IMG/VR virus record: IMGVR_UViG_3300047551_001193
Span: 1 to 32,161 of that record
Source: a virus
Lineage: Duplodnaviria; Caudoviricetes
Length of the DNA: 32,161 nucleotides
Strand: one strand, 5' to 3'
The notes under the pieces were generated by a model that worked only from the letters and a program-made list of their open reading frames with translations, was not told the origin of the DNA and searched no databases. This document shows positions 1 through 32,161 of the stretch, piece after piece (the first letter of the stretch is position 1; each line of letters begins with the position of its first letter). Position numbers and translations under genes: made by a program.

Positions 1-135
1 TTTGATATTCCGCGATGAATAAGCCATAAACCTAAATATAATCCATTCACGAATCAACCCACCTTTCGGATCGTTCGCTCTCACTCCGTATTTTCTCTCT
101 ATATTATAATTTTTATTTGTGTTTCTCCCTCGTTT
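1..135. repeat. Terminal direct repeat, left copy (circular overlap or DTR)
   Basis: 1-135 matches 32027-32161 except C127 vs T32153. Confidence 0.95.
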
Positions 136-338
136 TCCATGTGTTTTCCCTTTGGAAAATCAAGAATATTTTCTGCATGATTGATTAAAAATTCTAACAA
201 ACGCCTTTTTCCCCCATGACCATAAAAAGCGCTCAAATCATTAAATTTTTGATTCGTCTTGCTATCTAAACAAAAAGTTACAAATTCGCGTTCTTTTGTC
301 TTTACTGATAATGGAATTTCGTTGTATTTCATTTTCAT
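99..338 (-). CDS. Small putative DNA-binding protein (ribbon-helix-helix-like)
   Basis: SD AAGGAGGTG before ATG; FVTFCLD strand followed by two predicted helices; has its own promoter. Confidence 0.55.
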   Translation of the reverse strand: MKMKYNEIPLSVKTKEREFVTFCLDSKTNQKFNDLSAFYGHGGKRRLLEFLINHAENILDFPKGKHMENEGETQIKIII

Positions 339-360
339 CGTATCACCTCCTTACTTTTAG

Positions 361-386
361 ATTATAACATAAATTAAATAATTTAT
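361..386 (-). promoter_or_regulatory. Extended -10 promoter with adjacent palindromic operator
   Basis: Minus strand TGtTATAAT (361-369); inverted repeat ATAAATTA-AA-TAATTTAT (369-386). Confidence 0.6.
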
Positions 387-399
387 ATAGTGGTTAAGT

Positions 400-422
400 A
401 AAAAGCCGGATCGCTCCGGCTT
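400..422 (-). terminator. Intrinsic terminator
   Basis: Minus strand AAGCCGGA-GCGA-TCCGGCTT followed by T-tract. Confidence 0.85.
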
Positions 423-564
423 ACATCATTTTCGACTTACTAGCAATGACGATAGCAAGCATAATACCACGCGCCATATCAGGATGGCTTAATTGTAATG
501 CTTTGTACTCTTGTTCTAATAGTTCAATCAGGTCTGTTATGGCTACTCGTTTAGCGTTATTCAC
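421..564 (-). CDS. Hypothetical protein, 47 aa (not in ORF track)
   Basis: GTG start overlaps the stop of 557..760; MNNAKRVAITDLIELLEQEYKALQLSHPDMARGIMLAIVIASKSKMM; ends at the terminator. Confidence 0.6.
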   Translation of the reverse strand: MNNAKRVAITDLIELLEQEYKALQLSHPDMARGIMLAIVIASKSKMM

Positions 565-760
565 AATCTGCGGTAGGTTGATCTCCGACATTCTCGGATT
601 GCACCTCCGGCACGATTACCTGTAAGCCACCGTTTAATACATTTTGTTTCGCCGCTTCCAGTAACCCAAGCGCTACAATTGGCGATATGTTAGCAGTCGA
701 TTGTGTCTTAATCTGCTCTCCACCTTCGATTTGCTCCAACGTAATAAGTAATTGAATCAT
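557..760 (-). CDS. Hypothetical protein
   Basis: Tightly packed ORF with GGGGA SD. Confidence 0.7.
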   Translation of the reverse strand: MIQLLITLEQIEGGEQIKTQSTANISPIVALGLLEAAKQNVLNGGLQVIVPEVQSENVGDQPTADCE

Positions 761-763
761 GTT

Positions 764-1120
764 CTATTCCCCCAGCTTCGCTAGAATTGTTTTGACTTCT
801 TGCACCGCGTCATAGAGTGCCGCAACGTAACCGCTATTATAAAAAGCATTATCGCGGTTATTTGGCGTTATTCCCGATATTTTAACAATTACATCTAACA
901 ATATGTCAATTTGAATATCTTTGGTGATTAAATAAGGAATATCTCGCGCCTGTTGCTTTAGCTTTTCCAAGTAAATCATCATATCCGCCGCTTCTTCCTG
1001 AGTGTGCAATATCCACTGTTCCAAACTCAAATCCGCTTTATCTATTCCGATACCGTACTTGCTTATCCCTTTATGTTGCTGGTTGTCGATGATTTGTTTC
1101 ACGTTATCCACTACCGCCAT
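764..1120 (-). CDS. Phage protein with MazG-like/dNTP pyrophosphohydrolase-like helical motif
   Basis: GISKYG...L..WILHTQEEAADMMIY acidic EExxD motif; SD AGGAGGTG. Confidence 0.5.
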   Translation of the reverse strand: MAVVDNVKQIIDNQQHKGISKYGIGIDKADLSLEQWILHTQEEAADMMIYLEKLKQQARDIPYLITKDIQIDILLDVIVKISGITPNNRDNAFYNSGYVAALYDAVQEVKTILAKLGE

Positions 1121-1131
1121 TTTTTCACCTC

Positions 1132-1635
1132 CTATTGTGGCATCCGATTTTTATTAGCAGTTACAAGATATGATCCATCATTAAACATGATTTCAGCTTG
1201 CAAATTTGTTTCCATATAGACGGAAGTCGCCATTTCTGAACGTTGCTTCTGCATTGTACATACTCGGTTATTGCACTCTTGGGTCATATCAAAATTGGCA
1301 ACGCGCCCGAAACCGTTTAAGCCTATTAAACCATAAGCACGCGTTTGGTGAATAATTTTTATTCCCTTAAAGACGGATCGCGATGGCTTGTCTGATTTCA
1401 CGCCAACACTTACATTCGCAGATGAAGCGACATACAAGAGTGCCCTTTGCTCCATCCCCATCCCGATCATCTGCACAGTATAACCGTTTGGAAGGTAGCT
1501 GGTTTGATTGAATCCGACATTGTATGTAGCTGTCACCGCCTGTGCACCATTAGGATTGATTGCTAAGGCGCTTCCGATCATGGCGGCGCTAAATGTTAAA
1601 AGTGTTGCACAAATGCCGATAACTTTTCGTTTCAT
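1132..1635 (-). CDS. Putative secreted/surface protein with Sec signal peptide
   Basis: MKRK + hydrophobic core + ALA / AQA cleavage-like sites; SD GGAGGT. Confidence 0.65.
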   Translation of the reverse strand: MKRKVIGICATLLTFSAAMIGSALAINPNGAQAVTATYNVGFNQTSYLPNGYTVQMIGMGMEQRALLYVASSANVSVGVKSDKPSRSVFKGIKIIHQTRAYGLIGLNGFGRVANFDMTQECNNRVCTMQKQRSEMATSVYMETNLQAEIMFNDGSYLVTANKNRMPQ

Positions 1636-1648
1636 CTTGATACCTCCA

Positions 1649-1912
1649 TTAGTTTTTGATTTCGTCTTGCAATCTTTTTAACTCGATTTCAAAGGCTTCT
1701 CGGATCATGCTCGCGCGTTTATCTCCTATTCCCGAAACAGTCCTAGCGACCTTCTCGAACATATTCGAAGCGGCGGAAAATCCAATTAGAATCCCTTCGT
1801 CTAGTGCTCGTCCAATTTTTTGGTGTTCGACTAATTTTGAAGCGTCCGCAGGAACGAACGAACGCTTCACCACCTCATTTTGTTTTAATCTCCGGCGCGT
1901 TTCCCTATTCAT
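1649..1912 (-). CDS. Hypothetical protein
   Basis: ATGA overlap with upstream gene; MNRETRRR start typical of small phage proteins. Confidence 0.7.
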   Translation of the reverse strand: MNRETRRRLKQNEVVKRSFVPADASKLVEHQKIGRALDEGILIGFSAASNMFEKVARTVSGIGDKRASMIREAFEIELKRLQDEIKN

Positions 1913-2415
1913 TTAATCACCAGCGTTCGGGATTGCACCAGTGTGCATCCTGCTACTTCTCCATTTGCTTTCAATATTTCCGCGATTGCTTTTTTATCCG
2001 GTGCGGTTTCAATCTTTGTGCGAATGTATTCGGCAGGGATTAAAGTTTCATCAAGGACATGAACCGATGGTGCATTTTTTTTAATCGTGAAGCTATAACG
2101 CAACGTTTTGAATTTTTCTTTGTTAGCTAATTCTAAGGCACTAAAAAGGTATTGCTTGAGGCTATCGTGTTGTTTCCCGATCATGCTGGCACGTTCATTT
2201 AGTCGCTTTGCTTCGGCTTCCAGCGCTTGTTGTGTTGCTTTCAATTCGGATAACACTAACGCGATATTTTCCGCTTTTGTTTCCAACGCTTCCTCGATTG
2301 CGTCCAGTGTGTCCTTTATCATTTCAGCATCTAACGCGTCCGTTTCTCCTGTTTGTGCCGATTCCAACATATCCACAAGCTGTGTATATTGTGTTGACAA
2401 TTCAAACAATTTCAT
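1909..2415 (-). CDS. Siphovirus Gp157 family protein
   Basis: MKLFELSTQY...DTLDAIE...KAENIA...PDKKAIAEILK...G..L family pattern. Confidence 0.9.
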   Translation of the reverse strand: MKLFELSTQYTQLVDMLESAQTGETDALDAEMIKDTLDAIEEALETKAENIALVLSELKATQQALEAEAKRLNERASMIGKQHDSLKQYLFSALELANKEKFKTLRYSFTIKKNAPSVHVLDETLIPAEYIRTKIETAPDKKAIAEILKANGEVAGCTLVQSRTLVIK

Positions 2416-2416
2416 A

Positions 2417-2444
2417 TTGTCACGCTCCTAGAATTTGTTATAAT
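2417..2444 (+). promoter_or_regulatory. Antisense sigma-A promoter
   Basis: TTGTCA-16 nt-TATAAT with TG extension, on the + strand. Confidence 0.6.
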
Positions 2445-2450
2445 AGAAAA

Positions 2451-2505
2451 TGAACAATTGCAAAATACCGATGATTGCACCTTCAACCGTCCCGAAGGTG
2501 TTTTT
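2451..2505 (+). ncRNA. Putative ~55 nt antisense small RNA
   Basis: Lies between the + strand promoter and a + strand terminator; no ORF. Confidence 0.45.
2477..2505 (+). terminator. Plus-strand intrinsic terminator
   Basis: CACCTTC-AACCGTCCC-GAAGGTG-TTTTT; T-tract only in + orientation. Confidence 0.7.
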
Positions 2506-2511
2506 GTCGTT

Positions 2512-2832
2512 CTAGTCCATGTTGCGGTAGAGTGATTGCAAGGCGCTGATTTGCACCTTGATGATCTCTACTGCTTCCAATGTTGCGCGAAAACGTGATT
2601 CTGCAAAGTCCCTCTGAAACTTTTCATTTGCGCACGATCCACGTGCGACATCTCCCACAATTGCAACTGGTTGACCTTCCGCCCGAAGTCGTAGTATCTC
2701 TTTTGCTAAGTCCATGCGATACACCCTTTCGCTTTCAGCCTTTTCTTTGGCTTGCTTGTATAGGTATCGTTGTGCTTCGTCTAGTCGTGTGATTAGCGCT
2801 TCAATCCGTTCGGCGTAGCTGACCTGATCCAT
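2512..2832 (-). CDS. Helical phage protein of unknown function
   Basis: Coupled to ssb (TAATG overlap); coiled-coil-like sequence. Confidence 0.75.
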   Translation of the reverse strand: MDQVSYAERIEALITRLDEAQRYLYKQAKEKAESERVYRMDLAKEILRLRAEGQPVAIVGDVARGSCANEKFQRDFAESRFRATLEAVEIIKVQISALQSLYRNMD

Positions 2833-3197
2833 TAGAATGGCAGGTCAACGTCCGGCAACGGTGCATAGTCTACCGATTCGGATTCGTTTTTGTCCTTGAA
2901 AGATAATAGCTTAAATTCCTTGACGCGGATTTCGATTGCATATTGCTTTTTGCCATCTTTCTCCCAACTTCTTTGAATCAAGTTCCCACTAACCGCGATT
3001 TTTTGACCTTTGAACGTAATTCCGACAACGGTTTCTGCCACTTTATCGAACCATTTAAGATTGAAAAAGTATGTTTTCTTTTTGTCGCCCCATCCATCAT
3101 CGACTGCGATGCTATTTGTCAGCACCGCCACGCCTGTCGGAGTGTACATCAGTTCCGGTTCTTTGGTCAAATGACCGATTAAGTTCACGTTATTCAT
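2832..3197 (-). CDS. ssb: Single-stranded DNA-binding protein
   Basis: MNNVNLIGHLTKEPEL...KG..IAVSG...C-terminal DLPF. Confidence 0.95.
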   Translation of the reverse strand: MNNVNLIGHLTKEPELMYTPTGVAVLTNSIAVDDGWGDKKKTYFFNLKWFDKVAETVVGITFKGQKIAVSGNLIQRSWEKDGKKQYAIEIRVKEFKLLSFKDKNESESVDYAPLPDVDLPF

Positions 3198-3828
3198 TCG
3201 GTTGTTCCTCTGCTTTCGCTTGTTTTTGTTTGATCTTGTCTGTCAGCGCCGCTTCAATCTGCGCCCATGTCATTCCTTTGTTCCGTAACTTTTTTATGCC
3301 TTCCTCGTACCCATCAAGATTTCCGGCTAGTAGCGCCCATTTGCTTTTAATCGCCGGATCGTTACTGCGGTCTGATTCTCTTTCCGCTTCTTTTGTCTTT
3401 TCTTCGGATTCTGTGGTGGATTCTGCACCGTCCGGCAGGTCTTCCCCTGCGTAAATATATAATCCTAGTCCATGCAAACTTATTGCCTTTACTAAGCAAC
3501 GTTGAATCGAAGTATTAATTTGAAAAGAAGTTGGTTTCGCAATTGGTCTATTGTTGTTGTCTAGCACAGGATGAATCTGCGAACGTGTAACACCATTTAC
3601 CGTAACCGCTACTTTTACAAAAAAACCTAGCGGCGTTTCATTGTACGGCAGTCCGTTGTATTCGATTATTTCCCATGTTGCGTTCGGATGGCGTTTTAAC
3701 AATTCTGCTACTGCATACGCCCATGACAGATAATTGAATTGCCCTTTTTTCTCAACGTGTTTATTGACGTTGATTGCATTAAGTTCCGTAAAATAATTCG
3801 TTTCTGTTACTTTTTTCTCGTTATCCAT
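3190..3828 (-). CDS. sak: Sak (DUF1071, Rad52-like) single-strand annealing protein
   Basis: YLSWAYA, PVLD.NN, INTSIQRCLVKAISLHGLGLYIYAGEDLP; start moved to MDNEKK after a GGGGA SD. Confidence 0.9.
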   Translation of the reverse strand: MDNEKKVTETNYFTELNAINVNKHVEKKGQFNYLSWAYAVAELLKRHPNATWEIIEYNGLPYNETPLGFFVKVAVTVNGVTRSQIHPVLDNNNRPIAKPTSFQINTSIQRCLVKAISLHGLGLYIYAGEDLPDGAESTTESEEKTKEAERESDRSNDPAIKSKWALLAGNLDGYEEGIKKLRNKGMTWAQIEAALTDKIKQKQAKAEEQPNE

Positions 3829-3841
3829 TTCCCCGACACCT

Positions 3842-4123
3842 CTAGAATAAATTTTGTGGATCAAACTCTATACCCAAACTGCGCATGGCTTGTTTGACGC
3901 TTAAAAGCGAAACGTGCTGTAACGCTTGAAATGCCTGTCTAACGCGTTCCGTCGGGTCAATGCTATATCCTATTGCATCGGATATATCAAAACCCATACG
4001 CAGACTTACGGAGTGACCATTTTCAGCGCGCGTGATTGCGTGTGTGGTGCAACCGATCTTTTTTGCCAGTTCTTCCTGTGTGAATCGCTTTTTGCGTAAC
4101 TCTTGCAACTTTGCCCTAACCAT
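3842..4123 (-). CDS. XRE/Cro-family HTH regulator
   Basis: LQELRKKRFTQEELAKKIGCTTHAITRAENG. Confidence 0.85.
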   Translation of the reverse strand: MVRAKLQELRKKRFTQEELAKKIGCTTHAITRAENGHSVSLRMGFDISDAIGYSIDPTERVRQAFQALQHVSLLSVKQAMRSLGIEFDPQNLF

Positions 4124-4126
4124 GTG

Positions 4127-4249
4127 TTACCACCTCTCGATTATGCCAACCATCACCATACTTCCTAAAATCACTAGATGGAATATGATGCTTGCTCGCC
4201 AGTCAGCTTTTGTCATTTGTTTCATATCGTCAATCAATTCGCGGATCAT
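4127..4249 (-). CDS. 40-aa single-TM peptide (not in ORF track)
   Basis: SD GGAGGTG; MIRELIDDMKQMTKADWRASIIFHLVILGSMVMVGIIERW. Confidence 0.7.
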   Translation of the reverse strand: MIRELIDDMKQMTKADWRASIIFHLVILGSMVMVGIIERW

Positions 4250-4293
4250 AAATTCACCTCCCCCGATAACAAGAATAAGCGCCTTACCATTAC

Positions 4294-4322
4294 ATTATAT
4301 TATAATTACTTGTAATCGTAAA
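4294..4322 (-). promoter_or_regulatory. Early sigma-A promoter P2
   Basis: TTTACG-attacaagtaattataa (17 nt)-TATAAT. Confidence 0.8.
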
Positions 4323-4338
4323 GCGCTTTTGATGATTT

Positions 4339-4560
4339 TTAACCCTTTAATCCGATATCAATGACTTTCGTTTGTGTATTAAGCAGGTCAGTTTCATCTA
4401 TAACCGCCAGTTCATATTCTTCTTTGCTGTTTAAGATGATGCTAGATAGCGCTGGGAGAAAATCAAATTTTACCTGCTGACCGTTTTCCACAAAAAGCCT
4501 GCCCTCTTTCATTCTGAATGACATTCTAAACCCTGTTTTGTTTCTGATTCGATAAATCAC
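4339..4560 (-). CDS. Hypothetical early protein
   Basis: GTGA overlap with upstream ORF. Confidence 0.65.
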   Translation of the reverse strand: MIYRIRNKTGFRMSFRMKEGRLFVENGQQVKFDFLPALSSIILNSKEEYELAVIDETDLLNTQTKVIDIGLKG

Positions 4561-4922
4561 ATGATCCGCTTCCCTTCTAGATTTTTTGAAACTTCTTCGA
4601 ATCGACCGATTGCAGAATCAATTCCATGCAGATAGGCTTGCAGGTACACCAGATTTTTTTCGTGAACGATTTCCGCATTTTCGCGGAACATCATGACATA
4701 ATCCATAAAGTCCTTATAAAATTCATCAAATGGCTTTTGATTAATGATCGTGTGATAAATTGCGTACAATTCCGGCAACAATTTTGTAATGGTAAGCCAT
4801 TCGGATCGCATCACTTCATATTCGATTGAATGTAAATCGGTTTTTATTTCAAAATACATTTTATCGTACAAATATTCCCTGCGTGACTCATACTTATCAA
4901 TTAATTCTTTTATCATTTGCAT
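4557..4922 (-). CDS. Hypothetical early protein
   Basis: SD GGAGGTG; two similar helical halves. Confidence 0.7.
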   Translation of the reverse strand: MQMIKELIDKYESRREYLYDKMYFEIKTDLHSIEYEVMRSEWLTITKLLPELYAIYHTIINQKPFDEFYKDFMDYVMMFRENAEIVHEKNLVYLQAYLHGIDSAIGRFEEVSKNLEGKRIM

Positions 4923-4925
4923 TTC

Positions 4926-5159
4926 TTACACCTCCAGCACTCGAAAGAATAATCCAACGTGGACAACTTCGCCATCGGCATCTTCCTCATACGCTTCTAG
5001 CCATGTTGTATCATCTTCTTCGACCCATCGACCATCGCGCAAATCTCGAAGCCATACACCGTTCGATAGTATAATGTGTGTTGAACCTTCGAATCGGCGG
5101 ATCGTTTCGCCATCTTCCTCTTTGACTTCTAATTCTTTCGATCCGGTGAAAATTTTCAT
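4926..5159 (-). CDS. Acidic hypothetical early protein
   Basis: SD AAAGGGAG within the 29-bp repeat. Confidence 0.7.
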   Translation of the reverse strand: MKIFTGSKELEVKEEDGETIRRFEGSTHIILSNGVWLRDLRDGRWVEEDDTTWLEAYEEDADGEVVHVGLFFRVLEV

Positions 5160-5166
5160 AACGATT

Positions 5167-5195
5167 CTCCCTTTGCGCTATGCGCGTTTCGTTTG
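5167..5195 (-). repeat. 29-bp leader repeat, copy 2
   Basis: CAAACGAAACGCGCATAGCGCAAAGGGAG, identical to 5509-5537. Confidence 0.95.
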
Positions 5196-5254
5196 AAGCG
5201 TTTGGCGCTTCATCGGGCACTCGATTTTCGAATGCCCTGTGAAGGGTCAAAGAC

Positions 5255-5500
5255 TTAATCTCTAAATTCAACGCATTTTACTTTGCAAATGCCATCTTTT
5301 TGAGTGTAACCAATCACAAAATTCGGTGCATATTGTGAAGCGGCGTATGCTCTAACCTCATTTTTGACGCTAAAATCAGTTATAATTTCGGTTATTCCTC
5401 TATAATTGTAATCTTCGAACGCTATAATTATTTCGTTTTTTAATTCGCTTTCCTCGCATTGAATCGCTTGTAAGTTTTTAATAATTTGTTCGTGTGTCAT
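5255..5500 (-). CDS. Hypothetical protein, first early gene
   Basis: Follows promoter P1 and the repeat-borne SD. Confidence 0.75.
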   Translation of the reverse strand: MTHEQIIKNLQAIQCEESELKNEIIIAFEDYNYRGITEIITDFSVKNEVRAYAASQYAPNFVIGYTQKDGICKVKCVEFRD

Positions 5501-5508
5501 GGTATCGG

Positions 5509-5537
5509 CTCCCTTTGCGCTATGCGCGTTTCGTTTG
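5509..5537 (-). repeat. 29-bp leader repeat, copy 1
   Basis: Identical to 5167-5195. Confidence 0.95.
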
Positions 5538-5555
5538 TGTCTTGCTTACATTCTT

Positions 5556-5584
5556 ATTATATTACAACTACTTGTAATTGTAAA
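5556..5584 (-). promoter_or_regulatory. Early sigma-A promoter P1 with palindromic spacer
   Basis: TTTACA-attacaagtagttgtaa (17 nt)-TATAAT; ATTACAA-GTAG-TTGTAAT palindrome. Confidence 0.85.
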
Positions 5585-5595
5585 GTGTATTATAT

Positions 5596-5619
5596 AAAAA
5601 AACCGCCATCTAGACGGTT
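5596..5619 (-). terminator. Terminator ending the late/lysis operon
   Basis: AACCGTC-TAGAT-GGCGGTT followed by T-tract, right after the holin stop. Confidence 0.8.
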
Positions 5620-5860
5620 ATTTTTTAAGCGTGTTTTTCACTCCCGAATGCGCGCCAATCGCTGACAACCCCAAGCCGCCACCAATAATAATCGTCTGAA
5701 TCGGATCCCAGTAGGTCAAAAATCCGCCGATGATGAACCCTGCGCCGATTGCCAAAATGGGAATGTATCGCGAATTGAATCCGGCTTGTTTAAGCGCTGC
5801 CAATAAGCCAATCAAAACTGGGACGATAGTAATATATCGCGGATCTACTATGATTTCCAT
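5618..5860 (-). CDS. Holin
   Basis: 2-3 TM segments, RYIPIL...GLSAIGAHSGVKN, basic C-terminus, next to the endolysin. Confidence 0.85.
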   Translation of the reverse strand: MEIIVDPRYITIVPVLIGLLAALKQAGFNSRYIPILAIGAGFIIGGFLTYWDPIQTIIIGGGLGLSAIGAHSGVKNTLKK

Positions 5861-5861
5861 A

Positions 5862-6617
5862 TCAAATCACCTTCGCCCTTTGTAGCACAACTAGTAGCCT
5901 ATAGAAGTCTTTGCTGCCTGTGTCCGCATTACTCAATAAGCCACGTTTTACCGCCGATTCCGCCGCTTGTTTTGCCCAATCAGGGCATGGCATATTATAT
6001 GCTTTTTCTAATGTATCTATACGTTTCAAAATATCTTGCATAATCGGGTCATCTCCATATCTGCACAACTCTAGTTCAAATGCGACATCGTCTAGCAAGT
6101 CATCCATCGTTTTCCCGATTGTTTTCAAGGCGTTTACTGGATCAGTCTTGCGCTTCGGGTCTAATTCATAATGCCCGACAATATGCAATCGCGGCTCTAG
6201 TCCGTACACTTCACACAACCAAGCCAACGTCCAAACATATCGCGCATAACTATCGCGTGTATTTATCGGATCGCCATAACACAATTCAACTCCGATTGAC
6301 GCGTCATTCGCTTCCGTTCCGAATCGGTCATTGTCTACTGTTCCGGCATCATAGCGAACGTGCCATGCTTTCTCCGCCTTGTTGAAAGCTGGAATACACT
6401 CGATGATTTCGTAATGATCAACGAATAAATGCGCAGAAGCGCTCATTTCGTTTGCCGATTTTTCATAGTACATGACATTTGCGCGTGCCGATGATCCGGC
6501 ATTTCCTGTGTCATGGGCAACGATGAATTTGATCTTGTTTGCCAGTAATCCGCTTCGCCTTTTCGTGCCGGATGAAAGGAACAATTGCTTGATTTGGTAT
6601 TTCATTTTGAAAGCCAT
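5862..6617 (-). CDS. Endolysin, N-acetylmuramoyl-L-alanine amidase (Amidase_2) with short C-terminal wall-binding domain
   Basis: IVAHDTGN, SAHLFVD, AWHV, SIGVELC, IVGHYELDP.RKTDP; PDWAKQA C-terminal motif; start MAFKMKY after GAGGGGG SD. Confidence 0.9.
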   Translation of the reverse strand: MAFKMKYQIKQLFLSSGTKRRSGLLANKIKFIVAHDTGNAGSSARANVMYYEKSANEMSASAHLFVDHYEIIECIPAFNKAEKAWHVRYDAGTVDNDRFGTEANDASIGVELCYGDPINTRDSYARYVWTLAWLCEVYGLEPRLHIVGHYELDPKRKTDPVNALKTIGKTMDDLLDDVAFELELCRYGDDPIMQDILKRIDTLEKAYNMPCPDWAKQAAESAVKRGLLSNADTGSKDFYRLLVVLQRAKVI

Positions 6618-6628
6618 CGGGAACCCCC

Positions 6629-6814
6629 TCACATGACTTTGATAATGTACATTATAGCGCCGGTGATAAATGTACCGAATACAGCGCGCCATAACCAACG
6701 CTGATTATCCTCTAAGTCGGTTATGCGCTTGTCTTTTGATGGATCATTCAGCATCATATCGAGTTTGGTTTCAAGTCGAACAAGTCTTTGCAAGACTTCC
6801 GAATCATGATCCAT
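6629..6814 (-). CDS. XhlA-family (hemolysin/holin-like) protein
   Basis: RLVRLETKLD...RITDLEDNQRWLWRAVFG + TM segment. Confidence 0.85.
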   Translation of the reverse strand: MDHDSEVLQRLVRLETKLDMMLNDPSKDKRITDLEDNQRWLWRAVFGTFITGAIMYIIKVM

Positions 6815-6817
6815 AGG

Positions 6818-7135
6818 TTACACCTCTAGATTATAATAGACAGCAGTTTGCAAATTATATAACGATGCACTTGCAAAATAACCGAATTCAATTTTAACAG
6901 AAGTATTAAACCTGCAATTCGCTTGAATCGTTCCATTTGCAAAAGTGTTAGAGTATGCAACTCCATCCACCGTAAATCGAATTGTGTCACTTCCGCTTGT
7001 AACTAATGTATTAATCGTTCCGCTTCCTGTAATATCTAGAAGTGTATAATAGGTGTTTCCGCTAGCGCTAGCGTTATTATAAAAAGCTGTCAACGGTCTG
7101 CTCGCTCTTAATTCGGGTACGCGATTAAAAGGCAT
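6818..7135 (-). CDS. Small beta-rich tail tip/fibre-associated protein
   Basis: SD GAGGAGGT; position at the end of the tail module; beta-sandwich-like composition. Confidence 0.55.
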   Translation of the reverse strand: MPFNRVPELRASRPLTAFYNNASASGNTYYTLLDITGSGTINTLVTSGSDTIRFTVDGVAYSNTFANGTIQANCRFNTSVKIEFGYFASASLYNLQTAVYYNLEV

Positions 7136-7138
7136 TTG

Positions 7139-7459
7139 TTACACCTCCTCGATTCCGAATACGGTGCAAATGATATCGGTGCCAGTGTCTTGCTTCGCCG
7201 CGAAAATGGTGCTAGGTGGAATAACGATTTTTGATTCGCTCAAAATTTGTGTAGCTGTTCCGGCTACCGCTAACCCGACAACAATGGTATTCGTTGTGGC
7301 TGTTCCGTTGACGTACAATGTCAGCGTTCGGCTTGCTGTTCCGGTGTTTGCAAAATAAACTTCTGTTATCTGTGCTGTTGTGCTTGCTGGCGCTGTATAT
7401 ACTGCGGCGGCTGTTGTGCCCAACGCGGTCTGCGCTAATCGTTTCGCGTATCGTGCCAT
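7139..7459 (-). CDS. Small Thr/Ala-rich virion protein
   Basis: VYTAPASTTAQITEVYFANT...FGIE pattern of small phage beta-sandwich proteins. Confidence 0.6.
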   Translation of the reverse strand: MARYAKRLAQTALGTTAAAVYTAPASTTAQITEVYFANTGTASRTLTLYVNGTATTNTIVVGLAVAGTATQILSESKIVIPPSTIFAAKQDTGTDIICTVFGIEEV

Positions 7460-7759
7460 TTATAACATCGCTCCCATTTGAAGTGACATTTTGAATTCGT
7501 CGAACGTCAAGCCGCGTCCACCTTCTGTGATAGCTAATTTATCAGCAGCGGCAAAATAAATTCCTGTATTCGTATCGCTAAAAAAAGCAATCGAGGGAGT
7601 GCTGGCACTCCCTTGAATCACTGCCAATTGTGCGGACATCGTTGTTGATCCGTCTTGCCGGATCGCGTCAAAAATTCCAGCTTCAATTTTATTCATATTA
7701 GTAGCGCCTAACGCTGGCGCTCCACCATTTACCCATGTTGTTTTAACATACTGCGGCAT
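7460..7759 (-). CDS. Short paralog of the tail fibre N-terminal domain
   Basis: First ~80 aa align without gaps to the N-terminus of 7828..9870, including identical RQDGSTTMSAQL. Confidence 0.8.
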   Translation of the reverse strand: MPQYVKTTWVNGGAPALGATNMNKIEAGIFDAIRQDGSTTMSAQLAVIQGSASTPSIAFFSDTNTGIYFAAADKLAITEGGRGLTFDEFKMSLQMGAML

Positions 7760-7762
7760 ACT

Positions 7763-7831
7763 CTACACCTCCGAAAAAATCCACCAAACTAAGAAAGCCA
7801 AAATAATAGCAACGAACACCGCGCAAATCAT
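7763..7831 (-). CDS. 22-aa hydrophobic peptide (not in ORF track)
   Basis: ATGA overlap with the fibre stop; MICAVFVAIILAFLVWWIFSEV; ends 3 nt before the next ATG. Confidence 0.5.
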   Translation of the reverse strand: MICAVFVAIILAFLVWWIFSEV

Positions 7832-9870
7832 TTCGCCAATTGCGCTTCTAGCGCTGTTACTTTTGCATTAAGTTCTTGAATCGCCTTTGTCAAAATGGCG
7901 ATCATGTTTGATTCCGCGATCCCATAAAATTCTTCTGTGTGTACTTCTTTGACAGGCTCGCTGATTGTCTCGGTTACTTGCTCGATGACTGTTTCTGTGA
8001 TGGTGCGTGCAATTTCCTCACCATCTACTTCCTCAATCACTTCACGTTCAACCTGCGTTTCTACATCGCGCGTTATTTCACGTTCGACCGTTTCGCCTGT
8101 TTCGGTTTCCCAAGTACACTCTGATTTTTTGATAACGCTAGTAAGATAAGCCTTATCTTTCAAAACTTCAGCGACTTCCTGCGCAATAAAACCGATTGTA
8201 GGAACCTCTGTATTAAATTTATGCACCGGATGATCTTTCCAAGAAAATTGCACCGGATTGAGTGCCGCAACGATATTCAATGCACCATCTAGCGATACGA
8301 CATCTTTTTTGTATCTTCCGTCAGAAGTTGCGATTGTTGAAGACGTTGCGAAAATTTGACCGTTGACCTGTAGCGGATATGCACCGTTGGAAGTGGTGTA
8401 GCCAATGAGCAAATAGCCTGCGGCGGTTAAACGCATTTTTTCAGCACCAGCACCAGTTCCGCTTTCAAATCTAATATTGGAACCAGCCGCATTTGAAATG
8501 AAAGCGTCTTTCCCATCATTGGTACTATAAATACCAATTTGCAACTTATTTGTTCCGTTATTGGATTGCCATTCAGTATAACTATAGGCATTGATGCCTG
8601 TGTTTGTATTGTTAATAATTTGAATCGGGTTAAAAGAGTTGTCACTACCATCAATCTGCATTTTTGCACTTGGCGATGTCGTGCCGATGCCGACATTTCC
8701 GGCGGAAGTAATAGCTGCTTTTACTGAACCGTTTGTCGAAAAATTTAATGGAATAGCACCAATCGTTCCTAAAGTTACATCTGTTGACGTTGCTGTCAAC
8801 GAACCAGTTCTTGTTCCTGCTACACCTAAATCAAAATAACAAGTGTTTCCTGTGCCACTATTTAATTCGATCGCGCTTTGTCCACTTGATGATATTCCTA
8901 AAATTGTTCCGCTATATCCCCTGCTAAAAACATCAGGTGAAGTCGTGCCGATTCCGACGTTTCCTGCAGAAGTGATGCGCATTTTTTCCGATGAACCAGT
9001 TACAAAATACATTGCACCAGAACCACCATGTAATTGCATACGAGTGCTGTTAAAATCTACATAGCCTTTGTTTGCGGAAGCATCTTCAAAAGCAATCGTT
9101 GGTGTAGTTGTATCTTTTAAGTGCAAAATAACATCAGGTGCAGTTGTTCCGATTCCTACTCTACCGGCAGAAGTTATTGTCATCCTGTCTTGTGTATTAT
9201 AAATTCGCAATGAATTATCGGCATCGTTGCCGTAAATCGAAGCGTCTAATCCATCACTTACAAAACCAACCCCTACATTTCCACTTGTAGCAGATAACCT
9301 TAAATCGCCTTGAACATGAAGTTTTGTGGATGGTGAAGTTGTGCCGATCCCGACGTTTCCAGTTGCTTTAACAACTAGATGGTCGCTCGCATCGTCGGCA
9401 GATAAAGATAAATAAGAATTTGATGAAGTATTTGGTTGAAAATATAAACCTGCTTGTTTTGTGCTTCCGCCAGAATCTAAAGCATTGAATTTATAACCTA
9501 TATTATTTCCATTTGTGTTACTTTCTAACGTAACTCTGGGGCTAGAATCTCTTATAGTTAATCTTGAACTAGGTGCATCTGTTCCAATCCCGACATTTCC
9601 AGATGAATTTATCCGCATTGCTTCTGCCCCACCCTCGCCGAACGCGATGGTGTCTGCGGCAGGGAAAAAGATTCCGGTGTTGCTGTCGCCAGTTGGTGCG
9701 ATTGCAGGTGTTGCGGCTGATCCGGCAATGGTGACAAGCTGGGCACTCATTGTTGTTGATCCGTCTTGACGGAGTGAATCAAATACGCCCTGCTCTAATT
9801 TATTCAGATTCGCGGCGCTAATGGCTGGCGCTGAACCGTCTACCCATGCGGTTTTGCTGTATTGTGGCAT
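7828..9870 (-). CDS. Tail fibre/receptor-binding protein with C-terminal intramolecular chaperone (Peptidase_S74)
   Basis: Five G(N/R)VGIGT repeats; TSDGRYKKDV...GFIAQEV...LTKAIQEL coiled coil. Confidence 0.9.
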   Translation of the reverse strand: MPQYSKTAWVDGSAPAISAANLNKLEQGVFDSLRQDGSTTMSAQLVTIAGSAATPAIAPTGDSNTGIFFPAADTIAFGEGGAEAMRINSSGNVGIGTDAPSSRLTIRDSSPRVTLESNTNGNNIGYKFNALDSGGSTKQAGLYFQPNTSSNSYLSLSADDASDHLVVKATGNVGIGTTSPSTKLHVQGDLRLSATSGNVGVGFVSDGLDASIYGNDADNSLRIYNTQDRMTITSAGRVGIGTTAPDVILHLKDTTTPTIAFEDASANKGYVDFNSTRMQLHGGSGAMYFVTGSSEKMRITSAGNVGIGTTSPDVFSRGYSGTILGISSSGQSAIELNSGTGNTCYFDLGVAGTRTGSLTATSTDVTLGTIGAIPLNFSTNGSVKAAITSAGNVGIGTTSPSAKMQIDGSDNSFNPIQIINNTNTGINAYSYTEWQSNNGTNKLQIGIYSTNDGKDAFISNAAGSNIRFESGTGAGAEKMRLTAAGYLLIGYTTSNGAYPLQVNGQIFATSSTIATSDGRYKKDVVSLDGALNIVAALNPVQFSWKDHPVHKFNTEVPTIGFIAQEVAEVLKDKAYLTSVIKKSECTWETETGETVEREITRDVETQVEREVIEEVDGEEIARTITETVIEQVTETISEPVKEVHTEEFYGIAESNMIAILTKAIQELNAKVTALEAQLAK

Positions 9871-9876
9871 TATTTA

Positions 9877-10341
9877 TCATCCTCTCGCGATTGTGTCGGT
9901 GCGTTGAATTTGAACAGATTCTAAATTAGTCTTGTTGCGGCTGTATAGGATTCTAGAAATCATTATACCACTGTTCGCTGTAACGCTTGCTGTTGATCCG
10001 GCGAACACTCCAATTTCTTGAATATTTGCTACCGCTTCTGCATCGTCCAAAATGGCAATTGTTTGTACTGCTCCAGTTCCAACAATGGACTTGCTAAACA
10101 CCGCCTTGCGGAACACTTCGGAACCTAGTTGTGTATCGCTCGTTGTCACAGAAGCGGATGACGTACCAACCGCAATATACTTTATTTCCGCATCCGTCAC
10201 CGTTCCCCGAAGCGCTTCCCGAAGCAAGTTCAAGCCACTATCCACAACAGTATTTTTTATCGTGCGCTCATGTTCCCAATCGCCATTTTGCGACTTGATA
10301 AAGATATCAAATTGACCTTGCCATCCTGTTCCCTCGTTCAT
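9877..10341 (-). CDS. Tail tip/fibre-attachment protein
   Basis: YIAVGT...TQLGSEVFRK...IQEIGVF motif as in fibre N-terminal/collar domains; start MNEGTGW after AGGAGGT. Confidence 0.6.
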   Translation of the reverse strand: MNEGTGWQGQFDIFIKSQNGDWEHERTIKNTVVDSGLNLLREALRGTVTDAEIKYIAVGTSSASVTTSDTQLGSEVFRKAVFSKSIVGTGAVQTIAILDDAEAVANIQEIGVFAGSTASVTANSGIMISRILYSRNKTNLESVQIQRTDTIARG

Positions 10342-10352
10342 CTTGCCACCTC

Positions 10353-11798
10353 CTAACATGGATAAGTTGTGTCTTCTGGATAAAGCGAATCGGCAACAAT
10401 TGGACAAGCAAAAACGGTATAACTTTGTGTTTCTGTCCAATCTTCCGATTCACTTACCGACTTTAATACAATTAATTTCTCATCGTTGTCTATAACGTTC
10501 CCTGTCGGTTTTTCAATTAGCTGTTTAAAAAAGTTTGTCCATCCGCCTAATGGCTGACCATCTACCGCATGGACATCATAGACAAATGTTCCGTTATCGT
10601 CTAAGTCACGAATTGTTACCCGATCAATCAAAAATTCCCCAGCGCTTAAATTGTACTTCGACAGTGTTACTGTTTGAAGCTGTCCGGCACTAAGTCCGTT
10701 AGTGAACGTTTGATAAGTCAACTCATTAAATATCTTGGTGTACTTTGCTAGTCGACCATTTGCAATATTTATTGCTTGATTTTTATCGTTCAAATTTGGC
10801 AACGTTTCAAGCGCTTCATATACACCTGATACATTTTCTATCGCGGCTCGGCTTGCAATCGCGGCGGCATCTTCAACAACGACAAGCAATGGAATTAAGC
10901 CGATATAAGAAATTGTAATTGTATCCGAAATTCCTAGAACCGCTTGGTTCAAATCTTGCGTTATGGTGTTGCTTCCATAACTCCAATACCATTGAAGCGG
11001 TACGGTCTGACCATCAACGCCATTTACTCCAATCTGATCCGATGCAACTGGAGAACCATTGACCGTAATTGAAGGCGCTTGCGCGATGGGATAGCGTGTG
11101 ACAAATGTTCGCGCTACTCCATCTGGCTTCGGTGAAGGTGATTCATTTGTTATTTGGCTATCCGTTGGTGTCTGACCGCCTCGAATATATTGGCGGTTGC
11201 GATACTGGCTTCGATTCTGTCGAAGGTTTATATTCAGAATTGGCGAATTGTCTATAAGGTTATATCCGGCAGTTTCGGTTGCGCGCTCTTTGAAGTGAAG
11301 GGATTTGTCATAGTCGATATACCAAATGAATCCGCAAATCTCAGCTAATTGGTCTATGGTTTCTGTTACTGTGCCAACGCGTGGGAATTTTGCAATATCC
11401 ATAATGATGCCGGATTGAATTGTTCCAGCAGTTATACCGTCTGCGGTTAAATATTTGGTTATCAAGTCGCTGACAATATAACCGCACGTTTGGCTGGTGT
11501 ATGCTTCGGCGACTAGATAACGGTCTGCAATTTGGTGCTGGTCAATCGCTTCGACATCATAAAAAATAGCATCTGTCTGCATTGGGTTTATGCGATTCGG
11601 ATACATCACGAAACCGCCAAAAATCAAAGCGCCTAAATAGTCATACACTTCCACAGGTACGCCATCGACAATATCCAGCGCTCCTGTTGCATCCACCAAT
11701 CCAAATCGTGCGGTGCTTCGTGCGTTGATTTCATCTTCTATTTGTAATGTTTGCGGTCTATAATAATTTGTCAAATCTACAGGAATGTAAATAGACAT
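10353..11798 (-). CDS. Baseplate hub/minor tail protein
   Basis: Position after the TMP; IDQLAEICGFIWYIDYDKSLHF hub-like motif. Confidence 0.7.
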   Translation of the reverse strand: MSIYIPVDLTNYYRPQTLQIEDEINARSTARFGLVDATGALDIVDGVPVEVYDYLGALIFGGFVMYPNRINPMQTDAIFYDVEAIDQHQIADRYLVAEAYTSQTCGYIVSDLITKYLTADGITAGTIQSGIIMDIAKFPRVGTVTETIDQLAEICGFIWYIDYDKSLHFKERATETAGYNLIDNSPILNINLRQNRSQYRNRQYIRGGQTPTDSQITNESPSPKPDGVARTFVTRYPIAQAPSITVNGSPVASDQIGVNGVDGQTVPLQWYWSYGSNTITQDLNQAVLGISDTITISYIGLIPLLVVVEDAAAIASRAAIENVSGVYEALETLPNLNDKNQAINIANGRLAKYTKIFNELTYQTFTNGLSAGQLQTVTLSKYNLSAGEFLIDRVTIRDLDDNGTFVYDVHAVDGQPLGGWTNFFKQLIEKPTGNVIDNDEKLIVLKSVSESEDWTETQSYTVFACPIVADSLYPEDTTYPC

Positions 11799-11810
11799 TT
11801 TTGCACCCCC

Positions 11811-12665
11811 TTACCACGGGATAAATAAATCTATGTCAGGCAAAAGACTTGTTGAAGGCGTTAATATAGAAAGTGTTATATCGTGTTTAATGCTCAAATA
11901 GCGTTCAATATTGAATTTTTCTAATGCAGATAAAGCCTTATTAAAAATAAGTAATTCAACAATATCGAAATTCGCAAAAGTTGCCGATGATGGATATACG
12001 CCAATATTCGGATACAAGGATGCAGATGGCGTTTCGCAATCCACGCCCATCATCACCGCCGCCGAATCTGTGTTACTTGTATTTCCTCCAGTGGATGCAG
12101 ATGTAACCGAATCATCTAATCGAGAATTGATATAGCTGTAATAATCAAGATTTAAATAGTCTGCTATAGCACCTTGTATGTTATAAGTCCTTGGAATAAC
12201 GTATTCTTCTACACCGTTTATAACCGATTCTCCACTATCTGCGTCAATACGTTTAGCAGTTGCAGTATAACGATTCGGTGTAGAAGTGTTCCCGATTTGC
12301 AAACGCGCTCGTGTGGATCGCAAGCCATCGGAAACAATACAAATTGAACCGCTAGATGGGCGAATCACAGCATAAATTGTTCCACCTGCTGTATTTTTTA
12401 AGATATCCAATCCAGTTGGACAGTATAGAACCGAAGCGCCGCCAAAAGTTACTTGCTTTTGTCCACTCGTTCCGATTTCCGTTATACTTGGTTGGCTACT
12501 CGCTACTGGTTGAATAAAATCGTGCGCGTTTCCGCTTTGATCCGTCCATGTTGAAATTGTTGATCCAATCGCACCGCTTACATTCGACATATCTAGCCAC
12601 ACTTGCAAGCCAGATATTTCAGTTGGGACGAAACTTCGATAAGTCAAAATTCGAAAGAGTGACAA
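11811..12665 (-). CDS. Tail protein with LamG/concanavalin-like domain
   Basis: PTEISGLQVWLD...ISTWTDQSGN...IVELLIFNKALS...IERYLSIKH. Confidence 0.65.
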   Translation of the reverse strand: MSLFRILTYRSFVPTEISGLQVWLDMSNVSGAIGSTISTWTDQSGNAHDFIQPVASSQPSITEIGTSGQKQVTFGGASVLYCPTGLDILKNTAGGTIYAVIRPSSGSICIVSDGLRSTRARLQIGNTSTPNRYTATAKRIDADSGESVINGVEEYVIPRTYNIQGAIADYLNLDYYSYINSRLDDSVTSASTGGNTSNTDSAAVMMGVDCETPSASLYPNIGVYPSSATFANFDIVELLIFNKALSALEKFNIERYLSIKHDITLSILTPSTSLLPDIDLFIPW

Positions 12666-12680
12666 GCCGCCACCCCCTTT

Positions 12681-15338
12681 TTATCTGATTGTGTTATTTT
12701 TTGCTTTAATAACATCTGTCATGTGCGGCGCGATTGTCGAAGCCATGTTCTTTCCATCTACATATAGATTAAAATTAGCGCTTTGAAGTTGATTCATTAA
12801 AGTGGTTTGCGCGAATGGATCAATTGCACCGCCAACGCCAGCAAATGAAGGTTTAGCACTAGTTAAATTTGCCGCCGCGCTTGTTACTTTTCCAACCTTT
12901 GACATAATAGAAGAAATAGCGGCTTCAATATTTTTGCTTTGCGATGCAATTCCATCTAATAAGGATTGCCCCCAACTTTTGCCTGCGTCCTTCCAGCTAG
13001 GATTATATGAGTTTAGCAATTCAACAACTTTTTTATTATTGCTATCTAAAAATAATTGTCGCGCTTCGGCTTGCAATTTATCCTCTTTGTTGATTTGTTC
13101 ATAATGCTTGGATAAAGCCTTTTCGATATTTGCAAAATAGGCTTCTTCATTTAATCGCATTTGTTCGCGTGTTTTTATTTTGTTATCAAAATTCGTTTGA
13201 AGCATAGCCAAATCATTATTTAATTTTGTTTGTTCGGCTTCTGTATCTTTGCGCAATTGTTCTTCTTTTTCTTTGCGCTGGCGCTCGGCATCCAAACGAA
13301 TCCATTCCGCGCGTTGTCGTAAGTCGTCAATTAATACGCGGCGTTTTTCAAGTAAAAGTTCGCGCTCGCGCTTTGCATCCATTTCCTGTAATTCGTCTAA
13401 AATCTTTACGCGTTCTTCTTCGCTTTTTGCGGTAGATAATGAACGAATTTTTTCTGCTTTTGCTTTTTGGAATTCTTTATCGCGCAATGCTTTTTCTTCG
13501 CTGTCTGTTTGCTGATTAATAGCGTTAATTTGAGTATTAATATCTTGCAATTGTGCCTTTGTTGATGAATCTAGAAGCATGATTTGATTATCATAAGTCC
13601 GGCGAATTTGTTCAATGTTTTGATCCGCCATATCCCGAAAAGATTGTTGCACCAAATCATTTGCTTTTCTAGCGTCCGAAACGAATGTATCAAAGTTAGA
13701 ACGCGCCCGATCTTGTTGCTTACTTAATGAATCGCGCTGGATTTGTTCTTCTTGCGCATAACGATTTTTTAATGCTGTAATAATATTTCCACCCAATTCA
13801 TCGCTAGCTTTTACAGATGCTTTAATCAATTTATCTTGTGCATCTGCTAATTCTTTTGATTTTTTAGCCGCATCGCCTTTTGATATCGCCAAAGCATTAG
13901 CCGCATTTCGTTGCTTCTCCATTGCTTCAGTCGCTTTTTGTGTCATGCCTGTCATAATCAATGTGCGGTCTGTCATGTAATCGGTCATTCCAGCATTCTT
14001 GTTTTGTCTTTCGACTGTTTGTTTAATTGTTTCGTTTAATAATTCTGTTTGATATCTCCATTCGGCAGTCGAAAGTGCTGATTGTTTAGCAATCAAACTA
14101 ACTTTTTCAGCCATCATGGAATCCTCAACTTCTTTTTGAAGTTTCTTAAATGAATCTCCTATGCTACCAAATTGACCGACTGTAGCAATCATAAAATCAT
14201 AAAAAGCAATTTTTAATCTATCTATAATTATCTTTACAGCACTATACATAATGCCAAATTTTGCGCTTATGGATTCGGTGGCATAAATAAAAGCGATTCT
14301 GAATTTCTCGTAATTATCCATGAATGATTTAATTGCATAACCCCAAGCAACTACCGCCGCAACGATTAAACCAATGACAGGTAGCGCCGCCGATATACTC
14401 GCGGCAGATGCAGTCATATATGCGGATAATGCCTTTAATGCTGTCGATACATTAATTATCGTTGTCATTAAACTAGACAAAATAAGCAAAAGAGGACCAA
14501 TAGCCGCAACGATTGCGCCAATTACAACAATTGCCTGTTTTATTTCCGGCGACAGCTTTTGAAACTCTTTTAATATCTCATTTACTTTTTGAATAAATTT
14601 GGTGAACGTTGGGAGAATAACTTCGCCCAATTGTTTTCCTAATTCCTTTAAATTCTCCGTAAACATTCGCATCTGATTTGCCGCGCCATCTTGCGTTCTT
14701 GCAAAATCGCCCTGCGCATTTTTCGTCCGATCCATAACGAAAGCATATCGAAGCGCAACCAATTCCGCTTCCGTCATTTTTTCTACTTGCTTCGTTATTC
14801 CTTGCGTCAGCGCAAATGCTTGAAGCTGTGTTTGCGTCATCACAACGCCTAACATTTTTAGGCTTTCCGTTTCGCCTGTGAAAACTCCGTTTAAAGCATA
14901 CATTGCTTGTTCTATCGGAATATTTTTGAACGATGCCAAATCAGCACCCAATTGTGTCAATGACATCGCCATTTTTGCCGCTTCATCGCGTGATATTCCC
15001 ATTGAGGTAGCCATATCACCAAATAACGCCGCCGCATCTAATGCCGATCCACTTGCAAGTCCCATTGATTCAATCGAAGTTTTTGACCATTCAATAACCG
15101 ATGAAGCAGATGAACCGAAAGCAACGTTGACTTTGTTTAGTGATTCTTGAAAATCACTTGCCAATTTTACAGAAGCCGCGCCAACAGCGACTAATGGTAG
15201 CGTAACGCTTGCAGTCAACGTTTCGCCAACCGCTTGGAATTGATCGCGCGCCGCTTCAAGTTTTGCAGACATCTTCGACATTGCATCTGAAAATTCTCTG
15301 ATATCTGCGCCGATTTTTACAACTAATTCATTCAACAA
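12681..15338 (-). CDS. Tape measure protein
   Basis: ELVVKIGAD start, DLASFKN, GETESLK, hydrophobic middle, long coiled coil. Confidence 0.95.
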   Translation of the reverse strand: MLNELVVKIGADIREFSDAMSKMSAKLEAARDQFQAVGETLTASVTLPLVAVGAASVKLASDFQESLNKVNVAFGSSASSVIEWSKTSIESMGLASGSALDAAALFGDMATSMGISRDEAAKMAMSLTQLGADLASFKNIPIEQAMYALNGVFTGETESLKMLGVVMTQTQLQAFALTQGITKQVEKMTEAELVALRYAFVMDRTKNAQGDFARTQDGAANQMRMFTENLKELGKQLGEVILPTFTKFIQKVNEILKEFQKLSPEIKQAIVVIGAIVAAIGPLLLILSSLMTTIINVSTALKALSAYMTASAASISAALPVIGLIVAAVVAWGYAIKSFMDNYEKFRIAFIYATESISAKFGIMYSAVKIIIDRLKIAFYDFMIATVGQFGSIGDSFKKLQKEVEDSMMAEKVSLIAKQSALSTAEWRYQTELLNETIKQTVERQNKNAGMTDYMTDRTLIMTGMTQKATEAMEKQRNAANALAISKGDAAKKSKELADAQDKLIKASVKASDELGGNIITALKNRYAQEEQIQRDSLSKQQDRARSNFDTFVSDARKANDLVQQSFRDMADQNIEQIRRTYDNQIMLLDSSTKAQLQDINTQINAINQQTDSEEKALRDKEFQKAKAEKIRSLSTAKSEEERVKILDELQEMDAKRERELLLEKRRVLIDDLRQRAEWIRLDAERQRKEKEEQLRKDTEAEQTKLNNDLAMLQTNFDNKIKTREQMRLNEEAYFANIEKALSKHYEQINKEDKLQAEARQLFLDSNNKKVVELLNSYNPSWKDAGKSWGQSLLDGIASQSKNIEAAISSIMSKVGKVTSAAANLTSAKPSFAGVGGAIDPFAQTTLMNQLQSANFNLYVDGKNMASTIAPHMTDVIKAKNNTIR

Positions 15339-15954
15339 TGCACTTCACCCCCATTAGCAAGCGTGACCTGTTTTAATACGTCTATCATATCAACCATTGA
15401 CATTACTTTCTTTTTCGCTTTTTCTTTTGGCATAAAGTCGGAAGGTGTAAATGCTTTTCCTTTGCCACGATTTACATTTGCAATCACAGAACAAATAAGC
15501 GCCGAATTGAATAACTCGGCGCGTTGGTTTTCCTTGTGCCGATGGCACAAACTATTAAATTCAGCTAGTGTTAAACGCCAAAAATGATCTTCAGACAATC
15601 GCAAATCATATATACCGATTGACCATAATTCTAACCAATTTGGCGCTTCTACTTTTTTTCCTCTGTTGCATCTTCGTTTTTCCCATAACTAACCGTCATT
15701 AGTTTGGAAATGGTTTCTGATACTACATTAAAATTATCCATTGTAATTAATTCGCCAACCTGATCTAATGTTAAATCTTCTCCGGCTGATTTCAAACTAG
15801 CATATAACAACCCGCGAATGTTTCTCGCTTCTTGCAACCCTTCGCCAATTGTAAAAAGTGACTTGCCTGTCACTTCTTCAAAAATGCTCATAGCGTTTAG
15901 GTCTAATCTCAAATTTCGTTCCCTGTCCAACGCAATCGAGATATTTTTTCTCAT
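15332..15954 (-). CDS. Tail assembly chaperones gpG (15649..15954) and gpGT via -1 frameshift
   Basis: A AAA AAG at 15652-15658 just before the TAG; the -1 frame reads KKVEAPNWLELWSIGIYDLRLSEDHFWRLT into ORF 15332..15604. Confidence 0.9.
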
Positions 15955-15971
15955 ATTGTTAACTCCTTAAA

Positions 15972-16370
15972 TTAAATTGTGCCGATGCTAGGCTGACCAG
16001 TAACTTTGAATGTAGCGCTGTAGCTGATCGCACCATCGACAGGCGCTTCGCTCGAAAACGCTGTGCAAATAACTGTAGCTGTAAAACGCGTAACGGAAGG
16101 ACTTGTTTGGAAGTCCACTGTCGCAGTTACGGTAGATGAAGTATTAATTTGAGTTACAATCGTTGCCGCGCTTGCGGTGTTGTACATACCTTCGATAGTG
16201 ATTTCGCCACCATCGCGCAACCCTTGAATGAATTCGCGGTAACGTCCAGTTGAACCATGAGTTGTAACGTCAATAGTATCGGCAGTTAAGTTTGGTGAAG
16301 AAATAGAAGTCACTTCAGAAATTGTTGTCGATCCCAATTTTAATACTGCGCCTTGTGCAAAAGTTGCCAT
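15972..16370 (-). CDS. Major tail (tube) protein
   Basis: ADTIDVTT...REFIQGLRDGGEITI...SATFKVTGQP. Confidence 0.9.
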   Translation of the reverse strand: MATFAQGAVLKLGSTTISEVTSISSPNLTADTIDVTTHGSTGRYREFIQGLRDGGEITIEGMYNTASAATIVTQINTSSTVTATVDFQTSPSVTRFTATVICTAFSSEAPVDGAISYSATFKVTGQPSIGTI

Positions 16371-16382
16371 TTTTAATTCCTC

Positions 16383-16853
16383 CTAGTTTTCAAATGTTGG
16401 ATATAGGGATAAAGACGGAAAAATAAATACGTTTGGGAAAAGTCCAATTGATTCAACCGATTCTACTAGAATATTATAGCGCGATGTGATAATTCTTTTA
16501 TCTTCATCGCGTTCGGTATCAGTTGTTTCTAGGTAACATTGTACCATATTAAAGCCTGTAAGATTGAAGCGCTTTAAGTTTAAAAGCCGATCAACTTCTA
16601 CCTGTATTTCTTTTGAAGGCTTAAAACCAAGCCGACCGGATTTCGTGTAGATATCTATTCGCGCCTGTACCTCAAAACCCTTCGAACCTAGCTTATTAAA
16701 TCTTCCCTCGGTCATTTGTCCAATAATTACATAGGGAAACGCTTCGTTTGTTGGTGGCTCATCATACAAGCGCGAACCAATCTTTGTCATGAAAGTGGTA
16801 TCACTTGATAGAGCGGTATATATCGCTTTTTGACATTCCCACATCGCAGACAT
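16383..16853 (-). CDS. Tail terminator (DUF3168-like) with C-terminal extension
   Basis: QKAIYTAL...RLYDEPP...FPYVIIG. Confidence 0.85.
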   Translation of the reverse strand: MSAMWECQKAIYTALSSDTTFMTKIGSRLYDEPPTNEAFPYVIIGQMTEGRFNKLGSKGFEVQARIDIYTKSGRLGFKPSKEIQVEVDRLLNLKRFNLTGFNMVQCYLETTDTERDEDKRIITSRYNILVESVESIGLFPNVFIFPSLSLYPTFEN

Positions 16854-17380
16854 TATGAATCACCGCCTTTAGCTTTCCGCCTTGCTTCCTCGCTGATACG
16901 TTCAATTTGATTGACCAGCGCTTGCGCTTCTCTGCGTAAAGCAACTCGACCGTTCGCCGCCGCTTTATCCATATAGCCTTGCCCTGTACCTTTTGGTAAC
17001 TGGCTCCGGCTGTTTACACCACCGCCGCCCTCGCGGTTAATCTTCTTGGCATATTCAACGTTTGTGCCAACAATAACCTCTAATTCCTTTAGCGGCTCTC
17101 GCAATGTTCCGTTATACGTTTCACCTTCTGAAGTATAGGCATAAGTCAATTGCGATTCCGGCAAAGGCAACGCTTTGGCATCGCCCTTGCTTCTGAATTT
17201 TGTATGAATTGATGCCCGAAGTCTTCCAGTATCGACAGGAACCTCTTTTTTTGCAAAAGTTTCTACATCTACAAATGCCACTTCAAGGATCATCGCTTTT
17301 ACCTTATCTTCCATTAAGTCGGATAAAATGTGAAGTTGATCGCGTAATTTTTTATCGCCTTTAAGGTCAACGCTAATCAT
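16853..17380 (-). CDS. HK97 gp10-like tail completion protein
   Basis: AKKEVPVDTGRLRASI; VGTNVEYA. Confidence 0.85.
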   Translation of the reverse strand: MISVDLKGDKKLRDQLHILSDLMEDKVKAMILEVAFVDVETFAKKEVPVDTGRLRASIHTKFRSKGDAKALPLPESQLTYAYTSEGETYNGTLREPLKELEVIVGTNVEYAKKINREGGGGVNSRSQLPKGTGQGYMDKAAANGRVALRREAQALVNQIERISEEARRKAKGGDS

Positions 17381-17691
17381 GCGACTTCACCCCTTGCGAT
17401 AACCTCCATCATTCGCCCTGCGCTTGTCGGATCGCTAACGCTTTCGATTGTCAGCACTAAGCCATTAAACAAGAACCGATTTTTATTTGTGAATGCTTCG
17501 GAACGCATGATGATCCGGTAGGTGTTTGCTTGTTGATCTTTCCCATAACTAAATTCTTCTGTAGCGCGTTGAATCTGTACATTCGCCCAACGTGTAGCGG
17601 TTGTTGTCCACGTTTCTTCGAAGCATCCACCACCTGCGGAAGTTGTTGTCAGTGTTTGAATTTGTATTCGTTGTCGAAGGTGTGTGAGCAT
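17377..17691 (-). CDS. Head closure/head-tail adaptor (SPP1 gp16-like)
   Basis: LRQRIQIQ...GG...TW...WANV...YRIIMR. Confidence 0.85.
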   Translation of the reverse strand: MLTHLRQRIQIQTLTTTSAGGGCFEETWTTTATRWANVQIQRATEEFSYGKDQQANTYRIIMRSEAFTNKNRFLFNGLVLTIESVSDPTSAGRMMEVIARGEVA

Positions 17692-18354
17692 TTAGAACAC
17701 CGCCCTCGATACCATGTAAGGTGCTAGCAAACTTTTTAATTCAGCATTGCCTACGATAGTATTATAAGAAATTGAAAATCCACCTTCGCCAATCGTTGTG
17801 GCGAATTCTTCGCGATTCTCATACAAATATGCAACCAAACGTAATGCGGCTTGTCTAATTGAAGGTGTCGCCGCTTCTGCTGTTGCTTCGGTATCATCAA
17901 CGATTCCGGCATTAAATACAATGACATATCCGTCACCGTTTCTACCTTGCTTCCAGTATCCATCACGATGGATCAATTTGTTACCAATAATTCGATAATC
18001 ACTAGCAGACAAAATTTCCCCAGTAGAATCAAAGGATTCGTAGTAGGTTATGCTTGTGATTGAATTGACTGGTTGGCGCAATAGTTCGATCTGTTCTATA
18101 CCGCCTGTTTGCTTTTGAGTAACCGATCTTTTAACAATCAGCACGCCACCCAATTCGTTTTCAATCTGCTTTCGAACCGATTTAATGATTAAATTTATCA
18201 AATCATCATCGGTGTTAACGTCTACTTTTAAGTAATTTTTCGTTAATGTTAAATCCAAAATTTCATTTGTCGGTTCTGTTGCGTTAATCGTGATTGATTG
18301 ATCCGGCGTTTTGCTTCTGTAGATTTGATCCGATTCCCACCGCCAAAACGTCAT
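17692..18354 (-). CDS. Head-tail connector (gp6/gp15-like)
   Basis: KNYLKVD..DDDLI...LRLVAYLYENRE...LLAPY. Confidence 0.9.
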   Translation of the reverse strand: MTFWRWESDQIYRSKTPDQSITINATEPTNEILDLTLTKNYLKVDVNTDDDLINLIIKSVRKQIENELGGVLIVKRSVTQKQTGGIEQIELLRQPVNSITSITYYESFDSTGEILSASDYRIIGNKLIHRDGYWKQGRNGDGYVIVFNAGIVDDTEATAEAATPSIRQAALRLVAYLYENREEFATTIGEGGFSISYNTIVGNAELKSLLAPYMVSRAVF

Positions 18355-18365
18355 AAACTCACCTC

Positions 18366-18911
18366 CTAGATTGGCGTTTCATCTTCCTCATAAAACCGTA
18401 ACTTAAATACTCCAGTTGTATCACCATCCGAAACAATGCGAATGATCTTGATTAGATAGTCTGTGTTCGGTAGCAAAATGATTTCCCATGAACCAAATGC
18501 AGATGATTCACCAGCAGATGAATTACCAATCCCAGTCGATCCTGACAAATAATATACTTTACGTTTTGTTCCGTCTGAATTCACCGTACTATTATTGTAA
18601 ATTCGCATGGATGATACGTTGTTGCTGTCTTCATCAGAATTGAAAATGGTTTCTTGTGTCGGGCTTCCGTTTAACGCAACCGTCGGATTCGTGTACAAAT
18701 TTAGTTTCACTTCGGGCTTATTTGTCGTTATGACAATATCTTTCAAGTGAATTTCGTCCGCACCTGTGCGAATATGATAATACTTCGGAATCGTTGTTGA
18801 TAGTGTAAACTCAATATCGCAGTCGAATCCATAACCCTCGTGAATTCTAGCATGCTCGTATTCAATCGTTTTTCGTGCAAATGATCTCGATTCAATACTA
18901 TTTCTTGTCAT
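18366..18911 (-). CDS. Hypothetical beta-rich protein, probably virion-associated
   Basis: Lies in the head operon between the GTs and the connector. Confidence 0.6.
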   Translation of the reverse strand: MTRNSIESRSFARKTIEYEHARIHEGYGFDCDIEFTLSTTIPKYYHIRTGADEIHLKDIVITTNKPEVKLNLYTNPTVALNGSPTQETIFNSDEDSNNVSSMRIYNNSTVNSDGTKRKVYYLSGSTGIGNSSAGESSAFGSWEIILLPNTDYLIKIIRIVSDGDTTGVFKLRFYEEDETPI

Positions 18912-18921
18912 GATCTTTCGC

Positions 18922-19665
18922 CTACTTTCTCAAATGTGATTGCTTCGCTTTGTTATTGCTAGGTGCTACTGGCTTTTGCCTATATAAGTGTTCCGGTGGG
19001 CACGTTGTATCTAGCCATATTTTATAACCATGAACCGCCGCCCGAATACAAAAAGCCCGATCCTCCCATAAGCTATGGGATACATTATATATCGGAGAAT
19101 AATTTACACCTGCACGAATGACTTCAGACTTAATCAATATACACGCCCCTGACATTCCCACTTGATGCAATCCAGCATTTCGAAATTGCTCATACTGCCG
19201 ATCATACGCGAACGAATAAAAATCATACATCCACGCGTTCGGCTGTTCATCTGCTTCCGGTGTCCATTGTGTCCAAAAGACTTCTGCAACGATTTCCTGT
19301 TTATGACTCAATAATTTTTGTAACGTCTGCGGCTGTAAAATTAAATCCGAATCGACTAAGAAAAAATAATCGTACTTTTTTTCTAAGGTATAACGTAATA
19401 AAGCGTTTTTCATCTTGGTAACATCTTTTAAGTTTTCGCCAGTCCAGTGGTGCGTTTCATTATCTCGAACATATTCATTATCACTCTGAAACTCGACATA
19501 TTCAGATGGTTTTAAGAATCGTTTTAATCTCGGCGAATTATGCAATATAAAGAAAAAATCAACCTGACACCCTTTGGTATCCAGTTGATTCAACGCCTTG
19601 AGATATTTATAAAATGTGAGGTGATCTTGTCTGACAGGTGCGCCTATGAGAATACGCTTCTTCAT
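18922..19665 (-). CDS. Glycosyltransferase, GT-A fold (GT2-like)
   Basis: YDYFFLVDSD (DxD), GACILI, WEDRAFCIRA. Confidence 0.85.
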   Translation of the reverse strand: MKKRILIGAPVRQDHLTFYKYLKALNQLDTKGCQVDFFFILHNSPRLKRFLKPSEYVEFQSDNEYVRDNETHHWTGENLKDVTKMKNALLRYTLEKKYDYFFLVDSDLILQPQTLQKLLSHKQEIVAEVFWTQWTPEADEQPNAWMYDFYSFAYDRQYEQFRNAGLHQVGMSGACILIKSEVIRAGVNYSPIYNVSHSLWEDRAFCIRAAVHGYKIWLDTTCPPEHLYRQKPVAPSNNKAKQSHLRK

Positions 19666-20348
19666 AGTCCGTCACCCTTGTCCTCTACATATAGCGTTCC
19701 TAATTCATGTTTGTGCTTATTGTAATACTCCCTAAAATCTTCTTCAAAAATCGGCACTTGTGCCAAATGCCCAAACTGTAAAGTGGTATCGACATACATT
19801 TCGATTCCGGCTTGCTTTAATTTATAGCAAAAGGATAAATCCTCGCCCCATCCATCGCGTGGAAAAAAGTATGGCTTTGAAACCTTTTCGAATACTTCGC
19901 GCCGGATCAAGCAACAAGCCATTCCAGCGCCATCAATCCTAAGCAATCCTTCGCCATATTCTACCGGACTTTCAAGATAGCATTTCCCATCCGGCTGTTC
20001 TTCGATTTTGCTATAAAAGCATGGCTGATATGGTTGAACGCGCTTGAACGCTTTAGCAGTTACAAACGGAAGTTTGTGGCGTTCTAAATAATAAATTGAA
20101 AGCGGATGAAATACCATATCCGAATCAATAAACATTAACGCCTCGCACTCTGATTTTAGAAACTGTTCTACAATTGATTCACGCGCATCGTGCACTAGCG
20201 AATTTTGTGTCATACAAAAACTATATTCATGGTGTCCGCGCTGATTCGCCATTTTGACGAACGATTCAAAAACGCGAAATTCAATCGGGCGCGACATTGG
20301 AATACCAATCATAATTTTCATTGGCATTTGCTTTGCTTCATCTGTCAT
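19662..20348 (-). CDS. Glycosyltransferase, GT-A fold (GT2-like)
   Basis: LMFIDSDM (DxD), GMACCLIRREVF, GEDLSFC, VDT...GH. Confidence 0.85.
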   Translation of the reverse strand: MTDEAKQMPMKIMIGIPMSRPIEFRVFESFVKMANQRGHHEYSFCMTQNSLVHDARESIVEQFLKSECEALMFIDSDMVFHPLSIYYLERHKLPFVTAKAFKRVQPYQPCFYSKIEEQPDGKCYLESPVEYGEGLLRIDGAGMACCLIRREVFEKVSKPYFFPRDGWGEDLSFCYKLKQAGIEMYVDTTLQFGHLAQVPIFEEDFREYYNKHKHELGTLYVEDKGDGL

Positions 20349-20352
20349 TATT

Positions 20353-20454
20353 CACACGCTCCTGTAATTGTGTGTACCTGTAAAAAATAGAGGGAAAGGC
20401 GTACAGGCTCGCCCTTGTCGTCCGTCGACTATCCCTCTATCGCGCGAATCGCGC
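20353..20454 (-). ncRNA. Structured cis-regulatory RNA (three-way junction with U-tract and possible pseudoknot)
   Basis: ATAGAGGGA/TCCCTCTAT stem enclosing GTCG/CGAC and AGGGCG/CGCCTT hairpins; loop CCTGTA is complementary to two downstream TACAGG. Confidence 0.6.
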
Positions 20455-20461
20455 CTAATTA

Positions 20462-20854
20462 TTATCCTTGGTAGCGGTCGTTGCCTTGTACGTTGATCGC
20501 GCTAATGCTAGAAGCTGTGTCTACTTTGGTTACATATACTCCAAGGTAGCGCTTGCCTTCTGTGATGTCAGTGTTCAGCACATCCACAGTCGTAACATTT
20601 GTAGAAGCTGTTGCAACGGATACCGTTGTTGTGGACAACAAGGTAGCAACTGCGCCCGCCCATGTTGCGGCAGTGGACTCGTACACCTTCACAACAAGCG
20701 TGCTCGCTGTTGTAGCTGTACCATGAGATACAACCGCCGCGAATCGCCCGAATTGACTCATATCAACAAGAGTAGAGGAAGAGATTGCCGCGCTAACTTG
20801 CGGATAAATCGCCTCGCTGATTGTTACTTGCTCGCTAATTTTTGCGTTTGGCAT
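20462..20854 (-). CDS. Putative capsid decoration protein, Ser/Thr-rich
   Basis: Directly after the MCP; strong SD; about 36 of 130 residues are S/T by manual count. Confidence 0.7.
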   Translation of the reverse strand: MPNAKISEQVTISEAIYPQVSAAISSSTLVDMSQFGRFAAVVSHGTATTASTLVVKVYESTAATWAGAVATLLSTTTVSVATASTNVTTVDVLNTDITEGKRYLGVYVTKVDTASSISAINVQGNDRYQG

Positions 20855-20872
20855 TTTGTTTACCCTCCCTTA

Positions 20873-22258
20873 TTAAGTAAGTGTTACGAATGGCGACAAT
20901 GTAGAACCGCCTGCGCGTGGTGTGATTGCTGAATCAATCCAAGGCTGACCTGCTACGCGGCTAACGAATCTCCAAGACTTCTCATCCGTTTGGAATTTAA
21001 CATGGATGGACTCATCAACAGTCAATTGTTGTCGATCACCAATGAGGTAGTAGCTCATATCTGCTAACAAGATATCGCCGGATGTGCCCAATGCTGGCAA
21101 CTTCTCGGTAACGATAACCGGAATACCATATATGCTAGTCGGCAAAGCACCTGCAATTGACGAATTCGAAGCTGGCAACAAAATATAATTGCTGTTTTCG
21201 TCTTTTAATTTATAGATTTCAGGCAATACAGATTGATTAATAACCCATACTTTATTGGCAAGCGAGCCATAAGAGCGCGCTAACATTGCAACTAAATCCA
21301 CAGTTCCGACTTTCGATGCAGTTGTGCGAGTTACTGCGATTTTTGCAGGTGCGTTAAGGATACCAAGCGGTTTACCTACACCGTTACCAGTCAAAAATGC
21401 TACATCTTCCTCAAATGCAATTGTCTGCGCGAAAAGGTCTTGAAGCAATCCGCCCATGGATACAATTGCATCATTGTTTAATTCATCGGAGGATTCTACA
21501 TAACCGATCAGCTTATTTGCTTCCAAAGTCACTTGCTTGAATTTCGGTGCGCTTGCTGTTTTTGTTTCTGCTTCGCCTGTCCAATAAGCCGCAACGCCAC
21601 CAAAGATGGAGCCTGCCGCATTACTTGCAACGTTAAGCGCTGGCATTTTCAAAATATTGCTGTTCATGTTCAAAACGCGCGCGCCGCTTCCGCGGACAAC
21701 CGAACGCTCTAAACGTACTTGCGCAACCTCATTCATAAACTGCTCAGGAACCAAGAAACCGCCATCCACGCCAGTGGATTCGCCCAACGCTTTACGCGTC
21801 ATTTCGCGTAATCCTGCATCACCCTTGCGCGCTTTAACCAAGAATTCCCCAAATGTTTCTTTGCGCTCCGGTGCTGTAAACGCGGATTTTTTGGATTGCT
21901 CGGAAAGTTCAGCTTTTGTTTTCTCTAATTCCGTTTGGAATTTGGAGAAAAGCGCGTCTGCGTCTGCATTATCCTTTGCTTGATTGTTAAGGCGCTCCAT
22001 CAAACGGTCTTCTAACGATTTCAATTCCATTTTACTTGCACCATTGGAAAGCGCTTCGCCAATTGCTTGTTGAATTTCTTTGATTGCATCCATCGTTGTC
22101 ACTCCTTCAAGTTTTGTTTTTTGATCTTGCCATGATCCGATACAAATTGCGTATCGTTGGTCATTCTCTGCATAATCCGCCATCATTGTCGGATCGCTCA
22201 TGCACGAACCAATAAATTCTTGTTCGTTTTGTCCTGCTTTTGGTTTAGGAATTGGCAT
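20873..22258 (-). CDS. Major capsid protein, HK97 fold (main start probably 22093)
   Basis: GGFLVPE, AYWTGEA, KLIGYV..SDEL..D, GNGVGKPLGIL; coiled-coil delta domain. Confidence 0.95.
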   Translation of the reverse strand: MPIPKPKAGQNEQEFIGSCMSDPTMMADYAENDQRYAICIGSWQDQKTKLEGVTTMDAIKEIQQAIGEALSNGASKMELKSLEDRLMERLNNQAKDNADADALFSKFQTELEKTKAELSEQSKKSAFTAPERKETFGEFLVKARKGDAGLREMTRKALGESTGVDGGFLVPEQFMNEVAQVRLERSVVRGSGARVLNMNSNILKMPALNVASNAAGSIFGGVAAYWTGEAETKTASAPKFKQVTLEANKLIGYVESSDELNNDAIVSMGGLLQDLFAQTIAFEEDVAFLTGNGVGKPLGILNAPAKIAVTRTTASKVGTVDLVAMLARSYGSLANKVWVINQSVLPEIYKLKDENSNYILLPASNSSIAGALPTSIYGIPVIVTEKLPALGTSGDILLADMSYYLIGDRQQLTVDESIHVKFQTDEKSWRFVSRVAGQPWIDSAITPRAGGSTLSPFVTLT

Positions 22259-22871
22259 TTTTGAACCCTCTAATCATTTGCAGGATTGCTTGTACTTCTT
22301 GTTGTTCATCATCGCTTTTTTGAGTGGATGCCTCCGGCTCAAGTTGTGCGATTAATTCATTAAGTTTTTGGATCGCGTTTTTGATTTCGTTGATATCGGC
22401 GCTTTTGACTTCATACAGAAGTTCACTAAGTGACTTTGCAGAAGTAATCCGCGCCTTCTCGTTTGCCGCAAAAGTTACAGGCGAAAACTCCCATAGTCGC
22501 AACTCTTTCAGCATACGATTTTTTGATTTGTACTCGTCTTTGATTATATCATATCCAATCGACATTTCATCGATGACACCATCGCGCATTAACTCCATAG
22601 CCTTGCGCCCTGTGTCGGTCATACTTATTTTAGCTTTAATATATAAACCTTTTGAATCTTGTTCCATCGCAATCGGCTTTCCAATCGGCTCACTTGTGTC
22701 ATGTTGCCATAACACCTTAACGCGACCGCTATTCTCTTTCAGCGTTTTTGTGAACGCGCCCTGCTCAATAATATCACCATAGCTGTCCACGTTTCCAAAG
22801 TAAGCCGCGTAACCTTCTATTGTGTTATCGCCAGCCGCTTTTAACTCAAATCTACTCGCTTTATATTGCAT
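22245..22871 (-). CDS. HK97-family prohead protease
   Basis: IEGYAAYFGNVDSYGDII..GAF, LWQHD, MSIGY, EFSPVTFAAN. Confidence 0.95.
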   Translation of the reverse strand: MQYKASRFELKAAGDNTIEGYAAYFGNVDSYGDIIEQGAFTKTLKENSGRVKVLWQHDTSEPIGKPIAMEQDSKGLYIKAKISMTDTGRKAMELMRDGVIDEMSIGYDIIKDEYKSKNRMLKELRLWEFSPVTFAANEKARITSAKSLSELLYEVKSADINEIKNAIQKLNELIAQLEPEASTQKSDDEQQEVQAILQMIRGFKNANS

Positions 22872-22874
22872 GAT

Positions 22875-25394
22875 TTACACCTCCGTTTCTCTTTCTCTCA
22901 CATAACCGACTGCACAACGACAATTAATTCTTTCGCGTGCAGAAAGTTCCCAATCCGCCGGATACTCACCAAGTGATTGACCAACGCGAAATTTTGCTGT
23001 TAATGCTATTGCTGGATGGCTAGACATTTCCGCGTGCGTATCTCGTGTGTCGCCATCTTGTGTTGGAATCCATATTTTCAGTAACCTTGCGCCAAATTCC
23101 GATTCCGCTTGCTGTGCCCCTGATAGGCTTCCCTTGTTCGCGGCGGTCATCGTTTCTGTTCTTGCAATCGTTTCCGACCGATTCGGGATGATCTGATCTA
23201 AATACAATTGCCCGATTGCATAGGCAATCGTATCCGGTGTTTCTTCGTCACCAATTGCCCATCCTGCATTAATGCCCATCATAATAATATTTTTAATTTC
23301 GGCACGCGTGGTGTCGTCAATCAGCACAACCGCATTTCCAACGTTAACTGTAATCCAATATAGCAAATCATCTGTATAAGCTTCGAACGCTTTGTTATGC
23401 ATCTTCTCGCGGCGTAAATCGTTGTACTGCTGTTTGCCGAAATGGTCAATCACCGCACGATTCATAGCAATTAAAATGTTACGCAAATCCTTGCTTGTTG
23501 CAGTTATGACTTGATCCGTCAGGCGCTCGGCTTGAAATGGCGATGCACCTTTTAATTTATTCATCAGGTCATCTTTCTGTTCGCCAAAATAGCGCTTGAT
23601 TTCTCGTTGTGTTTTTTGGATATATCGCTCGCGCTCTGCATCAATACGCTTCCAGTATGATTTCATTTCATCCGGCGACATATCGACCGATTTCTTTTGC
23701 TTGTCCTTTGCTTCTTGAATCACAGCTTTCATGTGATCCAATCCGCGACTTCCGACCATGTGCCATTTGACCTGCGCAATAACGCCAGCCAACCTATGAT
23801 CCCGATAATGACGCGCCGACCACGCTTCGCGCATCCGAATTATCTCAATATCGTTCGGTGTCAATTCGTCAGCACTTTTTCCTTCGTCACGAACTCGGCG
23901 AATGACTCGGTAGGTGTCGTTTCCTTGAATGTTGCCGCCTTTTGCCCAAATATCAGGAAAATTATTTCGCAAATCTTCGGCATAATCCAAAGGGAACAAT
24001 TCAAACTGACTATTAGCAAGCGAAATGGTTTTATCTTCTCCGGCTACCGGAAAGTTTGTAGGTACTTTTTTTTTTGCAATTTCAATCTGAATTTCGGTTG
24101 CTTCTTCTTCCTCGTCACCATCTTCGAGTTCGATTTCTTCCGGCTCTTCCATTTCCTCCGGTTCCATTTCTTCCGGCTGTTGAATTGGCGCTGGCTGTTC
24201 GACTTCTTGAATCGGCGCTGTAGCTGTTCCGATTGCTAATTCATTAAAATAAAGATTACCCGAAACTGGATCGTCCTCATAATCCAATGCGTAGCGCCCT
24301 TCGTTACGCTTAATCAATCCAGCTTTCCATAGTTCGCGGATTCGAGTAGCTTTCTTGTCCTCGTTTTCTTTCAGCGCTCCTACACCAGTCAAATCATATT
24401 TCAAAACGAGAGAATCCGAATAACGCGGCAACAAGTCAGACTGCAACTTATCCAAGATATGATCCAAATAGCGACTAATAACGGTATTTTCCCAAAAGGC
24501 TTTTTGCGCTTCTCCGTAATTTGAATAGGTCTGTCCTTCGGGATCGCCGACAATTTGCGACGGAACACCAAACGCGGAACAAATCTCGGTACGGTTTACT
24601 TTGCGCTGATTTAAGAAGTCCATATCCATAGCGCTCAATCCAATTTGCTGATACGTCGCCTTGTCAGCATTTAGGATCAACGGAATACGCGCGTTTGATC
24701 CGCCAGCATAACGCTTGCGCCATTCTTCGCGTAACGTTTCTTGTAACTCCGGCGATGGATTCTGAATCTGAAAGACACCTGGCGGAACACCTGCATTTTG
24801 TAGCGTTGACTTATTCCAATCTACCGCTTCGTTTTCCGTATCAATTGTCCGGCTTAATGCTCGAATCGGACTTTGCCCTTGATAAACGTCTAACGGATCA
24901 TTGAATTTAGACCATAAAATTTCTTCCGGCGTGTACAAAATTGGCGTATCTAGCCGATATTCATAACCGCCAATAAATTCCGTTCTATGCGGAATTGGGT
25001 ACATATAGTGCGGATATAACGGATACATTGCCATTGGTGCGTTCGGATTGCTATATTCGGCATAGAATTTTCCTTCAATCGCCAAATAAGTCGCCCAATA
25101 ATCAATAAAGTCTTTTCCACTCATGTGCGGATTTGCTTTACTGTTCAACATGGTTAGAATGGGATGGTCTGTAATCTCGATTAGCCGACCTCCACGCCCT
25201 TTTCGATAAAGCAACCAAGGTACGCTTGACACTGCGCCCGAAATCGCGCTTACACAAGCATACACCCAAACAACGCGGTTATATCCCTCGGTGATAAATT
25301 GTTTATCTTTTTGCGTGTTCCAAACTGGCTTGTCGAAATTACCTTGCATCACATACCGCCATTTGTCTTTCTTAAGAAAGTCAAAAATGCCCAC
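22875..25394 (-). CDS. Portal protein fused to an unknown domain and a MuF (minor head) domain
   Basis: HK97 portal motifs (VYACVSAI, GQSPI, EICSAFGVP, NEGR); C-terminal RSETIARTE...TRDTH...INCRC. Confidence 0.9.
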   Translation of the reverse strand: MGIFDFLKKDKWRYVMQGNFDKPVWNTQKDKQFITEGYNRVVWVYACVSAISGAVSSVPWLLYRKGRGGRLIEITDHPILTMLNSKANPHMSGKDFIDYWATYLAIEGKFYAEYSNPNAPMAMYPLYPHYMYPIPHRTEFIGGYEYRLDTPILYTPEEILWSKFNDPLDVYQGQSPIRALSRTIDTENEAVDWNKSTLQNAGVPPGVFQIQNPSPELQETLREEWRKRYAGGSNARIPLILNADKATYQQIGLSAMDMDFLNQRKVNRTEICSAFGVPSQIVGDPEGQTYSNYGEAQKAFWENTVISRYLDHILDKLQSDLLPRYSDSLVLKYDLTGVGALKENEDKKATRIRELWKAGLIKRNEGRYALDYEDDPVSGNLYFNELAIGTATAPIQEVEQPAPIQQPEEMEPEEMEEPEEIELEDGDEEEEATEIQIEIAKKKVPTNFPVAGEDKTISLANSQFELFPLDYAEDLRNNFPDIWAKGGNIQGNDTYRVIRRVRDEGKSADELTPNDIEIIRMREAWSARHYRDHRLAGVIAQVKWHMVGSRGLDHMKAVIQEAKDKQKKSVDMSPDEMKSYWKRIDAERERYIQKTQREIKRYFGEQKDDLMNKLKGASPFQAERLTDQVITATSKDLRNILIAMNRAVIDHFGKQQYNDLRREKMHNKAFEAYTDDLLYWITVNVGNAVVLIDDTTRAEIKNIIMMGINAGWAIGDEETPDTIAYAIGQLYLDQIIPNRSETIARTETMTAANKGSLSGAQQAESEFGARLLKIWIPTQDGDTRDTHAEMSSHPAIALTAKFRVGQSLGEYPADWELSARERINCRCAVGYVRERETEV

Positions 25395-25444
25395 TCGCTC
25401 ACCTCCGTTTCTTATTTTTTAACTCTTATTATTATACAGCAAAT

Positions 25445-26659
25445 TTAGAACATGATGGCAGGTGTCTGCTTTGACTTCCAATACGCCAACCCCAACGCGA
25501 TAACCGTATCATCATGAAAGCCACTAGGTGCGTTGTATCGAACGTTTCCGGCTCGTGTCATTTCATATTCATATATCTGCAATTCATTAATCAATACATC
25601 AATCTGCGGAAATGTCAGCAAGCGTTGTTCAATTCCCACCGCCAAATGTTCTATGAGTTGTTGCTTTGACTGACTCGATAAGTGATAACCTTCCACACTG
25701 ACTCCACGCGCCCGAAGCTGTTCCATGACGGGATCTCCTGCACCTGTTGAATCCATTAATACACTGGCGCGATATTTTTCCGCCATTGCTGACACCCTCG
25801 ACAATTGAAGGGAATAATCAATTTGATTAAAACGATCAAAGGCGACAACGTGCCTATTCGAATCCATGCAGACTAGAACAGAAAAGTCTTGATGTTTGGC
25901 GATATCCCAACCAATGTAATACTGTTTACCCTTGACTGGCTCTTGAAATTGACCTGATATACATTCACGAATGTTGCGGAATACTCCGGCGCTATCTTCT
26001 AGGAATTGTGCTTCATACTCTTGCCGGAATACATCAGCAGGAAGTGAACGCCTTACCTCGTCAATCTCGCTTTGTGGAATAAGCGGATTCGTCCACGTTG
26101 GGAAAGAGTAACTTTTATATTCTGTTTGTTCGGGATCGCAACCGCGACTATATAATTCATAGAACCAGTTGCGCCCTTTCGGTGTCCCAACAATCAAGGC
26201 GCGTCCGTTTTTATCTGACAATGTTGGTCGTAAAGCCTGCTCCCATGCTTCACGTTGAATAGTCGCCGCTTCATCTATAACCAAAAAGTTAACACCTTCG
26301 CCGCGCAACGCGTTGAAATTGTCGGCAGACTTAAAAGAAAGCGAGGAACCGTTTATTAGTGATATCCGGCGCTCGCTCTTTATCTCTTGTTCTATTAACC
26401 CTGTTTTCCCTAGCGCGTTTTCTACCATTCGGTAAGCAATCATTGACTGTTGATAAGTTGGACTTACCCACCAATTAACAGACTTTGCAACGTTTAATCC
26501 ATGTTCGATTAATTCATTCGCACACGCCATCGTCTTTCCGAAGCGGCGACCACAACAAGCAATCCGAAAACGCGTCCGCTTATCCCATGTTGTGCGCTCG
26601 TGCATTTCAAGCTGACCGGCGTGCGGCTTATACAGCTTAACGCGCTTTACTCTGTCCAT
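25445..26659 (-). CDS. terL: Terminase large subunit
   Basis: GRRFGKT Walker A, LVIDEAA Walker B, GTPKG, GWD, HDDTVIALGLA. Confidence 0.95.
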   Translation of the reverse strand: MDRVKRVKLYKPHAGQLEMHERTTWDKRTRFRIACCGRRFGKTMACANELIEHGLNVAKSVNWWVSPTYQQSMIAYRMVENALGKTGLIEQEIKSERRISLINGSSLSFKSADNFNALRGEGVNFLVIDEAATIQREAWEQALRPTLSDKNGRALIVGTPKGRNWFYELYSRGCDPEQTEYKSYSFPTWTNPLIPQSEIDEVRRSLPADVFRQEYEAQFLEDSAGVFRNIRECISGQFQEPVKGKQYYIGWDIAKHQDFSVLVCMDSNRHVVAFDRFNQIDYSLQLSRVSAMAEKYRASVLMDSTGAGDPVMEQLRARGVSVEGYHLSSQSKQQLIEHLAVGIEQRLLTFPQIDVLINELQIYEYEMTRAGNVRYNAPSGFHDDTVIALGLAYWKSKQTPAIMF

Positions 26660-27030
26660 TGTGTCTTAATCTCCAAAGGTGCATCTGGATTTCCTGACAA
26701 TGTAATATCTTGCTTCTGGCTCCATCGGTTTTTATGCTTGCGCTCCAATAGCCAAGCGCTCGCTTGCCACGTTCCATCTGTCGCCGCTTTCGCTATGTTT
26801 TGCAGGTGTCGCATTTCGGCTTTTGCTTCTGCTTCGTTTATAGACTGTAAAAACTGTACGTAAATATTGTTTTTTCCTTCTTCTATTGCTTCTTTTCCCT
26901 TATTACACCAGTTATAAAATGTTTTTTCGGCTATTCCTAAATAAGCGCAAACAACCACCGCATAATGCCCTTCGCTAATAAGTCTGTGAGCCTTGTCTAT
27001 TAAGTCTTTGTTTAGCTTTAATTCTGCCAT
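26647..27030 (-). CDS. terS: Terminase small subunit
   Basis: HTH (LGIAEKTFYNW), WQASAWLLER, overlaps terL. Confidence 0.8.
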   Translation of the reverse strand: MAELKLNKDLIDKAHRLISEGHYAVVVCAYLGIAEKTFYNWCNKGKEAIEEGKNNIYVQFLQSINEAEAKAEMRHLQNIAKAATDGTWQASAWLLERKHKNRWSQKQDITLSGNPDAPLEIKTQWTE

Positions 27031-27042
27031 TTTATTCACCGC

Positions 27043-28216
27043 CTATTCAACGCGCTCGGCTTCTTTTCCAGTCATGTTTTCCCAACGCTTAACTATTACA
27101 TCGCAGTATTTTTCATCTAACTCCATCATAAAGCAATTTCTATTTAATTCTTCACAAGCAATTAATGTTGAACCACTACCACCAAATAAATCTAATACTA
27201 TATCATTTTTTTTACTTGAATTATTTATTGCTCGCTTAGGAAGTTCAACAGGTTTTTGAGTTGGATGAAATTCATTTATCAATTCTTTTTTTAGTTCCCA
27301 TACGGTTTTTTCATTTGTAGCACCAAACCATTGTGGAGAACAATTGTTTTTGAAAGCATAAATACAAGGTTCGTAATTTGGAATATATTGCGACATGAAT
27401 GAACCTAATCCCGAATTTACTTTATACCAACACAATACTGCTCTAACAGTTAAACTCAATTTTGAAAATGAATTAAAAGTTTCAACTGCTTTTCCATTTG
27501 CATACCATATATAAAAGGCGGAATGATCGTTTGAATATTTTATTGCGTTATTTAATGAATCTGCAAATAAATCTGTTAAATTTTCTCCTTGTAAATGATC
27601 ATTCTTTATTCCAACTCTTTTTTTTCTCGTTATGACCTCCAGTATAAGTAACGCCATAAGGTGGGTCTGTAAAAATCATATCGGCTTTATTTTTATTCAT
27701 TAATTTTTTTACATCTTCCTCACTTGTCGAATCTCCGCACATTAACCTATGATTCCCCAACTTATAAATCCAGCCGCGTTGCGTGATAGGCTCTTCAATC
27801 TGTTCTAATTCCTTTTCCGCGTCAAAGTCATCATCATTTCCTTTTTCGACTTCATCCGGCAATTCCAAATCTTCAAATCCTGTAAATCCTTCTATGTCAT
27901 CCAGTTCTAAATGTAATAATTCCATATCCCATTCTGCCAACTCGCCTACTCGATTATCAGCTATTCGATATGCTTTGACTTGTGCAGGTGTTAAATCATC
28001 GGCAACGATTACTGGCACCTCTTTTAACCCTAGCTTTTTTGCCGCTTTTAATCGCGTATGACCTGCGACCACTTCGCCCTGTCCATCAATCACAATCGGC
28101 TGTTTGAATCCGTAATTTTTGATACTACTTGCTACTGCATCTACCGCATGATCATTTTTCCTCGCGTTGTTAACATAGGGAATTAACTCGTCAGTCTTCC
28201 GCATTACGATTTCCAT
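27043..28216 (-). pseudogene. ParB-like N-terminus + N4/N6 DNA methyltransferase, split by a frameshift at an A8 tract
   Basis: PYVNNAR, GHTRLKAA, YRIADNR, HRLMCGDS, DPPY in frame 1; HPTQKP, DLFGGSGST in frame 2; T8 at 27618-27625. Confidence 0.85.
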
Positions 28217-28246
28217 TTGCCAACCCTCTTTCGCCTGTAATAGCAC

Positions 28247-28270
28247 AAAAACCAACCGCATCCGGCTGGC
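28247..28270 (-). terminator. Intrinsic terminator at the early/late boundary
   Basis: GCCAGCCG-GATG-CGGTTGGT-TTTT; extended -10-like TGaTAAAAT at 28285-28293 just upstream. Confidence 0.7.
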
Positions 28271-28293
28271 TTATGCTTACTTTTATTTTATCA

Positions 28294-28482
28294 TCAATCA
28301 CGAATATCCAGCACTAGCGTTTGTTGTTCATCCAAATATTCCTCGATATCATACATATTCGAATCAAACAATTTCACCTGTCGTTCTCGCTGTTCGGGAT
28401 CATCATACCAAAAATCCATCTTGTGCCCTGTACTTTTTGACTTAATCCTTACACCGTACATTGTCACCTGTTCCACTTTCAC
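28294..28482 (-). CDS. Hypothetical protein
   Basis: GTGA overlap; SD GAGGAGGT. Confidence 0.7.
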   Translation of the reverse strand: MKVEQVTMYGVRIKSKSTGHKMDFWYDDPEQRERQVKLFDSNMYDIEEYLDEQQTLVLDIRD

Positions 28483-28853
28483 ACCTCCTCAATTGTTACC
28501 TGTACGCCTTCCGTTTTTGCCTGTATCGCTATCGCCATTTCAATCTTCACTACATGATTCCAGTTATCATCCGGCAATATGCCATAACTTACTAAACCAT
28601 CTATAATCATTTTTACCGTTGCGGAATAGTTATCTATATCCCTTTTGCGCCGATCCTTAAAAATAAAAGTAAATTTTAATATACACTTATCCACAGACTG
28701 AATCTTGTTCCAAATACAAGCCAATTCGACCGTATTCGACCAGCCTTTTTTTATTGAGTTTAATTTATAATAATGCTCGTTTCTGTACTGGTTTAAGCTA
28801 TATAAATCATGATATATCATCATTGTTTGCAACTTTTGAACATTATTATTCAT
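28479..28853 (-). CDS. rusA: RusA-like Holliday junction resolvase
   Basis: SLNQY, RRKRDIDNY...K.IIDGLV..GILPDDN. Confidence 0.85.
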   Translation of the reverse strand: MNNNVQKLQTMMIYHDLYSLNQYRNEHYYKLNSIKKGWSNTVELACIWNKIQSVDKCILKFTFIFKDRRKRDIDNYSATVKMIIDGLVSYGILPDDNWNHVVKIEMAIAIQAKTEGVQVTIEEV

Positions 28854-29020
28854 TTTGATGATGTTAAAGATTTTTTGATATTATCGATGCTATGGTTAAA
28901 ATTGATTAACGATATTAACATATCGTCATCTATTTTTTTTATTTCATCTTTCGATATATCTAAATTAAATTGCTTTAATGAATTTCTGTATTCAATTTCC
29001 AAACTTTTTCTATCACTCAT
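28850..29020 (-). CDS. Hypothetical protein, 56 aa, AT-rich (not in ORF track)
   Basis: SD GAAGGTG; MSDRKSLEIEYRNSLKQF...; ATGA overlap with rusA. Confidence 0.6.
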   Translation of the reverse strand: MSDRKSLEIEYRNSLKQFNLDISKDEIKKIDDDMLISLINFNHSIDNIKKSLTSSK

Positions 29021-29037
29021 TCCGCATCACCTTCATA

Positions 29038-29229
29038 TCAAAAATTGACCTTGTATTTATATTTCATGACTTCATTCATTTTCTCATAAAGAAAAGTTAA
29101 TTCCGCTTCATCACATTTAATAAAATCATCTTTTGTTTTGCCACAAAAGGTACTATTTTTTTTGTAAAATGGGCTATCTAAAAATGTTTGTAACGATGCA
29201 ATCATGTGCAATCTGTCATATAATCTCAT
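29038..29229 (-). CDS. Hypothetical protein
   Basis: Overlaps the dUTPase end; AT-rich. Confidence 0.6.
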   Translation of the reverse strand: MRLYDRLHMIASLQTFLDSPFYKKNSTFCGKTKDDFIKCDEAELTFLYEKMNEVMKYKYKVNF

Positions 29230-29698
29230 TTCGCATCACCTGCTTAACCAATCGTTCCAACTCTCCAGCTTGATCCGCTACTATCCCTGTATGACCAAAA
29301 CCGCCGCTTCCGCGCTTGGTTTCTCCAATCTCGTCAACCTCAATTAATACTGGCAGTTCCACTTTGTTGAACACCGCTTGCGCAATTCGTTCACCCGCAC
29401 CAATCGGGAATCCTTCTTTTCCAATGTTTTTGATGATGATCCCAATATTGCCGCGATAATCAGAATCAATCGTGCCCAAAATCTGCAGTATGTCATACTT
29501 TGCCGACAAGCCTGAACGCGGTCTAATCTGCATCTCGTATCCGTCCGGCAACTCCACACTAACGCCTGTTGCCACAACTCGCGTTTCTCCTGCTTTAATC
29601 AAGCAAGTTTCGTTTGAAAACAAGTCATATCCTACCGCACCGTCCGTCATACGTTTCGGCATTTTTGCCCCATCTGCTAGTTTAATTTTGATCTGCAT
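29216..29698 (-). CDS. dut: Trimeric dUTPase
   Basis: AVGYDL, RPRSGL, GTIDSDYRG, RIAQ, RGSGGFGHTG (motifs I-V). Confidence 0.97.
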   Translation of the reverse strand: MQIKIKLADGAKMPKRMTDGAVGYDLFSNETCLIKAGETRVVATGVSVELPDGYEMQIRPRSGLSAKYDILQILGTIDSDYRGNIGIIIKNIGKEGFPIGAGERIAQAVFNKVELPVLIEVDEIGETKRGSGGFGHTGIVADQAGELERLVKQVMRNEII

Positions 29699-30359
29699 TG
29701 TCCAATTCCCCTCTTTTGTGTGTGACTTCTAAACGAACATCCAAGCGTTCGAAATGCTTCACGCCATGCATCTTCCATAACTTCACCGCATTCATATCGG
29801 ATAATTCCTCAATGATTTGCTCGATAACCGGATATGGCATATTTAGGCGGCGCTCTAACTCCTGCGGATTCCTCCACCGCTTTCCGATTGCTTTATAAAC
29901 CTTTTGTTGAATGTCATCAACTTGAATAGCATCTTCGTTGCTCAATTCCGTATGAACACCACTTAACGCGTTCAACGTCCATAAAACCTGCGATTTCGTC
30001 AAGCTTAATCGCCGCGCAATTTCTGATCGTTGCAATCCGGCTACTTGTAACTTTTTAACCTCAAACTTAATCACTTCATCCGGCACGAATGGTTTAATTT
30101 CGGGTATTTCTGTCTTGTTGTCGTATTTATCTAGCAACTTTTGCAAACGTTGATTGACACTGTATTCCGCATTTGGTTTCACTCTGTATGTATTATCGAT
30201 GAAGTCGATCTTATTATCTTCTTTCAAAAATCGCACTGCCGCGCTAATTTGCGCCTGATTTTTATTTCCCAACGCCAACGCAATTTCCGCGCTATTCATC
30301 GGCTTCCGGCGAATAATCTGCACGACTTGCATCTGCAAAAGTGTGACATCTATTTTCAC
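29682..30359 (-). CDS. Multi-HTH putative transcriptional regulator
   Basis: Three HTH-like segments: NSAEIALALG, RSEIARRLSLT, PQELERRLNM. Confidence 0.6.
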   Translation of the reverse strand: MKIDVTLLQMQVVQIIRRKPMNSAEIALALGNKNQAQISAAVRFLKEDNKIDFIDNTYRVKPNAEYSVNQRLQKLLDKYDNKTEIPEIKPFVPDEVIKFEVKKLQVAGLQRSEIARRLSLTKSQVLWTLNALSGVHTELSNEDAIQVDDIQQKVYKAIGKRWRNPQELERRLNMPYPVIEQIIEELSDMNAVKLWKMHGVKHFERLDVRLEVTHKRGELDNADQN

Positions 30360-30496
30360 TCTGCCACCTCCACAGGAACAATCGTGATTCCTAGAAAAAG
30401 ACAGCGTAATTTCTCAATTTTTTTCATCGCTTCCGGCAGGTCTAAAGGTGGAGTAATTGCTCTACTTTTGTAATGGATCACATACTTTGTTATCAT
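30356..30496 (-). CDS. Hypothetical protein, 46 aa (not in ORF track)
   Basis: SD AAAGGGAG; MITKYVIHYKSRAITPPLDL...; GTGA overlap with the next gene. Confidence 0.55.
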   Translation of the reverse strand: MITKYVIHYKSRAITPPLDLPEAMKKIEKLRCLFLGITIVPVEVAE

Positions 30497-30562
30497 GATT
30501 TTATATCAACTCCCTTTACGAAATTTGATATGCCTTTCTCCCAGTGAATCTATCTCTATTTG

Positions 30563-31138
30563 TTATTGATTGATTTTTGTTATTAAATCAGTTACTAACG
30601 AATCCAAAAGAGTGGATTCTTTTTTTTCGCCTACCAATTGCAAAAGACTGTTTCCGCCATCTTTGATTGTACGCGTTTCACGTTCGATCAAACGAGTATA
30701 TGTTTCCACAAAATGTTTTCGATCCGACATTTCGTTATCGACTTCCGCCATGCAAAACTTTCGAAACCCTCCGTTCATCTCAACAACTTTTCGCGTATAA
30801 GGATGAAAAGACTGCATCGCTTCCTCGCTTTTGTTGTAACCATACTTTCCAATTGCACGAATAACAGTATTAAACTGTTCAACTGGATCGGGAAAATCCG
30901 GCATTTGCTTACGCATATATCGCTGGTAAATATCCGCTACTTTTGGTGTATATACCGATTCTTTCATGTGTTCTTTTAATGCTAATTTCGCCGCTTCAAA
31001 AGGAATTTCCTCTAACGATTCATGCCAAATCTCAACAAACATTTTTTGCGTTTCATGATTTTTAGGCAGGAAGTTATCAAATGACGATGCTATCAACGTC
31101 AATAACTTTAGGGTTTCGCTCTTGTCCATCTTCATCAT
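30563..31138 (-). CDS. Replicative helicase loader/inhibitor (G39P-like)
   Basis: MDKSETLKLL..I...W...L...P.VADI; follows the initiator. Confidence 0.75.
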   Translation of the reverse strand: MMKMDKSETLKLLTLIASSFDNFLPKNHETQKMFVEIWHESLEEIPFEAAKLALKEHMKESVYTPKVADIYQRYMRKQMPDFPDPVEQFNTVIRAIGKYGYNKSEEAMQSFHPYTRKVVEMNGGFRKFCMAEVDNEMSDRKHFVETYTRLIERETRTIKDGGNSLLQLVGEKKESTLLDSLVTDLITKINQ

Positions 31139-32000
31139 CCTCTCCGTTCACATATTTCAAAAGACGGTTATAAGTATCGATTACGGATTCCTGTTCCTGC
31201 TTCCCTTTTTTCGTTCGTTGCATCTGCAAAACAATTGTTCCTGCTTTTTCGCGTAGCTTCTTTGCGCTCAATATGTTTGATTTCCAAAAATCATCTGTTT
31301 GACACCATTCAATCATCCTTTCTATTTGCTCAAATTTATAACCATCGTTTTCTAACATTAAGCGAATAGCATCATTCCATTGATTAATGTTCGAAGGTTG
31401 TTTTGCTTGTGGATTATTTTCTTTGATTTTAGAAATTAAAAGATGATTAAGAAAAAGAACGTCGTCGGAAAACACTTTTTCGACATCATTCCTTTTATTT
31501 TCTATTTCCATTTCAATTTCCTTTCCTTTCATATTTTCTTTCCTTTGTAGCGTTTTCCCTATAGTTTTCTCTGTGGAAAACTCGTAGTTATTACCTATTT
31601 TCTCATTAGAAAATTGATTTGCATTTGTTTCTTTCTTCTTCTTCCATTGATTGCGCTGTTTCATCACTTCTTCGTATCGTTTTTGAATACCATTACTTGT
31701 TAAAATTTTCTTTGTTTCATACAATTCACGATTAAACATTTCTAATTCGAACGCAGTTTCAAGCATTTCATAAAACTTTTCAACGGTTATCATTAGCTTT
31801 TTGGCTAGACTTATCACGAAAATATTTTTGCTTAAATCAATTATTGCGCCTTCCGTCCTATATGTTCGCTCTAAAATGATAAAGTAAAAAGCGTACCCAT
31901 CATTGCCATATACGGATCGAAACACTTCCATTTTTTCATCGTTAACCGCGTCTGTGTCGTGTGAAAAATAGTCCAAATGTAGCTTCGTGGGTCTAGCCAA
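31077..32000 (-). CDS. Replication initiator (DUF4373 / Lin1244-like N-terminus)
   Basis: MARP.K..LDYFSHD, YGNDGYAFYF, ILTSNGIQKRY; C-terminal DDFWKSNILSAKKLREK. Confidence 0.85.
   Translation of the reverse strand: MARPTKLHLDYFSHDTDAVNDEKMEVFRSVYGNDGYAFYFIILERTYRTEGAIIDLSKNIFVISLAKKLMITVEKFYEMLETAFELEMFNRELYETKKILTSNGIQKRYEEVMKQRNQWKKKKETNANQFSNEKIGNNYEFSTEKTIGKTLQRKENMKGKEIEMEIENKRNDVEKVFSDDVLFLNHLLISKIKENNPQAKQPSNINQWNDAIRLMLENDGYKFEQIERMIEWCQTDDFWKSNILSAKKLREKAGTIVLQMQRTKKGKQEQESVIDTYNRLLKYVNGEDDEDGQERNPKVIDVDSIVI
31500..31614. other. Putative replication origin inside the initiator gene
   Basis: Palindromes AGTTTTC-N6-GAAAACT (31563-31582) and ATTTTCT-N4-AGAAAAT (31597-31614) beside a pyrimidine/purine-skewed AT tract. 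Confidence 0.5.
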
Positions 32001-32076
32001 TCCTCTGCACCGTCCAATCTATCGCTTTTGATATTCCGCGATGAATAAGCCATAAACCTAAATATAATCCATTCAC
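31993..32076 (-). CDS. Possible 27-aa peptide coupled to the initiator
   Basis: SD AAAGGTGG, GTG start; MNGLYLGLWLIHRGISKAIDWTVQRIG; overlaps the initiator TTG. Confidence 0.35.
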   Translation of the reverse strand: MNGLYLGLWLIHRGISKAIDWTVQRIG

Positions 32077-32161
32077 GAATCAACCCACCTTTCGGATCGT
32101 TCGCTCTCACTCCGTATTTTCTCTCTATATTATAATTTTTATTTGTGTTTCTTCCTCGTTT
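32027..32161. repeat. Terminal direct repeat, right copy
   Basis: Matches 1-135 with one mismatch. Confidence 0.95.

Follow-up and report, generated by a model that had tools for sequence, protein, structure and literature searches.

The gap ahead of a glycosyltransferase-like gene in the head operon of a tailed phage is occupied by an RNA leader (positions 20353 to 20454, minus strand) that is a marginally scoring but orthologue-backed member of the Rfam int-alpA family (RF02996). One loop of its three-way junction can pair with either of two downstream sites, the second of which overlaps the Shine-Dalgarno (SD) sequence of the following gene, and another loop is self-complementary, a property that the sequence-only reading of this DNA had overlooked. 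From the way both features are retained among relatives, we tentatively propose a translational switch in which the leader responds to a second copy of itself.

The leader and its setting in the head operon

The DNA analysed (hereafter the window) is a virus record of 32,161 bases from a tailed phage, in which the terminase, portal, protease, major capsid, head-tail and tail genes all lie on the minus strand; the style of the genes gives the impression of a Firmicutes-like host. Directly after the major capsid gene stands a 130-aa gene (20462..20854, minus strand) matching phrog_5707 (function unknown; E 9e-8), whose stop codon lies 21 nt ahead of the outer stem of the leader (P1) and whose product is possibly a head decoration protein, judging from its position. 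When an alignment of this protein was run against genome contigs, 157 pattern matches were obtained, none of which was confirmed. The leader fills the 113-nt gap between the 130-aa gene and the first glycosyltransferase-like gene (228 aa; 19662..20348, minus strand), which is the predicted regulated gene. The latter matches phrog_1574 (E 7e-14) and the glycosyltransferase family phrog_34859 (E 1.5e-5). Its glycosyltransferase profile matches are weak and a Pfam scan of the protein gave no match; a D-S-D motif is invariant in all 10 aligned sequences. The start of the second glycosyltransferase, which is GT2/Anp1-like (18922..19665, minus strand; PF03452, E 4e-13; PF00535, E 2.3e-5), overlaps the stop of the first, and the head-tail and tail genes continue downstream in the same direction without a long gap.

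Two glycosyltransferase genes (18922-20348, minus strand) are in this way placed inside the head operon, right behind the gene for a Ser/Thr-rich protein (36 of 130 residues; 20462-20854, minus strand). The Ser/Thr-rich protein is a candidate glycosylation acceptor, and by analogy the two enzymes may glycosylate the virion, a modification reported in mycobacteriophages Che8 and Rita in the available text of PMC11256854. In five related loci (L024-L028), the first glycosyltransferase has in common a 47-aa Asn/Ile/Lys-rich insertion that is missing from other relatives and is possibly an inserted foreign stretch or an assembly artefact.

Re-reading of the sequence confirmed that every piece of the RNA listed in the sequence-only reading is present on the minus strand at the place given there. 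In the direction of transcription, a 5-bp hairpin with a 3-nt loop (P0, 20442..20454) is followed by the three-way junction core (20387..20440), which corresponds to the int-alpA RNA (RF02996 match at 20439-20376). The core comprises the outer stem P1 (20440-20432 with 20395-20387),; the P2 hairpin (20420..20429), whose register of 3 bp closed by a GACG tetraloop (L2, a predicted kissing homodimer loop) comes from covariation; the conserved junction strand J2/3 (20415..20419); and the P3 hairpin (20397..20414), which bears the 8-nt anti-site loop L3 (20409-20402). A six-U tract follows P1 (20382..20387). The hexameric complement of L3 then occurs twice, at 20382-20377 and 20366-20361. The first copy lies in site 1 (20376..20382), the proximal complement, which offers six Watson-Crick pairs and one G-U pair and is predicted to form an in-cis pseudoknot or to serve as a decoy. 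The second copy is site 2 (20366-20361), which, together with the SD sequence (20363-20359), is presented in the loop of a 5-bp hairpin identified by folding (P4, 20353..20374).

The 58-nt junction folds at -24.1 kcal/mol (z -3.87) and the 116-nt leader with a z of -3.47; in neither case was any of 200 shuffles as good. The first inner hairpin had been read as a 4-bp stem with a 5-nt loop, and the energy-minimum fold gives the same register, which is wrong: changes in the relatives keep 3 bp around GACG and leave the next five bases as junction. The hexamer complementary to L3 is found 20 times in the window on both strands (6.5 expected), 17 of the copies being on the minus strand. We rejected this enrichment as evidence because an order-4 Markov model expects 14 minus-strand copies, so that the repeat is weak evidence in the window alone; the loop-site pairing is established by sequence covariation in relatives.

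The RNA had been put forward as a candidate new cis-regulatory RNA, and an Rfam search had been named beforehand as the check on novelty. That claim falls, because a sensitive Rfam scan of 20250-20600 matched RF02996 with 36.1 bits (cut-off 35.8; E 4.8e-6) over positions 1-71 of the 71-position model. A filtered whole-window Rfam scan at gathering level gave no match and a covariance search with RF02996 over the window's own record gave no candidate; since the sensitive scan passes the cut-off, the whole-window null is a false negative. The RF02996 cut-off was also passed by 6 of 16 orthologous loci (at 39-45 bits), by 15 of 20 hand-picked pattern matches and by 30 of 50 virus records reached via the loci, versus none of 14 control genomes. 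The junction letters fit int-alpA as well, with UA at J1/2, GA(A/C)AA at J2/3 and a short J3/1; among the 187 family members described below, J2/3 reads GAAAA in 137, GACAA in 34, GAUAA in 11 and GAAA in 5, a distribution partly fixed by the search patterns.

The window copy shares with RF02996 the three-way junction, the junction letters and a 3' end at site 1, and it differs from the family as named in that it heads glycosyltransferases in a head operon. The name alone, with its int and alpA genes, suggests a phage or prophage context; the window is indeed a virus record, and an ORF follows downstream in 182 of the 187 members. The displayed RF02996 model contains no pseudoknot, as covariance models drop pseudoknots, and its consensus ends at site 1, so that the authors of the motif may have seen the site-1 pairing. 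Site 2, P4 and the link to the SD lie outside the displayed model and the L2 dyad is unmarked there; extension of the motif by a second site in an SD hairpin and by a dyad loop is strongly supported by the sequence comparisons. The motif was presumably described by Weinberg et al. 2017. The name int-alpA is absent from the main text of that paper (PMC5737381), and the published mentions found consisted of a presence table and a gene-order label, in partly available sources, with none under RF02996. Topic searches of the literature, with most subscription journals outside their scope, gave nothing on the motif judging by the listings. Rfam types int-alpA as 'Gene; sRNA'. The fold is thus real, conserved and already catalogued, and the function proposed below is predicted from sequence.

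Relatives and the complementarity of loops L3 and L2

Searches with the two flanking proteins yielded 36 viral loci, and the element was parsed in 35 of them, the sole exception being a locus that starts inside the gene. When the first glycosyltransferase served as profile query, 80 loci were obtained, 15 close and 65 distant. The element is present in 13 of the close loci (one of the other two is truncated and one, at 54% identity, lacks it) and absent from all 65 distant ones. The 26 distinct orthologous leaders form three lineages, in which L3 and both downstream sites change together when compared by eye: in the window's lineage CCUGU goes with two copies of ACAGG, and in the other two CCCUU goes with two copies of AAGGG and UCCCU with two of AGGGA. 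An alignment of 21 leaders with MAFFT misregistered P2 between the lineages; no pairs were counted on it, and an anchored parser was used instead. Among the 26 leaders, the U-tract and P0 are confined to the window's lineage (group A), and P0 lies outside the family core. The L2 of this lineage is of the weak two-pair GACG type and the strands of P0 are themselves self-complementary; they might add a second dimer contact. Four loci (L020, L023, L031 and L034) have an extra hairpin of ~35 nt between site 1 and P4, with the distance from the junction to site 1 unchanged. In L021 (4273-4340; L022 is identical), an insertion before the leader contains a second copy of the P2 arm, which an inverted repeat farther downstream sequesters by pairing.

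A broader family set of 598 sequences was assembled from the matches listed from four pattern scans (about 120 each) and the protein-based loci. The patterns fix only junction and stem letters, and they bound the length of P2, leaving the letters of L2 free. The anchored parser identified 395 elements in 392 of the 598 sequences, and 187 remained after those more than 80% alike were dropped; the parser omits members with a very short P2 and retains at least one misparse (L494). Metagenome elements less than 80% alike to the first set served as a second set. By tool estimates, the motif occurs in ~2900 viral stretches (one pattern) and ~270 genome stretches (a stricter pattern), and the genomes bearing it include Pseudomonadota, Bacillota, Planctomycetota, Acidobacteriota, Chloroflexota and Nitrospirae.

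The claim that the junction loop alternates between a proximal site and a site in an SD-overlapping hairpin loop is strongly supported by covariation in these relatives, the check that had been proposed for it. Two non-overlapping Watson-Crick matches to L3 (>=5 and >=4 bp) are present downstream in 150 of 182 members versus 23.2±4.5 when loops are swapped (maximum 40 in 100 permutations), and in 43 of 50 members of the second set versus 8.6±2.5. With >=5 bp for both matches, the count is 107 of 182 versus 6.7 swapped. Same-sense L3 words gave 8 of 182, and two upstream matches are found in 11 of 182, under the swapped-loop level of 23. The swapped-loop control includes the shared anti-SD bias, and the L3 controls leave relatedness partly uncorrected; when 60 disjoint pairs of close elements with unlike L3 were compared, a member's own sites beat the crossed ones in 49, tied in 9 and lost in 2. 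A pair-type table of the close pairs was rejected as proof of covariation, being Watson-Crick by construction; it shows four pair types per register. There remain 26 of 182 members without two Watson-Crick sites of >=4 bp.

Of the 156 members with two such sites, 142 have a site 2 that overlaps the best SD-like hexamer, and the median distance from the end of site 2 to the start codon is 7 nt. A P4-type hairpin (>=4 bp, <=-1 kcal/mol) encloses site 2 in 109 of the 156, versus 30.5±5.2 with shuffled flanks, and an enclosing hairpin is found around site 1 in only 22. As many as 61 different site-2 tetramers occur with complementarity kept. The spacing between the junction and the start of site 1 is 13-19 nt in 142 of 156; for site 2 it is 25-34 nt in 127 and up to 71 nt in the rest. 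The pairing with site 1 is longer than that with site 2 in 86 members, equal in 48 and shorter in 22 (median duplex -8.2 versus -7.6 kcal/mol), and because it is usually the longer one, site 1 fits a default state.

Loop L2 is self-complementary far more often than expected. Of the 49 loop types, 35 contain a palindrome of >=4 nt versus 12.5±2.8 in within-loop shuffles (at most 21 in any of 1000). Counted by element, the figure is 112 of 187, whereas the control loop L3 has one in 15 of 168. About nine different self-complementary tetramers occur: AGCU (38), GGCC (30), UGCA (13), GCGC (11), CGCG (10) and GUAC (3), and more rarely CCGG (2), UCGA (2), CAUG (2, the centre of one longer word class) and CUAG (1). 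The other loops are mostly GACG (32), GGCA (14) and UCGCU (13). A dyad centre of GC or CG is found in 175 of 187 elements and no dyad in 3, and many dyads are off-centre in 5-nt loops. In the second set, 25 of 44 loop types are palindromic and 11 more are two-pair types. When the length of P2 was left free, 68 of 75 elements had an arm of 10-14 nt, and the four with a 23-24-nt P2 retain the dyad (three 6-nt palindromes and one GC centre, by eye). Near-identical elements swap the whole P2 arm for another self-complementary one. No partner for L2 was detected in cis, matches within the own leader being present in 37 of 110 versus 40.7±4.4 expected. Self-complementarity that is kept through changes of letters, together with the lack of a cis partner, is the signature of a kissing homodimer. 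For the GACG loop of the window and 31 other members, the precedent is the dimerisation loop of MoMuSV and MoMuLV (PDB 1F5U), in which a GACG tetraloop is able to form a two-pair C-G kissing homodimer according to the available text of PMC7357161; those loops serve retroviral genome packaging, and we draw a one-loop analogy and claim no homology.

Up to three leaders with differing L3 words occur per phage (L238, L364 and L365, which are one provirus record, and L121, L194 and L139), and those in L121 and L139 adjoin tRNA genes. In L514, two near-duplicates 411 nt apart (1194 and 1605) have almost the same L3 and a switched L2 dyad (CGCG versus UGCA), as if avoiding cross-talk. Among 11 records with two or three copies, the L2 dyad and the L3 word were never both shared (by eye); this is weak evidence of insulation, because few sharing pairs are expected by chance and several of the records are related.

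A proposed translational switch and its alternatives

The presence of one loop with two mutually exclusive targets, one of which is the SD in a weak hairpin, makes it very probable that the leader affects translation. Our preferred proposal, which we hold as a tentative one, is that the int-alpA leader is a translational switch in which kissing between L2 loops lets a second copy close the SD and thereby caps output. On a lone transcript, L3 would pair with site 1 in cis, the weak P4 would breathe and the gene would be translated; site 1 suits such a pseudoknot with an open SD, given its tight distance and greater pairing length. As transcripts accumulate, two copies would kiss via their self-complementary L2 loops, and the L3 of the partner would then kiss the P4 loop and shut the SD. 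The dyad would give a reason for the second site, since docking at L2 would deliver the L3 of another molecule. That molecule may be a complete mRNA or else a shorter RNA, terminated at the U-tract or processed back to P1, in which L3 would be free because site 1 is lacking. The outcome would be protein-free negative feedback that caps a gene in a strongly transcribed operon. Functional dimerisation of the leader is, on the loop sequences, distinctly probable in our judgement, and if a dimer does form, we lean towards its being the off state.

Several observations tell against this proposal. A dimer of full-length mRNAs gains little from the swap unless the kissing geometry stabilises it, since site 1 usually forms the stronger duplex, and against a short-form partner stands the occurrence of a U-tract in only 53-66 of 187 elements. 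The length of P2 is not correlated with the distances from the junction to the sites (rho 0.12, p 0.13; rho 0.05, p 0.52), the length of P3 likewise gives no clear signal, and 4 of the 75 elements have a P2 of 23-24 nt; no fixed dimer geometry was therefore found. Members with a two-pair L2 loop do not make up for it by longer pairing at the sites (p 0.80 and 0.11). Distance does not require a partner, since L3 plausibly reaches site 2 in cis.

The genes behind the leaders support the cap model, being mostly ones that a phage must ration. Downstream proteins were scanned for 150 of 182 members, many of them truncated by locus ends, the gene of the window and four of its lineage being left out. 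Among the 25 top families, nucleases of the HNH, GIY-YIG or endonuclease-VII type account for at least 37 of the 150, and replication-initiation or DUF1376 proteins for at least 14; among the matches listed there are also Rha (3), integrase (2), antirepressor (1) and glycosyltransferase (3) proteins. The idea that nucleotide sugars act on the leader finds no support in this set, because homing endonucleases and replication initiators predominate and there is no common metabolic theme; such a ligand is unlikely. The association with glycosyltransferases is local, and the mixture of downstream genes suggests no shared ligand.

The same gene content can be turned to an opposite reading, in which a lone transcript locks its SD by a cis kiss between L3 and P4 and dimerisation diverts L3 to site 1, so that translation would occur only above a transcript threshold, filtering leaky expression and delaying the gene to the late, high-copy phase. 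The two sites, P4 and the L2 dyad fit this reading equally well, and it has parallels in Gifsy-1 IsrK, where a short isoform of the own transcript activates in trans (available text of PMC4825925), and in the T4 homing endonucleases, which are kept off until late by hairpins over the RBS (available text of PMC2988022), endonucleases being frequent behind int-alpA as well. However, site 1 is usually longer or stronger and is transcribed first, which favours it as the monomer state, and its distance is not scaled to the length of P2, as that of a trans contact might be; we regard the opposite sign as unlikely. We also judge it rather unlikely that the switch is purely in cis, with the SD open when L3 forms the site-1 pseudoknot and closed when it kisses P4. 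The choice would then depend on the relative stability of the two states, on temperature, on a host protein or a small ligand acting at the junction, or on ribosomes terminating on the upstream gene. The two sites, P4 and the conserved junction letters would all be accounted for in this way, and among the 130 members whose flank is long enough, 74 have an upstream stop codon at a distance of 0-39 nt from P1 (21 nt in the window), which places many elements inside operons. It would, however, leave the covarying L2 dyad unexplained, near-identical elements trade whole P2 arms for other self-complementary ones, and the downstream genes have no metabolite in common. Control by a partner copy remains our preferred reading.

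Termination and a role at the DNA level fit poorly. A stable stem followed by six U is present in the window, where the tract is a possible partial intrinsic terminator releasing a form without site 1, and a U-rich tract follows P1 in 66 of 187 elements versus 22 of 187 just upstream. Yet the tract tracks low GC and is missing from about two-thirds of the family, including lineages B and C before the same gene, so that a general role in termination, which had also been suggested, is unsupported. Were the leader mainly an intrinsic terminator or attenuator lowering read-through from capsid to glycosyltransferase, with the loop matches secondary, the two-site covariation, P4 and L2 would moreover go unexplained, and the tail genes continue without a long gap; we consider this very improbable, and the leader is probably not simply a terminator. 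Slightly less probable still is a DNA-level or single-stranded-DNA element, such as an operator or a cassette recombination site, that moves with add-on genes and whose repeats are binding sites. Near-identical copies do precede unrelated genes, the L2 words are palindromic, and single-stranded-DNA motifs are hard to distinguish from RNA motifs (available text of PMC5737381). Against this, site 2 tracks the SD and varies widely with its complementarity kept, G-U pairs make up 124 of the 1525 P2/P3 pairs when read on the sense strand, and the dyads are often off-centre.

Two further candidates were rejected. Hexamers resembling a -10 element are enriched 0-9 nt upstream of P1 (88 versus 10-24 in bins beyond 20 nt), and this sign of a promoter right before P1 was not used because it is confounded with TAA stop codons. 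The guanidine-II riboswitch consists of two tandem hairpins with ACGR loops; the leader has one such hairpin only, with the loop GACG, other dyads take its place in relatives, and there is no Rfam match in 20250-20600.

Comparison with other RNAs and further features of the window

The P1 C4 RNA is a branched RNA that pairs with repeated complementary sites of its own transcript. The P4 CI RNA is likewise a branched phage leader RNA that does so, pairing with seqA upstream and seqC downstream and causing termination, as described in the available text of PMC4825925, whereas both sites of the present leader are downstream and are targeted by one loop. The likeness to C4 and CI that had been pointed out therefore holds loosely, for a branched leader with repeated sites in its own transcript; it does not extend to an upstream target (11 of 182 versus 23) or to an Rfam match, no C4-type family being found in the scan of 20250-20600 at E <= 10. 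Gifsy-1 IsrK resembles the proposed switch in that translation is set in trans, by a short leader isoform acting on the long isoform of the same transcript; IsrK uses long strand invasion and an upstream ORF, it activates, and no self-complementary kissing loop is described in the available text (PMC4825925). No Rfam IsrK match was found in 20250-20600. For I-TevI, segB and mobE of T4-type phages, RNA structure over the RBS rations endonucleases on polycistronic transcripts (available text of PMC2988022); those hairpins are single and are relieved by a late promoter, whereas the present leader is built around a three-way junction, offers L3 a choice of two sites and carries a dyad loop. In combining a junction with a predicted pseudoknot between a loop and the 3' side, the leader may also resemble the exoribonuclease-resistant RNAs of flaviviruses.

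With such a mechanism, an orphan Rfam motif of phages and many bacterial phyla gains a specific, testable role. If dimerisation drives the switch, an mRNA would sense its own concentration, giving gene control without a protein or ligand; in the literature searched, with most subscription journals outside its scope, no bacterial leader that senses the concentration of its own mRNA by dimerisation was found. In its broadest form, the proposal is that int-alpA leaders are widespread, portable, RNA-only concentration sensors, which homodimerise through the dyad and use a two-key code (the L2 dyad and the L3/site word) to switch their own RBS without a protein, a metabolite or a separate antisense gene, multiple copies being insulated by at least one differing key; we regard this as evenly poised between being right and wrong. 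A switch driven by dimerisation would account for the presence of selfish endonucleases, replication initiators and, here, glycosyltransferases in strong phage operons without overproduction, and would offer synthetic circuits a 100-nt part for dosage compensation whose orthogonal variants already exist in nature. The in-cis version alone would still assign translational control to an RNA catalogued as an sRNA.

Other features of the window, all on the minus strand, are also of note. A ParB-fused DNA methyltransferase (27043-28261) is split over two overlapping frames that both match phrog_498 (profile positions 32-241 and 239-430), which points to a frameshift, programmed or broken. In one 839-aa frame (22875-25394), the portal protein continues through an acidic linker into a head morphogenesis domain resembling Mu gpF. 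Two neighbouring intergenic regions (5159-5255 and 5500-5618) have in common a 27-nt repeat that ends at the SD of two small genes and is preceded by a terminator and a promoter-like stretch. Between the genes for the tail tube and the tape measure lie two short genes (15332-15954) that resemble a tail assembly chaperone pair, and an A-rich run at the end of the first might act as a frameshift site.
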